From Minisyncoccota bacterium (GTDB lineage Bacteria > Patescibacteriota > Minisyncoccia > JAHIHE01 > JAGLIN01): a stretch of 64,000 bases of DNA. Location of the stretch: positions 27,617 to 91,616 of the forward strand of contig JAQUYG010000001.1 of the NCBI GenBank assembly GCA_028691985.1, in the 5' to 3' direction. The translations under genes and the position numbers were made by a program. The notes under the pieces were generated by a model, which saw only the letters and a list, made by a program, of their open reading frames with translations, had not been told where the DNA came from and made no database searches. This document shows, one piece after another, positions 1 to 64,000 of the stretch (position 1 is the first letter of the stretch; the number at the start of each line of letters is the position of its first letter).

Positions 1-1111
1 GCGCAGAAAGCGTTATGAGAAATATGTCCTTGGCACCGGCAAACTCGCCGAACTGCGCAAACTTTTTTCTCAAATACGGGAATATTTTTATTATACCGAG
101 TGCTGCCAAAAAAGACATCTGGAACCCTACATCAGAAAGTAAAAGTCGCGGATTGAAAAACAACATACCCACCGCCGCCAAAAGAAGTGCATTGATGGAA
201 TCATTAGGCCTTCCCACCTTAAGAGCCAAAAGAAGCACGAAAGACATTACACCTGCTCTGACCGCCGAAGGTGGCGACCCGCTAAAAACAACAAAAAAGG
301 CAATAAAAAACGCAGCGAGATAAAAGATTTTTCTCCGGTTTATTCCGAAATAAAGAAGAGCGGTAACGATTATAGAAACCAAAATTACCATATGCATACC
401 AGAAACGGCGATGATGTGTCTCACTCCAGTCTTGTTAAATTTCCCCAAAGTATCATCCGAGATTCCCGATTTCACGCCCAGAGTCATCGCGCTCAAAATC
501 CCAGCTTCCGGCTGCGGCAGAAGTTTGCCGACATTGCTATCCGCCTTTTCCCGCATTTTATATATTTCACCTAAAATCCCGGCAGCGGATTCTTTTCTTT
601 CTAGATTCGGATAATAAGAAATGAAGTATATATTTTTTGAAAGTAGATATTTCCGATAATCAAAATCATCGAAGCTTTCCGGCACTTTCAATTTTCCCTC
701 AAAATTCACTTCGTCCCCATAAAAATATTCACTGTAAGGACTCATGAAAGCCAACACCAAACCGTCTGAAAAATCTTCATCCTCGACCTCCACGACAACC
801 CGCAGCGTTCCGTTCTTGACCTCCGGCACCTCAACCACCCGCCCTGAAAAATTTATATTTTTATCGGTAAAATCACTGAGATTATCAGTAGAATAATCCA
901 TAACGCAAAGGGAGTACCTCATCACCCCCAAAGACAAGAAAAAAATGCACAAAAAAACAACAGAAGACCTGATGTTCGAAACAAAGATACCCGCGACACA
1001 CCCCGCCGATACCAAAAACAAAATCCACAACTCAACTTCCCAAAAAGAAGCAATTAATATTCCCAAAACAAAAGAAACGGAAGCGAGCAAAAATTTATCG
1101 CTCTTAGTCAT
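1..1111 (-). CDS. comEC: ComEC/Rec2 DNA internalisation competence protein. The N-terminal membrane and competence domains are in the window; the C-terminus lies beyond the window start.
   Basis: Manual minus-strand translation from ATG (rc of 1109-1111) gives MTKSDKFLLASVSFVLGILIASFWEV...ILGEIYKMREKADSNVGKLLPQPEAGILSAMTLGVKSGISDDTLGKFNKTGVRHIIAVSGMHMVIL...SAVRAGVMSFVLLLALKVGRPND. These are typical ComEC competence-domain motifs. The frame is open to position 1, so the ORF track missed it for lack of a stop. Confidence 0.7.
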   Translation of the reverse strand, partial: MTKSDKFLLASVSFVLGILIASFWEVELWILFLVSAGCVAGIFVSNIRSSVVFLCIFFLSLGVMRYSLCVMDYSTDNLSDFTDKNINFSGRVVEVPEVKNGTLRVVVEVEDEDFSDGLVLAFMSPYSEYFYGDEVNFEGKLKVPESFDDFDYRKYLLSKNIYFISYYPNLERKESAAGILGEIYKMREKADSNVGKLLPQPEAGILSAMTLGVKSGISDDTLGKFNKTGVRHIIAVSGMHMVILVSIIVTALLYFGINRRKIFYLAAFFIAFFVVFSGSPPSAVRAGVMSFVLLLALKVGRPNDSINALLLAAVGMLFFNPRLLLSDVGFQMSFLAALGIIKIFPYLRKKFAQFGEFAGAKDIFLITLSA

Positions 1112-1370
1112 CAATCTCAATTATTTTCTTATTACTGGTCTCACCCTTTAGTATATGAACGCGGCTTTTAGGAACATCCAGCTCCTCTGAAATAATTCTT
1201 ATAACTTCCTTATTGGCTTTGCCACCGACCGGTACCGCTCTAGTATAAATTTTAATCTCCGGCAAATCATCCTCTTTTTCTTTCATACCCAAATCCAGGC
1301 GATTCAAATTTTCCGCGCCGATCATTTCGTTTCTTGAAGATCTGGTTATGACTTTGCAGGTAAATTTCAT
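1104..1370 (-). CDS. DUF167 / YggU-family small protein
   Basis: 88 aa; ...IYTRAVPVGGKANKEVIRIISEELDVPKSRVHILKGETSNKKIIEI matches the YggU/UPF0235 pattern (VxxGKAN...KS.V.I..G.TSR.K.V.I). The stop overlaps the comEC start. Confidence 0.6.
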   Translation of the reverse strand: MKFTCKVITRSSRNEMIGAENLNRLDLGMKEKEDDLPEIKIYTRAVPVGGKANKEVIRIISEELDVPKSRVHILKGETSNKKIIEIDD

Positions 1371-1377
1371 TTCTTTT

Positions 1378-2118
1378 TTAGCTAAGAATGTTCACTTTCC
1401 AACAATATTTTTTAAGTTTGAAGGCGGCCTCTTCCAAAATTACGGGCGCATATGGTTCCACCTGTTCAAATTCTTTTTTCAGACACTTCTGCGGACGGAA
1501 AGGCTGCAAGGCATAACGGCAAAGGCTCGGCAGTATTTCTCCGTTTTTAGCGTTGATTTTCTCGGTTATTTCATCAAAATCAAGCAAAGACACGATTCCC
1601 GGCACCATCGTCGTCCTCAATTCCAATTCAGCCTTGCTTTTTGTAATCATATCCACGCTTTCCAAAACATTTTCCGCCTGTTTCGGTCCAGCGCCAAGCA
1701 GTCGATACTTCGAGAAAGCGGTCTTTATGTCGATGGCAAAATAGTCTACAAGATTTTCCTTGATAAGTCCGGCAATAATGTCTGGATTAGAACCGTTCGT
1801 ATCCAACTTGACCATAAACCCCATTTTTTTAACCTTTTTCATAAATTCCGCCAAATCCTTCTGCAATGTCGGCTCTCCACCGGTCACACAAACGCCGTCT
1901 AACTCGCCTATTCGCGATTCTAAGAACCGCAACACCTCATCTTCGACTATTATCACATTCTCGCTCCCAAACTCGCCCATTCCTGCAGAATCAACCTCTA
2001 CGATTTCTCCATTATGACAATATGGACAACGAAAATTACACCCCACGGTAAAAATCGTCGCAGCAATCTTCTCTGGATAATCCAAGCTAGTAAATTTTTG
2101 CATTCCACCGATGAGCAT
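1378..2118 (-). CDS. nrdG: Anaerobic ribonucleoside-triphosphate reductase activating protein (radical SAM)
   Basis: SLDYPEKIAATIFTVGCNFRCPYCHNGE contains the CxxxCxxC radical-SAM motif in an NrdG-type N-terminus. It lies downstream of nrdD on the same strand. Confidence 0.85.
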   Translation of the reverse strand: MLIGGMQKFTSLDYPEKIAATIFTVGCNFRCPYCHNGEIVEVDSAGMGEFGSENVIIVEDEVLRFLESRIGELDGVCVTGGEPTLQKDLAEFMKKVKKMGFMVKLDTNGSNPDIIAGLIKENLVDYFAIDIKTAFSKYRLLGAGPKQAENVLESVDMITKSKAELELRTTMVPGIVSLLDFDEITEKINAKNGEILPSLCRYALQPFRPQKCLKKEFEQVEPYAPVILEEAAFKLKKYCWKVNILS

Positions 2119-2329
2119 AAATCTTCATTAATTATGATTTCACGCGAGACCGCATAGTTGCCCCTCTCGGTCTTCCCGGTTTTAACCTATTTGCTCTTAT
2201 TTTTTAGCGCTCCCTTCGTGCCGAGCCTCATCCATTTATACAGTTAACAATCATCAACCGCCAAGCTATTATAAAGGCAGAATTACGACGAAAAAGTTTT
2301 CTAAGGGGTTAGTCCCGACGAGAGCTTTT

Positions 2330-2872
2330 TTATTTTTTATATTCCAGCTTATTCCTCAGAGGACCTACAAAATCGATAACATTATTATTAGGCAGACTAA
2401 ACTTATTGAGCAATGAAGAATAACTGAATTTATTCGGCGCCAAAATCTTTTTAAATTTATTCTGATTTATCAGATATTCCGCCAGACAATAAAAATCCCC
2501 ATCTCCCGAAACGATAACAGCGGCATTATAATTTTCATACTGGATCATTGAGTGCAAAACCATCTCTGCATCAACATTACCTTTAACTTTTCCAGTCCCC
2601 AATTCCAATGTAGACTTAAACACGCAAATATAACCGTCTTCCTGTAACTTGGTATGCATCGACTGATTTCCCGCCACGAAACCGACGAACAAGAAAGCTT
2701 TTTCAACTTTATATTTGTCCCTTAGATATATCCTGAATTTTTTATAATTAAGCTTCCACCCTGAATAAATTTTTTTACCATCTTTATTAAAAATGTCGCC
2801 TGAAACTCCTAGATATAAATTATTGCTATCAATAAAAGCATAATTTATTTTTTTTGAGATATTTTTAGACAT
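2330..2872 (-). CDS. NYN/LabA-like (PIN-fold) domain protein, predicted RNase
   Basis: 180 aa; YAFIDSNNLYLG ... AAVIVSGDGDFYCLAEYL. These are NYN/DUF88 acidic motifs. It is inserted between nrdD and nrdG. Confidence 0.7.
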   Translation of the reverse strand: MSKNISKKINYAFIDSNNLYLGVSGDIFNKDGKKIYSGWKLNYKKFRIYLRDKYKVEKAFLFVGFVAGNQSMHTKLQEDGYICVFKSTLELGTGKVKGNVDAEMVLHSMIQYENYNAAVIVSGDGDFYCLAEYLINQNKFKKILAPNKFSYSSLLNKFSLPNNNVIDFVGPLRNKLEYKK

Positions 2873-3021
2873 ATCAAATAACTATTATCTCAAACCCATA
2901 TTTTTAAAAGACAGAGCCTTTCCTTCATAATACAGCCTTGAGCATGAGAAGTAAAGAAGACAAAACAATCGGATGAAGACAAAAAAAAGAGAAAAATTAG
3001 TTTTCTCAGTTTAAAACATTA

Positions 3022-3165
3022 TTACAGTATTCCTTTTAAAGCCTCTCTACAAAAATTTCTCATCCCGAAAAAAGCTTTCATCTCTTCAGGGTGATTACAG
3101 GGGTCTTTGCACCCTTTTTCGATACAAATATCCAGTAATTCTGGAAATTTTTCCTCTTGGACCAT
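3022..3165 (-). CDS. Small Cys-rich ORF (47 aa) of unknown function
   Basis: A strong SD (AAAGGAGGG) lies 9 nt upstream of the ATG. The product is MVQEEKFPELLDICIEKGCKDPCNHPEEMKAFFGMRNFCREALKGIL with 4 Cys. It is not in the ORF track because it is under 60 aa. Confidence 0.3.
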   Translation of the reverse strand: MVQEEKFPELLDICIEKGCKDPCNHPEEMKAFFGMRNFCREALKGIL

Positions 3166-3226
3166 AGAAGAAAACCCTCCTTTTACATTTTCTGACTTCC
3201 CTTTTAAATCTTTAATTTTATATATT

Positions 3227-3256
3227 AAAAAAACGCCTCATTGCAGGCGTCTTTAT
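3227..3256 (-). terminator. Intrinsic terminator immediately after the nrdD stop
   Basis: The minus-strand reads GACGCCT-gcaatg-AGGCGTC followed by TTTTTTTAATAT. Confidence 0.7.
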
Positions 3257-3259
3257 AAA

Positions 3260-4999
3260 CTAACACGAAATTGCTGTTTTGATGTCCGGATATTTGGCAG
3301 TATCCTTTCTTGCTAACCTATAAGAAGTTCCTTCCCCGGGGGTCGCTTCCAAGTTATAAAGGTTTCCAGTCTCTTCCTGATATTTAACCATCTTATCTCT
3401 CATAAAATTCAGCACTTCTTCAGCAAAGGCAGAACCTTTTTCGCTTGCAATATTAGTTTTAGAACCGAAGAAATTGATGAGCGCCTCGTTCATTCCGATG
3501 ATTCCGATAGTGGAAAAATGGTTACCCCAATATTCACCTTTTTGTATTCTTATGTTACCCAGATAAAATTTTGAATATGGGTAAAGACCTTTTTCTGTAA
3601 ACTTTTCCAAGGCTTTTCTCTTGATTTCCAAACTCTCCTTGGCAATATCCATCAGCTTCTCCAACCTGGCCAAAAATTCTTTTTTATTCTTCGACAGATA
3701 ACCGATTCTCGGCAGATTGACAGTTACTACACCGATAGAACCCGTCATCGGATTCGCCCCAAAAAGTCCACCACCGCGCTTAAGTAGTTCGCGATTATCA
3801 AGTCTTAGCCGACAGCACATCGAGCGAGCATCCTCCGGACTCATATCGCTATTAATATAGTTGGAGAAATAAGGAATTCCGTATTTTGCCGTCATTTCCC
3901 ACAACGGTTCCAGGTTAGGATCTTCCCAATTGAAGTCTTTAGTAATATTGTAGGTTGGAACAGGAAAAGTAAACACCCTTCCGCTCGAATCACCCTCGGA
4001 CATCACATCTGCAAAAGCCTTATTAAGGATACTGATCTCTTCTCCGAAGTCTTTATATTGATCCTTCTGCGGCACACCACCGATAATAACCGCCTCATCC
4101 GCCAGAGTAGAAGGCACATTGAGATCCATTGTTATGTTTGTGAATGGCGTCTGAAAACCGACACGAGTAGGCACATTCATATTGAATAAGAACTCTTGCA
4201 TCGCCTGTCTAACCTCGCGATAGCTGAGTTGATCGTACCTGATAAATGGTGCAAGCAAGGTGTCAAAATTGGACATCGCCTGCGCTCCGGCCGCTTCACC
4301 CTGAAGCGTATAGAAAAAATTCACCAACTGACCCAATGCCGCTCTGAAGTGCTTGGGAGGAGCACTCTCCACTTTTCCTTTAACACCTCCAAATCCCCTA
4401 GTCAAAAGATCCTTCAGATCCCATCCACAACAATAGACTGACAAAAGACCCAGATCATGAATATGGAAATCTCCGTCCACATGGGCATCGCGCACCTCCG
4501 GCGGATAGATTTTTTCAATCCAATACTTTGAAGTGACGATGTTGGCGATATAATTATTGAGTCCCTGCAACGAATAGGACATATTACTATTCTCTTTCAC
4601 CTGCCAATCCATCTCATTGAGATAGTCATCAACCAAATCCAAAGAGTTCTTGAGCACTTCCTGATTCTCACGAAGCCTCCTGTGTTGCTCTCTATAGAGA
4701 ATGAAAGCTTTAGCCGTGTCTATATAATTTTCTCTTATCAGATAGTTCTCAACAATATCCTGAATTTCTTCAACCGTAGGAATCTCCGCCTTCAGCTTCC
4801 CTCCACCGTTGCGAACAGTGAATCTTTTATTTATTTCGTGCTCTATCTTTCTTGCCAAATCTTCAGCATTTCTTTTATCGCCTTCTTCCGTCGCCTTGAA
4901 TGCTTTTGCGATAACACTCACCAACTTCTTGTTATCAAATTTAACAATTCTTCCATCCCTTTTCCTGATCTGAGCCACCTTTATTTTTTTAGATTCCAT
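3260..4999 (-). CDS. nrdD: Anaerobic ribonucleoside-triphosphate reductase (class III) with ATP-cone. The C-terminal Zn-ribbon/glycyl-radical region appears to be absent.
   Basis: The likely true start is MESKKIKVAQIRKRDGRIVKFDNKKL (ATP-cone); the ORF track extends to 5095 via an upstream alternative start. NrdD hallmarks are present: ...GNHFSTIGIIGMNEALINF... and NLEATPGEGTSYRLARKDTAKYPDI. It ends with TAG at 3260-3262 right after KYPDIKTAISC. Confidence 0.85.
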   Translation of the reverse strand: MESKKIKVAQIRKRDGRIVKFDNKKLVSVIAKAFKATEEGDKRNAEDLARKIEHEINKRFTVRNGGGKLKAEIPTVEEIQDIVENYLIRENYIDTAKAFILYREQHRRLRENQEVLKNSLDLVDDYLNEMDWQVKENSNMSYSLQGLNNYIANIVTSKYWIEKIYPPEVRDAHVDGDFHIHDLGLLSVYCCGWDLKDLLTRGFGGVKGKVESAPPKHFRAALGQLVNFFYTLQGEAAGAQAMSNFDTLLAPFIRYDQLSYREVRQAMQEFLFNMNVPTRVGFQTPFTNITMDLNVPSTLADEAVIIGGVPQKDQYKDFGEEISILNKAFADVMSEGDSSGRVFTFPVPTYNITKDFNWEDPNLEPLWEMTAKYGIPYFSNYINSDMSPEDARSMCCRLRLDNRELLKRGGGLFGANPMTGSIGVVTVNLPRIGYLSKNKKEFLARLEKLMDIAKESLEIKRKALEKFTEKGLYPYSKFYLGNIRIQKGEYWGNHFSTIGIIGMNEALINFFGSKTNIASEKGSAFAEEVLNFMRDKMVKYQEETGNLYNLEATPGEGTSYRLARKDTAKYPDIKTAISC

Positions 5000-5139
5000 C
5001 GATTTGGTCTTTAACTTATTATTTTTAAAGCAAAAAATAAAAATAAAAAACTGCCTTTTTGAAAATATCAGACACCTAAATTCAAAACTTCCCAAAGGGC
5101 AGGATTTTTATTTTTGTTTTTTTATTACACAAGAAAAAA

Positions 5140-6540
5140 CTATTCAGAATCGTTTTTATTTTTATTCATCTTCTTTCGCAGAAATGCTGGAATATCATAC
5201 TCATCGTTATAAGTAATATTACTTATCTTGGATGAGAACGGTCTGCTTGGCGCAAAATCTTCTTTCTTTTCCTCAACAACCGGCTTTACTGGTGTCGGAA
5301 GAATATTTTCTTTAACTTCCTCCTTTACAGGCTCTTTTTCTATTTCTTCCTTTTTCTCTCTTACCTCTTTCTTAAATACGCTTCCAATCGAAGAAGATAG
5401 ATTTTTCTTCAAAGGAATAACTGTCGGTTTAACCTTCTCCTCAGGCTCCTTTTCTTTTTCATCTTCAAATATTTTGCTACTGCTTATTAAAACCGGCTCA
5501 GACCTAGTCATTACCGGCTCGACTGGTCTGTTCAGTGGCCTTACAAAATTAGCCTTCTGTACCGGCTCATCTGAATTCTGAAAACCCGTAGCTATTACCG
5601 TTATCTTTACTTCGCCTTTTTTCAAATCCTCATCAGTTATCGCTCCAAAAATCACTTTGGCACTAGGATCAACCGACTCGGTAATAATCTGTGCCGCCTC
5701 ATTGACCTCCATCATAGTGAGGTCAGTGCCTCCGCTTATGTTAAAGAGTATGCCTTTCGCCCCGTGAATAGAGAGCTCAAGAAGCGGACTGTTGATTGCC
5801 TGTTTAGCAGCATCCGCCGCCCGATTCTCACCCGAAGCGCGGCCGATACCCATCAACGCCGGACCCGTATTCTGCATAATCGCCTTCACATCAGCAAAAT
5901 CAACATTGACGATTCCAGGGATAGTAATAAGATCAGAAATCCCCTGTACCGCCTGTCTTAATACATCATCCACTATCTTAAAAGAATCTAGCAGTGGAGT
6001 TTTCTTATCTATTACCTGAAAAATTTTATCGTTAGGAATGGTTATGATCGTATCAACATTAGCTCTCAGATTTTTTAATCCTTCCTCAGCAATTTTCTTC
6101 CTCTGCATCCCCTCAAAAGCAAACGGCTTGGTCACCACAGCAACTGTCAAAGCTCCGGCATCTCTCGCCGCCTCGGCTATAATCGGAGCCGCACCAGTTC
6201 CGGTTCCACCTCCGAGTCCACAGGTCACAAAAACCATATCGGCATTTTTCAACGCGTCTTGAAGCTCATCTTTGTTTTCCTCAGCCGCCTGCCTCCCTAC
6301 ATCAGGATTCATTCCGGCACCAAGCCCCCTAGTTAGGTTTTTCCCGATATGTATTTTCTCTGCTATTTTGCAATGATGCAAATCTTGCGCATCAGAATTA
6401 ACAGCGATAAATTCAATGCCTTTAAGGTTTGCCTCCTGCATCCTACTGATGGCGTGGTTTCCACTACCACCGACTCCTACAACTTTTATTCGAGCGAATG
6501 TCTCCAGCTCTGGTTTTATCTCTTTCATATATTTAAACAA
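5140..6540 (-). CDS. ftsZ: Cell division GTPase FtsZ with long E/K/P-rich C-terminal linker
   Basis: The tubulin signature [14 protein letters not shown] is present, with [11 protein letters not shown] at the N-terminus. The C-terminal DIPAFLRKK peptide is conserved. Confidence 0.95.
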
Positions 6541-6605
6541 CTTATACGCTTATATCCCTATAATAACTTTTTTAGAAAAATCACGCAAGGTAAAAAAAGA
6601 GTCTA

Positions 6606-7847
6606 TTACGGCAACAAAGCCTTAAAAATTCCTTTGATTTTCTTACCGAGATTTCCTAATTTCACGCTTCCTCCTCTATCTGCATAAAAAAGCCCATTAT
6701 CATCAGCCTCCCACATAACAAGTCCGACAGCAGTTGCAAATTCAGGATCATCAATCCTGTCCACCACACCATTCATCTCTGCAGGGTAACCAATCTGTGA
6801 AGGAAGTCTGAGAATCTTTTTGGCAAGATTTACTATGCCCTGCATCTTCGCACCACCACCTACCAAGACTGCTCCTGCAGGAAGCATTCCGCTCTTATCC
6901 ATTTTCCTAAGCTCATCATCAACCATAGAAAAAATCTCTTCAACCCGCGCCTCTATGATTTCCGCAATATAGTGTCGTTTAAAAATTCCTTCTTCACTTG
7001 AGTCTATTTCTTGAAGATCAATCTCTTCCTGTTTATCTACCTCTGAAGCCATTGCATTACCATACTCCAATTTTATTTTTTCTGCCACATCTATCGAGGT
7101 TCGAAGTCCGATAGCGATATCATTCGTGATATGTCCCGCCCCGACCGGAATCACCGCGGTTCCCAGCATATTACCGTCTTCATAGACCACGATACCTGTC
7201 GTCTCTTTTCCGATATCAATCACCACAACCCCGAGCTCCCTCTGCTTGCGGGACAAGACAGACTTGGCCGCTGCGATAGGAGCAAAAATCATATCATCGA
7301 TATCGATTCCGCATCTCTGCTGGACACATTTCTCGATGTTCTTGATGAAAGGAGCTGCCCCTTGGATCAAAAGTGCGTTTATCTCAAGACGAACTCCGTT
7401 CATACCAACAGGAGACTTGATCTGCTCCTGACCATCCACGGTATAACCACACGGAAAGACATTTATGATTTCCTTATTAGTAGGAACAGAAATCGCCTGT
7501 GCGGCATTCATAACTCGATTAACATCCTCTTCGCTTATTTCCCCATCCGCCCGAGAAACCGCAACTACTCCCTTGGAAAATTGCGAAGAGATATGCTTAC
7601 CGTTTATACTCACAAAAGCATGTTCAACTGGAACCCCCGCGATTCTCTCGGCTTCCTCTTTGGATTTATTAATAGCGTTAATCGTATCTTCGATATCAAC
7701 AATGACACCATTACTAATTCCACAAGAAGGCACCACTCCTACACCGAGGACAAGCGGACTAGAATCATCTCCCTGAATTTGAGCTACAACGGTTCTTACC
7801 TGACCTGCTCCGAGATCAAGTCCTATGATTATGTTTTCTTTTGACAT
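6606..7847 (-). CDS. ftsA: Cell division protein FtsA (actin-like ATPase)
   Basis: 413 aa; IIGLDLGAGQVRTVVAQ ... GGGAKMQGIV. It is immediately upstream of ftsZ on the same strand. Confidence 0.9.
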   Translation of the reverse strand: MSKENIIIGLDLGAGQVRTVVAQIQGDDSSPLVLGVGVVPSCGISNGVIVDIEDTINAINKSKEEAERIAGVPVEHAFVSINGKHISSQFSKGVVAVSRADGEISEEDVNRVMNAAQAISVPTNKEIINVFPCGYTVDGQEQIKSPVGMNGVRLEINALLIQGAAPFIKNIEKCVQQRCGIDIDDMIFAPIAAAKSVLSRKQRELGVVVIDIGKETTGIVVYEDGNMLGTAVIPVGAGHITNDIAIGLRTSIDVAEKIKLEYGNAMASEVDKQEEIDLQEIDSSEEGIFKRHYIAEIIEARVEEIFSMVDDELRKMDKSGMLPAGAVLVGGGAKMQGIVNLAKKILRLPSQIGYPAEMNGVVDRIDDPEFATAVGLVMWEADDNGLFYADRGGSVKLGNLGKKIKGIFKALLP

Positions 7848-7962
7848 GAAGCCTTTTGTTTAAAGATAACTTTTTATTTGAAAATTTGAAAAAAAGAAAA
7901 AACAGCACCTCATAACCATTATAGTATATTTTTTAAAAAACAAAAAGGGTCTTTAAAAAATA

Positions 7963-8322
7963 TTACCCCATCCCTAAATATGGTAGAAAAATGACCGCTC
8001 CGACGAGCAGTGACCCCAAGCAAGCAAGCAGCACTGCGCCCGCCATCATATCCTTCACGACCTTCGCATAGGGATGCATGCGCGGGTTCTGTATATCGAT
8101 CATTCTCTCAAAAATCGTATTGATTATTTCCAGTACCAGCACCAATAGAATCGTCAATATGAGTACAGCTGATTCCCAACCAGAAATATTAAACACAAAA
8201 GCCATAAACATCGCCCCACAACCGAGAAAAATTTCTATCTGAAAATTCGACTCTCTCATCGCATACCTGAGTCCGTTCAAAGCGTGCTTTAAACTTTTTA
8301 TAAATCTCTTCAATTTTGGCAT
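7963..8322 (-). CDS. dgkA: Diacylglycerol kinase / undecaprenol kinase family membrane protein
   Basis: 119 aa with 3 TM helices; it resembles the DgkA family (…LEIINTIFERMIDIQNP…). Confidence 0.7.
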   Translation of the reverse strand: MPKLKRFIKSLKHALNGLRYAMRESNFQIEIFLGCGAMFMAFVFNISGWESAVLILTILLVLVLEIINTIFERMIDIQNPRMHPYAKVVKDMMAGAVLLACLGSLLVGAVIFLPYLGMG

Positions 8323-8327
8323 ATTTT

Positions 8328-8768
8328 TTATTTATACAACATTTTCAGAACCGCGGTTTCTTTCTTGTTCATTATACCATAATCTTTGTCACTTATATGA
8401 TCATATCCGAGTAGATGGAAAAGCCCGTGCACAAAAAGTATATCTATCTCTTTTTTCAAAGAATGTTTCTTCTCACGCGCCTGCCTCTCCGCCCTCTTGA
8501 TACATATAAAAATTTCCCCCAGATAAACTACCCCATCTTGCGGACCCACAAATCCCCCGCCTTCGCCTTCGAAAGAAATGACATCAGTCACCCTATCGAC
8601 GCCACGATATTCACGATTGATATCTCTTATCCTCTTCTCGCCGACAAAAACCAGGCTGACTTCAGCCTTACCGCAAAATTTTTCCTCCTTGAAAACTTTT
8701 TCCATCACGATTTCCAAAGACCTGCCATCAATTTTCTTCTTTGTAAAATTTCTGATTAAGAGGCTCAT
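8328..8768 (-). CDS. ybeY: rRNA maturation endoribonuclease YbeY
   Basis: The motif HGLFHLLGYDH (H..H..GYDH metal site) is present. Confidence 0.85.
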   Translation of the reverse strand: MSLLIRNFTKKKIDGRSLEIVMEKVFKEEKFCGKAEVSLVFVGEKRIRDINREYRGVDRVTDVISFEGEGGGFVGPQDGVVYLGEIFICIKRAERQAREKKHSLKKEIDILFVHGLFHLLGYDHISDKDYGIMNKKETAVLKMLYK

Positions 8769-8840
8769 CTCATGAAATAAATTAAAAAACCTTATTGAGA
8801 ATTTTCCTGTCTAACGCTTTAAACATAAAAAAGCTTCGAC

Positions 8841-9287
8841 CTATCCGATCAAAGTCTTTTTTACGATTCCGCTGACAAGATTTCCATCTGCTTTGCCTTC
8901 AGCCTCTTTCATAACAGCTTTCATAACCAAACCGAAGTTTTTGACTTCAGTATCGTTCATTCCGGCGATTACTTTTTTGACGATAGACTCAACCTCGGAT
9001 TCCCCCATCTGCTCAGGCATATACTCTTCCAGAACTGCCACCTCTGCCTTTTCTTTCTCCGCGAGATCTTCTCTTCCGCCCTTTGAAAACTGCTCAATAG
9101 AATCTTTTCTGCTCTTGATATTTTTCTTTACAATCGCAACCACATCACCGTCTTCAAGAGTTTTCTGCTTACTTATGATTTCATTCTTGATGTTGGAATT
9201 GATACCTCTCAGTACCTCTACCTTGAATTTATCACCGCCTTTCATCGCAGCTTTTAGGTCTTCCTTGATTTTCTCTTCTATTTTCAT
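8841..9287 (-). CDS. GatB/YqeY domain protein
   Basis: 148 aa; KAAMKGGDKFKVEVLRGINSNIKN ... VKKVIAGMNDTEVKNFGLVMKAVMKEAEGKADGNLV is typical of YqeY. Confidence 0.8.
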   Translation of the reverse strand: MKIEEKIKEDLKAAMKGGDKFKVEVLRGINSNIKNEIISKQKTLEDGDVVAIVKKNIKSRKDSIEQFSKGGREDLAEKEKAEVAVLEEYMPEQMGESEVESIVKKVIAGMNDTEVKNFGLVMKAVMKEAEGKADGNLVSGIVKKTLIG

Positions 9288-9321
9288 AAGCGAAATAAAA
9301 TTATAAAATCACCCGAGAAGA

Positions 9322-9558
9322 CTACTTCTTGAATCTGAGATCTTCTTCAAGCTTACCCAGTTTCCTGTCTTTTTCCTTTTGAAAAACAATTTCATTTCTT
9401 CTAAGAGCGCTTTTTCTTCTTTCTGTTCGGCTTTTTTCTTTCTCCACGAATCGGGAACTTCTGGCCTGCAAAAGCAGCCCGCTTTGCTGGATCTTTTTTG
9501 AAAAACGCCTTAAAAGACTTCCAATGCTCTCATTGTCTTTTCTTTTGACTTCGATCAT
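9322..9558 (-). CDS. rpsU: 30S ribosomal protein S21
   Basis: MIEVKRKDNESIGSLLRRFSKKIQQSGLL...ERRKSALRR follows the S21 pattern. Confidence 0.8.
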   Translation of the reverse strand: MIEVKRKDNESIGSLLRRFSKKIQQSGLLLQARSSRFVEKEKSRTERRKSALRRNEIVFQKEKDRKLGKLEEDLRFKK

Positions 9559-9605
9559 ATTTCATCACCTCCAATGTGATATTTTAGTATTTTAAAAACT
9601 CTTTC

Positions 9606-9634
9606 AGTGTAACAGAAAATAAACATCTTGGCAA
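9606..9634 (-). promoter_or_regulatory. Sigma70-like promoter for rpsU
   Basis: Minus strand: TTGCCA-N17-TACACT, followed by GGAGGTGATGAAAT-ATG. Confidence 0.45.
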
Positions 9635-9687
9635 GGGCATGCGTAATCATACTCCTCCTGGTTTTTTCACCTAACTTCAAACAAAAA

Positions 9688-10038
9688 TCATCTTGCAAGA
9701 CCAATTCCCTCTCTCATCTGTCCGCCACCCAGAAGGTGTATATGGATATGCGGGACTTCCTGTCCGCCATTCCGGCCAGTTCGTATTAATAATTTATATC
9801 CGCCTTCCGCGACACCGACTTCTTTAGCAATTTTCTTAGCCACAAAAATCATTCTACCCATAATTTCCGCATCTTCTTCAGTGACATCGTTTATAGACTC
9901 GATATGTTTCTTCGGAATAATCAAAACATGCACCGGTACAATCGGATGGATGTCATAAAAAGCAAAAACCAGCTCGTCCTCATAAACTTTATCAGACGGA
10001 ATCTCTCCTTTTACTATTTTGCAAAAAAGACAATCCAT
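9688..10038 (-). CDS. HIT-family (histidine triad) nucleotide hydrolase
   Basis: The motifs HVLIIPKKHI and HIHIHLLGG are present. Confidence 0.85.
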   Translation of the reverse strand: MDCLFCKIVKGEIPSDKVYEDELVFAFYDIHPIVPVHVLIIPKKHIESINDVTEEDAEIMGRMIFVAKKIAKEVGVAEGGYKLLIRTGRNGGQEVPHIHIHLLGGGQMREGIGLAR

Positions 10039-10125
10039 ATTTTATATATCATCAAAAAATATTACTCAAAAAATACATATAGATAATCGCATTACTTTAC
10101 TCACCCCAATAACACGAGTCAGCCA

Positions 10126-11454
10126 CTACCCTTTAAGCATTCTCCTGACATCTTCGACAATATTTTCTAAAATCACAGTTTCCTGCATTCCACTGTCCAT
10201 ATCTCTGATAATTACAGTGCCGTCTATTGCCTCTTTCTGCCCGACAATCAGTGCCAATTTCGCCCTGACCTTGTTGGCGGTTCTGAGTTGAGATTTGATA
10301 CTTCCTTTGCCAAGCGACTCTCCGACTAAAATGTTATTGTCTACTAGCTTGTCAAAAATCTTCATAACTTTTTTTCTTGCCATATCGCCAAGCTGCACCA
10401 AGAACACATCTTTGACAACCTTCGGTTCCAGATCCAATCCCATTTTCATAACCTTATCTGCAACCCTTTCCACGCCGAAAGAAAATCCCACAGCTGGAGT
10501 CGGTTCGCCTCCCAAAAGTTCTACCAGCCCATCATATCTTCCACCACCACCTAGAGCCGCCTGTCTCGATTCGCCCTCGTCTCCGTCGGCCCATATTTCA
10601 AAGACAGTCCTAGTATAATAATCCAAACCTCTCACCAAAGACGGATTTAAAACATAAGGAATCTCCAGCTCATCCAAAAATTCCAAGACACTCTTGAAGT
10701 GAGTATTGCAATCATCACAAAGATTGTCGATGATCTGCGGAGCGCCCGCCGCCACCTGCAAACATTTTTCTTCCTTGCAATCCAAAAGCCGCATCGGATT
10801 CTTTTCCAATCTTCTCTTACAATCGACACAAAGCTTGTTGATTTTCATATCATAATAATCCGTCAAAAGCTTTTTGTATTTATTCCTGCAAGTCGGACAG
10901 CCGATACTATTGATCTGAATTGAAACATCTCTAAGTCCGAGCTTCTGAAAAATCTTCCATGCAAGATAGATTATCTGAGCATCTATGGCAGAACCCTCTT
11001 CTCCGAAAACTTCCGCTCCGAACTGATGGAATTCCCGAAATCTTCCCTGCTGCGGCTTGTCATAGCGGAACATCGAACCTTCATAATAAAGACGGACCGG
11101 CTGCGACCACCTGCTCATACCGTTCTCGATGTACGACCGAACAACCCCCGCCGTACCCTCCGGCCTCATGGTGACATTATCCCCGCCTTGAGTCTCAAAA
11201 GAAAACATTTCTTTTTCAACGATATCCGTCGCCTGTCCGACTCCGCGTTTGAAGAGATCGGTGTTTTCCAAAATAGGAGTTTCGATTCTCCCAAATCCGA
11301 AATCTTGGCATATCTTGCGTGAATTATGCAAAATGTAATCCCAGATGAACTGCTCCGGAGGAAGGATATCTTTCATTCCTTTGACCGTCTGAATCGGTTT
11401 AGCTTTCTTTCTTGGTTTCTTCTCTACCTGCTCTTCTTTTTTAACTCGAGGCAT
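10126..11454 (-). CDS. hisS: Histidine--tRNA ligase
   Basis: 442 aa; ...GFGRIETPILENTDLFKRGVGQATDIVEKEMFSFETQGGDNVTMRPEGTAGVVRSY are class II HisRS motifs. Confidence 0.9.
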   Translation of the reverse strand: MPRVKKEEQVEKKPRKKAKPIQTVKGMKDILPPEQFIWDYILHNSRKICQDFGFGRIETPILENTDLFKRGVGQATDIVEKEMFSFETQGGDNVTMRPEGTAGVVRSYIENGMSRWSQPVRLYYEGSMFRYDKPQQGRFREFHQFGAEVFGEEGSAIDAQIIYLAWKIFQKLGLRDVSIQINSIGCPTCRNKYKKLLTDYYDMKINKLCVDCKRRLEKNPMRLLDCKEEKCLQVAAGAPQIIDNLCDDCNTHFKSVLEFLDELEIPYVLNPSLVRGLDYYTRTVFEIWADGDEGESRQAALGGGGRYDGLVELLGGEPTPAVGFSFGVERVADKVMKMGLDLEPKVVKDVFLVQLGDMARKKVMKIFDKLVDNNILVGESLGKGSIKSQLRTANKVRAKLALIVGQKEAIDGTVIIRDMDSGMQETVILENIVEDVRRMLKG

Positions 11455-11474
11455 AATGATTTTCTATTAAAATT

Positions 11475-12014
11475 TTAACTTAGTATGCTCACCACAAAAT
11501 CGTCTATCTTCTTAACGCTCTCCGGATCATTCTCAAGACCTTGGGCGTCTTTAGCGTTTAGATATAAGTCGCCTATTATACTTATCCCCAAAGAATTTGT
11601 AAGAGACTCGACAACAACCAACGCCTTATCGATATTTCTTACTTCATCTCCCACAAACAACACAACTGCTTTTTTCCCATCTAATTTTTTATTCCCATAA
11701 GCAGGATTCAATCTATCAAAAAAATCTTTCATCAGCCCGGAAACATTATTAAAATAATTAGGGCTCCCAAAAACGATAAGATCGTTGGCGACCATCTTCT
11801 CCGTTATTGAATTCATATCGTCCAAAATCGGACACTTTCCGGTATCATCACATGACAAACACCCCCTGCAATGTTCAACCTTCTTTTCCCTAAGAAGAAT
11901 CAGCTCGGTTTTATGCCCTAACTCACCTGCCTTAGTCAAAAGTTTCTTTAAAGCGAACTCGGTATTCCCGCGACGAGGACTACCACAAATGGCAATTATA
12001 TTCATAGACTGCAA
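11475..12014 (-). CDS. NADPH-dependent FMN reductase / iron-sulfur flavoprotein-like (flavodoxin fold)
   Basis: MNIIAICGSPRRGNTE...CRGCLSCDDTGKCPI is a Cys cluster typical of Isf/WrbA-like FMN reductases. Confidence 0.6.
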   Translation of the reverse strand: MQSMNIIAICGSPRRGNTEFALKKLLTKAGELGHKTELILLREKKVEHCRGCLSCDDTGKCPILDDMNSITEKMVANDLIVFGSPNYFNNVSGLMKDFFDRLNPAYGNKKLDGKKAVVLFVGDEVRNIDKALVVVESLTNSLGISIIGDLYLNAKDAQGLENDPESVKKIDDFVVSILS

Positions 12015-12017
12015 AAA

Positions 12018-12764
12018 TTAATTTTGATATTCTTCTCCGTCAAAGACGGCAAAATTATCGAAAGGCCAGGCCCTGACCCATGCCTTGCCGATAATGAAAC
12101 GATTTTCAAGTTTTCCCCAGATCCTCGAATCGGAGCTGGCAGAACGATTGTCTCCAAGGACATAATACTCCCCCTCGCTCAGCGTTTCAAAAACATTTCC
12201 CGAAGTCACGGTTCCTTCCTGCAAATATACGCTCTCGTCCAAAACGAACCCATCCCGATTTTCATCGCTATATATCTTGATCACACCAGCCCTTATCTCG
12301 ACTGTTTCACCCGGAAGTCCGATGACTCTTTTGATGAAAAACTTACTAGGGTCTCCGGGGTAACGGAAAATGATGACATCTCCTCTCTCAGGGTTTTCCA
12401 AACGATAGCCTATCTCATTCACAATCAGATAGTCTCCATCATGAAAGTTCGGCTGCATACTCGCACCATCGACGAAAAAAGGCTGAAGCACGAACGAACG
12501 CACGACAAAAATTATAACCAGACTGACTATTACAACCCTTATTGTCTCAAAAGAAAGGTCTAGAAAATTCTTGAGTTTATTCATAAGATCGCCACTATCG
12601 TCTATGCCTATCTTTTCGTCCTTAAAGTCCGATACGAACTGAACATCGCTCTTTTTTTCCCCTGCAGGCTTTATATCAGCAATCTTCTTGTTTTCTATAT
12701 CCATTGATTTATTTTTAGATTTTACGAGTTTATGATATAACTTTTGGAGGGCCAAGTCAAACAA
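12018..12764 (-). CDS. lepB: Signal peptidase I
   Basis: The boxes GASMQPNFHDGDYLIVNE (Ser box), IKRVIGLPGETVEI and VLGDNRSASSDSR are present. Confidence 0.85.
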   Translation of the reverse strand: MFDLALQKLYHKLVKSKNKSMDIENKKIADIKPAGEKKSDVQFVSDFKDEKIGIDDSGDLMNKLKNFLDLSFETIRVVIVSLVIIFVVRSFVLQPFFVDGASMQPNFHDGDYLIVNEIGYRLENPERGDVIIFRYPGDPSKFFIKRVIGLPGETVEIRAGVIKIYSDENRDGFVLDESVYLQEGTVTSGNVFETLSEGEYYVLGDNRSASSDSRIWGKLENRFIIGKAWVRAWPFDNFAVFDGEEYQN

Positions 12765-13054
12765 CAGGAATAGATATTAAAAACCCGCTTCCACAGACTT
12801 CACACGCCGCGTTGATTTGATTGTCCCCGCCAGAAAGCAAAATCCATATCTACAATTTTTTTTGGAAGAGTTTTCTGCCCCTATAATTATAGATTATACC
12901 TCAAAATCAAGATCTGGAGCGAACTTAAAAACATCGGAATTGAAACCCGCCACGAAACTTGTTACCCCTCCCCGAAAACTGCGCCGTCAATAGACACTTT
13001 AGTTCGTATGATATAAAATAAAATCAACGGTTAAATTCACACGAGAAAAGAAAA

Positions 13055-14356
13055 ATGAACAAGAAAAAAGTCCTAAAAATTTTTGCGCTATTTTTTATAG
13101 TAATTGCCGTTTTCTTGTCGGCGTTTCTTTATGAGTTTATGATGGCGAGCGGTAAAATCTTTTCCAACGGAAAAAACGATAGCATATCGATAGTGAAACA
13201 ATTCAGCGAGATGATCATAAACCCCAGCGAATCTCTCCAAGGAGAAGAAAACGGCCAAATCAATATCCTCCTTCTGGGAATCGGTGGAGAAGGACATAGC
13301 GGCGGAGAACTCACAGACACTATAATGATAGCCAGCATAAAACCGCAGACCCGCGAGGCGGCGCTGCTTTCTATTCCTCGGGATCTGTATGTAGAAGTTG
13401 AAGGCGAAGAAATTAAGAACAAAATCAACGCCATCAAAGCATTGGGAGACAAAAGTAAAAAACAGAACGGAATCGAATTACTCGAAGGTGTCGTCGAAGA
13501 AGTCTCTGGACTTAAGATTGATTATTATGTTCAGTTGGATTTTGACGGTTTTATCAAGATTATCGACCTGATGGGTGGCGTCGATGTTTATTTGGAAAAT
13601 GATATCAACGACCCGGCCTATCCCGATTTCAACAGAGGCTATGACCCTTTTTATATCAAAAAGGGCTGGCACCACCTGGACGGAGCCACAGCACTCAAAG
13701 TCGCCAGATCGCGTCACAGCACGATGGGAGATTTTGATCGCATCAAACGACAACAGGAAATAATCAAAGCCTTCCGTCAAAAGGTCTATGAAAAATATTC
13801 CCAGATGGACATCATGACCTTCCGTGATATTTTTATCTCCCTTTCCGACAATATGGAGACTGATATCGAATTGAGAGAAATACCGCGTTTCTATCAAGTC
13901 CTGAAAGAAATAAGAAGCAACAATTTCACCGCCCAGACCGTCAACACGCAAAATTATCTGGAAAGAATATATGTCGGACTAGGATATACTTTAGGAGTGA
14001 AAGACGCCGAAATAGCTGCAGAGATCGGAAAAAACCTGTTTGAGATGCAACTTCCTGAGAAAACAGCAAAAACCATCCGCGAAGAAAGCGCAACAATTGA
14101 AATACGCAACGGCACTGATTCCCCCGACCTTGCCAATATAATCGCCCAAGATTTGGAAAATATGGGGTTTCGCATAATAAATTCGATAAATATAGACCCG
14201 CCAGATTTCAACGGCGTCAAAATATATCGCACGCAGGATTGCAAAAAAGCCGAGACCCTCTCATTCCTTCTGGAAAAATTCAGCGCCCAGGAAAAAATAA
14301 GTAAAACCCTAGATTCAAGAGCGGATTTCGTCATCATACTCGGTAAAGGATTTTAG
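13055..14356 (+). CDS. LytR-CpsA-Psr (LCP) family cell-envelope protein
   Basis: N-terminal TM, then LLLGIGGEGHSGGELTDTIMIASIKPQTREAALLSIPRDLYVEV (LCP core). Confidence 0.8.
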   Translation: MNKKKVLKIFALFFIVIAVFLSAFLYEFMMASGKIFSNGKNDSISIVKQFSEMIINPSESLQGEENGQINILLLGIGGEGHSGGELTDTIMIASIKPQTREAALLSIPRDLYVEVEGEEIKNKINAIKALGDKSKKQNGIELLEGVVEEVSGLKIDYYVQLDFDGFIKIIDLMGGVDVYLENDINDPAYPDFNRGYDPFYIKKGWHHLDGATALKVARSRHSTMGDFDRIKRQQEIIKAFRQKVYEKYSQMDIMTFRDIFISLSDNMETDIELREIPRFYQVLKEIRSNNFTAQTVNTQNYLERIYVGLGYTLGVKDAEIAAEIGKNLFEMQLPEKTAKTIREESATIEIRNGTDSPDLANIIAQDLENMGFRIINSINIDPPDFNGVKIYRTQDCKKAETLSFLLEKFSAQEKISKTLDSRADFVIILGKGF

Positions 14357-14385
14357 GTAACAAAATATAAAAATAATACTTTAAT

Positions 14386-14916
14386 ATGAAAATGATCGTC
14401 GGACTCGGAAATCCTGGAAAAGAATACGAAAAAACCAGACACAATGTCGGCTTTATGGCACTTGATAAGATTACAAAAATTTACGACTTTGGAGATTTCA
14501 AAACCGAAGAAAAGTTTGAGGCAGAAATATCTCAAGGAGAAATAGCTGCTGAAAAAATCTTTCTGATAAAACCACAAACTTTTATGAATTCTTCCGGTCG
14601 CACTGTCCAGAAAATGATGAATTTTTATAAGGCAGGAATTGATGATTTGATAGTAATTCACGACGATTTAGACATCGCACTCGGAGAATTTCGTACGGGG
14701 TCAGGGAGTCGCAGTGCCGGACACAAGGGGGTACAGTCAATCATAGACTTCCTAGATTCGAAGGACTTCAAGAGGATCAGGGTCGGTATAAAGATTGAAG
14801 ATCGCAAAATTCCGACAGAAAAATTCGTATTAGGGACTTTCACAAAAAAAGAATCTGAAGCGATAACGGGTGCTTTAGATGGCGTGATTGAAACCGTAAA
14901 AAAAGAGCTTACTTAA
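14386..14916 (+). CDS. pth: Peptidyl-tRNA hydrolase
   Basis: MKMIVGLGNPGKEYEKTRHNVGFMALD...FMNSSGRTV...VIHDDLD. Confidence 0.9.
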   Translation: MKMIVGLGNPGKEYEKTRHNVGFMALDKITKIYDFGDFKTEEKFEAEISQGEIAAEKIFLIKPQTFMNSSGRTVQKMMNFYKAGIDDLIVIHDDLDIALGEFRTGSGSRSAGHKGVQSIIDFLDSKDFKRIRVGIKIEDRKIPTEKFVLGTFTKKESEAITGALDGVIETVKKELT

Positions 14917-14947
14917 GATAAGCCCTTTTCTTTTTATTGACTATCGT

Positions 14948-15065
14948 ACACTATCCTGATTATGAGCTTAAAGCACAATTTACGTGAAATTTTGCCTTAA
15001 TTTGCAGCTACTCGAAAATATCTAGGAGGGATGATTTTACTTTCGCGCTCATAAACAGGATAGTG
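14948..15065. repeat. Long-range 19-nt inverted repeat bracketing the pth-dprA intergenic region and the dprA start
   Basis: ACACTATCCTGATTATGAGC at 14948-14967 and GCTCATAAACAGGATAGTG at 15047-15065 match at 18/19 positions as a reverse complement, with ~80 nt between them. The interval contains a perfect SD (AGGAGGG) plus a 7-codon mini-ORF. Confidence 0.5.
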
Positions 15066-16244
15066 AACAATAGAAATGATTTTCTAGTTGTTTATGGCCA
15101 AAACCTATCAGTTTTTTCCAACAACTGCTCATCCTATCATACATTCATAAATATGTCAACCCCTGACAAGAAATATTACAATGCTTTCAATCTAATGCCG
15201 CAAATAGGCCCGGTGCGCTTTCGTAAGCTCCTTGCCCATTTTCCATCCATGCAAATCGCGTGGGAGGCAACTTTTTCTGAATTCAAGGAATCAGGCCTTG
15301 AAGAAAAAATCATCGAGAGAATTGTGGATGCTAGAAAAAATATAAACCCCGATGCCGAGTTTGAAAAATTAGAAAAAGAAAATATAAAAATTATTACGAA
15401 GAATGAAAGTTCCTATCCCAAAAATCTCCTGGAAATTTCTTCCGCTCCGGCGATGTTATATGTGAAAGGCGAAATGATTCCCGACGAATTTTGCATCGGC
15501 ATCGTCGGCTCGCGCAAGATCTCAGACTACGGAAGAAGAGTGGCCGAAGATTTTGCGCGGCAGCTTTCACAAAACGGCGTAACGCTCGCCAGCGGAATGG
15601 CTTATGGCGTGGACACGATTACTCACCGCGAATGCCTAAAGGCTAAAACTCGCACCCTGGCCGTCCTTGGTAGCGGCATCGACGAAAGAAGCATATACCC
15701 ATCATCCAACCGCCAAATCGCGCAAGAAATCGCAAACTGCGGATGCGTCCTCAGTGAATATCCGATCGGGACTCCCCCGCTCAAACAGAATTTCCCCGCC
15801 CGCAATCGCATCATCAGCGGACTATCTAAGGGCGTATTGGTTATCGAAGCTTCACAAACCTCCGGCTCGCTCCACACCGCCCGCTTCGCTCTGGAACAAA
15901 ACCGCGAAGTCTTCGCTGTGCCGGGAAACATCTATTCCAAAAATTCCGAAGGCACCAACAGCCTCATCAAAATGGGCGCCAAATCCGCCTGCAAAGTGGA
16001 GGATATTTTAGAAGAGTTCAACTTTGAAACAAACTCCGAGATCCGCGAAGCCAGAAAAATCATCCCCGACAGTCCTGAGGAAGAACTGATTTTGAACAAT
16101 CTCTCCTTCGACGAAGCGCTTCACATCGACAAACTTGCCGCCAAGACGCAAATAAAAACCGCCAGCCTGTCATCACTTCTCACTCTTATGGAAATGAAAG
16201 GAATGATTCGCGACATCGGCGGGATGCGATATATAAAAAAATAA
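15063..16244 (+). CDS. dprA: DNA processing protein DprA/Smf. The track ORF begins at a GTG, so the true start is uncertain and may be ATG at 15153.
   Basis: LMPQIGPVRFRKLLAHF...IGIVGSRKISDYGRRVAEDFARQLSQNGVTLASGMAYGVDTITH...VPGNIYS. Confidence 0.8.
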   Translation: MNNRNDFLVVYGQNLSVFSNNCSSYHTFINMSTPDKKYYNAFNLMPQIGPVRFRKLLAHFPSMQIAWEATFSEFKESGLEEKIIERIVDARKNINPDAEFEKLEKENIKIITKNESSYPKNLLEISSAPAMLYVKGEMIPDEFCIGIVGSRKISDYGRRVAEDFARQLSQNGVTLASGMAYGVDTITHRECLKAKTRTLAVLGSGIDERSIYPSSNRQIAQEIANCGCVLSEYPIGTPPLKQNFPARNRIISGLSKGVLVIEASQTSGSLHTARFALEQNREVFAVPGNIYSKNSEGTNSLIKMGAKSACKVEDILEEFNFETNSEIREARKIIPDSPEEELILNNLSFDEALHIDKLAAKTQIKTASLSSLLTLMEMKGMIRDIGGMRYIKK

Positions 16245-16265
16245 GGCCGGATAAATCCGCCTAAT

Positions 16266-16541
16266 TCATTTTCCAAATTCTGGAAATTTATTTCTAATCT
16301 CTGCAACAAGAACGCTTAGATTTGCGAGATTATCGCTTTTTGTATTAGAAGCCCGATTAATAAGTTTTTCAAAAAACTCATACAGTTCTGGATCTATCTC
16401 TTTTGTCTCTTTTATTTCTTCTATTTCACCTATTTTCCTTATTTTATCCTCCTCGATATTATTCTTGCGCTCTTGTTCTTTACCTAGCCAGAAAGAAAGT
16501 ATACATCCTACCACAAAAATAATAACGATTAACAAGCTCAA
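16266..16541 (-). CDS. Hypothetical small membrane-anchored protein
   Basis: The ORF has one N-terminal TM and a charged tail. No family was recognised. Confidence 0.3.
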   Translation of the reverse strand: MSLLIVIIFVVGCILSFWLGKEQERKNNIEEDKIRKIGEIEEIKETKEIDPELYEFFEKLINRASNTKSDNLANLSVLVAEIRNKFPEFGK

Positions 16542-16691
16542 CTTTTCATCTCCTGTTCAAATTTATCACATTTTTTTAGTATTTTATTTTTACATCCAAT
16601 ATAAATAATCCATAGAATTTGTCAATCAAAATCTTTCGTTTCTGACAAATACTAGAGATTTATTATAATTTTTCTCTCATCACATATCGAG

Positions 16692-16720
16692 TTGACACTC
16701 TCGCCCCAAAAAGGTAAAGT
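16692..16720 (+). promoter_or_regulatory. Sigma70-like promoter upstream of topA
   Basis: TTGACA at 16692-16697, a 17-nt spacer, then TAAAGT at 16715-20. An 8-nt palindrome ATTTGTCA...TGACAAAT lies ~60 nt upstream. Confidence 0.5.
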
Positions 16721-16761
16721 AAAAATGTCATAAGAACTTTCAGCAATTTATTTTTATACAT

Positions 16762-18978
16762 ATGTCAAAAAAACTTATCATCGTTGAGTCCCCTACCAAA
16801 GCGAAAACGATTTCAAAATTTCTAGACAAAAATTATGAAGTCAGATCTTCTTTCGGACACCTGCGAGATCTTCCTAAAAGTAAACTAGGAGTGGAAGTTG
16901 ATAAGGACTTTGAGCCGGAATATGTCGTCAGTCCCAAGAGCAAAAAGATTGCCAGTGAGCTTAAAAAACTCGCCAAAGAGTCTGACGAAATCATACTAGC
17001 AAGCGATGAAGACCGCGAAGGAGAAGCGATTGCCTGGCACTTGGCGCAGATTCTGGATATAGACATTACGGGAAAAAGCAAAAGTAAAAAAGGATATAAA
17101 CGCATCGTTTTTCACGAGATTACCAAAGGTGCCATTCTAGCGGCATTAGAAAATCCTCGCCAACTTGACCTAAATTTAGTCGACGCCCAGCAGGCGCGCA
17201 GAATTCTCGACCGTCTCGTAGGATACAAACTATCGCCATTTTTGTGGAAAAAAATCCGCTATGGCCTCTCTGCCGGAAGAGTACAGTCTGTCGCAGTCAG
17301 ACTTATTGTCGAACGCGAAAGAGAAATCCAGAATTTTATAAAGGATGAATATTGGGAAGTTAATGCCGATCTTTCTAAAAAAGACCGAGACGCGAATTTT
17401 TTGGCAAAATTAGTCAAAATTGAAGGCAAAGCTCTAAAAAAGCTGGATATAAAGGGCGAAAAGCAAGCCAACGCGATTAAGGCAGAACTTGAAAAAGAAA
17501 ATTATATCATTGAGAAGATAGATAAGAAAGAAACGAAAAAAAATCCCCTGCCGCCATTTACCACCAGTACGCTCCAACAGGCTTCGGGCAACCGCTTGGG
17601 ATATAGCGCCAAACAGACGATGATGATTGCGCAGCAGCTCTATGAAGGAATCCAACTCGGTAAGGGAGGCGCTGTCGGTCTTATCACCTATATGAGGACC
17701 GATTCTCTAAACCTCAGCAAAGAGTCTGTTGAAACGGCAAAGAATTATATAACCAATCATTTCGGTAAAGAATTCGCCGAGGAACGGCATTTCAAAACCA
17801 AATCCAAAGGCGCGCAGGAAGCTCATGAAGCTATCCGCCCCACCGACCCTTCTAGAACGCCGGAAAGCATCAAAGAATTTCTAGATCCGAAACAATATAA
17901 ATTATACACTCTTATCTGGCAGAGGATGGTCGCGTCACAAATGGCAAGCGCCATAAGCGACCTTACGACTATAGAAATTTTAGCCGGCAAATATACGCTC
18001 CGCTCCAGCGGCTCAACCATCAAATTTGAAGGATTTTTAAAAGTATATCCGATCAAAAGCGAAGAAGTCACTTTTCCAGAACTCAAAGAGAAAGAAGAAC
18101 TCAAGCTCCTCAAAATTATCGCCGACCAGCATTTTACCCAACCGCCGGCGCGCTATAATGAATCTGGATTGATTAAAGCCATGGAAGAATTCGGCATCGG
18201 TCGACCTTCAACTTATGCGCCCATCATCAGCACTATCCAGGACCGCGGCTATGTAAAGAAAGAAGAAAAAAGATTGGCACCGGAAGAAATCGGGTTCATC
18301 GTCAATGACTTTTTGGTCGAACATTTTCCCAAAATTGTTGATATTAAATTCACCGCTAAAATGGAAGAAGATTTAGATAAAGTGGCGGAGGGCGAACAAG
18401 ATTGGAGAAAACTCATGAGAGAATTCTATAATCCCTTCATCGACAATCTAAATGCCAAAGAAAAAGAAATCGACAAAAAAGTTGTCACCGAAGAAAAAAC
18501 GGACGAGAAATGTCCTCAGTGTGACTCACCGATGATTATCAAACTGGGCCGCTTCGGCAAATTTATGGCCTGTACCAACTATCCGACTTGCAAAACCACC
18601 AAACCGATGGGTGAAGAAAAAAAACTTATCGAAGAATTTTCCGATGAAGTATGCGACAAATGTGGCAAACCTATGGCCGTCAAACGCGGACGCTTCGGAG
18701 CTTTCTTGGGCTGCTCAGGTTATCCGGAATGTAAAAATATCAAGTCTATGGCCAAACCGACCGGCGCCAAATGTCCAGAGTGCGGCAAAGGCGACATTGT
18801 TGAAAAGAAATCCAAGGCAGGACGAACCTTTTATGCTTGCAACAACTATCCCGATTGCAAATTCGCCCTCTGGCAGAAACCGACCGGCGATAAATGTCCC
18901 AAGTGCGAGAGCCTGATGGTCTTCGCCGCCAAAGAAAAACAGATTTGCTCAAACAAGGAATGTAAGTTTGAAAAGTAA
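16762..18978 (+). CDS. topA: DNA topoisomerase I with C-terminal zinc-ribbon repeats
   Basis: The N-terminus MSKKLIIVESPTKAKTISKFL is a TOPRIM motif. A ...YMRTDS... active-site Tyr region and multiple CPxC Zn-ribbons follow. Confidence 0.95.
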   Translation: MSKKLIIVESPTKAKTISKFLDKNYEVRSSFGHLRDLPKSKLGVEVDKDFEPEYVVSPKSKKIASELKKLAKESDEIILASDEDREGEAIAWHLAQILDIDITGKSKSKKGYKRIVFHEITKGAILAALENPRQLDLNLVDAQQARRILDRLVGYKLSPFLWKKIRYGLSAGRVQSVAVRLIVEREREIQNFIKDEYWEVNADLSKKDRDANFLAKLVKIEGKALKKLDIKGEKQANAIKAELEKENYIIEKIDKKETKKNPLPPFTTSTLQQASGNRLGYSAKQTMMIAQQLYEGIQLGKGGAVGLITYMRTDSLNLSKESVETAKNYITNHFGKEFAEERHFKTKSKGAQEAHEAIRPTDPSRTPESIKEFLDPKQYKLYTLIWQRMVASQMASAISDLTTIEILAGKYTLRSSGSTIKFEGFLKVYPIKSEEVTFPELKEKEELKLLKIIADQHFTQPPARYNESGLIKAMEEFGIGRPSTYAPIISTIQDRGYVKKEEKRLAPEEIGFIVNDFLVEHFPKIVDIKFTAKMEEDLDKVAEGEQDWRKLMREFYNPFIDNLNAKEKEIDKKVVTEEKTDEKCPQCDSPMIIKLGRFGKFMACTNYPTCKTTKPMGEEKKLIEEFSDEVCDKCGKPMAVKRGRFGAFLGCSGYPECKNIKSMAKPTGAKCPECGKGDIVEKKSKAGRTFYACNNYPDCKFALWQKPTGDKCPKCESLMVFAAKEKQICSNKECKFEK

Positions 18979-18998
18979 TATAATATAATTTATAAGAA

Positions 18999-19196
18999 AT
19001 GGAAATGAAACAGAAAAACGAGTCACCAAAACAAATCAAAATCGGGGTATTCTTAATTTTCATTATCTTTTTTACCCATAATCTTATATCGTTTGCGAAG
19101 AAACCTTCTGATTTAACTGGAGGATTTCTAATCATTATCTTATTTTTCTGGCTCCTTACGGCACTCTTATTTTATAAAGAGCAGAACAAAAAATAG
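18999..19196 (+). CDS. Hypothetical small 2-TM membrane protein
   Basis: The ORF has no recognisable family. Confidence 0.25.
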   Translation: MEMKQKNESPKQIKIGVFLIFIIFFTHNLISFAKKPSDLTGGFLIIILFFWLLTALLFYKEQNKK

Positions 19197-19199
19197 TAT

Positions 19200-19955
19200 A
19201 TGAAAAATAATAAGAAAACTTTAGGCATTATCGGAATCGGTCAGTTCTCCGAGTTCTTTATTCCATATCTAAAACCTTTTTTCCAAGATATTTATATAAC
19301 GAGCAAAACTGACAAAAACGCAGTCGCAAAAAAGCTTAGTGTCAAAAATTCTACCTTGAAAGAAGTATGTGAGCAGGACATCATTATGTTATCGATGCCT
19401 ATCTCGCAAATATCGCAAGTTCTTGATTCAATCAAGAAAAATACTCACGAGGACCAAATCATAATAGATATATGTTCTGTAAAAATATTTCCCATCAAGG
19501 AAATGAAAAAGAAATTGCCGAAAGATGTCCAAATCCTGGGAACCCATCCCCTTTTCGGCCCACAGAGCGGCAAAGACGGCATAAAAGGACTAGAAATAGT
19601 CCTCTGCCCGGCAAGAATAAAAGATGAAGATTTTAAAAAGATAGAGACGGTTTTTAAAAAAATGGGGCTAAAAATCACAGAAACGACACCGCAAAAGCAT
19701 GACGAGATAATGGCATACACACAAGCTCTTACTCACTTCTTCTCACGCGCCGCAGCGAAGACCATCCCATTTGAAGATTTCAAATTTACCACCCCATCCG
19801 CAAAAAGGCTCAGAAATATAATCAACGAAGTCAAAGACGATTCCAAAGAACTTTTTATGGATATGCAGACGCTCAATCCTTATGCGGAGAAAACAAGAAA
19901 AAAATTTCTCACAGAACTTAACAAGATAAATGACGAATTATGGAAGAAAAAATAA
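19200..19955 (+). CDS. tyrA: Prephenate/arogenate dehydrogenase
   Basis: LGIIGIGQFSEF is a Rossmann GxGxxG motif, and GTHPLFGP is the TyrA HP(M/L)FG motif. Confidence 0.75.
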   Translation: MKNNKKTLGIIGIGQFSEFFIPYLKPFFQDIYITSKTDKNAVAKKLSVKNSTLKEVCEQDIIMLSMPISQISQVLDSIKKNTHEDQIIIDICSVKIFPIKEMKKKLPKDVQILGTHPLFGPQSGKDGIKGLEIVLCPARIKDEDFKKIETVFKKMGLKITETTPQKHDEIMAYTQALTHFFSRAAAKTIPFEDFKFTTPSAKRLRNIINEVKDDSKELFMDMQTLNPYAEKTRKKFLTELNKINDELWKKK

Positions 19956-20506
19956 TCGGCGTTTCCGGCGCTATCGGAAGCTTCTCCGAACAGGCCGCCA
20001 AGGAATATTGCCGCAATAAAAAAATAGAAGATTACAAACTTGAATATCTAATTTCAGTCGAAAATGTGCTCAGCGCCCTCAAAAAAGAAAAAATCAACCT
20101 CGGAATATTCCCTATCGAAAATTCCAACGGAGGCATAGTTATTGAAAGCGTATACGCCATGAGTCGATATATTTTCAACATCCAGGAGCTTTTTGAAATA
20201 CCGGTAATCCATTGCCTGCTTGTAAAACCCGGCATTAAGAAAGAAGATATCAAGACTATCGCCTCTCACGACCAGGCAATCAAACAGTGTAAGATGTATA
20301 TCAAAAGAAGTTGGCCTTCTGCCGCCATTGAACAACGCGACGACACCGCCAAAGCCGCCAAAGATCTCTCGGAAGGCGTTTTAACTGACGATACAGCTGT
20401 TCTAGCCCCAGAAAGCTGCGCGAAGCTCTACAACCTCGAAATCCTCGAAAAAGGCGTGCAAGACCTCAAATTCAATTTTACCAGTTTTTTGGTAGTAACT
20501 AAATAA
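19940..20506 (+). CDS. pheA: Prephenate dehydratase (catalytic PDT domain only, no ACT domain)
   Basis: IIGVSGAIGSFSEQAAKEY and PIENSNGGIVIE resemble the PDT motifs (LGPEGTFS / ENSxxGxV). It overlaps the tyrA stop. Confidence 0.6.
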   Translation: MEEKIIGVSGAIGSFSEQAAKEYCRNKKIEDYKLEYLISVENVLSALKKEKINLGIFPIENSNGGIVIESVYAMSRYIFNIQELFEIPVIHCLLVKPGIKKEDIKTIASHDQAIKQCKMYIKRSWPSAAIEQRDDTAKAAKDLSEGVLTDDTAVLAPESCAKLYNLEILEKGVQDLKFNFTSFLVVTK

Positions 20507-20523
20507 AATCGAGACAAAAAAAG

Positions 20524-20568
20524 AAACATAGCTCGCGTTAACCGCATAAAAGCTATGTTTTTTATTAT
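20524..20568. terminator. Bidirectional intrinsic terminator
   Basis: AAACATAGCT-cgcgttaaccgcataaa-AGCTATGTTTTTTATT. Confidence 0.6.
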
Positions 20569-20581
20569 TTTTCTATTAAGT

Positions 20582-21163
20582 TCATTTTTCGCAGTCAGCT
20601 GTCATCGTTGCTTCTTCTTCGCAGCCCATAAAAGCAAGATGATTCGGTTGAGCTACATTATTCATCCGAAAACTTTTCTGATTGATTTCTTCTGTTTTTA
20701 AGGATAACTTAGTAAAATCCAATATATTTTTTAAGATAACTATAGCTTCGAAGAAATCGATGCCTTTCAGATCCTGAATAATGATTTTATCTTTCTTCCA
20801 TATATTCGTTCTGGTACTGAAAGGACTTGTCATCTGCAAGAATTTTTCCCGCACCTCCTCAAAAGCCACCCCTTCACAAAGAACAACTTCCATCCAATTC
20901 CGGTCGTCCACTAAAGAGACTTCTCCTGTCACATCTGTTTTTCTAACTTTGATATTTTCAAGAGTTTCGATCCTCGAAAGAAAGTTCAAAACCTTTTCCA
21001 ACCTGACTTTCCAGCCGAATTCTTTGATATTTACCAGAAAATATCCTTTTGTTTCGTTGAGAATATCCATGCTGAAATGCGTATCCAGCATAGAGCTGAT
21101 TTCTCTAAGCACTTTTTTTAGATCTTTAGACTTGTCCTTTCTTACGATAAGCGTCTCATTCAA
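20582..21163 (-). CDS. Hypothetical protein, possibly an ACT-like regulatory fold
   Basis: 193 aa; the start overlaps the upstream aminotransferase stop. No confident family was recognised. Confidence 0.35.
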   Translation of the reverse strand: MNETLIVRKDKSKDLKKVLREISSMLDTHFSMDILNETKGYFLVNIKEFGWKVRLEKVLNFLSRIETLENIKVRKTDVTGEVSLVDDRNWMEVVLCEGVAFEEVREKFLQMTSPFSTRTNIWKKDKIIIQDLKGIDFFEAIVILKNILDFTKLSLKTEEINQKSFRMNNVAQPNHLAFMGCEEEATMTADCEK

Positions 21164-22355
21164 TTTTAACTACCCCCTTTTGGATAAACAATTTTTCTAT
21201 TATATTCATAGCTTTTATAAGCTCTTCTGTGGTGGTCGCAAAACATATCCTAATATAATCATCACAAGTCTCTCCAAAGATGATCCCTGGAGCGACTGCA
21301 AGCCCTTCTTGAAGCAGAATCTCTGAACATTCCTCAGAATTAACACCGAATTTCTTCGGTAATTTTACAAATACATAAAAGGCTCCCTTCGGCGGCACAT
21401 ATTCTATACCCCAAAGATCAAAGAACGCACAGATATAATCTTTATTTTTCTTATATTCTTCGTTGCTTTTCTTTATGAAAGCCAGAGAATCTTCGAAATG
21501 ATTATCTATCGCCGCTTTGATAATGAATTGGAGCAGCGAACAAGAATTCCCGTCAATATTGCTCTTTGCGGCTATCATATCCCTGCATTTTGCATTTATC
21601 GCAAGTACAAAGCCTGCGCGCCAGCCAGGAATTGCCCACATCTTGGAAAAACTATTGACTATGATTGTCCGCTCTTTCATCCCCTTAAAACTGGCAATGG
21701 AGACCGGCATCTCGCCTTCCAAAATGATCGTGTTGTAAACCTCGTCTGAAATTACGATAAAGTCATGTTCAATAGCAAGCTGAGCAAGTTCCCCCAGCTC
21801 CTCATTGCTCCATATGACACTCGTAGGATTATTCGGGCTATTTATTATGATAGCCCTGGTATTTTTGGTAATTTTTGCTCTTATTTCTGCAAGCGGTAAA
21901 GAAAAATCCTCATTCGGGCCGACCAATACAAGTATGCCGTCATGAGCGCGAATTATCGCATTATAAGTCGGCCAATCAGAGGCAAAAATTATAATTTCGT
22001 AACCTGGCTTAGTTTCTTGATCGGCCAATGTCGCCGCAACTGCCAGGTCTATACCCTGTTTTGCACCGCTGGTAAAAATAATCTCATCGAGAGAATATTC
22101 CAGAGTGAACATCTTATAAACAAATTCACTTATGCTCTCTCTAATCTCGATAGCACCTTCAACAAAAGTATAGCCGTTATTGGATTCCATCTTCGAGGCT
22201 TCTGCTCCAGCCTCTATCAAAAAAAGAGGAGTAGTTACATGGGGCTCGCCTACATTTAATCTTATCACTGTTTGACCGCCAATAATAAGCTCCAAAATCT
22301 TTGCATTCAACTCATTGAGCGGAGAACCTTTTGCTTTTATTTTTTTTCCTGACAT
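21156..22355 (-). CDS. PLP-dependent aminotransferase, class I/II (aspartate/aromatic type)
   Basis: NSFSKMWAIPGWRAGF is the PLP-Lys region of the family. Confidence 0.85.
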   Translation of the reverse strand: MSGKKIKAKGSPLNELNAKILELIIGGQTVIRLNVGEPHVTTPLFLIEAGAEASKMESNNGYTFVEGAIEIRESISEFVYKMFTLEYSLDEIIFTSGAKQGIDLAVAATLADQETKPGYEIIIFASDWPTYNAIIRAHDGILVLVGPNEDFSLPLAEIRAKITKNTRAIIINSPNNPTSVIWSNEELGELAQLAIEHDFIVISDEVYNTIILEGEMPVSIASFKGMKERTIIVNSFSKMWAIPGWRAGFVLAINAKCRDMIAAKSNIDGNSCSLLQFIIKAAIDNHFEDSLAFIKKSNEEYKKNKDYICAFFDLWGIEYVPPKGAFYVFVKLPKKFGVNSEECSEILLQEGLAVAPGIIFGETCDDYIRICFATTTEELIKAMNIIEKLFIQKGVVKIE

Positions 22356-22502
22356 TTTTCGTTCACTCCTTTTTATTTTTGTTTCTGTTCCATACGAAAT
22401 GTTTGTGAAATGTCAATGAACTGCAAACTTGAGTAAAACTCCCTATGAGCTTACTTCCGAATTTTCGTCCGTTACAAGACGAAAGCTCGAAACTAAGCAC
22501 AT

Positions 22503-22536
22503 AAAAAAACAGCCTCTTGAGACAGGCTGTTTTTCG
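22503..22536. terminator. Bidirectional intrinsic terminator between the two aminotransferase genes
   Basis: AAAAAAACAGCCTcttgagacAGGCTGTTTTTCG. Confidence 0.6.
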
Positions 22537-22663
22537 TGTTATAAACTACGGCAAAAGCGACCTATCTCAAATGACGGCTAAAATAAAAGAAAAACCAGTT
22601 GCTTATGTTGTAATTCATAATTTTCAATTTATAAAGCTATTGTAGCCAAATTATTATTTCATG

Positions 22664-23845
22664 TCAATGCCTGGTTTCTTCCAAAAACTTCTTCATTCTC
22701 TTAACTCCCTCTACAATATCTTCCATTGAGGTTCCAAAAGAAATCCTGAAATAATTATCGAAGCTCTTTCCAAAAAAAATACCCGGAGCGACAGCAATGC
22801 CTGTTTTCTCGAGAAGGGACTCAACAAACTCTCGTGATCCCATATCAAACCCCTTAGGTATCTTAGCAAACAAGTAGAAGGTTCCCTCCGGCTTTTTATA
22901 TTCCATCTTCATACCATCTAGACTTTCACACAAAAAATCTCTCCTTTTTAAATATTCACCCTTTGCCATATCAACGAATCTGAGATAATCCTCAAAATGA
23001 TTTGCCAGCACTTCCTCGACGACCATTTGAAAAAAAGAATTAGTATTCCCATTGATATTACTCTTAACTTTTATCATATTGTCGATTATTTCCCGAGAAG
23101 AAAAGGCAAAACCCAGCCGATAACCTGTCATAGAAAGTGTTTTAGAAAAGCCATCAATCACTATTGCTCGCTCTTTAGCCCCTGGGAAATCAGCGACAGA
23201 AATGTGTTTTTTTCCGTCAAAAACAGTAGAATTATAAACTTCATCTGAAATAATTATAAGATTATGTTTTTCAGCCAACTCTACGATTTCCCCAATATCC
23301 TCCCGCCCATATATCATCCCTACGGGATTGTTAGGGTTGTTTATCACTATTGCCTTGGTATTCTCATTAACAGCTTTTTTTATCGCCTCAATATTGAGAC
23401 CAAAGTTATTAGTAATATCCACCACCACAGGAAGGCCTCCAAAAAATTTGACCTGTTCAACATAGGTCGGCCAATGAGGGGCCACGACGATTACCTCGTC
23501 GTTGCCATTTAAAATCGCCGCAAAGGCCAAAAATAGCGCCTCCTTGGCCCCATTGGTCACAATCACCTCCTCCTTATTATATTCCAGCCCAAAAGTCTTT
23601 TTCTGCAGGTCTGCGAGCAAAAAACGAAGTTTATCCGTCCCGCCCGTGTGATTATAAAAATTATTTTTATCTTTTCCGTTTACAATCTTTATCGCTTCTT
23701 TTACAAATTCTGGACAAGCAAAATCCGGCTGCCCCAGGTTGAACTGCAAAACACTCTTCCCCTCTGCAATTTTATATTTAACATCAGAATCCCACTTATT
23801 TAGAAACGATTCCTGAATGCCTAAGACTTTTCCAGAGAACATCAT
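22664..23845 (-). CDS. PLP-dependent aminotransferase, class I/II, paralogous to 21156..22355
   Basis: DGFSKTLSMTGYRLGF; it has the same domain order as the neighbouring paralog. Confidence 0.85.
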   Translation of the reverse strand: MMFSGKVLGIQESFLNKWDSDVKYKIAEGKSVLQFNLGQPDFACPEFVKEAIKIVNGKDKNNFYNHTGGTDKLRFLLADLQKKTFGLEYNKEEVIVTNGAKEALFLAFAAILNGNDEVIVVAPHWPTYVEQVKFFGGLPVVVDITNNFGLNIEAIKKAVNENTKAIVINNPNNPVGMIYGREDIGEIVELAEKHNLIIISDEVYNSTVFDGKKHISVADFPGAKERAIVIDGFSKTLSMTGYRLGFAFSSREIIDNMIKVKSNINGNTNSFFQMVVEEVLANHFEDYLRFVDMAKGEYLKRRDFLCESLDGMKMEYKKPEGTFYLFAKIPKGFDMGSREFVESLLEKTGIAVAPGIFFGKSFDNYFRISFGTSMEDIVEGVKRMKKFLEETRH

Positions 23846-23958
23846 TTGATAGCTTTTATTTATTTATATTCTATATAATACCAAGAGCATTTGATAAGTC
23901 AATAAAAACAAAAAAACAGCCCTACAAAAGAGCTGTCTTATCTATGTCAGGAAAAATC

Positions 23959-24603
23959 TCACTTCCCTCTCCGTACCCCAGAAAATTCCCTCGCCCGCCT
24001 CTCTTGAAAAGGAAAGTCCAGCTCATCCAAGATAGTCTTCGCCTCATCATTTTTTCCCTCTGATTGCAAAATTTTTGCTTCGGCAAACTTTGAAAAATTC
24101 TCCTCATTTATAATCTCTAGAATTTTCCCGCCACCTCTCTGCTCCATAAGAACTTTCCAGGTTTCATAGTCTCCGCTTTCAAAAACTTCCATCATATCTC
24201 CTCGTTGCCCGTCGTCTCTAAGACAATCTCCACAGTCTTTAGATTGAACCATGTCCCCACGCGAAAAAAACATCTTTTTTTGAACACCATTTTCCTCTAG
24301 GAGAGAAATTGCTCCTTCCAAATCTCCGCTTTCTTTAAGTTTGTAGGCTTCAATAATGACAGCAAAAGTGTCCTTATCCGTAGCACCTGAGATTCTATCA
24401 CCTCCGACACTCTCGACCAGACTTTTCCATTTATCATAGTCACCGTTCTGGATGGCTGCATCGATGCTCTGCCGAGTTTCCTCAGAAAGATTACATTTTT
24501 CCCTCATTCCAGAAAAGCGACTGGATGAAGCATTGGCAGAAAAGATAGCCGATCCCATAAGGATCGAAAAGGCGGTTATCCCGATGATTTTTTTATTCTT
24601 CAT
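23959..24603 (-). CDS. Secreted protein with alternating internal repeats
   Basis: A signal peptide (MKNKKIIGITAFSILMGSAIFSANA) is followed by repeated GDY(D/E)xWKxLxE and EAxKLxESGxxEEA units. Confidence 0.45.
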   Translation of the reverse strand: MKNKKIIGITAFSILMGSAIFSANASSSRFSGMREKCNLSEETRQSIDAAIQNGDYDKWKSLVESVGGDRISGATDKDTFAVIIEAYKLKESGDLEGAISLLEENGVQKKMFFSRGDMVQSKDCGDCLRDDGQRGDMMEVFESGDYETWKVLMEQRGGGKILEIINEENFSKFAEAKILQSEGKNDEAKTILDELDFPFQERRAREFSGVRRGK

Positions 24604-24675
24604 AGATTTTATATTATTAGTGATTTTAAGACGCCACTCTTACACCGTATAATACGCATGCTGATTTTTTTTATT

Positions 24676-25458
24676 TCACGACCCCGAGAAATCATGCTTT
24701 GGCACAATCTCTATAATTACCGACCTCGGACTAAAATCCACTTTGTCCATAAACGGAAATATATCCTTAGCAATAAATATTTGCTCCTCCTGTCTCTCTC
24801 CGAATACTTTGACATCAAAATTCCGCTCAATCGTAACCCCGCCATGCATCTTTGCACCAGAAGCTTCAACCAACCAAGATCCCCCAGACAGATCCTTAAG
24901 AAAGAATTGCCCATTTTCTATATCCACCTCTTTAATCACTCCCAGAATTATACCCTCTTCCGGCCTATTCCATATCTGATTCTGCCGAACTTTCATATCC
25001 TTATAGAAAGGCGCCCTTCTGGCAAACTCGATTTCTGCTTGCTCTCCTGCCCCGATTGCATATAATCCGGCGCCCAAAACAAAAGACAATAAAATATTTA
25101 ACAATACGATTTTTATGAATCCATAGCGATACCCCGTCTTCGTATGTTCATAATAATAGTAAGCTACAAGAAGAAATATTAAAAATGCCAGAAGCCAGAA
25201 GTAGGGCAATGTCACCAAGACAAGCCCCAAAGGATTATTTCCAAGCATATGATAAAGCCCCCAATCGCTGACCCCGACAAGATACAAAACCACGGCCACG
25301 GAAAGCGACCCGAAAAATATGTTCACAAAAAACACAAGCCAGACTACATATTCCCTAAGAATAAAACGCCACCTAGATTTCGGCTGAATCTTTTTTCCTC
25401 TGATTTCCTCCAGAATACTCGCACTTAAATCTTTTTCCATATATTTATAAGTTAACAC
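24676..25458 (-). CDS. Putative membrane anti-sigma factor, co-transcribed with the ECF sigma upstream
   Basis: The start overlaps the sigma stop. It has a short cytoplasmic N-terminus, TM segments and an extracytoplasmic domain. The call rests on context only. Confidence 0.4.
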   Translation of the reverse strand: MLTYKYMEKDLSASILEEIRGKKIQPKSRWRFILREYVVWLVFFVNIFFGSLSVAVVLYLVGVSDWGLYHMLGNNPLGLVLVTLPYFWLLAFLIFLLVAYYYYEHTKTGYRYGFIKIVLLNILLSFVLGAGLYAIGAGEQAEIEFARRAPFYKDMKVRQNQIWNRPEEGIILGVIKEVDIENGQFFLKDLSGGSWLVEASGAKMHGGVTIERNFDVKVFGERQEEQIFIAKDIFPFMDKVDFSPRSVIIEIVPKHDFSGS

Positions 25459-26035
25459 TCTCCTTTTCCAATTCTTCCTGAAAACTTTTTTTCGCTCTGC
25501 TGATCAGAGTCGCAACTGTCCCCATTGGTTTCTTCAGAATATCAGAAATTTCCTTATAGTCTTTATCCTCCCAAAACCGCAGAATCAGAACCTCCCGATG
25601 TTTCTCGTTGAGACGACCAAGGATTTCTCCTATATTCTTTTTCAGATAATTTTCATCCACCTCCTTATCGGTCTTCATATCAGATGCAAGATTCGCGAGA
25701 AAATCGTTATCCAAATCCAACACACACTGCGGCCTAGCCTTTTTTCGCCGATGGCTATTTATGACTTCATTATGCGTAATTCGATATATCCAAGAAGAAA
25801 ATTTCAGCTGATCGTCGAAAGAATTGAGGTTGATATAAGTCTTGATAAAAACCTCTTGCAAAATATCCTCCGCATCTTCCTTGGAAAATCCGGAAATTCT
25901 TACTATATAAGATAGCAATTTTCGCTCATATCTTTTTATTATATGCAAAAAACAGTCCTGATCTTCCAAAGCCATCTTTACTAGCTCTTCATCAGTCTTT
26001 TGAGAAAACAAATCAATATAGGAATCTTTCTCCAT
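25445..26035 (-). CDS. ECF-type RNA polymerase sigma-70 factor
   Basis: Region 2: DAEDILQEVFIKTYINLNSFDDQLKFSSWIYRITHNEVINSHRRKK. Region 4: REVLILRFWEDKDYKEISDILKKPMGTVATLISRAKK. Confidence 0.85.
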   Translation of the reverse strand: MEKDSYIDLFSQKTDEELVKMALEDQDCFLHIIKRYERKLLSYIVRISGFSKEDAEDILQEVFIKTYINLNSFDDQLKFSSWIYRITHNEVINSHRRKKARPQCVLDLDNDFLANLASDMKTDKEVDENYLKKNIGEILGRLNEKHREVLILRFWEDKDYKEISDILKKPMGTVATLISRAKKSFQEELEKESVNL

Positions 26036-26079
26036 AGGGCGTAATACGGTTTAATATGCTTTTTTATTTCCAAAAGCGT

Positions 26080-26256
26080 TTACTTCTTGAAAATTATCTC
26101 ATCTACCGGAAAAAACACCAGCGCTCCGATGAAATTAGCAATTACTGTCTTGGTCAGATTGTCGTAAGGCAGACAAGCTAGAACCAGATACAAAATCGGT
26201 GTACTAAGCTGCCAACGCATGACATAAAAAAACAGCTTCTTGAATTTTTTATCCAT
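26080..26256 (-). CDS. Possible 58-aa membrane mini-protein, not in the ORF track
   Basis: MDKKFKKLFFYVMRWQLSTPILYLVLACLPYDNLTKTVIANFIGALVFFPVDEIIFKK resembles a GtrA-like fragment. Confidence 0.2.
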   Translation of the reverse strand: MDKKFKKLFFYVMRWQLSTPILYLVLACLPYDNLTKTVIANFIGALVFFPVDEIIFKK

Positions 26257-26422
26257 TTTATTGATTACTGAGCTTATTTAACCAGTCCAGAAACCAGAAT
26301 GATTTTAGCACAGAAAATCCACGATTACAATTACCTATTTTTTGACTTTTATGGAGAAAAAATGTATTATTAAAAGACTAAAAGGTCGAGTTCTTTAATT
26401 AATCCACTGATAACCAAAAAAT

Positions 26423-26629
26423 ATGCAAAAGCTAAATGCAGTAGACTGGCTGGCCCTAGTTCTCGTTTTAGTGGGAGCATTGAACTGGGGGTTGGTCGGG
26501 TTGTTAGATTTTGATCTGGTCGCTACTTTGTTTGGAGACATGTCTCTCATCTCCAGAGCGATTTATTCCTTTGTGGGAATCGCCGCTCTCTACATTGCCG
26601 CCATTTCCATGAGCTTGAACAAAGAATAG
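26423..26629 (+). CDS. DUF378-family small membrane protein
   Basis: …WLALVLVLVGALNWGLVGLLDFDLVATLFG…VGIAALY. Confidence 0.55.
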   Translation: MQKLNAVDWLALVLVLVGALNWGLVGLLDFDLVATLFGDMSLISRAIYSFVGIAALYIAAISMSLNKE

Positions 26630-26669
26630 AAAAAACCATAAAAAACAGGAAGAGCTATCTTCCTGTTTT

Positions 26670-27377
26670 TTATTTTACCAAATAACTTTCTCGTTCCTTT
26701 TTATCAAACCGCTCAATCGCATAACGAAGCATTGTTCTTGGCATTTTTTTGTGATATTTAAGCAGAAAGATTTCTTCTGCCGCCAAGTCCCGCTTTCCCA
26801 CTTCCCGCAGCATCCACCCGACTGCTTTATGCATAAGATCGTGCTCGTCAAAAAGAAGAATTTCTGCAATCTTCAAGGTATCTCCAAAATCGTTTTTACG
26901 GATAAAAGCAAGCGTGGCTATTATCGCAATCCTCCTCTGCCATAGATTATCAGACTTAGCAAGTTCATAAAGCGCCCCCCTGTCCTTATTCAAAAGATGA
27001 TAGCCGAGAATCTTCGGAGCCGAGACATCTACTAAGTCCCAATTATTTATCTTCTTTGAATTCCTTATATAAAAATCAAAGATATTTTTTCTCATGTCCG
27101 CATCGCCTTGCTCGTATTTTTTCATAAGGATAAGAAGCGCGCAGAACCTTTCTTCGTGTATTTTACTTTCAAGCAGCTTTTTCACATCTCCGAACTCTAA
27201 ATCATAGAAACCTCTGACAATCATCCGCTGTACAGGGACTTTTATCCCCCAAAACACATCTCCTTCGCCATATTCCCCCTTGCCTGTTTTGAAAAACCCC
27301 TGCAGAATTTTCGCTTGATTCTCATTAGCCTCATCTGCTAAAACTTTTCTCAAACTACCCAATTTATTATCTTCCAT
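26670..27377 (-). CDS. DNA alkylation repair protein (AlkD-like HEAT-repeat glycosylase family)
   Basis: …FWGIKVPVQRMIV…NNWDLVDVSAPKILGYHL…LWQRRIAIIATLAFIRKNDF…HDLMHKAVGWMLREVGKRD. Confidence 0.65.
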   Translation of the reverse strand: MEDNKLGSLRKVLADEANENQAKILQGFFKTGKGEYGEGDVFWGIKVPVQRMIVRGFYDLEFGDVKKLLESKIHEERFCALLILMKKYEQGDADMRKNIFDFYIRNSKKINNWDLVDVSAPKILGYHLLNKDRGALYELAKSDNLWQRRIAIIATLAFIRKNDFGDTLKIAEILLFDEHDLMHKAVGWMLREVGKRDLAAEEIFLLKYHKKMPRTMLRYAIERFDKKERESYLVK

Positions 27378-27469
27378 AAATTTCCATATTATATCAAAAT
27401 TCTAGCAGAAAAATGCATAAAAAAAAACCCGCTCATAACGGGCCTTCTTTTTTATAGACATGAATGAAA

Positions 27470-28993
27470 TCACTCGACCGCTTCGCTCACAGCAGCATCG
27501 ACATCCGTATCGACTGCCGTTTTCTCCATAATCCGGATCGGATCTCCATCAGATTGGTTTATAAAATCTTTTATGATAGGCACGATGACTCTCTTTTTCC
27601 AATAATAATTGTCTTCAGAAATACTTTTGACAGGAAATATGAGTGCCGGAACCAAATATTCATAACTCTTATTTTCGGTTTTATCATATCTCCAGAAATG
27701 TTCCAGTCCCACAAAAGGAGTATCCAGCTCAATAGTCACCTTTACCGACTCTGTTCTCTCGTCGTACAGCACCGGCTTCGATCTATCAGGACTGTTCACA
27801 CTGTTTATTATTTTATCAAAATCCCGTTCAGTATCATAGAGGGAGCTCTCGTAGTTCTGGACTGTGAGATTGTTGACCGCCGAAACCCTGCCACTACGCA
27901 CATCATAATTAACATTCAGTCCGGATATGTTTCCATAGCCCTCGTAGACTTTTATGTCATTGATAAGAAACGGGTATATGACTGTTACTTCGTCAGGGAT
28001 ATACGCATCTTCAATATTTTTGTAATACATCAAAAAATCCCTATTGACCTCCGGCTCGCCATAGATGCTAGTATCTATCCCATAGCCCGACAAGAAATCA
28101 TTGGCGACAGCTACGATAACTTCGTCATCAGGAATGTCTGAAAGAGAGGGACGGTCTGTTTCATAGCACCCTTCGGAAGTACAAGTGGTGGAATAATAAT
28201 TAGGCCATTTTTCCCAATTTTTATAAATATATGCCGAACCGTTCGTAAAATCTATCTCTGTCCGATAACCAAAATCAGAATTATCCACAAAACTTATATT
28301 ACCGACATTTGCATCGCCAACTTTGCCAAGATCAAACAGATTAAAATTTATCCTACCAGTAACACTACCTCCTTTGACCGAACCGCTTGTTGGAACCTTC
28401 CTGAACACATCCATTTTTTCTTGCTCTATAACAATCTCCTCCCCCGCATAAACATAAGAATAGTACATCGGCCCGAAAGGATAATCGATTTTGGATTCAG
28501 CATTGCCAGGAGGAGTAGAATATCTGCCTCCGCCCGCGCCTGCCGGAACGCTTTCCATATTAACCTCATCAGAAGAACTTTTCTCTACATTAAGATCAGA
28601 AAGTACGCCGAAAGCATTATCTTTGAGTTGTGCAACTGTCGGTTCGGAGGAAAAGAACAGATTCCTTCCATTCTCCATATCGACACCGGACCTATTTGAA
28701 ATTCCAGAAACAGAAATCAGGATAACCACGACAACCACCAACCCCCCGATAGCAAAAGACAACCCCTTATACATTTCCAAAAAGGAAAATTCCTTCTTCC
28801 CCACTACTTTCATCGGACCTACACTCTCCACAAGCTGCTTTTTTAGGGAGAGGACAAATTCTTCATCCGGCTCCAAGTCCGGCTCTATCTCCAAGAGTTC
28901 CTCAAGTACTTTAATGATTTCTACTTCATCGGACCTGAGACTGGGATCTATCTTATATATATCCTTTAAGATATCCTTTATTTTCTCGTTCAT
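27470..28993 (-). CDS. Putative anti-sigma factor with large extracytoplasmic domain (507 aa), paired with the sigma at 29003..29560
   Basis: Acidic cytoplasmic N-terminus, a single TM (LSFAIGGLVVVVVILISV), then a large Ser/Asp/Tyr-rich domain. It lies 10 nt downstream of the ECF sigma. Confidence 0.45.
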   Translation of the reverse strand: MNEKIKDILKDIYKIDPSLRSDEVEIIKVLEELLEIEPDLEPDEEFVLSLKKQLVESVGPMKVVGKKEFSFLEMYKGLSFAIGGLVVVVVILISVSGISNRSGVDMENGRNLFFSSEPTVAQLKDNAFGVLSDLNVEKSSSDEVNMESVPAGAGGGRYSTPPGNAESKIDYPFGPMYYSYVYAGEEIVIEQEKMDVFRKVPTSGSVKGGSVTGRINFNLFDLGKVGDANVGNISFVDNSDFGYRTEIDFTNGSAYIYKNWEKWPNYYSTTCTSEGCYETDRPSLSDIPDDEVIVAVANDFLSGYGIDTSIYGEPEVNRDFLMYYKNIEDAYIPDEVTVIYPFLINDIKVYEGYGNISGLNVNYDVRSGRVSAVNNLTVQNYESSLYDTERDFDKIINSVNSPDRSKPVLYDERTESVKVTIELDTPFVGLEHFWRYDKTENKSYEYLVPALIFPVKSISEDNYYWKKRVIVPIIKDFINQSDGDPIRIMEKTAVDTDVDAAVSEAVE

Positions 28994-29002
28994 ATTTTTA
29001 AT

Positions 29003-29560
29003 TTATCTTATTAAAATTCCAAGAATTACAATATTTAAAATGTCCTCCCGTTTTGCGCCCCTTACAAATCTTGAAAAGAACATCTTAAGACCACCTTCGC
29101 TCCTGCCTGTCGCTTCGGCAATTTCCCGGAAGCTCATTCCTCCCCACACTCGCATCAAGATAATTTCCCTTTGTTCCGGCTTCAACCTGTTTAGATATTG
29201 ACCCACTTTCTGAAGCCGATTTCTGTCATCTATCTTTTTATCAATATCCTCGTTCAGACATATATCCCAAAAATCGTCGATATCAACCTCCTCTTTTTTC
29301 TTACGATAATGGTCTATGACCCCGTTCCTCGCAATCGCATATAACCAGGAAGAAAAGCTCGTATCCGCGTCGAAACTTCCGATCTTTTCGACCACCTTCA
29401 AAAATGTCCGACTTGTCAAATCCTCGGCTGTTTCTTTATGCATAGTCTTAAAAAACACAAAACGATAGATTTTCTCCACATAAAAATCATAGAGGACACC
29501 GAACTCGGACCAATCCCCTTTCTGACACTTCCTAATGATTTTTTTCTCATCGAATCCCAT
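29003..29560 (-). CDS. ECF-type RNA polymerase sigma-70 factor (second copy)
   Basis: ETAEDLTSRTFLKVVEKIGSFDADTSFSSWLYAIARNGVIDHYRKKK is region 2. REIILMRVWGGMSFREIAEATGRSEGGLKMFFSR is region 4. Confidence 0.85.
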   Translation of the reverse strand: MGFDEKKIIRKCQKGDWSEFGVLYDFYVEKIYRFVFFKTMHKETAEDLTSRTFLKVVEKIGSFDADTSFSSWLYAIARNGVIDHYRKKKEEVDIDDFWDICLNEDIDKKIDDRNRLQKVGQYLNRLKPEQREIILMRVWGGMSFREIAEATGRSEGGLKMFFSRFVRGAKREDILNIVILGILIR

Positions 29561-29589
29561 AAGATTCTTAAAAGATTAACATCAGTCAC

Positions 29590-29883
29590 CTAAAGATTCG
29601 GAAACAGATTACCACTTAAAAGTTCCCAGACATAACTGAGTCCGAAGATCATTATGACAGCAAAAACGCTTACAAAAGCTACTGAAAAAATATCATCCCC
29701 GATATTTTTCCTATTTTTTTCTCTTGGCATTTTTCTAAGTCTTATCCGCTTATATTCCATATAACGGGTAGGATTTAAAAAAGTAACAATCATCTTTGTC
29801 AAAAAATTTGCAAAAACGGAGGCTCTTTCGCACTTCGAAAAGCCTCCGTTTTCCATTATCCTATTCGGCTGCCTTAACCTCAA
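29590..29883 (-). CDS. Hypothetical small membrane protein. It probably starts internally at MEYKRIRLRK.
   Basis: Basic N-terminus plus one TM. It overlaps the Hsp20 stop. Confidence 0.25.
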   Translation of the reverse strand: MRLRQPNRIMENGGFSKCERASVFANFLTKMIVTFLNPTRYMEYKRIRLRKMPREKNRKNIGDDIFSVAFVSVFAVIMIFGLSYVWELLSGNLFPNL

Positions 29884-30361
29884 CCAATTTACTTTGAGCT
29901 TCAGGTTTTTTCTTAACTTTCACAGTAAGTGTGCCATTTTTACAGCTTGCCTCGATCTTGTCCGGATCCGCGCCCTTGGGAAGCTCAAACTCTCGATAAA
30001 AACTGCCGCTATACCTTTCGATGCGATGCCAAGTTTTCCCTTTTTCTTCTTTTTCTTCTTCGCTCTTACCGCTGATTACAATGTTGTCGCCGGAAATTTC
30101 TACCTTGATATCTTCCGGTTTGACTGCAGGAATATCAGCCATGATATGGAATTCTTTTTCCGTTTCTGCGACATCGACCCTAGGCATCCAGGATTCCATC
30201 TCGCGATAAAAACCTTTTCCTATTCCGGACCAAGGCTTCAACCAACTCTCAGGAAAAAATCTTTCCATCAACGCCTGCGGCTCCACCCACGGCAATACCT
30301 CAGAGCTCATCGGCTCTTTTCTTCGCTCTGTTTTTTGGACTGGAAGTTTCATATTAATCAC
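29861..30361 (-). CDS. Hsp20/alpha-crystallin family small heat-shock protein
   Basis: …PRVDVAETEKEFHIMADIPAVKPEDIKVEISGDNIVISGKSEEEKEEKGKTWHRIERYSGSFYREFELP…. Confidence 0.85.
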   Translation of the reverse strand: MINMKLPVQKTERRKEPMSSEVLPWVEPQALMERFFPESWLKPWSGIGKGFYREMESWMPRVDVAETEKEFHIMADIPAVKPEDIKVEISGDNIVISGKSEEEKEEKGKTWHRIERYSGSFYREFELPKGADPDKIEASCKNGTLTVKVKKKPEAQSKLVEVKAAE

Positions 30362-30461
30362 CTCCTTTCTAAAAAAATAGAAAAAGAAAAATCGGAATTT
30401 TAAAAAGTACGAAATTTATTACACGACCGACCAGACAAACAAAACCTATGAGTTTTTAATC

Positions 30462-31361
30462 TTATTTCCCCTTAAAAACCTTATAGAAATATTCGAACCT
30501 GCCTGCTATTTTTCGCGAGGCTTCCTCTGCAGTTATTTCCCCCGCTTTATATGCCAAAAGCGAATCCCAAAAAATTGTCCTCCCGATTGCAAAACCGATT
30601 ACACCTTCAACGCCCGCACCTGCCACCAGCCACTTCTCTAGCTGCTCATCGTTAGCATGTCGCCCCAGAATAATTATATCAGAATCCCTTCCTTGCGCCC
30701 TTACCTGCTCAACCAACAGTTCATAATCCTCTCTTTCCTCCAAGCCCTCAATCTTCCAAACAGCCGGTTCCACTCCTCCGTCCTGAAGTTCTTCTATCAT
30801 CAGTTCCATCAGTTTCGGCCTCATCTCTGTATCATAGATTTCTTTGTCTCCCTCCACGATTTCCAGCTGCTTTTCCGTAGGCGGCACCAATGGCTCTATC
30901 ATCATCTTATAGCCCTTCTCACGACAATAATCACTCAAAAACTTTAACTTCTCCGTTTGCCGCAAATTTAATTCTTGATCTCCATCCGGATTGTAACGGA
31001 CCAGCACCTTAACGAACTCCGGATCATATTTTTCTATATGTTCCTTAAAATTTTCCCCAAATTCAAAATCAAATTCCGCCTGTCCGCTTTTTTCCGTGCA
31101 GATACAAATACGATATCCATTCTGCTTCGCATCTTTCAAAATCGCATCTCCGAATTCTTCGTCCACCAAAATCGCACCGATTTCCTTCGGCACCGCACCA
31201 TTTTCAATCGCCATCTTGAAGCCCTCATAAACTATCCCCTTAAAAAAAGATATTCTCTCAGCTTCCTCCGGCGTCGGTTTCCCCAATATCCCGAACATTT
31301 TTTCCTGAAAAGATCCACGATGATCGAACGGCAGGACAAACAACTCATTTTTTTCTGACAT
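30462..31361 (-). CDS. LacD/DUF2090-like class-I-aldolase-fold (TIM barrel) protein
   Basis: The N-terminal FVLPFDHRGSF resembles the LacD/DUF2090 'DxRG' start. The length and secondary-structure pattern fit a TIM barrel. This is a tentative family call. Confidence 0.45.
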   Translation of the reverse strand: MSEKNELFVLPFDHRGSFQEKMFGILGKPTPEEAERISFFKGIVYEGFKMAIENGAVPKEIGAILVDEEFGDAILKDAKQNGYRICICTEKSGQAEFDFEFGENFKEHIEKYDPEFVKVLVRYNPDGDQELNLRQTEKLKFLSDYCREKGYKMMIEPLVPPTEKQLEIVEGDKEIYDTEMRPKLMELMIEELQDGGVEPAVWKIEGLEEREDYELLVEQVRAQGRDSDIIILGRHANDEQLEKWLVAGAGVEGVIGFAIGRTIFWDSLLAYKAGEITAEEASRKIAGRFEYFYKVFKGK

Positions 31362-31451
31362 TTTAGGCTAGATTATTCTTATTAATATTTTTATTATAAC
31401 ATTTTGTCTATAGAATGGAAACTTTTTAAAATGAGCTGTGACCGTTTTTAA

Positions 31452-33932
31452 TTAAAGCAGGTTCGCTTGCAAGTGATAATAGGGCGGACGATTCTTATAT
31501 CGCTTAATTGCCATATGAATGACTTCCTCTAGAAAATCACCGTAGTCCATTCCTGTCAGCTTTGCCACAGAAGGCACGCACGATGTTAGATTGATGGTAG
31601 GATTAGGATTAAGCTCTAGGACATAGGGATTTCCATTCTTATCCACCCTGATTTCCACTCTTCCATAATCATGGCAATCTAAAATATTATAAGTGTCCAG
31701 CGCGATTTCACTGATAACCGCTTCCAATTTTTTGCTTATATTCTTCGGAGGTCTTTGTACCGATATATATTTTTTATAGACTTCTTCCTCTCCATATTTC
31801 GATTCAAAGGGATATATATGCCAATAGCCCTCTGGCATTTTGTCAAAAACCGAACGGGAAAGCGGCAACACGCGCAAATCATCTTCCTCGCTTCCGATGA
31901 TTGAAACATCGTATTCATCCCCCTCGATATACTCTTCGATGAGTGCCGGTCTTCCCATTTCCTTCACAACATACTCCAATTGCCCCTTGAGCTGTTCTTT
32001 ATTGGTTACGACAGAGTTATTTGTAATACCGATGGAATTGTCTGTATTCGCGGGTTTTACAATCAGGGGATATTTAAGATTCTCTCTGACCTTATCTTCC
32101 AACGAATAGACATAATCCCATTCAGGTGTAGGAATTTTGTGATAGTTCAAGAGTTTTTTCACGCGAATCTTGTCGATACACAGGCTCAAAGTGAAAGGAT
32201 TAGAGCCAGTGTAGGGAATTTCCAAAACATCCAAAAGTGAAGCGACATGCGGCTCCAAAAGGCTGGAATTATTAATTCTCTCACAGACATTAAATACCAA
32301 ATCCACATCGCTATTCTTCAAATCGTTAAAAGCCTTTCCTACATCGTTAAAATCAAAAAAACTTATCCTATAACCCCTCTCCTTCAAAGCATTTTGAATA
32401 TTGACCCCTATCGTAGTCAGCTCTTTTTCTAATGTTTCGTCTTCATTCTTGTCATAAAGATTGCAAGCGATACCGATGTGCAGATTCCTCTGATCCTTAA
32501 CGGACATTTTTTGTATTTTTTCTATCTTTTCAACCCTCTTTGCAGCTTCGGTTTTAAGAATCGACGAAGATCGATGGTCTTTTCTTAGCGTTTTTCCTAT
32601 CGACGAAGCGGAGTGAAAACGCGCCACTTCATATTCTATAAGTTTCTCCGCCTCCTCCATATTTTCCTCAGCCTCAGAAGAATTATCGCCCGACACCGTC
32701 ATCCATCCCAGATATTCATAGCCTTCCGGCGGCGCCATTACCGTATCCCCCACTTTCTTGAAAAATTTAACCTCCTCGACAAAATCTTTTTTATTTATCC
32801 CCGGGTCAATATCTAACTGCACGACCACTCCCGAATGATCAGAAAGGAAAGTCTTGGCCAATACATATTCTTTTGCTTCTTCAATCTTCATTTTGGGAAC
32901 ATAAACCCCCATCGCAATTTTAACTGCGCCTTCGATAAGATCTACCCCCCAGACCTTCTTCACACTTGAATACATCTCATCGCCACCCATCCGCAAATTC
33001 GCCTCAATCGGCACCACCCCGCGCCTTGTCACTTTTGCCTCAAAATGGATGCATCCGTCGCACACACCCGCTTTCTCTAGTGTCTCCTCCACCATCGCAA
33101 TGATATCTTCTTGATCATCGTCCGGAAGGTTGGAAGGCGTAAGCCGATAAGTCTCAATAAAAAATGGCTCATGCGTTGCGCTGTTATCGGAGATAGAAAA
33201 GAATTTTATTATTCCATTCTGAACCAAAAGATCAACATCCACTTCACTACCGTCAATATATTCCTCGACCATAATCTGCTTTCCATCGCTGAAAGCCGAT
33301 TCCACTTGCTCCGAAATCGAAGTTTTTACATATTCGAATTTACTTTCCAGTTCTCCGGCATCCTCCACTTTAATCACGAAAGCGCTCGAAGATCCAAAAG
33401 TCGGCTTAATAACAACAGGAAAGGAAAAATTGTCTCGCACAAAATCCAAATCCTTTTCAGAATCGATTGCTCGATGATGAGGTGCCGCAATTTCATTTTC
33501 CTCACAAAAATCCCGAAAAAGCTGCTTATTGCGCACTCCACTCGAAACAGCATAAGGAATTCCGATAAATCCGAACTTATCAACGATTTTAGAAGTCAAA
33601 AGCACATCATCTTCCCAAAAAGTCAACGCCCCTTCGATTTTTTCATCTGGATTATTTTTAATAAACTCCCGCACCGCTCGGAGCGCTTCGGAATGCTTGG
33701 CATTATCCGCCAAAATCCACCTATCCACATAAGGCTCCGCCCAACTCTCTTTCTCACCAAGAACCACAAGCCTCACGCCCGATTTTTTAAGTCTCTGCAA
33801 TATGAATTTTTTCTTGATGGACCCGGTGCTTACCAAAAGCACTGTTCGCCCCGCGATTTTGTCGTTTTTAGAAAAAACTTTATTACTTATTTTCTTGCTG
33901 AACTTAATAACTTTTTTTGCCGTTTTTTTCAT
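31452..33932 (-). CDS. Two-module ATP-grasp ligase (826 aa): an N-terminal ATP-grasp joined to a C-terminal D-Ala-D-Ala-ligase-like ATP-grasp
   Basis: N-half: …FPVVIKPTFGSSSAFVIKVED…IMVEEYIDGSEVDVDLLV…IEANLRMGGDEM. C-half: …YPLIVKPANTDNSIGITNNSVV…ALIEEYIEGDEYDVSIIGS…YGRVEIRVDKNGNPYVLELNPNP. Confidence 0.75.
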   Translation of the reverse strand: MKKTAKKVIKFSKKISNKVFSKNDKIAGRTVLLVSTGSIKKKFILQRLKKSGVRLVVLGEKESWAEPYVDRWILADNAKHSEALRAVREFIKNNPDEKIEGALTFWEDDVLLTSKIVDKFGFIGIPYAVSSGVRNKQLFRDFCEENEIAAPHHRAIDSEKDLDFVRDNFSFPVVIKPTFGSSSAFVIKVEDAGELESKFEYVKTSISEQVESAFSDGKQIMVEEYIDGSEVDVDLLVQNGIIKFFSISDNSATHEPFFIETYRLTPSNLPDDDQEDIIAMVEETLEKAGVCDGCIHFEAKVTRRGVVPIEANLRMGGDEMYSSVKKVWGVDLIEGAVKIAMGVYVPKMKIEEAKEYVLAKTFLSDHSGVVVQLDIDPGINKKDFVEEVKFFKKVGDTVMAPPEGYEYLGWMTVSGDNSSEAEENMEEAEKLIEYEVARFHSASSIGKTLRKDHRSSSILKTEAAKRVEKIEKIQKMSVKDQRNLHIGIACNLYDKNEDETLEKELTTIGVNIQNALKERGYRISFFDFNDVGKAFNDLKNSDVDLVFNVCERINNSSLLEPHVASLLDVLEIPYTGSNPFTLSLCIDKIRVKKLLNYHKIPTPEWDYVYSLEDKVRENLKYPLIVKPANTDNSIGITNNSVVTNKEQLKGQLEYVVKEMGRPALIEEYIEGDEYDVSIIGSEEDDLRVLPLSRSVFDKMPEGYWHIYPFESKYGEEEVYKKYISVQRPPKNISKKLEAVISEIALDTYNILDCHDYGRVEIRVDKNGNPYVLELNPNPTINLTSCVPSVAKLTGMDYGDFLEEVIHMAIKRYKNRPPYYHLQANLL

Positions 33933-34241
33933 CTCTTTTTCAAATATTTTAAAAAATAAAAAAAGACTAAATTCAAATCTAGTCTTCCTTTAGAAGTTTA
34001 TAAAAACAAGTCTCCGATTTTCCAAACCCACTCTTATCCGGAGGCTCCCCGATGTCTTCAATTGTAAGTTCCATATTTTTAACTAATCCCGATAGTCATA
34101 AATATCAGTAAATACAGTATAGAATAAAGATTTTGAAAGTCAATCATTAAGAATCTTTCATTTAAACCTCTCTTGCTTAAAAATCGAAACAGATATGCTT
34201 TATTTATTTTTCAAACGATATTCTTCAAATACTTTTTTATT

Positions 34242-34269
34242 TGTCATTCCGAGCTTATTGAGGAATCGC
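34242..34269 (+). repeat. Partial copy (5' hairpin only) of the TGTCATTCCG repeat family
   Basis: TGTCATTCCGAGCTTATTGAGGAATCGC, compared with the copy-1 start TGTCATTCCGGGCTTGACCCGGAATCTGCG. Confidence 0.4.
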
Positions 34270-34368
34270 TTTATCACCACCCAAGCCTACACCCTCAAGT
34301 TTATCTGAAATATTTTTAAATTCATTCATAAATTTCAAACTTCCGCATATTGCAATTTTCATTTTTTA

Positions 34369-34950
34369 TTAATTATACAGTAAAATCTTTTTTAGTATAT
34401 TCAAAACAATCGGCAATTCACAAATACCGTCATCCCCGCCAAAATGTCTATTGTTTTCTTCAATAAAAGTTTTAACACCCATAGCCTCTTCGAAAAACAT
34501 TTTGTTTATTTCCAAAGGAACACAGGGGTCATTATCAGAAAATATTGCAAAAAAAATTTCAGACTTTTTCTTAACTTCTTGAAAATTTATCGCGTCTTTA
34601 TTCCATTCTGCGGCGATTTCATTTTCTTCGGGAGTTTCCAAGTCAAAGAGTTCGATCCACGGCACTACCATGATTACCCCGCCGCAAACTTCTCCCTTAT
34701 CAGATTTTTCTAAAAATCTCAAAATGGCCTGACATCCGATACTGTGTCCCACGAAATAAGTATTCTTACCAAAATCACCGACCAATTTTCGCAAACAATC
34801 AACCTATTCCGCTGTTTGAGGATTTTCCGTATGAGGCATCTCAGGGATTAAAACCTTAAAACCCTCTTTTTCTTCTTCCTTTTCGAGCCAAGGAAGCCGA
34901 TCTTCTTTAAGATATCCTCCCCAACCGTGGATTATAAAAAGTCTTTTCAT
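34369..34950 (-). pseudogene. RBBP9/YdeN-like serine hydrolase interrupted by an in-frame TAG (rc of 34804-34806) at the conserved Trp position
   Basis: Manual translation: MKRLFIIHGWGGYLKEDRLPWLEKEEEKEGFKVLIPEMPHTENPQTAE*VDCLRKLVGDFGKNTYFVGHSIGCQA… The nucleophile elbow GHSIG is intact. The paralog next door has W (GNWLKVIGEYG) where this gene has the stop. Confidence 0.6.
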
Positions 34951-34993
34951 TTTTAATAAGCTCTATCTCCACGCCCAATCTCTCCGCCAGGGC

Positions 34994-35440
34994 CTATGCC
35001 TTTTCAACCGAGACATAAGGACCATTATCAGAATAATAAATATGAAAGTTTTTGCAGTTCCCTTTGATTTTTTCCCAATCGAAATCTTTATCGACAAAAC
35101 TTTTATTAATCACATCAAAATCTTCATTTCCTAAAAAATCAACAAAACCTGAAACAAAAAAACACGCCTTAATAGGTTTTTCCAATTTTTCCAAAACACT
35201 AAGAATAAAGACCGGCCCCAGAATGTGGCCGATAAAGATAGTCTCTTTATTAATGTAATATCCATATTCCCCGATCACTTTCAGCCAGTTCCCGAGACTC
35301 TGACCCGCTGGCGTAGGAAAATTAGGCACAAAAACTTGATAATTATTCCGTTCAAGCTCATCTTTCAGCCACGGAAACCAATTTTCTTTCGAGCTTCCAT
35401 AAGCGCCATGAATTATAAAAACATTTTTCATGAAATCCAT
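34994..35440 (-). CDS. RBBP9/YdeN-like serine hydrolase paralog with a Ser-to-Ile change at the nucleophile (GHILG). It ends at a TAG, and homology continues past that TAG.
   Basis: …VFIIHGAYGSSKENWFPWL…FIGHILGPVF…YSDNGPYVSVEKA*ALAERLGVEIELIKN. This aligns with VPLEINKMFFEEAMGVKTFIEEN of the neighbouring paralog. Confidence 0.55.
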   Translation of the reverse strand: MDFMKNVFIIHGAYGSSKENWFPWLKDELERNNYQVFVPNFPTPAGQSLGNWLKVIGEYGYYINKETIFIGHILGPVFILSVLEKLEKPIKACFFVSGFVDFLGNEDFDVINKSFVDKDFDWEKIKGNCKNFHIYYSDNGPYVSVEKA

Positions 35441-35647
35441 ATTCCCTGATAAAAATTATCCCCCAGACGATACCTTGTTTCTCTTGATTCTTTTTCTTCC
35501 GTAGAGAAAGATGTAATGATTATCCTATCTTTCACAATCACCTCATCAAAATATAAGATTGACTTATTATGTTAGACATCCTTATGTTTTACACAGTTTG
35601 TATCTTTTTTAAATCCTAGCAAACTTCTATATGGTTCTACGCTCATC

Positions 35648-37036
35648 TCATTTCTCTGTGATAAAAAACTCCTCGCTATTGCCAGAATAAGATGTATAAT
35701 CATTTTCATATTCTGTGATATGAAACTGGTATTTATCCCCCGGATTAATCCAATCAGAGACTTTAAAAATATAACTTCCAGTATTTGGGACTTCGCCTAC
35801 TGCCGTCGTTTGCCAGACAAGTCTAGTCGCAACAGATTCGGCAGAATTATCATAAAGCGCAATATCTATCAGGTTAGTAGATTTGATCGGTGTCCATTGT
35901 AGTTCATAACTTTTGCCAATAACCCATTCGCTGTCTTTGGCAGGAGAAACAATTTCGAGCTTTTTCAGGCTATATTTTATGATTTTTTCCGGCGAATTAG
36001 TACCATCCTCCCGACATGGACCATTCAAAGTAAAGATAATCGCATCTTCCTCTTGGTTATATTCGCATTCACTGTCCATATAACCTCCCCAACTCTGTGC
36101 AGCTTCAAAAACTCTCTTGAAATCAGGAACCGAATAGACCTCGCCTGGATTTCCACCACTAAATCCGGCACTAGTACAAGCATATATATATTTTTCATCA
36201 GGAGTAACACCAAAATTTTCCCCCAAAACAGCACCCACTATACTAAGTACCTCTTTTTTACCTTTTATATCATATACTTTGCCCACATTCCATTCATAAC
36301 CAGTCATCGTATAAAGCAAAAAATCATTTTTCGGAGAAAACTCAAACCTCGAAAACCTCTTGATTTCCACTAAATTAGAATGGTCCTCATTGAATTCATA
36401 ATCCCCTTTATCAACAATCACCTCCTCTTTATCTCTTTTGACGATCAAATAAATCCCCTCTCCTCTTTTAACAGAGAAAGTTTCATATTCTCCAGAAATA
36501 ACATTTTCAGCCATAAATTCTTCCACAAAAATTGTGCTAAGTTTATCGTTTTCTGAGATAACCATCTTAACGCCATATTTATTCTCGTCTTCACCCTCGT
36601 CTTTATATCTCACGAAAAAATAAAAAGTATCACCTCCTAAATCCTGAAAGTCATAAGGCTCGGCATATTCCACTTCTCCATACCACTTTACAAACTCCTC
36701 AAAAGAAACATCCTGCTCAGCGCGCATAGCATATGCTTTTGCCAAATCTCCGGAAGAAAGCAGCTCATAATATCTCTCTATGATATCGATTTTGAGTCCG
36801 TAGGAATCATCACCCTCGTCATTTTTCCCTTCCTGAACAATACCAGCGTCATTATTCTTCTCATTTTTGTCTTGTAAACGCAAATCTGTGCCGCCTTCGT
36901 TTGTGATAGAGTATCGACAGGAGAGCAGCGCCGCAACACTAAACATCAGAATAAAGAAAGAGAAAAGATATAGGCACCTTTTTAGAAATCTCCCTGAATT
37001 TGACGCTCCCAAGCCCGGGATTTTGTGTTTTTCCAT
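35648..37036 (-). CDS. Hypothetical secreted/lipoprotein-like protein (462 aa)
   Basis: Signal/TM FFILMFSVAALLSC (lipobox-like). No confident domain was recognised. Confidence 0.45.
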   Translation of the reverse strand: MEKHKIPGLGASNSGRFLKRCLYLFSFFILMFSVAALLSCRYSITNEGGTDLRLQDKNEKNNDAGIVQEGKNDEGDDSYGLKIDIIERYYELLSSGDLAKAYAMRAEQDVSFEEFVKWYGEVEYAEPYDFQDLGGDTFYFFVRYKDEGEDENKYGVKMVISENDKLSTIFVEEFMAENVISGEYETFSVKRGEGIYLIVKRDKEEVIVDKGDYEFNEDHSNLVEIKRFSRFEFSPKNDFLLYTMTGYEWNVGKVYDIKGKKEVLSIVGAVLGENFGVTPDEKYIYACTSAGFSGGNPGEVYSVPDFKRVFEAAQSWGGYMDSECEYNQEEDAIIFTLNGPCREDGTNSPEKIIKYSLKKLEIVSPAKDSEWVIGKSYELQWTPIKSTNLIDIALYDNSAESVATRLVWQTTAVGEVPNTGSYIFKVSDWINPGDKYQFHITEYENDYTSYSGNSEEFFITEK

Positions 37037-37130
37037 TTAAATATTTTATATTTATTAAAAATATTATATAATACTTTCAATATAAAAAAAAGGTACATTT
37101 TGTATCTTCTATAAAAAATAATAAAATCAT

Positions 37131-38156
37131 ATGAAAAAACTTTTTACCGTTCTGGCCGCTTTTATATTTCTGGCCATCCCCGCCCATGCATCAGAAATTG
37201 TCGAGGGCGCAGTCATCAAAACTGCAAATAATCCCGATGTCTATATCGTAAAATATAACAGCGGAAAAAGTTACAAGCGGTTGGTTCTGAATCCGCAAGT
37301 TTTCGAAAGTTATGGACACCTTCGCTGGGAGGACATTTTAACCGTCGACCAAGAGACTCTAAATAAGTTCACAACTTCCGACTTAGTGCGAGTGGACGGA
37401 ACCTCTGAAATTTATCAGCTCACACCAAACGGAGATACCGGCAGCAAGGTTCCTATAGACAATCCCACCGAAGTTGACCTTAATAGCATATATACGATCA
37501 ACCATACCGATTTCGGAAACTATTTAAATCCATCGAACGCGGAGCTATCCGGCCCTTACGAAATTTATCAAGTCATCGACGGCGACACCTTCTCGGTCAC
37601 GATCAATGGCATAATCCAAACCGTGCGCCTAATCGGTATCGACACGCCTGAAGTTGCCAGCGCAGTGACCGCTCGGGAATGTTATGGAGAAGAAGCATCC
37701 ACAGCCGCCAAAGAACAGCTGACCGGCAAGAAGGTGTATTTAGAATCCGATGCTGTTTCCGGCGATACTGACAAATATGGACGACTATTACGATATGCTT
37801 ATCTGGAAAATAATACGCTTTTCAACAAATGGATGATTGAAGAAGGCAACGCCAAAGAATACACCTATGCCGGACAGATTTATAGATACCAAACCGAGTT
37901 CAAAACGGCGCAAGCATCTGCAAAAACTGCCCAGAAAGGACTCTGGGGAATTGAAATCTGCGCCCTCTCAGATGTAAGTTCAGAGAAAGACGCTTATATC
38001 TGCTCCGCCGACACTTATAATTGCTCCGATTTCGCGACTCAAACCGAAGCGCAAAACGCCTACGCCTACTGTCTCAACCAAACAGGCACTGACATCCACC
38101 GCCTAGATTCAGACGATGACGGAGTAGTGTGCGAAGGGTTGGAACAAAATATCTGA
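37131..38156 (+). CDS. Secreted thermonuclease (SNase-like) with C-terminal Excalibur Ca-binding domain
   Basis: Signal peptide, then SNase core: VIDGDTFSVTINGIIQTVRLIGIDTPEV…YGRLLRYAYLENNTLFNKWMIEEGNAKEY. Excalibur: DSDDDGVVCE. Confidence 0.8.
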   Translation: MKKLFTVLAAFIFLAIPAHASEIVEGAVIKTANNPDVYIVKYNSGKSYKRLVLNPQVFESYGHLRWEDILTVDQETLNKFTTSDLVRVDGTSEIYQLTPNGDTGSKVPIDNPTEVDLNSIYTINHTDFGNYLNPSNAELSGPYEIYQVIDGDTFSVTINGIIQTVRLIGIDTPEVASAVTARECYGEEASTAAKEQLTGKKVYLESDAVSGDTDKYGRLLRYAYLENNTLFNKWMIEEGNAKEYTYAGQIYRYQTEFKTAQASAKTAQKGLWGIEICALSDVSSEKDAYICSADTYNCSDFATQTEAQNAYAYCLNQTGTDIHRLDSDDDGVVCEGLEQNI

Positions 38157-38231
38157 ATTTAACTAAGCATTGACAGAATTCATTGTTTTGTCGTACCTTT
38201 AAGATGTCAAAGATAAAAAGAGGTTGATATT

Positions 38232-38648
38232 GTGAAAACAAAAATTCTTCCAGAAGACATAGATACCAAAGGAAATTTTTTAAATACCTTTGGAAAGTTA
38301 GAGTATGAACTTATGGTAAGATTGATTGTAGAGAAATGCCAGAGATTCAATAGATGGGATCATTTCTCGCTGCGAGGAATACTTGACCTCGTAGAGGCGG
38401 ATTGTCCTGAACATATTATTTGGCGCACCCTGTGTCCAAAAGCCATCCTCAATCAACTTGTTGAAAATGGCTGGATAATTGACGAAAAAAACGGATATTA
38501 CAATATCACAGATGATTTGATAAAAAGATGCCACGAAAGGCATCCCACCAACAAAAAAGCACCTCCCAACACTTTAGAGCAATCAAGAACAGGATGGAGA
38601 AAAGTCAAAAAAGATGAAGAATATTTCGTTCCTCCGCCCTCAGAATAA
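38232..38648 (+). CDS. Hypothetical protein (GTG start)
   Basis: 138 aa; no recognised family. Confidence 0.35.
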   Translation: MKTKILPEDIDTKGNFLNTFGKLEYELMVRLIVEKCQRFNRWDHFSLRGILDLVEADCPEHIIWRTLCPKAILNQLVENGWIIDEKNGYYNITDDLIKRCHERHPTNKKAPPNTLEQSRTGWRKVKKDEEYFVPPPSE

Positions 38649-38652
38649 TTTT

Positions 38653-38690
38653 TACTACACTTTTTATTTTTTAAGTGTAGTTTTATTTTT
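38653..38690 (+). terminator. Intrinsic terminator
   Basis: ACTACACTT-tttatttttt-AAGTGTAGT followed by TTTATTTTT. Confidence 0.55.
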
Positions 38691-38728
38691 CGACCTAATC
38701 GACCATTTATCTAATAATCGTTTTTCAC

Positions 38729-38751
38729 CTGTCATTGCGAAGAGGCAATCT
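38729..38751 (+). repeat. Partial copy (5' hairpin) of the TGTCATT repeat family
   Basis: CCTGTCATTGCGAAGAGGCAATC (ATTGC/GCAAT hairpin) lies 65 nt upstream of full copy 1. Confidence 0.35.
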
Positions 38752-38815
38752 AAATTTATCCCCGCGGAGGCGGAGATGAAAATCCCGTCACTACAGTTTA
38801 CAAAACATTGTCTCC

Positions 38816-39008
38816 TGTCATTCCGGGCTTGACCCGGAATCTGCGTTATATTTCGCTTTTACTTTACTATAACACTTAATCGTTATGCTTCGTAGATTGC
38901 GGATATTTCGCAGTAACGAAATTCCGGAATGACAAATATTGTGAGTTTGACATTTGAGAAAAATTCTTCGGAATATTTTATATAAAAACTATCAACGAAT
39001 TAAGTAGC
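38816..39008 (+). repeat. Full copy 1 of a ~195-nt structured repeat, candidate ncRNA / MITE core
   Basis: It is ~85% identical over ~195 nt to 49956-50147. It starts TGTCATTCCGGGcttgaCCCGGAAT (8-bp hairpin) and has a subterminal AATTCCGGAATGACAAA. Confidence 0.6.
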
Positions 39009-39027
39009 CTGTAAGGGAATAACAAAA

Positions 39028-39060
39028 AAAGAAACGATTTCAAAATCGTTCTTTTTTATG
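39028..39060. terminator. Bidirectional intrinsic terminator (glnA 3' end)
   Basis: AAAAAAAGAAACGATttcaaaATCGTTCTTTTTT. Confidence 0.55.
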
Positions 39061-39076
39061 CAAACTATATCAAGTT

Positions 39077-40450
39077 CTAATAAACTTCTATATATCTTTC
39101 CTTCTCCCAATCAGTCACATGGACCCTGAATTCTTCCCACTCTGCCATCTTGATGTTGTAATACCTCTTGAATAGATCTTCCCCCAAAACAGATTTGATA
39201 AGTTCGTCTTTCTTGAGCTCATCCAGTGCCTCGCGCAAATTGTGCGGAACAGTATCAATGCCACGATTCACGATTTCTTCCGGTGTCATCTCATAAGTAG
39301 ACTCCTCAATCGGCTTGGGCGGAGTCATCTTGTTTTTCACTCCATCCATTCCCGCCGCCAACATCACCGCATAAGCAAGATATGGATTGCAAGTCGGGTC
39401 CGGACATCTGAGCTCGCAACGAGTCGAATTCGGTGATTTCGGATTTACGCGCGGAATCCTGATAAGCGCACTGCGGTTAGTCCTTCCCCAAGAAATATAA
39501 ACTGGCGCTTCATAACCGACAACCAGTCTCTTATAAGAATTAACAGTCGGATTAATAATAGCATTCATCGCCTTGATATGCTTCAACTGCCCAGCCACAA
39601 ATTGCTCGGCAATATCCGAAAGTCCATATGCACTTTGTTCGTCAAAAAAAGCATTCTTCCCGCCCTTGAACAAACTTTGATTCGTATGCATCCCTGAACC
39701 GTTAATGCCCTCAAACGGCTTTGCCATAAAAGTCGCGTGTAGTCCTAGCTCTTTAGCAACCATTTTCAGGACATATTTAAAAGTTATGGTATTGTCTGCT
39801 GATTTGATCGGACCGTCATATTTAAAATTAATTTCATGCTGACCATTTGCAACTTCATGATGGAGCGCCTCCACATCGATTCCAAAATTACCCAACGCGA
39901 TTCCCATCGCATGTCTTGTTGCCGCATCCCCATCGATCGTTTGATCAAAATATCCACCTTTATCGTGAGGCATTCTTTCCAGTGAACCATCACTATTCCT
40001 CTTCATTAGGAAGAACTCTACTTCCGGCGCCACACAATAATCGAAGCCCATCTCCTTTGCTTTCTCCATTTGCTTTCGCAAAATATATCTAGGGTCACCC
40101 TCAAACGGCTTCCCATCCGGAGTCAGAATATCGCAAATAACCCGTGCTTCCGTATGACCGTTTCCAGTCGTCCAAGGAATCACACGAAAAGTCGACATGT
40201 CCAATTTCAAAAACATATCACTTTCGGAAATCCTGGCAAAACCGTCAATTGAAGAACCGTCAAACCACTTACCGTTTTCAATCGCCTCCTCCAATTGATG
40301 AACGGGTATAGTTACCGCCTTAAGCGCCCCCAAAAGATCAGAAAACTGCAAATGTACAAACCTGACTTCATTTGCCTCAATTTCCTTTCGCACCTCTTCA
40401 GATAGCATAATTTTTGAGATATAAAAGATTAATAAAAACCAAAAAATCAA
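39077..40450 (-). CDS. glnA: Glutamine synthetase, type I
   Basis: 457 aa; …GSGMHTNQSLFKGGKNAFFDE…; the overall length and pattern match GlnA. Confidence 0.9.
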   Translation of the reverse strand: MIFWFLLIFYISKIMLSEEVRKEIEANEVRFVHLQFSDLLGALKAVTIPVHQLEEAIENGKWFDGSSIDGFARISESDMFLKLDMSTFRVIPWTTGNGHTEARVICDILTPDGKPFEGDPRYILRKQMEKAKEMGFDYCVAPEVEFFLMKRNSDGSLERMPHDKGGYFDQTIDGDAATRHAMGIALGNFGIDVEALHHEVANGQHEINFKYDGPIKSADNTITFKYVLKMVAKELGLHATFMAKPFEGINGSGMHTNQSLFKGGKNAFFDEQSAYGLSDIAEQFVAGQLKHIKAMNAIINPTVNSYKRLVVGYEAPVYISWGRTNRSALIRIPRVNPKSPNSTRCELRCPDPTCNPYLAYAVMLAAGMDGVKNKMTPPKPIEESTYEMTPEEIVNRGIDTVPHNLREALDELKKDELIKSVLGEDLFKRYYNIKMAEWEEFRVHVTDWEKERYIEVY

Positions 40451-40687
40451 AATTACTGCATAATTTTGACCCCTCTTTCGACCCGCTCTCCAAGAGCAAG
40501 CCTTCCTTCTATAAAGAACTAAAAATAAAAAAGAGTGTTTTTTTAATTCTTATTTTAAAATACTTATTAAGTATCTCACTTTGAAAAAAAATGTCAATGC
40601 ACAAAAACCTAAGCCTTTGTATAAAACAGTATTTTATGCTATTCTACAAGAAATAAATATTAGATAAAAATTATAAACATAGAATCA

Positions 40688-41116
40688 ATGAGGCTTAATG
40701 ATACTGAAAGTGAAGAAACTCCCAAAAGAGATTTTTTAAAAGCCATAGAAGGGATAAAAGACAGTGGTGAGCGCGAAAAAGAAATGAAAAAGGGGGATTT
40801 TATTAAAATACCGTCTGATAAATTTAAAAGATGGATTGGCGATGTTATTTTCGGAGATGAAAAATCTCTAGACAATTCAGAAGAAATAGAGGTTAAAATC
40901 TTAGAAAAAAAATATACAGAGGATGATTTTGGCAATAAATCCAATAAAGTGTTAGTTGAAGGAGGTGGTGTAAAAAAAGTAGTTTTTGCGAGTTTGTTTT
41001 TTAACTATGGTAAACCTTCAGACGATTCAGGCGATACAGATAAAGTTTTTGTGAATGGTGGTAGCGGTTTTAACCAAGCAACTGATACCGATGGTCTTAA
41101 TTATAATGTAGGATAA
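40688..41116 (+). CDS. Hypothetical acidic/Gly-rich protein
   Basis: 142 aa, low complexity. Confidence 0.3.
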   Translation: MRLNDTESEETPKRDFLKAIEGIKDSGEREKEMKKGDFIKIPSDKFKRWIGDVIFGDEKSLDNSEEIEVKILEKKYTEDDFGNKSNKVLVEGGGVKKVVFASLFFNYGKPSDDSGDTDKVFVNGGSGFNQATDTDGLNYNVG

Positions 41117-41180
41117 AGCTTTGTCATTAAATTTTTAATGAGTTTAATCTGACAATAGTTATGGCCGAAGACTAATCTCA

Positions 41181-41209
41181 TTGACAAATGTATTTGTCTA
41201 TGCTATATT
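41181..41209 (+). promoter_or_regulatory. Sigma70-like promoter upstream of the DEAD-box helicase gene
   Basis: TTGACA-N17-TATATT. Confidence 0.5.
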
Positions 41210-41310
41210 GGTTTGATGACTAACGACAATTCTTTTGCAGTTTTATATATTATAAAATTCTGACCTTAAGGATAATCGGGTCGGAATTTTTATTTTTTAT
41301 AAATACCAAA

Positions 41311-43125
41311 ATGGAAAAACAGACATTTGAAGGTCTGAACATAAGACCGGAGATTTTGGGGGTGCTCGGTAAACTTAATTTTAGCACTCCTACTCCCATC
41401 CAAAGCCAGGCAATCCCAGTGGCGATCAAAGACAACGATGTAATCGGAATCGCCCAGACAGGGACTGGAAAAACTCTAGCTTTTGGAGTCCCGACTATTC
41501 AGAAATTAATGGACTCAAAAGGCTTAGCCCTGATAATCCTCCCTACGAGAGAGCTGGCTTTGCAGGTAGATGAGTCTCTCAGCAAAATCTCCAGAAATTT
41601 CAACCTAAGGTCGGTAGTCCTGATCGGTGGACAAAATATGAACAAGCAATTGCGAGATCTTAGAGCCAACCCGAGAATTATCATTTCAACTCCCGGCAGA
41701 CTTATTGATCACCTGGAAAGAAAAACCGTTCGCTTGGAAAAAGTGGAGGTTCTTGTGCTGGACGAAGCGGACAGGATGCTCGATATGGGATTTGAACCGC
41801 AGATAAAAAGGATATTACAGTCCGTACCGCAAGAAAGACAAACGATGCTTTTTAGTGCCACTATGCCGGCAGCAATCGTCAATATTGCCAATCGATATAT
41901 GAAGACTCCGCTAAGAGTGGAAGTCGCCCCGGCAGGAAGCGCAACCGAAAATGTCACTCACGAGATTTTCTTTGTAAAGGACAGCTCTAAATTGTCACTT
42001 TTAGAAAGCGTACTTAAAGATAGAAAAGGCAGCGTTCTGGTTTTTTCCAGAACTAAACATGGCGCCAAACGAATCGCTTTTGCGCTACGCAAAATGGAAT
42101 ATACCTCAACTGAAATTCACTCTAATAGAACACTTGCACAAAGAATGAGTGCGTTAGAAGGATTCAAAAAGGGCAGATACCAAGTAATGGTTGCCACTGA
42201 CATCGCCGCCCGCGGAATTGATGTTAAAGGCATCGAACTGGTTATAAATTACGACCTGCCAGATTCTCCAGAAGATTATGTGCACCGTATAGGAAGAACC
42301 GGCCGAGCTGAAAATCTCGGACACGCGATTTCTTTCGCCACGCCACGACAAGCTCATGATGTTCGCATTATCGAGAGACTTATCAAAAAAGAATTGCCGA
42401 TTTCCAAGCTTCCTGAGCTTGCTCAATTAGATCCTTCTATAAAAGAAGAACTAGCCAAGAGAGAAAGTGAACGAGGGCAGAGAGGGCGAGACGACAACAG
42501 AAGGTCTCCGTCTTCAGAAAGCCGCGGACACAGTGCTTCCGGCAGTCGCTATGGAAGAAGTGCGAAACCTGCCGACACTGTTTCGAGAGAGAAACGGGAG
42601 GTAGAAAGCAATCCTCGCCGAGGATTCCTTCCTAAACGATCAAACAGTCGTCCTTACGAAAAAACCGCATCTTCCCTAGCACAAAAGGGTAAAGACTTCT
42701 ATAAAGATTTTAACAAAGACAGCTTTTTTGAAAGCTCTGATTACAAAAAATCAGATAGCAAGGACGAAAGAACCCCTAGGGCTACCAATAGAGGTTTTCA
42801 AACAAATCACAACGAAGGCGCAAATCGCAAATCCTATGGTCACACAAGTCGACCGAACCACAATTCTTCCAACAGAAGGGGCTATAAAGACTCCAAGGAT
42901 GAAAGGATTATTCAACCAGCGGCCCGCTCAGCGAAAAGAATCTCTACTCTCGAAGAGGGACAGCAGGATAGTTATGTACAAGAACCATTTATGAATGCCA
43001 ACAAGAAACCTGACTATCGCAAACCTTTCGGCACATACAAATCTACCCAAAGAGGAAAAGGCGGCAATAGCCGTGCACCTTTCAACAAAGGTCCAAGAAA
43101 AACAGCCGCTCGAACTTCAAGATAG
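41311..43125 (+). CDS. DEAD-box ATP-dependent RNA helicase with ~230-aa basic/RG-rich C-terminal tail
   Basis: Q-motif region …FSTPTPIQSQAIP; motif I AQTGTGKTLAF; DEAD (VLDEADRMLDMGF); SAT; HRIGRTGRAG. The C-terminus is rich in R/G/S/K/N. Confidence 0.9.
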   Translation: MEKQTFEGLNIRPEILGVLGKLNFSTPTPIQSQAIPVAIKDNDVIGIAQTGTGKTLAFGVPTIQKLMDSKGLALIILPTRELALQVDESLSKISRNFNLRSVVLIGGQNMNKQLRDLRANPRIIISTPGRLIDHLERKTVRLEKVEVLVLDEADRMLDMGFEPQIKRILQSVPQERQTMLFSATMPAAIVNIANRYMKTPLRVEVAPAGSATENVTHEIFFVKDSSKLSLLESVLKDRKGSVLVFSRTKHGAKRIAFALRKMEYTSTEIHSNRTLAQRMSALEGFKKGRYQVMVATDIAARGIDVKGIELVINYDLPDSPEDYVHRIGRTGRAENLGHAISFATPRQAHDVRIIERLIKKELPISKLPELAQLDPSIKEELAKRESERGQRGRDDNRRSPSSESRGHSASGSRYGRSAKPADTVSREKREVESNPRRGFLPKRSNSRPYEKTASSLAQKGKDFYKDFNKDSFFESSDYKKSDSKDERTPRATNRGFQTNHNEGANRKSYGHTSRPNHNSSNRRGYKDSKDERIIQPAARSAKRISTLEEGQQDSYVQEPFMNANKKPDYRKPFGTYKSTQRGKGGNSRAPFNKGPRKTAARTSR

Positions 43126-43145
43126 AACCTTATGAATTCTACACC

Positions 43146-43177
43146 AAAAAAACACCCTAAGGAGGGTGTTTTTTTGA
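43146..43177. terminator. Bidirectional intrinsic terminator
   Basis: AAAAAAACACCCTaaggAGGGTGTTTTTTT. Confidence 0.7.
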
Positions 43178-43246
43178 TTCTTACGGCCTATAATTAAAAA
43201 ATGACTTAGACATTTTCTCCTCCTCTTCTTGCAACATTTTCATTTT

Positions 43247-43579
43247 CTAATCCATCTTGCCCCTCATCTTTTTTAAATTATCCCCATATTTTTCCCGCCA
43301 ATCAGGAATTTTATCCTTGATTTTTAAAATCTTTTTCTCATACGCACCTTCCAAGTCTATGTCATACGAATTGCAAAGAGAAATCAATCCCACTAATACA
43401 TCGGCGCACTCGTCTGCCAATTCATTCTTTCGATTTTCTCCATACATTTCAATCTCCATTACCTCCTGAGCAAGCTCCCCTACTTCTTCAAAAAGCCCTA
43501 CCACATTTCCTAAGCGAGGATGCTCAATACCAGACATAATATGTCCCTGTTCGTCCTGGAGGTTTCTTAAAGTTTTCAT
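43247..43579 (-). CDS. MazG-like nucleoside-triphosphate pyrophosphohydrolase (small, single domain)
   Basis: …FEEVGELAQEVMEIE…ELADECADVLVGLISLCNSYDIDLEGAYEKKILKIKDK is an EExxE…D MazG/all-alpha NTP-PPase signature. Confidence 0.7.
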   Translation of the reverse strand: MKTLRNLQDEQGHIMSGIEHPRLGNVVGLFEEVGELAQEVMEIEMYGENRKNELADECADVLVGLISLCNSYDIDLEGAYEKKILKIKDKIPDWREKYGDNLKKMRGKMD

Positions 43580-43585
43580 GTATTT

Positions 43586-44125
43586 CTAATTATTTTCTTC
43601 ATTAATCCTATATAACTCCTCTTTATATTTTTCTTGAAGCATTCCCCAAATCTCTCCCGCAAGCACCCCCTCTGTAATATCCAGAAAATCAGCGATTTTA
43701 TCCAAAATAATTACTTGTGTCTTTTTGTCAGTCAAAGATAAGTAAAAGCCATTATCATAAAGATCTGCGAGTTTCACCGCTACTGCCTCAGTACCACGCT
43801 GGATTATGCGATCAAAATTTTCTTTGTACCTTTCTTTATAGACACTAATATTTTCATCCTCTGACAAACTCGCCACATTACCAGCGATATTTTCTCCAAA
43901 CTCTCGTTCAATATCCTCAATCTTCACTGCCGAATCCTCAATCAGATCATGAAGCATCGCAGTAATTACAGTTTCCGCATTTGCTCCAGTATTCATTAAA
44001 TAAAAAGCAACACGCATACTATGCAGTACTACAGGTTTGGGATTGTGTCCGCTCTTAGCATATTCACTACACAAAAAACAAATTGCTTTCTCAATTTGGA
44101 AAGAATCCTGATTGCTAATTTGCAT
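43586..44125 (-). CDS. HD-domain hydrolase of RelA/SpoT (small alarmone hydrolase-like) type
   Basis: …HSMRVAFYLMNTGANAETVITAMLHDLIEDSAV…FGENIAGNVASLSED shows the H…HD…ED pattern of the (p)ppGpp-hydrolase HD_4 fold. Confidence 0.65.
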   Translation of the reverse strand: MQISNQDSFQIEKAICFLCSEYAKSGHNPKPVVLHSMRVAFYLMNTGANAETVITAMLHDLIEDSAVKIEDIEREFGENIAGNVASLSEDENISVYKERYKENFDRIIQRGTEAVAVKLADLYDNGFYLSLTDKKTQVIILDKIADFLDITEGVLAGEIWGMLQEKYKEELYRINEENN

Positions 44126-44151
44126 ATTTTTATTTTTATAATAAATATGGC

Positions 44152-44582
44152 TTATGGCTTACCCAATAATTTACAACACTCTCTCGTATAGGGCGAGATA
44201 TTTTCCGGGACTTCCCTACACTCGAAACAAGCAACTTCTTCATTCTTATCTTCTTCCAAGTTCTGTGCCTTTTCCTCTGTCTTAGCAGAAAAATCGATCG
44301 CCAACCAATGTTTTCCGTCTTTTATGTAATCATTATAGTTTATTAGCGCGATATCAGAGATATCAACTCCAAGATCTTCCTTGACTTCTCTCCTGAGCGC
44401 CTCCTCACAAGTCTCACCGAATTCCACAGTGTTTCCCAGCATTGACCAGATACCTTCGTAACCCTCCCCCTTCTTTTCCGAAGACTTGGCTTTTGTTAAA
44501 ATAATTTTCCCCTCGCTATTTTTAACAAAAGCAAAACACCGAATCCGATGAAATCTCTGCCCGGTTTTAAAATATTTTCCAT
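44152..44582 (-). pseudogene. Nudix hydrolase with an apparent -1 frameshift at an A5 run. It may be a homopolymer sequencing error.
   Basis: N-terminus MENILKPGRDFIGFGVLLLLK| then the downstream frame NSEGKIILTKAKSSEKKGEGYEGIWSMLGNTVEFGETCEEALRREVKEDLGV (Nudix box GxxxExxExxxxAxxRExxEExG). One extra A in the AAAAA run would join the two frames. Confidence 0.55.
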
Positions 44583-44597
44583 ATTTTTAAAATTATT

Positions 44598-44990
44598 TTA
44601 CCAAAAATACCTTGCGGACTCCATAGGCTTTATATAATTAGGAGGATAATATTTCAATAGTCCTGGATTTATTTCTACCATTGAAGCTTTGTATTCCCTA
44701 TCGCATTGATAAACACAGTTCGCCTGCTTTTCTTGAGTTTCCATATTTTTTTCGTTATCGCCATATGTCCTAAACATTTGACCTGGATTCTCCGCCTCAG
44801 AACACTCATAGACACACATCATATAGATATTCCCTTGTGTCCTTTCAGCGTTATCGTGTAAATACCACCACCACCAAATAAAAAATACAAAAAGTATTAC
44901 GAGCTTTCCAAACGAAGAAACAAGACGACGCTTTTCCACAAGACTTAGTCCGCCCTTACTTTTATCCATACTATAGTCCTTATGAATCAT
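44598..44990 (-). CDS. Hypothetical single-TM protein with Trp-rich TM and Cys-containing ectodomain
   Basis: …LVILFVFFIWWWWYLH… plus 5 Cys. No family was recognised. Confidence 0.35.
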   Translation of the reverse strand: MIHKDYSMDKSKGGLSLVEKRRLVSSFGKLVILFVFFIWWWWYLHDNAERTQGNIYMMCVYECSEAENPGQMFRTYGDNEKNMETQEKQANCVYQCDREYKASMVEINPGLLKYYPPNYIKPMESARYFW

Positions 44991-45011
44991 AATTTAAGAT
45001 TAAAATTATTT

Positions 45012-45587
45012 TTATCCCAAAAATGGATTTTTCATATCAAACAAAATCCGCGGGGTATGATTATTCACGATATCTTCCGAGACTCCGTATTTTTCTTTGT
45101 AAAGTTTTGAAATTGCGCAAACGCGGCATTTTTCAATATCATATCCCAGTGATTTTACCGCCTCAACAACTGTTTTTTCATCGGGACCTTCAACCTCGAT
45201 AATCGGCTCCAAAAAAGGCCATTCGTCAATCACCACTTCGCATTTTCCCAAAGTCCAAGTTTCCCGCCTTTTTTCACTACGAGCTTTCTCACGAGCACCC
45301 ATCGTCTCCAAAAACTCAGAAGCCTCCTCCATACTTTCCGCAAAGAAACAAAATTCTCTTTGATCGGTAATTTTTTTACCGTCTATAATCTTAAGGCTCA
45401 TTGTAATCTTTTCGCCCTCATCGCGCACCCTGAGCCAACCACCCGCAATCTCACGCCCCGAAGGAAGATGTAACATAATATTTTTTTGCACATAAGAACT
45501 TTTTTGCAAAACCGCACCGATTTTTTGCAAACGGTTTTTTGCGTCTTCAATATTCACATCAGGAATTTTTAATTCAAATTCTATCAT
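45012..45587 (-). CDS. CYTH-domain protein (CyaB/ThTPase-like triphosphate tunnel metalloenzyme)
   Basis: The N-terminal MIEFELKIP carries the ExExK motif. The length and the pattern of charged beta-strands fit CYTH. Confidence 0.7.
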   Translation of the reverse strand: MIEFELKIPDVNIEDAKNRLQKIGAVLQKSSYVQKNIMLHLPSGREIAGGWLRVRDEGEKITMSLKIIDGKKITDQREFCFFAESMEEASEFLETMGAREKARSEKRRETWTLGKCEVVIDEWPFLEPIIEVEGPDEKTVVEAVKSLGYDIEKCRVCAISKLYKEKYGVSEDIVNNHTPRILFDMKNPFLG

Positions 45588-45699
45588 AATATATCGATTA
45601 TCTTAGCTATTCTTATTTACCCGAATTATAGCACAACAAACACACAAACAAAAAAAAGAAGAGCCAGATCTTCTTTTTTAAATATTTTTCATCTATAAA

Positions 45700-46689
45700 T
45701 TACGGTTGAAAAACTCCGCCTTCCGGTAAAATTTCCACAGACTTTACTTCCACGAACTGTTTCGCTGTCTTTTCGATCTGAAGCCTCAGAACATTGACTC
45801 GACAAGATCCTCCGCTAGTTGAAAAATCGGGATCGTCAAAAGCCAAAGATAGAACACCCTCATTACTCAAAGAAACATTCTCCAACTTCAACCCCTCAAG
45901 AGGAAACTCCGAACTTATGCCCGCCGTCGTTTCTATATCAGTCACGACCCCTTCCAACAAAAGCTTTATCGTATCCTCAATGACATCATCAGACTCAAGC
46001 ACTCTGCGTCCGACCACAACCATGCCAGATTCGGAACATGCCACATATCCATTTTCTTTTTCGTCTTTATAGGAGCTGTAATAGTATAACGAGACATCCC
46101 TCCACTGCTCTCTGGTCCCAAAATCAACAGGAACTTCCAGACTGTCATCATACTCTCGTATATCGGAAGGATTCTCTTTTTCAAAAACCAAAGAACCTTT
46201 CCCCCAGGCAGTATTTTTAAATCTTAAAACGACCTCGAACGGCACGAAGTCCGTTGTCATCCAATCAGCCTTGGCCTGAGCGACTGCAACTCCCAATTCA
46301 TTCTTATCTTTATCATAAATCCTAACCGGAAAAGACCCCTCGAAAAACCAAGTTCCTCTCGCCTCCCCGGTAACTTTGAGCGGACTGGATATGAGATCAT
46401 TCGGTTGTACATTATCAACTCGAATCAAATCTGACTTATCTTCCTTATCAGGAATGACTTCCTCCACAAAAATTTCTCCATCGGGAGTTCTACATTGCCT
46501 GGGATAAGATTCCATGATCTCATACCCAGCATTCAGACATTCTTCAAAACTTGCCACAACGGCAGAAGGGGTCGATCCGTTACCAAGGCCATCTTTTTTA
46601 TTGAGGACATAAAGTAAACTTGATATCACAAGCAGAAAAGCACCCAAAAACGATAACAAGGTCAGCAGAATTTTATTATTTTTCGTCAT
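45700..46689 (-). CDS. Secreted protein with Gmad2 Ig-like and GerMN-like domains
   Basis: N-terminal TM/signal; …VTGEARGTWFFEGSFPVRIYDKDKNELGVAVAQA…FEVVLRF is the Gmad2 pattern. Confidence 0.45.
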   Translation of the reverse strand: MTKNNKILLTLLSFLGAFLLVISSLLYVLNKKDGLGNGSTPSAVVASFEECLNAGYEIMESYPRQCRTPDGEIFVEEVIPDKEDKSDLIRVDNVQPNDLISSPLKVTGEARGTWFFEGSFPVRIYDKDKNELGVAVAQAKADWMTTDFVPFEVVLRFKNTAWGKGSLVFEKENPSDIREYDDSLEVPVDFGTREQWRDVSLYYYSSYKDEKENGYVACSESGMVVVGRRVLESDDVIEDTIKLLLEGVVTDIETTAGISSEFPLEGLKLENVSLSNEGVLSLAFDDPDFSTSGGSCRVNVLRLQIEKTAKQFVEVKSVEILPEGGVFQP

Positions 46690-46749
46690 ATCTTTTTATT
46701 ATTTATTTTATAAGATTATTATAACACAAGATGATGTATAACACGAAAA

Positions 46750-47268
46750 TCATATTTTTCTACTGTCGTATGCCCAGTGCAAAAGCGATTGCCTCTGTTT
46801 CTTGCGACAACCAAGATCTCCTTTTTGACAATTTTTCCAGACCTGCGCGATGTGCCGTTTCATCGCTTTCCAACGCCTAACCTGCCGCGGGTCGTCTTCA
46901 TGCCTGCGCCCCATATAATATCGACAATACCACTGAAACCACCCCCGCGGGTCGTCAGTATGTATCCATCCCTTTTCTCGCCAGACAGAAAGTGGCATAC
47001 TCGCCCTAACTCCGAAAAAATTTAAACTGCAATCGGCCTTGTCGCCCTTTGCAAGCTTAGCATGGGAAAACCAAACCTTCGGAAATTCCCTCGTACAGTC
47101 CCGCATATATTTCCCGCAAAACACGCCCATCTCCAACATCTCTTTTGGCGTCAACTCTGGCTTGAAATCCTCGGCAAAATTCTCCCCGACCGATTCGGAA
47201 AGTTCATAACGATAATTTTTTTGCATCTTATCGTTAACGATGACAATTTTTTTGTTTTTTAGAGGCAT
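46750..47268 (-). CDS. Conserved hypothetical protein with an internal tandem HxDDPRxW repeat
   Basis: …GWIHTDDPRGWFQWYCRYYMGRRHEDDPRQVRRW… A nucleotide direct repeat CCGCGGGTCGTC occurs twice, at 46880-46960. Confidence 0.35.
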   Translation of the reverse strand: MPLKNKKIVIVNDKMQKNYRYELSESVGENFAEDFKPELTPKEMLEMGVFCGKYMRDCTREFPKVWFSHAKLAKGDKADCSLNFFGVRASMPLSVWREKGWIHTDDPRGWFQWYCRYYMGRRHEDDPRQVRRWKAMKRHIAQVWKNCQKGDLGCRKKQRQSLLHWAYDSRKI

Positions 47269-47304
47269 AATTTTTATAATATTCCTGATACTTACGCATC
47301 CAAA

Positions 47305-48141
47305 TTACCCCTTCCCGACCACTAGCATCGCTTTTTTCACTTCATCAACCGGCTCGTTAAATCCGGTTTTATAATCGCGAATCGAATCCATAAAAATATT
47401 ATAATCATAGTGATAATTTGCGCCATATCGCGTTCCTGGGTCATGGGTTATGAACTCACCCGCCCTATCGTCATAACCGATCACGATCATCTCATGAAAC
47501 TCCGGACCCGGTGCTGTATAATGAGGATTTTGGAGTTTAACTCCGTTGATCGGCACAATAACCAGATTCCCTTCAGCAAGCTCCTTTTTTATATCTTCCA
47601 ATGAGATGTCGTATTTAGTAAAAGCCCTTCCAGAGGCAAAATATTCATTCCACAATTTAAGAGTATCGGCAATCGAAAGGTCATAAGCACCACTGAAATT
47701 CTCATCCTCAAATTCCGATATCGTGATAATCTCTTCGAGGGCTTTGTCGGGACTTAATGGTTTCCCTAATATCCAATAATACGCCATCAAAAGCGATGCC
47801 TCTTCACAACCATGCTGTTGCCTTGGATCCTCCCAATCTCCGAAAGGAGCCTGCGAAGCGAAAGGAACATTTTTGATTATGATTGTCCGAGGAATATCTA
47901 TTTCTTCTGGCAAAATCTCGCTTTCATTTCCAATCTCATTAGAATCGTCTCTTTTTTCTCCCTCTATATCATCGGTTATTATGCCGCTATCCCCGCTTGA
48001 GCCTCCATTTTCAATTTCAAGCTGAGTATATGGAGGAAGCGGCTCATCTGAAATAGTTCCAACATAAAAATAAGCTGAAATAAGAATTAAAGCACAAAAA
48101 ACAAACAATATTTTGTAATTTATTTGAAAATTCATAAACAA
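47305..48141 (-). CDS. Secreted C39-like (papain-fold) peptidase domain protein
   Basis: Signal/TM; …SQAPFGDWEDPRQQHGCEEASLLMAYYW… (Cys region) and …MIVIGYDDRAGEFITHDPG… (His region), as in Peptidase_C39_2. Confidence 0.55.
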   Translation of the reverse strand: MFMNFQINYKILFVFCALILISAYFYVGTISDEPLPPYTQLEIENGGSSGDSGIITDDIEGEKRDDSNEIGNESEILPEEIDIPRTIIIKNVPFASQAPFGDWEDPRQQHGCEEASLLMAYYWILGKPLSPDKALEEIITISEFEDENFSGAYDLSIADTLKLWNEYFASGRAFTKYDISLEDIKKELAEGNLVIVPINGVKLQNPHYTAPGPEFHEMIVIGYDDRAGEFITHDPGTRYGANYHYDYNIFMDSIRDYKTGFNEPVDEVKKAMLVVGKG

Positions 48142-48161
48142 TAAATTAACATTTTATCGTC

Positions 48162-48653
48162 CTAAAAGATTCTTTTTCTCACTTGGCAAGCCGAGTTATT
48201 TCCGCTTTTTAGATAGTATTTTTGATGATAATCTTCCGCAACATAAAAATTCTTCACAGGAGAAATTTCTGTCACGGCATCGATACCTTTTTCTTTCAAA
48301 ATATCCACGAGCTTATCTGCAATTTTCTTCTGTTTTTCACTCACATAAAAAATTGCGCTGCGATACTGATCTCCGATATCTGGACCCTGACGATTTTTCT
48401 GCGTCGAGTCGTGAATTTCAAAAAAGGTTTTCGCTAGAGTTTCAAAATCAAGTTCATTCGCGTCAAAAACAATCTCCAAAGTTTCGGCATGACCCGTGTC
48501 GCCCCTACAAACTTTCTCATAAGTCGGACTTTCCGTTTTTCCACCCATATAACCCACACGCGTCGAAACAACCCCTTTCAAATTTTGGAAAGAATCCTCT
48601 ACTCCCCAAAAACATCCACCGGCAAAATACGCTTTTTGTATTTTATCCTTCAT
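48162..48653 (-). CDS. msrA: Peptide methionine-S-sulfoxide reductase
   Basis: The active-site region [12 protein letters not shown] is present. Confidence 0.9.
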
Positions 48654-49017
48654 GTTTTTTTATAAAATCCAAAGAAATAGAATTAACGCAATACCGTGTA
48701 TTCTTGTCTGTCATCCCTTCCCCCAAAAAAACATGCCCCAGATGCGCACCGCAATTAGCGCAAATGATTTCCGTTCGAATTTTATCTGCGTCATTAACCC
48801 TTTTGACTGCACCCCCAATTTCATCATCGAAACTTGGCCAGCCGCAATTAGAGTTAAATTTGTCCCCGGAGTTATAAAGCTCTGCCCCACACCTTTTGCA
48901 AGTATAAACCCCCTCTTCGTCAGAATTAAAATACTTTCCTGAAAATGGCCTTTCAGTCATTTTTTTAACGATAACGTCTTCTTCCTCTGGAGTAAGTTTT
49001 TTGTATGCTTTCTCCAT
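48643..49017 (-). CDS. msrB: Peptide methionine-R-sulfoxide reductase
   Basis: …[13 protein letters not shown]…[17 protein letters not shown]… is the SelR zinc/active-site pattern. It overlaps msrA by 11 nt. Confidence 0.9.
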
Positions 49018-49198
49018 ATGGCTTGAATAATGATTATATTGGAACTATTATGGCACAACAAAAAGATAAAGTCACTTTTTTATCCGCAGGGTAGTTTTCA
49101 TTGTTCTTATCAAAATCCACGATTTTTCGACAGGATACAATTAGCACAACCCTTCTTAAAACAAATAGAATAATGATTAATTTTAGCCAACCATTTTT

Positions 49199-49687
49199 TC
49201 AAACTTCTGCGAAAATAATCATATAATTATGTCCGAACTTCTTGGCGCATTTCGGACAATAAGCATAATGAACATAATATTTTTTAGCCTTCTTTCCGAC
49301 TCCGGCTAAATATTTATCCATCTGTTTTATCAATTTAGGGATTGCATTATACGAATCATCGAAAACCTTGCTAATAAATGTTCCTGAAATCACAGCATTG
49401 TTCGCGCCAGGAACATTTCCTGTCACAGACAAATACAGCTCCGATCTAAAAGCAGAAGGATCACAAAACAAAACCAGAGTGTCCTCTTTATCGTCCGAAG
49501 TAGCTTTTACCTCCTCTGCCATCTTCCACATCTTAGATATCTTTTTACCGATCATAGGAGGAAAAGGAAGATGAAATAATGTAGGTATAGACTCTTTGAT
49601 AAATTGTTTATTATCCCAATCTAATGTCTTTTCGTCCCATTTCTCTAGGTTAAATTTGGGACAACATTCATCGTTTTCTTGGTTCAT
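49199..49687 (-). CDS. Hypothetical protein with C-terminal CPKC motif
   Basis: 162 aa; no confident family. Confidence 0.35.
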   Translation of the reverse strand: MNQENDECCPKFNLEKWDEKTLDWDNKQFIKESIPTLFHLPFPPMIGKKISKMWKMAEEVKATSDDKEDTLVLFCDPSAFRSELYLSVTGNVPGANNAVISGTFISKVFDDSYNAIPKLIKQMDKYLAGVGKKAKKYYVHYAYCPKCAKKFGHNYMIIFAEV

Positions 49688-49837
49688 ATATTTATTTTAT
49701 CACAAATTATATGCCATTTTAACGGTAAACCCTATTTCAGAAATAAATCAATATTAAACAAACTAGAATGAAATTAACAGATTAAAGCTATTATAACCCA
49801 GAAAGAAACAAAGTCATTTTTTCTATGATGAATAGAT

Positions 49838-50241
49838 TATAAGAACCTCTGAAAAACTAAGAGCTATTGATTTTAAGTGCTAACAGCTCCTGTACAAGCT
49901 AGATAATTCGAGAACAAAACACCGCATAAATTTCATCCATATTATATTTTTCGTGTGTCATGCCGGGCCCCAACCCGGTATCTTCGTTATATTTCGCTTT
50001 TACTTTACTATAATGCTTAATCGTTATACTCCGTAGATTCTGGATATTTTGCAGTAAAGAAATTCCGGAATGACAAATACTGCGTTTTCGGCATTTTAGA
50101 AAAATTCTTCGAAATATTTTATACAGGAACTGTCAGTGAATTAAGTAACTTGTACAATTCCTGCAGAGGCGGGAATCTAGACTTGAAGGAAAAAGATAAA
50201 TTTAAAAATCGATATTTCTTAGTTTTTCAGAGGTTCCTATG
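49838..50241. mobile_element. MITE-like non-coding element (404 bp). It has 22-bp terminal inverted repeats and nested subterminal inverted repeats, and carries full copy 2 of the structured repeat.
   Basis: TIR-L AAGAACCTCTGAAAAACTAAGA at 49841-49862. The reverse complement of TIR-R (50217-50238) is AGGAACCTCTGAAAAACTAAGA, a 21/22 match. A nested pair GCTCCTGTACAAGCT (49881) / ACTTGTACAATTCC (50151) lies inside. There is no ORF over 60 aa. Confidence 0.5.
49956..50147 (+). repeat. Full copy 2 of the ~195-nt structured repeat
   Basis: It aligns end-to-end with 38816-39008. The 5' hairpin ATGCCGGGccccaaCCCGGTAT keeps pairing through a G·U wobble relative to copy 1. Confidence 0.6.
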
Positions 50242-50258
50242 TATTTTCTATTAAAAAT

Positions 50259-50543
50259 TCAATAACTATCTTTTTTATCTTCTGAAAATAATCTCTTTTT
50301 TATAATTTCTAATTTATCCTCTCGCGATAACTTTTTGATTCGAGCCTCTTCCTTGGTCGCAGTCGACCTAGTTCGGAAAGATTTAGAAAACAAAAGTTCC
50401 ACCGGCCGACGAGACTTTGTATATTTCGCACCCAACTTCGAAAAATTATGTTCTTCCACTCTCCGCGCCAAATCCACCGTAATCCCGGTATAAAGTGTCC
50501 CGTCCGCACATTTTAATATATAGAGGTAATACATAATATTCAT
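50259..50543 (-). CDS. GIY-YIG nuclease superfamily protein (UPF0213/YhbQ-like)
   Basis: MYYLYILKCADGTLYTGITVDLARRVEEHN is the GIY…YIG motif. Confidence 0.75.
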   Translation of the reverse strand: MNIMYYLYILKCADGTLYTGITVDLARRVEEHNFSKLGAKYTKSRRPVELLFSKSFRTRSTATKEEARIKKLSREDKLEIIKKRLFSEDKKDSY

Positions 50544-50657
50544 TAGACTGCACCCTTAACAAAATAATATTTTCTTATTTATTATCTCACATTTAAAGAT
50601 AAGACAAAAGGACAGTCCTTAAAAATAGACTGCCCTTCCGTGTGCTCGGCAAAAGTA

Positions 50658-51488
50658 CTACCGCCTCTTCCCGGCATGTTCATTGCTCTGTATGTAGCTT
50701 ACGCAACTACCCTGATTCCTAAATCCAAGATCTCTCCATCCGCCCCGCTTGTACTGATTCTTGCTTTTAAGATGAAGTTTGTTTTTCACCTTCACATTGA
50801 TCAGATCGAAATCTTCGTTTCCAGAGTCATCTTCAGCCTCCAGATTAATAAAATACATACCATTATCGACAGCAGTCGTGTCCCAAACGAACAATGATTC
50901 ATCTGTAAAAGAAATACCGTCACTGTTATTGATGATCTCCACTACAACATTATCATGGTCTCTGATAGTCAGAGCATAGCCCTTCAGATTATCGTCCTGC
51001 ACTGAACCACGGATGTCCACACTGCCAGAAACGGTTTCGTCATCTGCCGGCTGCAATATTTCTACTTCGGGGTCAGTTGTGTTCGCGACCGGTTCATCAA
51101 CAACCTCGAATTCTCGCGTGAGCCTTATATTGCTCTCTCCTGCATCCTCAAGGGGATTAAAAACGAAACAATAGGCTCCTTTTCCCCAAGAAGTCGTATC
51201 GGCAGTAGCAACAAAATCTCCACTACCTGACCATGAATAACTGTCGGAGTGCCCATCAACATTTCCCAAAACTGTTCCTGTTTTTGCAGCGCAAGTACCT
51301 TTTCGCACCGCCCAAGAAACATTATCATTGTCATCGTCTATCAAAGTCGCCCTAAAATCGACCATGCCGTAAACTTCTTCTCCTGTTCCTGGAGAGGTTA
51401 TCTCAGCCGAGCGCTCGACTTCCGCCACGCAGCTCAGAACTGGAAATAATGCCATAAAGGCTGTTAGGAATAATGCGATTTTTTTCAT
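50658..51488 (-). CDS. Hypothetical secreted protein
   Basis: Signal peptide MKKIALFLTAFMALFPVLSCVA; acidic, beta-rich. Confidence 0.4.
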   Translation of the reverse strand: MKKIALFLTAFMALFPVLSCVAEVERSAEITSPGTGEEVYGMVDFRATLIDDDNDNVSWAVRKGTCAAKTGTVLGNVDGHSDSYSWSGSGDFVATADTTSWGKGAYCFVFNPLEDAGESNIRLTREFEVVDEPVANTTDPEVEILQPADDETVSGSVDIRGSVQDDNLKGYALTIRDHDNVVVEIINNSDGISFTDESLFVWDTTAVDNGMYFINLEAEDDSGNEDFDLINVKVKNKLHLKSKNQYKRGGWRDLGFRNQGSCVSYIQSNEHAGKRR

Positions 51489-51776
51489 ATTTTTGATATT
51501 AGACTTTTAATATATAGAAGGTGCTGATTGGCGTAAAACTGGTCCGTGCTAAAAAATATTTTCAACTCCTCCCTTCAAGTAATTATGCTAAATCTTCTAC
51601 TTTTAGGCAAATAAGTTATACACAACGCCAGAATCCTATAGGCTGGCATCAATCATTCGGAAGATCGCATATCTTCGGCAAAATATTTCTTTTTGCCCTC
51701 TCGGAATATACTCAAAAGAATGCTATAATTCAATGTAAGTGAAAAAAGACTAAAGATTCACAGCCCGTATCAATAT

Positions 51777-53915
51777 ATGAAAACTCTCTTAAAACAATAT
51801 TTCGGATATGATCAGTTCCGTCCGCTTCAAGAAGAAATCATCCAGAATGTCATCGAAAAAAATGACACTTTTGTGCTAATGCCGACCGGGGGAGGAAAGT
51901 CGCTCTGCTATCAATTGCCGGCACTCAAATTCAAAGGCATTACACTGGTAGTCTCCCCCCTTATCGCGCTTATGAAAGACCAAGTGGACGCGCTTCAGTC
52001 TTGCGGCATCCGCGCGGAGTTCATCAACTCCAGTCTGTCGGCAGGAGAAATACAGAAAATCTATGAAGAGACGGAAGGTGGTGAAATTAAAATTCTCTAT
52101 ATCGCGCCGGAAAGATTTGCTCTCAAAAGCTTCCAAGCTTGGGTACAATCTTTGCCCGTAAGCCTCATAGCGGTTGATGAAGCGCACTGCATATCTGAAT
52201 GGGGGCATGACTTCCGTCCTGAATACCGTAATTTGAGATATCTTCGCAAACTCTTTCCAAAAGTGCCGCTTATCGCCCTGACGGCAACCGCCACCGACAA
52301 AGTCCGCGAAGACATCATCAACCAGCTCGAGCTTCAAGAAGCGAAAATTTTTATTTCAAGCTTCAATCGAGAAAATCTGCATCTAAGTGTCGTGGAAAAG
52401 AAAAATGCCTTTCCCAAGCTCCTCGATATTCTGGACAAATACAGAGATGAATCCTCGATTATCTATTGTTTTTCGCGCAAAGAAACAGAAAAAATCGCCG
52501 AGAAACTCATCGGTAACGGCTTCAAGGCCTGTGCCTACCACGCGGGACTTTCCAAGGAGAAAAGAAAAAAGGCTCAAGATAGTTTCATAAAGGACAAGGT
52601 AAATGTTATCGTTGGCACTATCGCCTTCGGAATGGGTATCAATAAACCTGATGTACGGCTAGTCGTACATTACACCTATCCCAAAACTCTCGAAGGCTAT
52701 TATCAGGAGATCGGCCGTGCCGGACGAGACGGACTTCCGAGCGATTGCGTCATGTTTTATACCTACGCCGACACTCGCAAGCATGAATTTTTTATCAATC
52801 AGATCTATGACCAAGAGTTGAAAGGCCGTGCTGAAGAAAAGCTGGGGGAAATGATGACCTATGGCGAGCTTACCACTTGCCGGAAGAAATATGTCCTCCG
52901 CTATTTCGGGGAGAATTTCGAGAAAGATAATTGTGGCAGTTGTGACATCTGCCTCACAGATAAAATAATGTTTGATGCTACCGTCGTTTCCCAAAAAATC
53001 CTCTCCGCCGTCATCCGAACCGAAAACAAATTCGGTAAAGGCTATATCGCACAAGTGCTACGCGGGAAAAAAAATCAAAAAATATCAGCAAACGGACATG
53101 ACAGACTCTCCGTCTTCGGCATCGTCCGAGATTTTTCCGAAAATGAACTGGGGCAAATCATAAACCACTTGGTCGGTTTGGAATATCTGCGAAAAGACAT
53201 AGGCAAATATCCGACGCTAGGCATCACGCGAAAAGGAGTGGATTTCCTGAAAGGTAGTGAGCTTTTAGAAATTCCAAAGCCTCAAGCGGACATCATCAAG
53301 GAAATCAAGACCGGCAAATTCGATTACAACACAGAGCTGTTTGAGAAACTGCGCGAACTACGAAAAAGTCTGGCAGAAAAAGCCAATGTTCCTCCTTTTG
53401 TCATTTTTGGAGATCAGAGTCTGCAGGAAATGGCCTATTACCTACCGCAAAATAGAGAGGCTTTCGCGCGTATCGGCGGAGTAGGTGTAAAAAAATTGGA
53501 AGACCTGAGCGAAATCTTCCTTGGCACAATCGTGGATTTCACTACAAAAGAAAATCTTGCCCCTATCGAGATCCCCGATAAACCTTCCATGCGAACCACG
53601 AAAAATCCAAAAGTAGAAACCGCCTTGATAACTCAAGGGCTCATAGCTCAAAAAATACCTCTTGCTAAAATTGCAGAGAAGCAAGGACTGAAAATCGGCA
53701 CGATTATTAATCACATCACTCAGATAATTGACAGAGGGGAAGAGTTGGACCTGAGTTATATAGATTTTCCCCCAGAAAAAATAACGGAAATCGCCTCAGC
53801 TTTCGAAGAATGTGGTAATGAAAGGTTAAGACCGATTTTCGACTGCCTCGACGGAAAATATTCTTATGATGACATCCGTATGGCAGTAATCTTGATCAAA
53901 AATCGAGAAAAGTAA
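51777..53915 (+). CDS. recQ: ATP-dependent DNA helicase RecQ (with RQC/HRDC region)
   Basis: …FGYDQFRPLQEEII…LMPTGGGKSLCYQLPA…; the DEAH region is VDEAHCISEWGHDFRPEY; then …TATAT… and the Zn-binding CxxC…C. Confidence 0.9.
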   Translation: MKTLLKQYFGYDQFRPLQEEIIQNVIEKNDTFVLMPTGGGKSLCYQLPALKFKGITLVVSPLIALMKDQVDALQSCGIRAEFINSSLSAGEIQKIYEETEGGEIKILYIAPERFALKSFQAWVQSLPVSLIAVDEAHCISEWGHDFRPEYRNLRYLRKLFPKVPLIALTATATDKVREDIINQLELQEAKIFISSFNRENLHLSVVEKKNAFPKLLDILDKYRDESSIIYCFSRKETEKIAEKLIGNGFKACAYHAGLSKEKRKKAQDSFIKDKVNVIVGTIAFGMGINKPDVRLVVHYTYPKTLEGYYQEIGRAGRDGLPSDCVMFYTYADTRKHEFFINQIYDQELKGRAEEKLGEMMTYGELTTCRKKYVLRYFGENFEKDNCGSCDICLTDKIMFDATVVSQKILSAVIRTENKFGKGYIAQVLRGKKNQKISANGHDRLSVFGIVRDFSENELGQIINHLVGLEYLRKDIGKYPTLGITRKGVDFLKGSELLEIPKPQADIIKEIKTGKFDYNTELFEKLRELRKSLAEKANVPPFVIFGDQSLQEMAYYLPQNREAFARIGGVGVKKLEDLSEIFLGTIVDFTTKENLAPIEIPDKPSMRTTKNPKVETALITQGLIAQKIPLAKIAEKQGLKIGTIINHITQIIDRGEELDLSYIDFPPEKITEIASAFEECGNERLRPIFDCLDGKYSYDDIRMAVILIKNREK

Positions 53916-53924
53916 CAGATTACA

Positions 53925-53965
53925 AAAAAAAGGACTGGCCTCGCAGAATAGAAAGGCCGGTCTTT
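53925..53965. terminator. Bidirectional intrinsic terminator between recQ and the PIF1-like helicase gene
   Basis: AAAAAAAAGGACTGGCCtcgcagaatagaaaGGCCGGTCTTTTTTAT. Confidence 0.55.
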
Positions 53966-53988
53966 TTTATATCCAATTTGCCGGCTTC

Positions 53989-55371
53989 TTATCCAAAAAG
54001 CCCGCCGACATACTTTTCTCCACCATTTTTCTCGAGAAAATCTTTTTGCGTTTTTACCAGGTTTTTCTTGTCCATTTTTAGATAGTCTTTTTCGTCTTCT
54101 TCTGATTTAGCGAGCAATTCGCGATCAAGGATAATGACTTCCTCCTTCGCCCGAAGCGCCATCTCGTTAAAGCCCACCAAGCTCATTCCCGCCAGCGAAC
54201 GCACGCGGGAAAGCGCCACATAACCCATACCGAATTCGAAAGTTTTACGCAGATCGATTTCTGCCGCATCCAAGCTCATGCCCTGACTCTTGTGCACCGT
54301 AATCGCCCACGCCAGCCTGAGCGGCACCTGCCGGACCGAAGCAATGACCTCTTTGCCATCCTCCACGACCCATTGCTCCGGATAAGCCGTAATCAGATTG
54401 CCATCAAAAGTTCTTACCACAGGATAATTATCGTTTTCTTCGTCAAAATCCACAACCTTGCCCAAAGTACCATTAACAAAGCCCTTATTAAAATTATTTT
54501 TGACGAACATCACCACCGCCCCGATTTTCAGTGTCAGATTCTGCGGCGCCAAGCAATACCCTTTTCTCAATCTCTCCACCAGATTATCAACCCCTTCTGC
54601 TTCCATCTCGTAAGAAATCTCCTTAGTCTTCAGCTTATCCAGTTCCTGAAAATTATAATCCTCGACATCAATGTTATGCGTATGCAATTTTGTAGGCTTT
54701 ATCTCAGATTTGACTGTCTTACCCAAACGCTTTTCTAATATTTTTATAGTCTTCTCCGTCACTTCATTTTTTCGGATATCCCCGAGCAATTGCAAAAATT
54801 TCTTATCCGATTGTCGATGTTGCTCCTCCAGATAACAAACTCTGATATCCATATTATTCCAAATATGAGATTCTGTGACAAAGCGCCCGTCTTTCCCGCC
54901 CCGCTTGACCGGAGGCAACTGAAAAAAATCGCCGCAAAAAACCACCTGCATACCACCGAAAGGTCTCATGTCTTCTTTAAATGTCCTGCAAATCCAATCA
55001 ATCAGATCAAGTTGCTTGGCATTGAGCATCGAAATCTCATCTATTATCAGAACCTTGGTAAAAGCCACGCTACGGAATAAATAATTTTTCTTTTTAAGTG
55101 CGTTAATCTTATCAATTAACAACTCATCTTCAATCCCCATTCCGCACCAAGAATGAATCGTACGCCCACCCAGATGTGTCGCCGCAATGCCCGTAGAAGC
55201 AGTAACCGCCACTGCGATATTATTATCCCTAAGATATTTTATATATTGCGTCAACAAAAAAGTCTTGCCCGACCCCGCCGGACCCGTCAAAAAAACGCTC
55301 TCCCCCGATTTCAATATATCCAAAGCTTGCTTCTGTTTCATAATTTGTTTTTTTCCTAGATAAAATACCAT
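53989..55371 (-). CDS. PIF1/RecD-like SF1B DNA helicase
   Basis: Walker A FLTGPAGSGKTFLL; …VLIIDEISMLNAKQLDLID…FGGMQVVFCGDFFQLPPV; C-terminal …AITVHKSQGMSLDAAEIDL…. Confidence 0.8.
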   Translation of the reverse strand: MVFYLGKKQIMKQKQALDILKSGESVFLTGPAGSGKTFLLTQYIKYLRDNNIAVAVTASTGIAATHLGGRTIHSWCGMGIEDELLIDKINALKKKNYLFRSVAFTKVLIIDEISMLNAKQLDLIDWICRTFKEDMRPFGGMQVVFCGDFFQLPPVKRGGKDGRFVTESHIWNNMDIRVCYLEEQHRQSDKKFLQLLGDIRKNEVTEKTIKILEKRLGKTVKSEIKPTKLHTHNIDVEDYNFQELDKLKTKEISYEMEAEGVDNLVERLRKGYCLAPQNLTLKIGAVVMFVKNNFNKGFVNGTLGKVVDFDEENDNYPVVRTFDGNLITAYPEQWVVEDGKEVIASVRQVPLRLAWAITVHKSQGMSLDAAEIDLRKTFEFGMGYVALSRVRSLAGMSLVGFNEMALRAKEEVIILDRELLAKSEEDEKDYLKMDKKNLVKTQKDFLEKNGGEKYVGGLFG

Positions 55372-55523
55372 TTACACCCTTAATTCAGGCAGAGCCCCCC
55401 TCGCCGTGTCTATCATCCTCACCATTTCAGAATACCACAAACGAGAAAGAGATTCTACCTTTGCCGGGAAACGAAAAACTTGTATAATACTAATAAGTAG
55501 GCTTTTATCAATAACAATCATAT

Positions 55524-56240
55524 ATGTTCAACCCCGAATGCCCGATAGGCCAGATTCCTGCAGAAGAACCCTTCAAAGAGGAACTGTCGGAAAACGAAGG
55601 AGAGGAAGAGAAAAAAGAAAAACAATCCCTCGCCAAAGAAATCATCGACAATGGCTACGAAGAAATTAAAACATTGGCGGAAAATATTTACGAAAAAATC
55701 AAATCGGACGACACCAAAATAGAAATGGCATGTATTGTTACCGAAACCTTGGATAAAATTGCCAATGACGAAGAGATAGTGAAGTATCTCCAAGAACACG
55801 GATGCATTGACGATAAAATTGCTAAAATCAGCGTGCTGATGATACCCTTGATTGAAAAATCCATCCTAGTCGAGCAAACTGAACTCTCAGAGCAAAAGAA
55901 AGAAGAAGCAAGAAAAACAGCAGAGAAAGTGAAAGGTGTTTGTAAAGCGCTCCTCTTTAAAGACGGTCCCGCTATCGACGCAAAAACTATTAAAGAGGTT
56001 CTAGCCGTCATCATTCCAGAAAATCCCGAAGATGATTATACCTATATCGACCAGGCAGGAGATAGCCTGATTGGATTGGCAACCCGATATGAAGGCAACA
56101 GGGCTTCGACTATCAGAACTTTTGCATACATCCTAAAAAATAAAGCGTTTCAAAGTGTGGTATCGGGTGTCTTCAGAAAATGGCTGGAGAATAGAACGGA
56201 AGAAGAAAATATCGAAGACAAAGCAAGCACAACAACATAG
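55524..56240 (+). CDS. Hypothetical acidic protein
   Basis: 238 aa, E/K-rich; no family recognised. Confidence 0.35.
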   Translation: MFNPECPIGQIPAEEPFKEELSENEGEEEKKEKQSLAKEIIDNGYEEIKTLAENIYEKIKSDDTKIEMACIVTETLDKIANDEEIVKYLQEHGCIDDKIAKISVLMIPLIEKSILVEQTELSEQKKEEARKTAEKVKGVCKALLFKDGPAIDAKTIKEVLAVIIPENPEDDYTYIDQAGDSLIGLATRYEGNRASTIRTFAYILKNKAFQSVVSGVFRKWLENRTEEENIEDKASTTT

Positions 56241-56310
56241 GACACAATCGAGCAGCTACAACAGAGCTGCTTTATTGTGTCCGCAGGATTTAATAAAACC
56301 ATTTTGTATT

Positions 56311-56661
56311 TTACTCTAATAATTTTATCCTGATTCCTAACACTCCATATTCCGCCTCTTGTTCTTTGGTATAAACTTCATACATACAAGTTTCCAAGTA
56401 TTTTCTATCCGATTCCTCATATCCCAATAGTCCTGTTGGCAAATCCGAAAGCATTTCCGTAAAAGTATCATACCGGAACAACCCGACAACCCTTGTTTTG
56501 ATTTTATTCTCTAAGTCTGGCAGCTCTGAAAATTCTATCTCATCTCCTAGCATTATAATCTGCCGTTTCTCATCATAAAGCCGGAGTTCCAAAGTTTTCT
56601 TACCACTTTTCATTCTTTCAAAAGGACCCGATTGTAACTTCATTCGATATAGCATTCTCAT
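56311..56661 (-). CDS. ASCH-domain (PUA-like) protein
   Basis: MRMLYRMKLQSGPFERMKSGKKTLELRLYDEKRQIIMLGDEIEF is the ASCH N-terminal pattern. Confidence 0.6.
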   Translation of the reverse strand: MRMLYRMKLQSGPFERMKSGKKTLELRLYDEKRQIIMLGDEIEFSELPDLENKIKTRVVGLFRYDTFTEMLSDLPTGLLGYEESDRKYLETCMYEVYTKEQEAEYGVLGIRIKLLE

Positions 56662-56666
56662 AACAA

Positions 56667-57413
56667 TTATTTTCTTAATAAATCCGCGAGTGGCTTGAAA
56701 TCCTCTTTTTTGATTTCTTCCTCAAAAAACTCCCCCTTACTCCAGAAGATTTTATAAGCCTTAGCAGACGATTTTGAACTTATGATACGATATTTGTCAT
56801 CAACAATCTCCAGCGCAGCGCAATTATCGATTGCGATTGCCACTCCCGAAGTCCTGTCCATCATTTCTCTTAATGCTTTCTTTCTATTTTTTTCAACATC
56901 ATAGTGTGGACAATGCAAAGCCTTTATCACTCCCAGCCCCGATACCTTGATAAGCTCATCCTTTCCACTAGTAAACCTCAACGAATCACTAAGCCCGTTT
57001 TTAAACCAACATATCGACCCTGCGCTTAATCCTGCCATAATTTTTCCTTTTTGGACGGCATCAACCAGCAACTCATCAACTCCATTTTTCCTCCAGATTT
57101 TCATCATAGAAAGCGTATCTCCCCCTCCCACATAAATTATATCCGCTCTGTCTATTTTGTCCTTAATTTCCTTTTTAGTTAAACCGCCTTTTATGAGAAG
57201 AAGGTTGTCCATCTCACAACCCAATTTCTCTCCAAAATATTTTCGCACGACTTCAATATATAAAGCCGAATCCAGACTTGCCGTCGGGACAAAAAGCAAC
57301 CTCGGCCTTTTCTTCCCCGCAAGTCCTATAATTTCCTTGTCGATTTCTTCCGTCTCAATCGAAAATCCAGGCCTCCCGATTTCCCCACCACCGATTGCAA
57401 TAATTTTATACAT
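56667..57413 (-). CDS. Peptidase S51 (dipeptidase E / cyanophycinase-like) family protein
   Basis: …LLFVPTAS…IYVGGGDT…IMAGLSAGSICW is the S51 Ser-nucleophile region. Confidence 0.7.
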   Translation of the reverse strand: MYKIIAIGGGEIGRPGFSIETEEIDKEIIGLAGKKRPRLLFVPTASLDSALYIEVVRKYFGEKLGCEMDNLLLIKGGLTKKEIKDKIDRADIIYVGGGDTLSMMKIWRKNGVDELLVDAVQKGKIMAGLSAGSICWFKNGLSDSLRFTSGKDELIKVSGLGVIKALHCPHYDVEKNRKKALREMMDRTSGVAIAIDNCAALEIVDDKYRIISSKSSAKAYKIFWSKGEFFEEEIKKEDFKPLADLLRK

Positions 57414-57452
57414 ATAAAATCCCCATAAATCTTTAAAAAACCCTGCGCCATT

Positions 57453-57770
57453 TTATCTCCAAACCCGTTTTTTATTTATCTCTTCTTTTTCCCTAAACGC
57501 TTTCTCCAGATCAATCCCGTAACGATTGGCAATAGAAAATAAAAAAATCATAATATCAGCCATCTCCTCACCTACAGAAGTTGTTTTAGAATTTTCATCC
57601 ATCTTCATATTTTCCGCCTTACGAATTGCCTTAAAAAGCTCTCCCGTTTCTTCGCCCAAATGAAGCGCTCTTTGCAAAGCCGTCTGATCCGTAAAACCGC
57701 GCTCTTTCTCCAGCTCAGTTACATAATTTTGAAAATCTCCCAAGATTGGATTTTCTCTTAACTCAGGCAT
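57453..57770 (-). CDS. MazG-like nucleotide pyrophosphohydrolase (second copy)
   Basis: …LHLGEETGELFKAIRK…EEMADIMIFLFSIANRYGIDLEKAFREK. Confidence 0.65.
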   Translation of the reverse strand: MPELRENPILGDFQNYVTELEKERGFTDQTALQRALHLGEETGELFKAIRKAENMKMDENSKTTSVGEEMADIMIFLFSIANRYGIDLEKAFREKEEINKKRVWR

Positions 57771-57795
57771 AATTTTGTGATAATATGTTTTATAA

Positions 57796-58314
57796 TTATA
57801 ATCGGATTTTGCCTATTGCCAACTTTATCTTTTCCTCAGAATATCTAAGATAATAATCCATCGCTTTTTCATCTCCCATCTCATACAAAGATTTAGATTC
57901 CCCTAAAGCAGCGATGACATGATTCAACGGATACTTAAAATCTTCTCTCCTCACCCCCGCTGAGTTGCCCATAAATTTATAAGGGATTTCCGTCTCAAAC
58001 TTATCTATCATATTGCCTTGCCTATCCAAAAAAGCAAAAGCTCTAACTATTATTAGCAACTCTCCCTCTTTTAATATTTCACCTCGCAAAATCCTATCGA
58101 CCACACTTTTAGAATCATCACCGTCTTCTGAGCCTTCATATTTCATCCTATCATCCGCACCGACATAAATATCAATATTTCCCCTCCGACCCGCCTCTTT
58201 ATAGGAGTGCAAGGCCTTTTCGAGCGCTTTATTAATTGAACTCCCATGCTCTTCACCCTGCGACTGTAAACCGGAATCAATAAGATCTAAGAAAAAGACA
58301 ATCAGGAAGTCCAC
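57796..58314 (-). CDS. Hypothetical protein
   Basis: 172 aa; no confident family. Confidence 0.35.
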   Translation of the reverse strand: MDFLIVFFLDLIDSGLQSQGEEHGSSINKALEKALHSYKEAGRRGNIDIYVGADDRMKYEGSEDGDDSKSVVDRILRGEILKEGELLIIVRAFAFLDRQGNMIDKFETEIPYKFMGNSAGVRREDFKYPLNHVIAALGESKSLYEMGDEKAMDYYLRYSEEKIKLAIGKIRL

Positions 58315-58408
58315 AGCCAGAAAGCAGTCCTTTTATAATCTCAAATTTATCTTTATTTTGGGTTGCTATTAATATTTTCATAAAATTCATATTTTTAGTA
58401 AATATTAA

Positions 58409-58762
58409 TCAAATCTTATCACAAATCCTATAAAAATCATAACCGCTGAGAAGAAGGCCGCAAGAGCAATCCTTCTTTATATATCTCTGATGATTACATT
58501 TGAGGAATATAATCGAGTCCAAACACTTCTTGGCAAAAAAGACAAACCACGCCCCATAATCCACGAATTTACCTTCGCCGGCTCAATCAACGGTACTGTT
58601 TATGGTCGTTTTTACACTGCCAAGACTAAAAAGAAACTTCTAATATCAGGTGAAATTCGAGAACACGCACATTATCATTGCACGAGGAAATCAAAAAAAT
58701 GTAATCAGAAGAAAAATCTTCCTCTAGAAAAGTTAGAAACGATGCTTGAGAAAGAAATATAA
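58409..58762 (+). pseudogene. Remnant of a large serine recombinase. It covers the recombinase/Zn-ribbon-region fragment, the Cys ligands are lost, and there is no catalytic domain.
   Basis: The open frame reads …ITFEEYNRVQTLLGKKDKPRPIIHEFTFAGSINGTVYGRFYTAKTKKK…YHCTRKSKKCNQKKNLPLEKLETMLEKEI. This matches the I.eEef..VQ..L…Y.FsGLl.CG.CG…YYrC…C…LE..V pattern of phage-type serine integrases. Confidence 0.45.
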
Positions 58763-59324
58763 AAATAAAATATCCTGCGCCAGAAGCAGAATATCTAAGA
58801 TTAGAACCGACAAAAATACCGATGGATAAAACAAAAACAGAGGCTGCTGCCTCCGTTCGTGCACACTGGCTCTGTAGTAATTTTATATACTTGATCCAAT
58901 CATAGCATAGTTATTTTACCAATGATTTTCCATTTTTATTACATATTCCCCTAATCACAAGATATCTCTTGATATTATTATGCACTTTACATTCAAATAG
59001 AAAAAATTACCATAAGTACCATCATTCCTTTTACTGCTTCAGAAAAGGAATGCCTTACACTTAATCTTTTCGGCTAGCGCTCCATATGAATTCGCCCCCC
59101 CCTAATACCGTTTATGTTCACGGTCAACCTAAGACCGTTCTTTAATCCTCTTCTGATTCAAATTTACCTTTTGAGGGTATAAAAAATTATCGCGTATCTA
59201 AACGATAATTTTGTCGGCTCCGAAAGCTAGACGATATTAAAACCTATTTCTTAAACAGCAACGAGTATTTTTACATAACTAAACCAAGCGAGGAAGGCGC
59301 CATAATTAATTCCATAAAACGATT

Positions 59325-60020
59325 TTATTCTGTCCAAATTCTTACTTTGCCACAACCCTCTTCAGCATCATTCACAATATCGAATATACTATCAATTTTA
59401 GGACTATATGCTTCAAGTTCATCACCATTTTTTAGTGTTACTCTAACTTTCCTATCATGCGTTTGACCACCCTCTCTTATATTACAATTGGCTGCCGATT
59501 CTTTTATTAGATTCCAATTCTTTTTGTTCTGATCTGATTCCTTATTTACAAAAATAATAGAGCTAAATTCGGATTTTAAAATCAGCTTGCCATCCTCATC
59601 AAATAAAAACTTTTCCGATTCAGCAAGTAATTTTTTAAATATTTCTTCCTGCGAGTTTTCGCAATACATTTGATTTGATGTAAATAAACCGAAATCAATA
59701 TTATCTCCATCTTTTTTGAATTCACTTGAGAAACTATTACAATCAGTGGTCCCATTTAGTTCTCCGCTTTCCGTAAATGTGATAGCAAAAGCATCATGCA
59801 CCCTTGGAAAAATTATTTCGTCTTTGCTTACAATAGTTTTTTCCCAATCCCATCTTGCCCCAACAAGATTGTTATCAGTTGGTTTGTTTAAAACCATCGG
59901 ATTATCATCTTGGTTTAATTGCCCCCTTATAGAACTTTTACTATAAATTCCAGTTATATACGCGAATACGATCATTATAATAAATACAAATGTAACTATT
60001 ATTGTATTAGATTTTTTCAT
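59325..60020 (-). CDS. Hypothetical secreted protein
   Basis: N-terminal signal/TM (IIVTFVFIIMIVFAYITGIYS); contains Cys pairs. Confidence 0.4.
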   Translation of the reverse strand: MKKSNTIIVTFVFIIMIVFAYITGIYSKSSIRGQLNQDDNPMVLNKPTDNNLVGARWDWEKTIVSKDEIIFPRVHDAFAITFTESGELNGTTDCNSFSSEFKKDGDNIDFGLFTSNQMYCENSQEEIFKKLLAESEKFLFDEDGKLILKSEFSSIIFVNKESDQNKKNWNLIKESAANCNIREGGQTHDRKVRVTLKNGDELEAYSPKIDSIFDIVNDAEEGCGKVRIWTE

Positions 60021-60345
60021 TTTCTATTTTTATTATTTATTATCTATTTATTACAACGATCGAGAAAGAATAAAGTAACTTATTTTTTATATTTCGATTA
60101 TACCAAGTATCCCTAATCTTTTCAAACCTCTGATTTGAAGTATAAAAAATACACCTGATATTGAGCATATTTAAAATTACTTCAGTAATGAGATGCAAAC
60201 CGGTCGGTTGTACAGAAATATTACCGTCAGTTCGATACCTGCTTCTGTCACAAAATATCAGATATTTTTCTACTTTCTATAAAAGTAATTAAATTCTTGA
60301 TTAGCAAAAGGTTTCATACTACTATATAGAGAGAAAAGGTAAATT

Positions 60346-61041
60346 TTGAAATATTCTATGAAAAAATATCCATTAATACTCATTCTATGTCTTGTGTTAT
60401 TTTTCTCTCTCCTGATCGTTTTAGAAAAAAGTAAGTACGATATTGCAGATATTATCAACGAAATTATAAGGTTCGTCGAAAAGGCAGATGATAAAAAAGA
60501 TTGGGACACCAAAGTGATTGAAGATGATTGCACGCGCAATTTAGTGACAGCAGCGGTTGAGCAAACTACAAAAAATGTCGTTTACGACCCAACCTATTTT
60601 CATATAGACTATCCGAACGGCGATGTACCATCGGACAGAGGGGTTTGTACTGATGTAATAATAAGAGCTTATCGCTCAGTCGGAGCTGATTTGCAGAAAG
60701 AGGTCCATGAGGATATGATAAAAAATTTTGACCTCTACCCCAAAAAATGGGGAATGACCGAAACTGATACCAATATCGATCATCGTCGTGTCCCTAATCT
60801 TCAAGTCTTCTTCAAACATTTCGGAGAAGAACTCGAAATTTCCAAGAATCCCGAATCTTATCAGCCAGGTGATATTGTGACTTGGAACATGCCCTCAGGT
60901 CGACCGCACATCGGGCTGGTCAGCAATTTCAGTAAAAATAACATACCCTTAATCATCCATAATATAGGCACCGGACCAAAGATAGATGACATGCTTTTTG
61001 TTTTTGAAATAAGCGGACATTATAGATATTTCTGTAAATAA
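60346..61041 (+). CDS. DUF1287-family secreted protein
   Basis: …YFHIDYPNGDVPSDRGVCTDVIIRAYRSVGADLQ…GDIVTWNMPSGRPHIGLVS… The assignment to DUF1287 is tentative. Confidence 0.5.
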   Translation: MKYSMKKYPLILILCLVLFFSLLIVLEKSKYDIADIINEIIRFVEKADDKKDWDTKVIEDDCTRNLVTAAVEQTTKNVVYDPTYFHIDYPNGDVPSDRGVCTDVIIRAYRSVGADLQKEVHEDMIKNFDLYPKKWGMTETDTNIDHRRVPNLQVFFKHFGEELEISKNPESYQPGDIVTWNMPSGRPHIGLVSNFSKNNIPLIIHNIGTGPKIDDMLFVFEISGHYRYFCK

Positions 61042-61065
61042 AGATCAGCTAACAGAAAAACAGAA

Positions 61066-61095
61066 GTTGCACCAAGGGGTGCTGCTTTTTGTTCA
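61066..61095 (+). terminator. Intrinsic terminator
   Basis: GTTGCACCaaggGGTGCTGCTTTTTGTT. Confidence 0.5.
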
Positions 61096-61176
61096 TGATT
61101 TTGGACAATGCTGGAACGATTTTATTTAACCCTTTTTCTCGCAACAGCTACCGATTCTGACAAATATCTTATCAGG

Positions 61177-61614
61177 TTACGAATTTGACAGATTAAACAT
61201 ATTGTCATATTTTACACTCGGCAATGAATATATTGCAGAAACGGGGGGGTAAGTTGCAACTTGCAATAAATTTGGAGCTATCAGTAAAGCAGTAGAGGAA
61301 TTGGAATTTACGATATGGTCTAGAATCAAATACATTAGAGATACGAAAAAGAAAGTCAGGGCTATCACTGTGGAAACGATTAGCGAACCAGTTGATCATG
61401 AAGCTCTATATCTAAAGCCAGATATAAACTCGATTTTATCTGTGATTCCAAGATAGTCAGTATTAGCAAAATCCAGATGGGAGCATCTTCTTATCAACCC
61501 ATAAACTTTGAAGTCTTTGCCTAATAAGAATTTAGCAAATATGGTCCATCTTGACCTGAAATTCCTGTTATAAGCGCCACCTTTTGCATATATTCTACTA
61601 AAAAAGTTATTCAA
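61177..61614 (-). pseudogene. gmd: Decayed remnant of GDP-mannose 4,6-dehydratase (N-terminal ~110 aa only, multiple frameshifts)
   Basis: The fragment …RWTIFAKFLLGKDFKVYGLIRRCSHLDFANTDYL… aligns with Gmd …[33 protein letters not shown]… In the next frame …FLYCFTDSSKFIASC aligns with …LHYGDLTDSSNLTRIL. Confidence 0.45.
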
Positions 61615-61739
61615 GCATTCCCCCTTCGGTCATGTCATCGTTTATTCAAATTAAAGTATTGGTTACGCACAAAATATGACTGTAGGATTCCCTTAAGTCA
61701 CTGCAATAGCAACCCCGAGTCATTTTCAGACGGAGATCC

Positions 61740-62408
61740 TTATATATACAATTCTTTTTTGAAATTTTCAGCAAAACCACTCATTATTTCAATCCGTTCT
61801 CTGGCTATAGTATTAGCCGTTTCAGTTAGAAAAATTTCTCCTTTTTTATACTTTTCAATTAATAAAATTATATAATGTAACGAAGAAGCAGTCTCACATC
61901 CGTTTAGAGGTATTAATGGATCATAAATTGGACGACTATATTGCCTCGATTGCAGGGAACTGGCAATAATCCGACTAATAGATATCGCACCCAGACAATC
62001 AAGCTTGTCTGCATCCCGAAGAATCTTTGATTCAAGGGTTTCTCCTTTTTGATTAGAACGATGATTTATAATATAATAAACTATTTGGTCTATGATATTA
62101 TCAGAAAGACCATACTTAGACAATATCTCCTTTGCCAACTCTCCACCTTTTATTGCGTGATTTATACACTCACCTATTTCTTCGTGCACTCTGGCGATAT
62201 CGTGCAAGAGAGCAGCAACGGACAATACTAGCAAATCGCCGCCCTCTTTTTCGTGTATAATTTCAACAATTTTACACACTCGTTTAGTATGTGACATCCC
62301 ATGAGAATAATCTTCCAGTTCATCAGGGAAATATACCGTTATTTCCTTCCTAAGAGAATTTAATAACGAATCACGACTATCTGATAAAATATTTTTTGAC
62401 ATTAACAT
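61740..62408 (-). CDS. HD-domain phosphohydrolase
   Basis: …YSHGMSHTKRVCKIVEII…LVLSVAALLHDIAR… is an H…HD motif. Confidence 0.7.
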   Translation of the reverse strand: MLMSKNILSDSRDSLLNSLRKEITVYFPDELEDYSHGMSHTKRVCKIVEIIHEKEGGDLLVLSVAALLHDIARVHEEIGECINHAIKGGELAKEILSKYGLSDNIIDQIVYYIINHRSNQKGETLESKILRDADKLDCLGAISISRIIASSLQSRQYSRPIYDPLIPLNGCETASSLHYIILLIEKYKKGEIFLTETANTIARERIEIMSGFAENFKKELYI

Positions 62409-62459
62409 ATTTATATAATGATATTGTGTTAGATTGACAATACGAATTAATACTTTTAT

Positions 62460-62999
62460 CTACAGCAAAACTTCTAATTGATTAGCTAAATCATATACTA
62501 TCTTTTTCCCGATAGATTCATCACAAGAATCTAAAAAATCTCTTATGCTCTTAATATACTTACTATTATTAGCAAATTTAGGATAAAGATTTTGCTCTCC
62601 CCTCTTACAGATTTTAATAAAATTTCTAAGATGCGATGTGAAGTCAGCCATCTTAATGATTTTAGCTCCCGTAGATATCGTTTTTATTTTTTTATAGTAT
62701 TCCTCTTTTTCTTCTTGATTATAGTTTTTTGGATGAGACACTTCTTGCACTAAATCGGCAATTTCTCTTGAAAAAATACTCTTTATTTCTTCATAGGTAG
62801 TAGAAGTGTCTTCTAGCGTATCATGAAGGAGCCCGGCAACTAGAACCTCTGTATCTTGAATGTCAAATTCATCTCTCATAATGTTAAAGACCTCGAGAAA
62901 ATGATTTTTCTTACCTATTTTTGCAAATTTATCTGCCGCAAATTCTTTTGCTGACTCTATTTGTTTTTCACATTCGATTGATAGTGATTTTGTGGTCAT
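62460..62999 (-). CDS. HD-domain hydrolase, RelA/SpoT small-alarmone-hydrolase-like (paralog of 43586..44125)
   Basis: …EVLVAGLLHDTLEDTSTTYEEIKSIFSREIADLVQEVS…. Confidence 0.65.
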   Translation of the reverse strand: MTTKSLSIECEKQIESAKEFAADKFAKIGKKNHFLEVFNIMRDEFDIQDTEVLVAGLLHDTLEDTSTTYEEIKSIFSREIADLVQEVSHPKNYNQEEKEEYYKKIKTISTGAKIIKMADFTSHLRNFIKICKRGEQNLYPKFANNSKYIKSIRDFLDSCDESIGKKIVYDLANQLEVLL

Positions 63000-63061
63000 A
63001 ATTTTATTTTAAATATTTGAATAATTCATGAACCTCGTTTCGATTCTTTGGCAAATTTTCT

Positions 63062-63388
63062 TTAATTCATCATTGCTGATATTACTGCTATCTGGTTGAC
63101 AATAGTCATATCTATCTCCCCTCTCGCGTATCGTTCCTTGAGGATGTCCAGTGCGGTTTCATTTTGCTGCGCACCTTTGGCACTTTGGACTAAATATCTG
63201 GCAAGATAGATAATTCCCGCTATCACCAGAATCCAAAACAGAAACATAACTATTTCTCCGCCAAACCCGCCATATCCGTTCATCATATTATAGAATCCAT
63301 TATAGCCATCCATCATAGGATGACCGTAATGATCGTCTCCCATATGTGCCTGAGCAAAAGGAATAAAACATAATATAAAAGCTTTCAT
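63062..63388 (-). CDS. Secreted/membrane protein with Gly/Tyr-rich region and C-terminal SHOCT domain
   Basis: Signal MKAFILCFIPFAQA; …GYNGFYNMMNGYGGFGG…; C-terminal …LDILKERYARGEIDMTIVNQ is SHOCT-like. Confidence 0.55.
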   Translation of the reverse strand: MKAFILCFIPFAQAHMGDDHYGHPMMDGYNGFYNMMNGYGGFGGEIVMFLFWILVIAGIIYLARYLVQSAKGAQQNETALDILKERYARGEIDMTIVNQIAVISAMMN

Positions 63389-63424
63389 ATTTTTACATTA
63401 TCGGCTTAATATGATTAGCAAAAT

Positions 63425-64000
63425 CTATCTCTTGATTTTCAAGGACTTGGCATTGATCGCCACCATCACCGTACTCAAAGACATGAGAACGGCTCCCAAT
63501 GCCGGTGAAAGCAGGATCCCTCTACCGGCCAGAATTCCTGCTGCGAGCGGTATGGCAAAAATATTGTAACCAGTTGCCCAAATAAGATTCTGGACCATTT
63601 TTCCGTAAGTTGCTTTGCCGAAAGAGATAAGCAAAGGAACATCTTCAGGGTTGCTGTTTACCAAGATTACATCAGCCGTTTCAGCGGCAACATCGGTTCC
63701 AGATCCAATAGCAATTCCAACATCTGCCTGGGCCAGAGCCGGCGCATCATTGATACCATCTCCCACCATAGCCACGAATTGCCCTTCTTGCTGGAGCTCT
63801 TTAACCTTTTCCTGCTTCTGATCAGGAAGAACGCCTGCGAAATAACCGTCTATTTCTAGCGCATCTGAAACACTCTTAGCAGATGTCTCGTTATCTCCGG
63901 TAAGCATCCACACTTTTATTCCTTGCTGTTTGAGCTTTTTGACCGCTTCAAAAGATTCTTTTCTGACAATATCTGCTAAATTGACAGCCCCAGCCAAAAT
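63425..64000 (-). CDS. P-type (P1B, heavy-metal) ATPase, C-terminal portion. The gene starts beyond the window end.
   Basis: …VAMVGDGINDAPALAQADVGIAIGSGTDVAAETADVIL… is the hinge motif, followed by the two C-terminal TM helices. The frame is open to 64000. Confidence 0.85.
   Translation of the reverse strand: MLAGAVNLADIVRKESFEAVKKLKQQGIKVWMLTGDNETSAKSVSDALEIDGYFAGVLPDQKQEKVKELQQEGQFVAMVGDGINDAPALAQADVGIAIGSGTDVAAETADVILVNSNPEDVPLLISFGKATYGKMVQNLIWATGYNIFAIPLAAGILAGRGILLSPALGAVLMSLSTVMVAINAKSLKIKR

Follow-up and report, generated by a model that had tools for sequence, protein, structure and literature searches.

A probable mosaic palindromic insertion, built around a dispersed hairpin repeat of the NTS/SRM class, beside a GIY-YIG gene of Patescibacteria

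The non-coding interval between a YhbQ-type GIY-YIG nuclease gene and the operon that follows it is probably, at odds that we put at about 0.6, a mosaic palindromic insertion built around a dispersed hairpin repeat of the dRS3/NTS/SRM class, and not a single MITE bounded by terminal inverted repeats (TIRs). The 404-bp stretch enclosed by the TIRs is not the repeated unit; what recurs is an inner segment of ~266 bp. The architecture would hence be a nested one, with an SRM-type hairpin kernel lying within the ~266-bp repeat and this repeat lying within a locus-specific 36-bp inverted repeat. By analogy, we regard the repeat as a new family in Patescibacteria, closest in its working to the REPIN/NIME and NTS repeats. 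The initial annotation, which had read the stretch as a non-autonomous transposable element or a long foldback RNA gene, holds in part. In favor of a non-autonomous element, the stretch is non-coding and palindromic, carries a dispersed repeat, and comprises ~400 bp that two relatives lack in their syntenic spacer; against it, the arms define no family, no clear target-site duplication is seen and no autonomous partner was found. The RNA gene obtained no Rfam support, and its covariation signal is weak and ambiguous. Two features had escaped this first reading: the NTS/SRM-type hairpin of the kernel, and the fact that the recurring unit is bounded by the inner and not the outer inverted pair. 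The features of the window, by which we mean the whole 64-kb stretch of DNA that was analysed, are collected in Table 1.

Table 1. Positions of the palindromic insertion, its repeats and hairpins, and the flanking features in the window.
Feature	Position	Strand	Remarks
Copy 1 of the repeat	38816..39017	+	5' module missing or diverged; begins with hairpin 38817-38841
Copy 2, ~266-bp unit	49891..50156	+	delimited by the inner inverted repeats TGTACAAGCTAGATAATTC / GAATTAAGTAACTTGTACA
120-bp kernel	49956..50075	+	inverted ends TGTCATGCCGG...CCGGAATGACA; homologous, reversed, to the 167-168-bp doublets of L019
SRM/NTS-like hairpin GTC-ATGCCGGG-CCCCAA-CCCGGTAT-C	49957..49982	+	ssDNA fold -5.7 kcal/mol; published SRM pattern with one substitution
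Degenerate partner half-site TGTCATTCCGGAATTTC (minus strand)	50059..50075	-	hairpin collapsed to the palindrome ATTCCGGAAT; does not fold
Second NTS-like hairpin ATTCCTGC-AGAG-GCGGGAAT-C (ATTCCTGCAGAGGCGGGAATC)	50157..50177	+	-6.0 kcal/mol (+), -3.6 kcal/mol (-)
Copy 1 hairpin GTC-ATTCCGGG-CTTGA-CCCGGAAT-C	38817-38841	+	-8.5 kcal/mol, z -4.4
Short SRM-like hairpin GTC-ATTGC-GAAGAG-GCAAT-C	38731..38750	+	upstream of copy 1; weak, -2.5 kcal/mol
Solitary degenerate SRM-like sequence GTCATTCCGAGCTTATTGAGGAATC	34243..34267	+	
Outer left arm	49839..49874	.	pairs 32/36 with 50205-50240; includes the left TIR first annotated
Outer right arm	50205..50240	.	ends 18 nt from the GIY-YIG stop codon
Outer-arm sequence			GAACCTCTGAAAAACTAAGA
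Promoter-like ATGACT-16-TATAAT of the hydrolase/MsrB/MsrA operon	49790..49817	-	part of the native flank; L008 and L009 conserve it
GIY-YIG nuclease gene, 94 aa, YhbQ/YazA (UPF0213) type	50259..50543	-	PF01541 2.5e-16, residues 4-75

On the minus strand, the genes around the element follow the order Big_7 protein, GIY-YIG, element, hydrolase, MsrB, MsrA and C39 peptidase, with a divergent RecQ, and this order is conserved in relatives. The comparison with related genomes, proposed as a check of the initial reading, was informative: the window has 571 bp between the GIY-YIG stop codon and the next gene, against 181-187 bp for the closest relative (three assemblies, L008/L022, L021 and L023) and 104 bp for the one after it (L009-L011). 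In the alignments, homology is lost ~20 nt past the GIY-YIG stop codon and regained just outside the left arm; because it breaks off and resumes around the element in this manner, the whole ~400 bp, arms included, represents extra DNA at this locus. Since the relatives are only ~80% identical in DNA, the junctions are good to ~10 nt, with no target duplication readable. L008 and L009 both conserve the promoter-like site upstream of the hydrolase/MsrB/MsrA operon; the alignments pick up again at this site, which sets the left boundary of the insertion. The sequence 'GTCATTC' in the empty site of L008 was considered as an excision footprint and rejected, as it aligns with native sequence of L009 and of the window. 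ENA and JGI assemblies made independently (L002, L005/L006) show an identical locus, which is therefore no assembly artefact.

The interior of this insertion recurs elsewhere. Residues 49956-50154 are 84% identical to 38816-39013 (copy 1), a copy that, as first described, lacks the TIRs. When the fetched loci were searched with high sensitivity, a fourth copy emerged in L008/L021, located between RecQ and GIY-YIG, i.e. on the opposite side of that gene; because this copy matches 49891-50156, the recurring unit is, to a close approximation, the one delimited by the nested pair that the initial annotation had noticed inside the TIRs. Our repeat search recovered this inverted pair at 49891-49909/50138-50156 (84%), along with another one at 49880-49897/50119-50136 (83%). 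Copy 2 is 85.7% identical to L008 986-1251 (about 85-86%) and 81% identical to the L007 copy; nhmmer scores the unit at E=1.9e-94. The L007 copy, at 4082-~4340 (nhmmer 4021-4340) on another contig of the same sample as the window, overlaps the last codons and the stop codon of a methyltransferase gene. The unit is thus represented by four copies, 76-86% identical in pairs, at non-homologous intergenic sites of at least two Paceibacteria genomes. Their mutual identity is not above that of orthologous DNA of two genomes (79-82%), and therefore it is solely the breaks of assembled contigs that argue for recent mobility: in three runs, covering both organisms, Logan contigs stop precisely at 49983/49984 or 50093/50094, therefore indicating further near-identical copies in those samples. 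The kernel 21-mer TATTTCGCTTTTACTTTACTA was found without mismatch in two metagenome contigs, one of which is this locus, and in 0 viral and 0 genome contigs.

The insertion is non-coding. Its longest open reading frame is 34 aa, within the limit of 60 aa initially given for the interior, and its six-frame translation returned nothing at E<=10 when used as a protein query. A 25-aa minus-strand frame of the kernel, kept in three of the four copies, was judged spurious, since it lacks a ribosome-binding site and is frameshifted in the L007 copy. We also rejected the idea that the ~266-bp unit forms a conserved long stem: short termini aside, the complementarity between its left and right modules is not above that of shuffled sequences in three of the four copies.

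The kernel opens with TGTCATGCCGGGCCCCAACCCGGTATC and closes with CCGGAATGACA, while copy 1 opens with TGTCATTCCGGGCTTGACCCGGAATC. The hairpins of the window follow a shared design, GTC, then a palindrome AT(T/G)CC...GG(A/T)AT, then C, and are predicted to fold as single-stranded DNA (ssDNA). We read the kernel as a decayed inverted doublet of a hairpin whose design is GTC + ATTCCGGG-loop-CCCGGAAT + C. The G.T pair of the hairpin at 49957-49982 works on the plus strand only. The hairpin at 50157-50177, situated past the end of the repeat unit and ahead of the outer right arm, carries GTACA in place of GTC upstream. The GTC before and the C after the palindrome, reported as cleavage and binding determinants (PMC11893778), are both present at 38817-38841 and at 49957-49982. 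The window has no exact match to the published SRM pattern, HGTCWYN(0-2)YYVSBRHN(0-5)WNVSBRGN(0-2)RNCYNB, these two sites being off by one substitution each; when relaxed by one substitution, the pattern yields 5 matches vs 3.75 in shuffled sequences and is therefore non-specific.

Relatives carry simpler and better preserved versions of the same structure. In a third, more distant but syntenic relative, L019, three elements of 167-168 bp have perfect 27-29-bp inverted hairpin ends and unrelated flanks, and their interiors align to the window kernel in reverse orientation. One of them, a simple hairpin doublet, sits 22 nt past the GIY-YIG stop codon, at the very spot of the window element. Both ends of an L019 element share a stem variant, CCGGC..GCCGG or CCGGG..CCCGG; the stem changes are compensated, which therefore indicates that the hairpin is preserved and that the two ends evolve together. 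Canonical NTS doublets, which match the pattern exactly, occur in L019 (15987-16069) and in L070, e.g. TGTCATTCCCGCGAAGGCGGGAATCCAG. Overall, 202 kb of Patescibacteria loci contain 15 strict sites of GTCAT + hairpin + C, vs 0.04 in shuffled sequences (~375-fold). The 24-nt hairpin pattern was also detected in 40 viral contigs vs ~0.2 expected from a back-of-the-envelope estimate, and some of these contigs bear same-strand hairpin arrays of 6-8 copies.

The link to NTS and Ssn was reached by a literature search with the hairpin sequence; a search for MITEs or REPs in Patescibacteria returned nothing relevant. In Neisseria, the NTS is CGTCATTCCCGCGMAVGCGGGAATCYRG and contains dRS3 (Chenal et al. 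2025, PMC11893778). SsnA, a 94-aa single-domain GIY-YIG nuclease, has ssDNA as its sole substrate, binds the NTS in just one of its orientations and does not bind the RNA form of such a hairpin; its cut falls a few bases upstream of the NTS, with cleavage governed by the 3 nt before the palindrome and binding by the C after it (PMC11893778). The motif is spatially associated with the 94-aa GIY-YIG gene, generalised Ssn-related motifs (SRM) flank 71% of ssnA homologues, and the Ssn clade corresponds to cd10448, with an emphasis on Pseudomonadati (PMC11893778). The repeats described here resemble this system by their GTC, palindrome ATTCC...GGAAT and C, by their multi-copy, intergenic occurrence as inverted doublets, by the adjoining 94-aa single-domain GIY-YIG gene and by the canonical NTS of related Patescibacteria loci. 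By contrast, the window stem is CCGGG/CCCGG where that of the NTS is CCGCG/GCGGG, the published pattern is missed by one position, the host belongs to Patescibacteria, the neighbouring nuclease is of the YhbQ/UPF0213 type and probably not of cd10448, and hairpins are found on one side only.

Two other families of repeats offer instructive parallels. Neisserial intergenic mosaic elements (NIMEs) are made of repeat modules flanked by dRS3 inverted repeats. As in NIMEs, we observe intergenic mosaics in which 50-170-bp modules, nested or abutted, lie between inverted hairpin copies; unlike NIMEs, the module sequences are unrelated, few copies are seen and the mosaic has an additional outer inverted repeat of 36 bp. 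REP/REPIN/BIME repeats, with their RAYT proteins (IS200/IS605-type Y1 transposases), also consist of hairpin repeats arranged as inverted doublets without target duplication, have arms that evolve in concert with compensated stem changes, and are thought to act as ssDNA. The L019 elements and the NTS doublets fit this arrangement, the doublet of the window kernel being decayed, but the head is GTCAT here instead of GTAG, and the spacer between hairpins is long (~110 nt). No RAYT or Y1 transposase was noted among the few window ORFs scanned.

Based on these parallels, we propose that the hairpin would fold once its strand is exposed as ssDNA, and that a small single-domain GIY-YIG nuclease would then bind it and nick a few bases upstream. 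The units would spread and recombine through their hairpins in the fashion of REPINs and NIMEs, presumably mobilised by a trans-acting nuclease or transposase encoded outside the window. The spacer between the GIY-YIG gene and the next gene might act as an insertion hot spot, and the nested arms of copy 2 may have arisen by successive insertion or by palindrome formation. Such a picture would extend the newly described class of NTS/SRM hairpin repeats to the reduced genomes of Patescibacteria, where the hairpins are seen built into MITE-like doublets and into larger mosaics that differ among close relatives at one locus. A bolder version holds that the YhbQ/UPF0213 GIY-YIG proteins of Patescibacteria, beyond the cd10448 Ssn clade, are GTC-hairpin-C ssDNA nucleases that drive the copying of doublets into intergenic DNA; we consider it a long shot. 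If true, it would reveal a GIY-YIG-powered, REPIN-like mobile system and provide a function for the poorly understood YhbQ/YazA family; if the YhbQ-type nuclease is not Ssn-like, the finding amounts to one more family of intergenic palindromic repeats.

The position of the element raises the question of whether the neighbouring gene takes part in its behavior. A kernel hairpin of the NTS/SRM type, a type tied to small GIY-YIG ssDNA nucleases, gives a possible meaning to this adjacency, and the adjacent YhbQ-type protein may be the cognate nuclease. We regard as unlikely, however, the full proposal that it is an Ssn-like ssDNA endonuclease that regulates and spreads hairpin repeats downstream of its own gene, as described for NTS and ssnA. 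Like SsnA, the protein has a single domain and is small (94 aa, below 150 aa), and the window, L008/L021 (on the other side of the gene) and L019 (24 nt away) all have a hairpin of the class at most 320 bp from it, which recalls the motifs flanking most ssnA homologues (PMC11893778). The hairpin is only 3' of the gene in the window and in L019 and only 5' of it in L008, and in none of the three does an SRM occur within 500 bp on both sides. Moreover, these three positive lineages are close relatives with unusually long spacers at this gene, and the probability of such an adjacency by chance, roughly estimated with the window excluded, is ~0.1; the adjacency is not statistically secure. In six of the nine Patescibacteria lineages sampled, no hairpin was found within 500 bp of the homologous GIY-YIG gene, which in these six is packed into operons, and no such motif was detected near three UPF0213-like genes on plasmids or chromids. 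The gene, syntenic with RecQ and MsrB/MsrA in relatives, has RecQ and PIF1 for company; these neighbours hint at a function in repair and give it the look of a housekeeping gene. Its assignment to the YhbQ type, made initially from the letters, is borne out, as is its distance to the right TIR, which ends 18 nt before the stop codon: the protein matches PDB 1YWL (2e-17), E. coli YhbQ (38% identity, 4e-18) and B. subtilis yazA (47%), so that its closest solved and named relatives are UPF0213/YhbQ/YazA, which points away from cd10448, and on sequence grounds it does not demonstrably belong to the Ssn clade. A second GIY-YIG gene, sought with the consensus of the other small GIY-YIG type as lead, was not found in the window.

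The outer arms are what first suggested a MITE. The 22-bp TIRs reported at 49841-49862 and 50217-50238, matching at 21/22, are real and extend, by BLAST extension, to 36-nt inverted arms in which 32 of the 36 positions pair. The 22-mer AAGAACCTCTGAAAAACTAAGA is found at the first site on the plus strand and, with one mismatch, at the second on the minus strand, and nowhere else in the 64 kb at up to 3 mismatches, 100 shuffles giving an expectation of 0. In a classical MITE, the 402-bp unit bounded by these arms would transpose with the inner repeat as cargo, moved by a DDE transposase encoded elsewhere, e.g. an IS630/Tc1-like enzyme with TA duplication. The arms are long and significant, the DNA missing from L008/L009 coincides with their ends within ~10 nt, and TA flanks them on both sides; the element would also share with Correia-type MITEs (TIRs plus TA duplication) its small size, its non-coding character, its TIRs, a possible TA flank and its presence/absence among relatives. 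TA is, however, self-complementary and indistinguishable from TIR sequence, and is therefore uninformative on target-site duplication, and no clear duplication was found at the arm ends, either in the flanks or by comparison with relatives that are ~80% identical. More importantly, the search for other TIR copies, which had been suggested as a check, failed to turn up a family: at up to 3 mismatches, the outer 22-mer is confined to this locus and its re-assemblies across the window and 80 fetched loci (741 kb), and it gave 0 matches in the viral contig collection. Of the four copies of the inner repeat, copy 2 alone is surrounded by the arms. In contrast to Correia-type MITEs, the outer TIRs are thus single-copy in the sequences searched, the repeated unit lies inside them, and no IS or other autonomous partner with matching ends was found among the sequences screened. 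The sole IS seen in a relative, an IS256-family element of L021 (14878-16147, with an 8-bp duplication), was examined as a candidate partner and discarded, since its ends and TIRs are unrelated. We therefore hold the classical MITE to be quite improbable, and retain the mosaic insertion around a hairpin repeat.

Finally, we considered that the family could consist of small RNA genes or 3'-UTR elements, with the nested stems as RNA helices and with copy 2 as a long foldback transcript or a terminator/insulator of the GIY-YIG gene. The region does fold back, as the initial annotation had proposed to verify: a 481-nt region is more stable than shuffled sequences with z-scores of -6.7 (+) and -6.2 (-). 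This stability is due almost wholly to the outer arms, because the interior alone reaches only z -1.7, and the minimum free energy structures differ among copies. A hairpin and a T-run follow copy 1 and the L007 copy on the plus strand, the G.U pairs of two hairpins work only on that strand, the element is located where a GIY-YIG terminator is expected, and RNAalifold on three copies gives a covariation term of -1.09 on the plus strand (slightly favourable) against +2.23 on the minus strand (unfavourable). Nonetheless, no Rfam family was detected, either at the gathering threshold over the whole window or at a relaxed threshold, where only noise appeared at E up to 10, and a tRNA scan gave nothing. 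As noted above, three of the four copies lack significant complementarity between their modules. Read in the plus orientation, copy 2 would be antisense to the genes on either side of it, as would two of the L019 elements. Since, in addition, the homologous hairpin class is documented as acting in ssDNA form, with a nuclease that does not bind it as RNA (PMC11893778), we judge a structured RNA family very unlikely. The mosaic insertion, on the other hand, leaves room for an effect on transcription: the very stable foldback separates the GIY-YIG gene from the promoter of the operon that follows, and at this place it could serve in termination or insulation of transcription.

Three Patescibacteria contigs (L019, which comes from a more distant syntenic relative; L070; and L067) carry canonical Neisseria-type NTS hairpins, which lie 6-9 kb from the small GIY-YIG gene. 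The inverted doublets of L019 and L070 are 75-83 bp long, as exemplified by TGTCATTCCCGCGAAGGCGGGAATCCAG. The small GIY-YIG gene itself retains 70-85% identity across the named classes of Patescibacteria (L009, L019, L021, L064 and L072, compared with window 50259-55371), and is repeatedly found close to RecQ and/or PIF1 helicase genes, or to NUDIX/LexA-like genes, suggesting a conserved DNA-repair neighbourhood.

Within the window, the SRM-like hairpins at 34243, 38731, 38817, 49957 and 50157 all share the same orientation, on the + strand (5/5; two-sided chance about 0.06). Since the GC skew of this strand is negative over the full length of the window, and since the majority of genes are located on the - strand, opposite the hairpins, the five motifs lie on the presumed leading-strand template. 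Arrays of a CAC-GTCATTCCGGGCTTGACCCGGAATCCA motif were found in two IMG/VR contigs with a GC content of about 0.57, L034 and L063. Copies of another repeat, CCCTCCCTGGCGTCCAGCGAACGTAGTGAGCATGGACGGCAGGAACCCC, are interspersed among them, and neither of these two loci contains a GIY-YIG ORF.

Coordinates of hairpins, arrays, reading frames and insertion sequence
Feature	Locus and position	Remarks
NTS inverted doublet	L019 15987-16069	exact match to the published SRM pattern (PMC11893778)
NTS inverted doublet	L070 17592-17666	exact match to the published SRM pattern
Single NTS hairpin	L067 about 16715-16738	no match to the published SRM pattern
CAC-GTCATTCCGGGCTTGACCCGGAATCCA array	L034 3854-6412	six copies, one strand, intergenic
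CAC-GTCATTCCGGGCTTGACCCGGAATCCA array	L063 1041-6222	eight copies, one strand, intergenic
25-aa ORF in repeat	window 50017-50094 (-), 38876-38953 (-); L008 equivalent	
Ordinary bidirectional terminator hairpin	window 39024-39058	T-runs on both strands; between repeat copy 1 and glnA
Ordinary bidirectional terminator hairpin	window 26638-26673	T-runs on both strands; the other 36-nt palindrome from self-BLAST of the window
Intact IS256-family insertion sequence	L021 14878-16147, also L022	PF00872 transposase

In the third repeat copy, carried by L007, another contig of the same sample, the 5' end of the repeat provides the final codons and the stop of a methyltransferase gene (…ILKKTS*, 4331-4340); the insertion therefore remodelled the 3' end of this gene. 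Three of the four repeat copies preserve a 25-aa ORF (MPKTQYLSFRNFFTAKYPESTEYND and variants) with its start and stop unchanged. This ORF is probably spurious rather than a real gene, because it is frameshifted in the L007 copy and has no obvious ribosome-binding site.

The IS256-family element of the closest relative (L021), bounded by imperfect 25-bp TIRs (GATAGTGTATCC...) and flanked by an 8-bp target duplication, CGCGCTGA, is missing at the syntenic place of the window. Immediately upstream of the repeat copy in L008, from the same relative, a C-run is directly followed by a G-run (about 1285-1301, ~19 nt in total, printed as CCCCCCCCCGGGGGGGGGG); this may be either a genuine G/C palindrome or an error of the assembly.

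Follow-up and report, generated by a model that had tools for sequence, protein, structure and literature searches.

The 383 bases at 58490-58872 of the window, i.e. of the whole 64,000-nucleotide stretch of DNA that was analysed, from a Candidatus Pacebacteria (Patescibacteria) MAG, are very probably an inert scar left by an integrative element whose integrase was a large serine recombinase (LSR), at a hypervariable junction whose flanking genes are resident. The locus would be a small integrase scar of an ordinary kind in a variable place, rather than an island that is decaying around preserved cargo. Homology, breakpoints, synteny, composition and the architecture of intact relatives carry this reading. 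The original prediction, in which a mobile element spanning 53989-59324 is degrading in place, holds for the LSR gene, which is indeed decaying, but 53989-58314 does not represent surviving cargo, as judged by sister synteny and composition.

A decayed serine recombinase gene

The remnant consists of two pieces in different reading frames. Piece A (58490..58783, + strand) comprises the last part of the recombinase domain together with the Zn ribbon and corresponds to residues 264-363 of the 556-residue relative P0006; its open portion is a 90-aa ORF (58490-58762, +) that is followed by two in-frame stops. Piece B (58771..58872, +) encodes the C-terminal tail (YPAPEAEYLRLEPTKIPMDKTKTEAAASVRAHWL). 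The 90-aa ORF, which starts with ATG, is annotated as PHI66_00465 and was omitted by one gene caller. Searched with phmmer against 1.84 billion representatives, it yields 269 matches at E<=1e-3, 20 of them at E<=1e-10, the best non-self match being 54% identical (E=2.9e-20); full-length matches run to 530-575 aa, and the aligned part lies at approximately residues 255-350. Ten matches were scanned with Pfam, and all eight full-length proteins among them contain Resolvase and Zn_ribbon_recom, with Recombinase at E<=1e-3 in seven of the eight. By tblastn, piece A matches P0004 (53% over 93 aa, E=1e-25) and P0006 (49% over 100 aa, E=5e-20), and piece B matches residues 263-296 of P0005 (68% identical, E=1e-9) and residues 501-538 of P0006 (E=0.009); at the DNA level, piece B is 76% identical to contig L087 over 102 nt (blastn). 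Pfam misses the fragment, even with the threshold relaxed to E<=10; weak, concordant matches to the phrog_95 integrase (5.4e-4) and NCBIfam XisF (0.029) both lie over the piece A region. On sequence grounds, the ORF at 58490-58762 is derived from an LSR, and the search leaves recombinase kinship in place of the alternative that the fragment is unrelated to recombinases. The fragment had been placed at 58409..58762; its LSR derivation stands, but homology begins at 58490, and query residues 1-26 are unaligned in nearly all phmmer matches.

Only ∼134 of ∼555 LSR codons survive. The ∼263 codons of the catalytic domain have been deleted: the suggested tblastn search with recombinase relatives recovers pieces A and B and not the N-terminal part, residues 1-256 of five relatives having no match anywhere in the window, as expected from the earlier statement that no catalytic domain is present. 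The coiled coil, ∼140 codons, is missing between the two pieces. Replacement of the Cys ligands, also proposed earlier, applies in the alignment to the first Zn-ribbon pair (RCGECGC to NGTVYGR), but the second pair (YHC...KKC) is retained. Lacking the catalytic Ser domain, the coiled coil and half of the Zn ribbon, the remnant is enzymatically dead.

On the left, a 108-nt spacer (58382..58489) separates the start of a Ham1-like gene from the 5' break of the remnant, and an AT-rich palindrome/tandem repeat lies at 58368-58409; we infer that this spacer is the place of the missing element body and the 263 lost recombinase codons. On the right, 58763-59324 had been described as an ORF-free region with hairpins. 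It contains no ORF >43 aa and folds better than shuffled sequences (z=-3.3 on the - strand, -2.3 on the + strand), but its first 110 nt include the recombinase tail at 58771-58872. In the remaining non-coding tract (58873..59324), which has several hairpins and no detectable homologue, there is no ORF >34 aa and no Rfam match; blastn matches it to no plasmid or phage, and beyond 58872 neither tblastx nor blastn links it to any related locus. A gap of 562 nt is also unexceptional here, the window having 13 ORF-free gaps >250 nt, five of them of ∼560 nt or more. The tract most likely represents residual or intergenic DNA, with the 3' region of META as part of it.

Intact relatives and the tRNA junction

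In the relatives that we examined, the LSR gene closes the element as its last gene; in eight of the nine, the element body is upstream of this gene, whose 3' end extends antisense into a host tRNA. For example, a convergent LSR gene overlaps tRNA-Gln in L085, tRNA-Gly in L086 and L088, tRNA-Trp in L089, tRNA-Ser and tRNA-Leu in L152, and tRNA-Ser in L178; in L087 the end of the LSR gene is a partial tRNA-like sequence, and in L090 no tRNA adjoins it. The conserved final Trp codon (TGG) of the LSR coincides with the CCA end of the tRNA. Upstream are D5_N primase, Toprim_2, or a DnaG Zn ribbon with AAA_25, and downstream are host genes, e.g. L33, UvrC and ribosomal-protein operons. Cargo is variable (SIR2 with Nmad3, restriction-modification genes, a type IV secretion coupling protein with relaxase). 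In L152, where two recombinase elements face outward, the host DNA between them contains a MazG homologue, which is therefore flank rather than cargo there.

The last bases that the window shares by eye with its nearest relative, L087, are TGGCTC at 58867..58872 (GAGCCA on the - strand), which in L087 make up the CCA end of the tRNA that converges on the LSR gene. In the window, neither ARAGORN nor Rfam finds a tRNA, and there is no T-loop motif; since no tRNA fragment >6 nt is present, and a 6-nt match alone is not significant, a former tRNA junction is suggested by analogy with the relatives only. A terminator scan also detects a hairpin within the recombinase tail (58825..58858, - strand), a 10-bp stem followed by UUUUUGUUUU, and intact relatives have an equivalent hairpin directly beyond the convergent tRNA's 3' end. 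The window hairpin folds at -17.7 kcal/mol; those of L087, L088 and L089 are comparable and have a U run, that of L086 is weak, and L085 has none. By this parallel, the hairpin would be the former tRNA's terminator.

Resident genes and rival readings

The genes to the left are, on the - strand, a PIF1-like helicase (53989-55371; Pfam 4e-40), ASCH (56311-56661), peptidase S51 (56667-57413; 1e-46) and MazG (57453-57770), with Pfam bearing out each identity as originally described, together with that of DUF1287 (5e-69) farther right; within the block, an acidic ORF (acid238, 55524-56240, +) fills a slot that is variable. Next to MazG, an ORF had been noted as a 172-aa hypothetical protein. The ORF is there, but it is really part of a 194-aa Ham1/RdgB-like gene (57796..58381, -; start codon at 58381) that is broken by a 1-nt frameshift at ∼58297 beside a T5 run, and the N-terminus MKILIATQNKDKFEIIKGLLSGCGLPDC, in the other frame, matches P0003 and L100. 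L100 has an intact 194-aa Ham1-like ORF directly upstream of MazG. The homologue P0003 hits Pfam Ham1p_like at 1.4e-4 (22.2 bits, just below the 22.5-bit cut-off), and its best PDB matches are E. coli RdgB/YggV (0.02-0.05); the Ham1 similarity is weak and confined to the first ∼70 residues. The frameshift could be an assembly error. The gene is a native neighbour or partner of MazG, not cargo.

Could all of 53989-59324 nevertheless be one decayed element, with PIF1, ASCH, S51, MazG and the 172-aa gene as cargo and the remnant as its end? The element body of the relatives does sit 5' of the recombinase gene, the side on which these genes lie; PIF1, ASCH and MazG match phage families (phrog_325, 8e-75; phrog_19935, 5e-21; phrog_3301, 3e-10); and two slots of the block vary between genomes, that between PIF1 and ASCH being occupied by acid238 here and by a HIT gene in L002 but empty in L098, and L002 having an additional 205-aa ORF. 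However, the two sisters, L002 and L098, preserve both the order and the orientation of MazG-S51-ASCH-PIF1-RecQ-GIY-YIG and have no recombinase close by (identities of 85% for RecQ, 73% for PIF1 and 82% for MazG in L002, and of 80% for PIF1 and 90% for MazG in L098). The protein divergence of the block (58-90%) is in keeping with that of the flanking core genes (55-85%), and the tetranucleotide composition of the block is typical (z -0.4 to -1.2), the proposed compositional shift appearing instead on the other side, at 58-63 kb. The att-like direct repeats that had been expected to flank 53989-59324 were not found. The genes of the proposed cargo are absent from all nine related elements examined, and they are opposite in strand to the recombinase, whereas the genes immediately upstream in the relatives are co-directional with it. 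We therefore regard a single element of this extent as very improbable: PIF1, ASCH, S51, MazG and the Ham1-like gene are resident lineage genes. An anti-phage role for them, also put forward earlier, receives no backing from PADLOC, which reports no defence system; its output is limited to a generic helicase likeness of PIF1 and a single weak match each to HamA and Cas10. The block and the Ham1-like gene form a DNA-repair and nucleotide house-cleaning neighbourhood beside RecQ, bordering a hypervariable junction directly upstream of MazG, where DNA similarity to the sisters ends (at 57776 and 57801).

It is also unlikely, if a little less so, that the remnant marks the left end of a degraded island made up of the low-GC DNA at 58.9-63 kb, with the META gene (identified by Pfam), DUF1287, a gmd pseudogene and two HD proteins. 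The 4-mers at 58-63 kb are the most atypical in the window (z 1.8 to 2.7, GC ∼0.34); the stretch is not syntenic with either sister genome; and its DUF1287 cassette (60288-61169), which in the sister MAG is on another contig, is 85-88% identical in DNA to contigs with wholly different neighbours. The putative gmd (GDP-mannose 4,6-dehydratase) pseudogene within it (61177..61640, -), a real remnant that had been noted earlier, retains only the N-terminal ∼100 codons with several frameshifts; in six-frame translation, MQKVALITGISGQDGPYL is followed by AKFLLGKDFKVYGLIRR in a second frame, which we take to be Gmd from its N-terminal motif. It is a second decayed gene of the variable region. Against such an island, DNA past the recombinase 3' end is host DNA, starting with the tRNA, in eight of nine relatives; the stretch has no replication, transfer or other mobile-element genes, and no second recombinase, tRNA or repeat as a boundary; and the closest named DUF1287 homologues are from Pacebacteria or Patescibacteria, which argues that this gene is native to the lineage. 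There is only the slightest chance that the remnant has been kept for a function, for example the 90-aa ORF as a DNA-binding regulator that arose from the recombinase domain, or the tract as a terminator/3' UTR of the convergent META gene or as a small RNA. The ORF is open with an ATG start, the strong terminator-like hairpin persists at 58835-58858, and the tract folds better than shuffled sequences (z -3.3), but Zn ligands are lost, stops fall in the middle of a conserved segment with the next piece in another frame, one gene caller misses the ORF, no RNA family matches, and the window commonly has gaps of about this length; because the tract has no homologue in anything searched, its conservation cannot be shown.

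Probable fate of the element and comparison with known systems

Under the favored reading, that of an LSR scar among resident genes, an intact element would once have separated the native Ham1-like/MazG pair from a tRNA. A first deletion would have removed the element body and recombinase codons 1-263, a next one the ∼140 codons of the coiled coil, and a last one the tRNA itself; point decay would have destroyed the first Zn-ligand pair and introduced the stops and the frame change. The loss of a tRNA needs explanation; for example, another copy may have made it redundant, or a rearrangement may have brought the remnant to this place. The contiguity of the locus is supported by a separate Logan contig, L001, on which the DUF1287-to-PIF1 stretch is found by all ten protein queries, the recombinase fragment included, at 100% identity. 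Neither an empty-site nor an occupied-site version of the exact junction was found; upstream of MazG, the DNA differs in each of the three closest genomes. No sister was seen with an intact non-recombinase gene at the site, so the recombinase call stands.

Among known systems, the 172-aa ORF with its frameshifted N-terminus (MKILIATQNKDKF...) resembles the N-terminal motif of RdgB and, beside MazG, recalls the Ham1/RdgB/ITPA non-canonical purine NTP pyrophosphatases; in contrast to these house-cleaning enzymes, the window copy is frameshifted, and the likeness is one of sequence, the AF2 model being too poor to judge the fold. The recombinase fragment is 44-54% identical to LSRs of the phiC31, Bxb1, A118, TP901-1 and XisF type (Resolvase, Recombinase and Zn_ribbon_recom) at the recombinase-domain/Zn-ribbon junction and the C-terminal tail, but unlike these full-length enzymes it is a pseudogene incapable of DNA recombination. 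Its intact relatives resemble integrative elements that target tRNAs and carry a replication module of their own, having an edge integrase that abuts a tRNA, adjacent primase/helicase genes and variable cargo. They differ in that the integrase is a serine rather than a tyrosine recombinase and its reading frame ends antisense inside the tRNA, and the window differs further in keeping neither the tRNA nor the element body.

The recombinase pseudogene

The 90-aa open reading frame at 58490-58762 (+) is identical to the NCBI protein PHI66_00465 from a Candidatus Pacebacteria MAG, where it lies on a contig of 93 kb. Pfam gave no match for this fragment even at E ≤ 10, phmmer against the PDB returned noise only, tblastn against phages found no relevant match, and a word-indexed protein search retrieved nothing beyond the protein itself. 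Two profile libraries agree with each other on its identity, each through a weak match: phrog_95 'integrase' (5.4e-4; profile positions 343-433 of 651) and NCBIfam XisF (0.029; profile positions 262-351 of 465). The homology surfaced only in an exhaustive phmmer search of 1.84 billion representatives, which yielded 269 proteins at E ≤ 1e-3, 20 of them at E ≤ 1e-10, with a top non-self match of 54% identity (2.9e-20). The full-length matches are mostly 530-575 aa and align at their residues ~255-350. Ten matches were scanned with Pfam, and all eight of the full-length proteins among them carry Resolvase and Zn_ribbon_recom domains, with Recombinase at E ≤ 1e-3 in seven. The phmmer matches and their Pfam architecture together identify the fragment as the remnant of a large serine recombinase; judged by homology at the matching position of three-domain proteins, it is a member of that family by descent. 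The original prediction that the fragment is recombinase-related is thus borne out by both lines of evidence; of the span proposed for it, 58409-58762, the part from 58490 onward stands and 58409-58489 is not homologous.

As delineated by tblastn with relatives and by our alignment, the remnant runs over 58490-58872 (+) in two pieces. The first (58490-58783) corresponds to residues 264-363 of P0006, a relative of 556 aa, and has two in-frame stops close to its end; the second (58771-58872) lies in a different frame and encodes the C-terminal tail, YPAPEAEYLRLEPTKIPMDKTKTEAAASVRAHWL, with 68% identity to another relative, P0005 (tblastn, E=1e-9). Between them about 140 codons are absent, equivalent to residues 364-500 of P0006 by tblastn and seen as a gap in the alignment; these encode the coiled coil, a motif within the Zn-ribbon domain of large serine recombinases that governs synapsis and directionality. 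As originally predicted, there is no catalytic domain: tblastn with five full-length or partial relatives left residues 1-256 unmatched throughout the 64-kb window, and the resolvase domain (PF00239) with its nucleophilic serine is missing, the homology starting only at 58490. Of the recombinase domain (PF07508), only the last ~25 residues remain. The Cys ligands of the Zn ribbon (PF13408) had been described as replaced, which holds for the first pair (RCGECGC in relatives, NGTVYGR here) and not for the second, which the alignment shows to be intact; the four-Cys ribbon is gone all the same. Every feature of a functional large serine recombinase that we tested is lacking, and the remnant cannot be active.

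Neighbouring genes and the junction upstream of MazG

The original prediction treated 53989-59324 as one decayed element, with a PIF1-like helicase, ASCH, peptidase S51, MazG and a 172-aa open reading frame as its cargo. Two sister genomes, one from a genome-collection scan with RecQ and one from a metagenome scan with MazG, speak against this. In both, L002 (Ca. Paceibacterota STD2_77) and L098, the genes for GIY-YIG, RecQ (51777-53915, +), PIF1 (53989-55371, -; PF05970, 4e-40), ASCH (56311-56661, -), S51 (56667-57413, -; 1e-46) and MazG (57453-57770, -) keep the same order and orientations, and neither sister locus contains a recombinase. Identities to the window proteins in L002 and L098, respectively, are 85% and 85% for RecQ, 73% and 80% for PIF1, 58% and 56% for ASCH, 61% and 60% for S51, and 82% and 90% for MazG. 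An empty site should have lacked the supposed cargo; instead, MazG-S51-ASCH-PIF1 is present beside RecQ in both sisters and only the DNA upstream of MazG differs, the nucleotide similarity stopping just there, at 57776 (L002) and 57801 (L098).

Variation within the block is confined to two slots. The one between PIF1 and ASCH holds an acidic 238-aa open reading frame (55524-56240, +) in the window, a HIT gene in L002, and nothing in L098. The acidic frame belongs to no family by Pfam, PHROGs or NCBIfam, and its sole match, a weak PADLOC similarity to HamA/DUF1837 (E=3.6e-4, 18 bits), may be a low-complexity artefact. Between S51 and MazG, L002 carries an extra 205-aa frame (15623-16240, -) with no Pfam match at E ≤ 0.001, which by eye we take to resemble an IS200/REP-associated tyrosine transposase. 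The anti-phage function suggested for the cargo fared no better than the cargo itself, as PADLOC recognised no defence system: PIF1 gave generic SF1 helicase similarity only (RecD-like, 2e-20), the HD-domain protein HD222 gave one weak Cas10 match (2.1e-5, 21.7 bits), and seven other proteins, including ASCH, S51, MazG and the 172-aa frame, gave none. Rfam matches 53-64 kb only once below E=1, in the convergent intergenic region of RecQ and PIF1; this is a sub-threshold OrzO-P antitoxin RNA (53885-53967, +; 28.7 bits, gathering score 60, E=0.3) and most likely represents no more than the terminator hairpin that the two genes share.

The word-indexed search gave the 172-aa frame (57796-58314, -), which lies immediately upstream of MazG, one cluster of homologues, P0003 (46% identity), whose operon encodes a cytidylate-kinase fusion, an HhH-GPD glycosylase and a PfkB kinase. 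By tblastx, the first 21 codons of P0003 are found at 58381-58319, out of frame with the rest. The gene, 57796-58381 (-), has a 1-nt shift at about 58297 beside a T5 run (read across, MKILIATQNKDKFEIIKGLLSGCGLPDC / FFLDLIDSGLQSQ...), the true N-terminus, MKILIATQNKDKF..., being encoded further upstream in a different frame. The fetched locus L100 has the gene unbroken, at 194 aa (341-925), directly upstream of a MazG with 74% identity. P0003 matches Pfam Ham1p_like weakly, over its N-terminal 66 residues only (22.2 bits against a cut-off of 22.5, E=1.4e-4), and its top PDB matches are E. coli RdgB/YggV (E=0.02-0.05); the AF2 model, at pLDDT 46, is too poor for use of the fold. From these similarities we read the gene as a putative Ham1/RdgB-like partner of MazG that would be native to the lineage and is either frameshifted here or misassembled.

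To the right of the remnant and the tract that follows it are a META-domain protein (59325-60020, -), for which a metagenome scan for empty or occupied sites gave no relatives, and DUF1287 (60346-61041, +). The latter, with ~60-130 nt of flank per side (60288-61169), has 85-88% DNA identity to two metagenome contigs, L093 (9269-10100) and L094 (5072-5953), in which the neighbouring genes are wholly different from those of the window, and the sister MAG carries the same cassette on another contig, L096 (9869-10613). DUF1287 thus behaves like a small relocating cassette or a gene in a fast-rearranging region. The 698-nt gap between it and the first of two HD-domain genes (61740-62408 and 62460-62999, both -) holds a pseudogene with several frameshifts (MQKVALITGISGQDGPYL / AKFLLGKDFKVYGLIRR; about 61177-61640, -), which from its N-terminal motif we take to be the N-terminal part of GDP-mannose 4,6-dehydratase (gmd). 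The DNA upstream of MazG differs in each of the three closest genomes and in L100, and the junction is therefore a hypervariable spot. The junctions as described are present in two assemblies, because L001, a separately assembled Logan contig of 6.2 kb spanning DUF1287 to PIF1, matches all ten window protein queries, the recombinase fragment among them, at 100% identity.

The recombinase tail and the tRNA in intact relatives

What did such a recombinase gene look like when intact? Of nine fetched loci with related recombinases, eight have a convergent tRNA gene that the recombinase gene overlaps at its 3' end or enters antisense: tRNA-Gln in L085 (11609-11682), tRNA-Gly(gcc) in L086 (11594-11668), tRNA-Gly(tcc) in L088 (11593-11665), tRNA-Trp in L089 (4709-4784), tRNA-Ser(gga) in L178 (11594-11681), tRNA-Ser and tRNA-Leu at the two elements of L152 (5779-5866 and 8764-8853), and, in L087, a partial tRNA-like end where the contig stops (935-989). 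The types seen are Gln, Gly twice, Trp, Ser twice and Leu, along with the partial one; in the ninth locus, L090, no tRNA adjoins the recombinase. The conserved final Trp codon (TGG) of the recombinase is the complement of the tRNA CCA end. On the upstream side of the recombinase, these relatives carry genes of the element itself (D5_N primase, Toprim_2, DnaG Zn-ribbon plus AAA_25, Rep3) and cargo (SIR2/Nmad3, restriction-modification genes, or a T4SS coupling protein with relaxase), and on the downstream side host genes, e.g. L33, UvrC and ribosomal-protein operons. The clade thus has its element body on the 5' side of the recombinase gene and its host junction on the 3' side. A search for a displaced tRNA copy at the far end of the related elements found no long repeats.

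In L152 (4031-10438, an arrangement repeated in L149), a MazG homologue of 57% identity lies inside a 3-kb host segment with three tRNA genes, and two recombinase elements face away from that segment, each overlapping an outermost tRNA (Ser, Leu). This arrangement shows neighbouring tRNA targets occupied in tandem by this recombinase clade. Recombinases near MazG homologues in L149, L150 and L152 had raised the idea that MazG is recurrent element cargo, which we rejected as the MazG of L152 is host DNA between outward-facing elements.

In four relatives a hairpin and then a U run follow on the tRNA strand just past the tRNA 3' end, that is, inside the recombinase C-terminal tail (among them L087, 885-935; L088, 11545-11596; and L089, 4660-4712). 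The window retains the equivalent hairpin (58835-58858, -17.7 kcal/mol; terminator-like over 58825-58858 on the - strand) with no tRNA beside it; the hairpin may be a tRNA terminator that lies within the coding sequence of the integrase. The window remains similar to its nearest relative, L087, up to and including TGGCTC (58867-58872), after which L087 runs into its tRNA (CGGCGGTAGGACTCGAACC...) and the window becomes AT-rich without a T arm; beyond 58872 there is no tblastx or blastn match to any fetched locus. ARAGORN finds no tRNA in the window, and Rfam gives no tRNA at E ≤ 1 in 53-64 kb and no match of any kind at gathering score across the whole window. tRNAs interrupted by a group I intron have been described for Patescibacteria, with the introns in the anticodon loop (PMC13011429). 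With introns at that position a normal T arm would be expected beside the GAGCCA end; there is none, nor an Rfam intron match, and we rejected a tract that hides an intron-split tRNA.

Origin of the scar

The history we consider likely is that the space between the native Ham1-like/MazG pair and a tRNA was once occupied by a serine-recombinase element, nearly all of which has since been deleted. Left over would be 383 nt of its integrase gene, split into two pieces, and the putative terminator hairpin within them.

We regard the larger alternative, that all of 53989-59324 is the element, as very improbable. Besides the synteny with both sisters, the composition of the block points the same way: a check for a k-mer shift had been proposed, and in its tetranucleotides 54-58 kb resembles the window at large (z -0.4 to -1.2, GC 0.39-0.42), the deviation falling at 58-63 kb instead. 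Profile searches of 53989-59324 (Pfam, PHROGs, NCBIfam, PADLOC) returned only the helicase, ASCH, S51, MazG and unannotated frames, with no gene for element replication, packaging, transfer or regulation; the primases and replication proteins of the related intact elements are absent from it. The att-like repeats proposed around 53.9 and 59.3 kb amount to short AT-rich matches at chance level with no split tRNA target, the best pair (57837/58787, 18 of 20 bases) falling within two coding regions that are conserved. An island to the right of the remnant is somewhat less improbable, though still unlikely. Favouring it, 58-63 kb has the most atypical 4-mer composition (z 1.8 to 2.7) and the lowest GC (0.32-0.35, about 0.34) in the window, is not syntenic with either sister and includes the gmd pseudogene; the same stretch holds the DUF1287 cassette. 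Against it, the right-hand side is the 3' side of the remnant, where the clade has its host junction.

Could the stub or the tract have been retained for a function? We think this highly improbable. The stretch 58763-59324 had been described as free of open reading frames; its first 110 nt are recombinase tail, and the description holds for 58873-59324, where no frame exceeds 34 aa. The tract does hold several hairpins, and 58763-59324 folds with z = -3.3 for the - strand and -2.3 for the + strand. No RNA family matches the tract, blastn shows no similarity to plasmids or phages, and gaps of its size are common: the window has 13 of more than 250 nt, five of them of about 560 nt or more.

With the deletion of an element as the preferred reading, the idea of a former element decaying in place survives through the homology of the remnant, and its extent and cargo do not, given the sister synteny and the composition. 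The observation behind the original prediction was largely right, the finding itself is ordinary, and its importance for the window is mainly corrective: the locus is better annotated as a recombinase pseudogene beside a conserved RecQ/PIF1/ASCH/S51/MazG/Ham1-like maintenance neighbourhood than as a degraded island with anti-phage cargo. A genome of this kind is usually regarded as streamlined, and here three decayed genes, the recombinase remnant, the frameshifted Ham1-like gene and the gmd pseudogene, lie within 4 kb at the hypervariable junction.

More interesting than the scar is the tRNA overlap, a property of the other loci and not of the scar itself. Serine integrases are not generally known to target tRNA genes, and the consistent antisense overlap in this clade therefore merits a separate look. 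By their gene arrangement, the eight loci look like a tRNA-targeting clade of serine integrases. We offer a broader reading tentatively, at a little below an even chance: the remnant would come from an uncharacterised large-serine-recombinase clade in uncultured genomes, whose elements target many tRNA genes, with the integrase frame ending antisense within the tRNA, its last Trp codon on the CCA end and the tRNA terminator hairpin often inside the integrase tail, and which carry primase/helicase modules with defence or transfer cargo; the scar would then record that such an element had inserted at a hotspot upstream of MazG and that both it and its target tRNA were later lost. Such elements would be tycheposon-like, the likeness to tycheposons being that the intact relatives are tRNA-targeting and carry their own replication genes.
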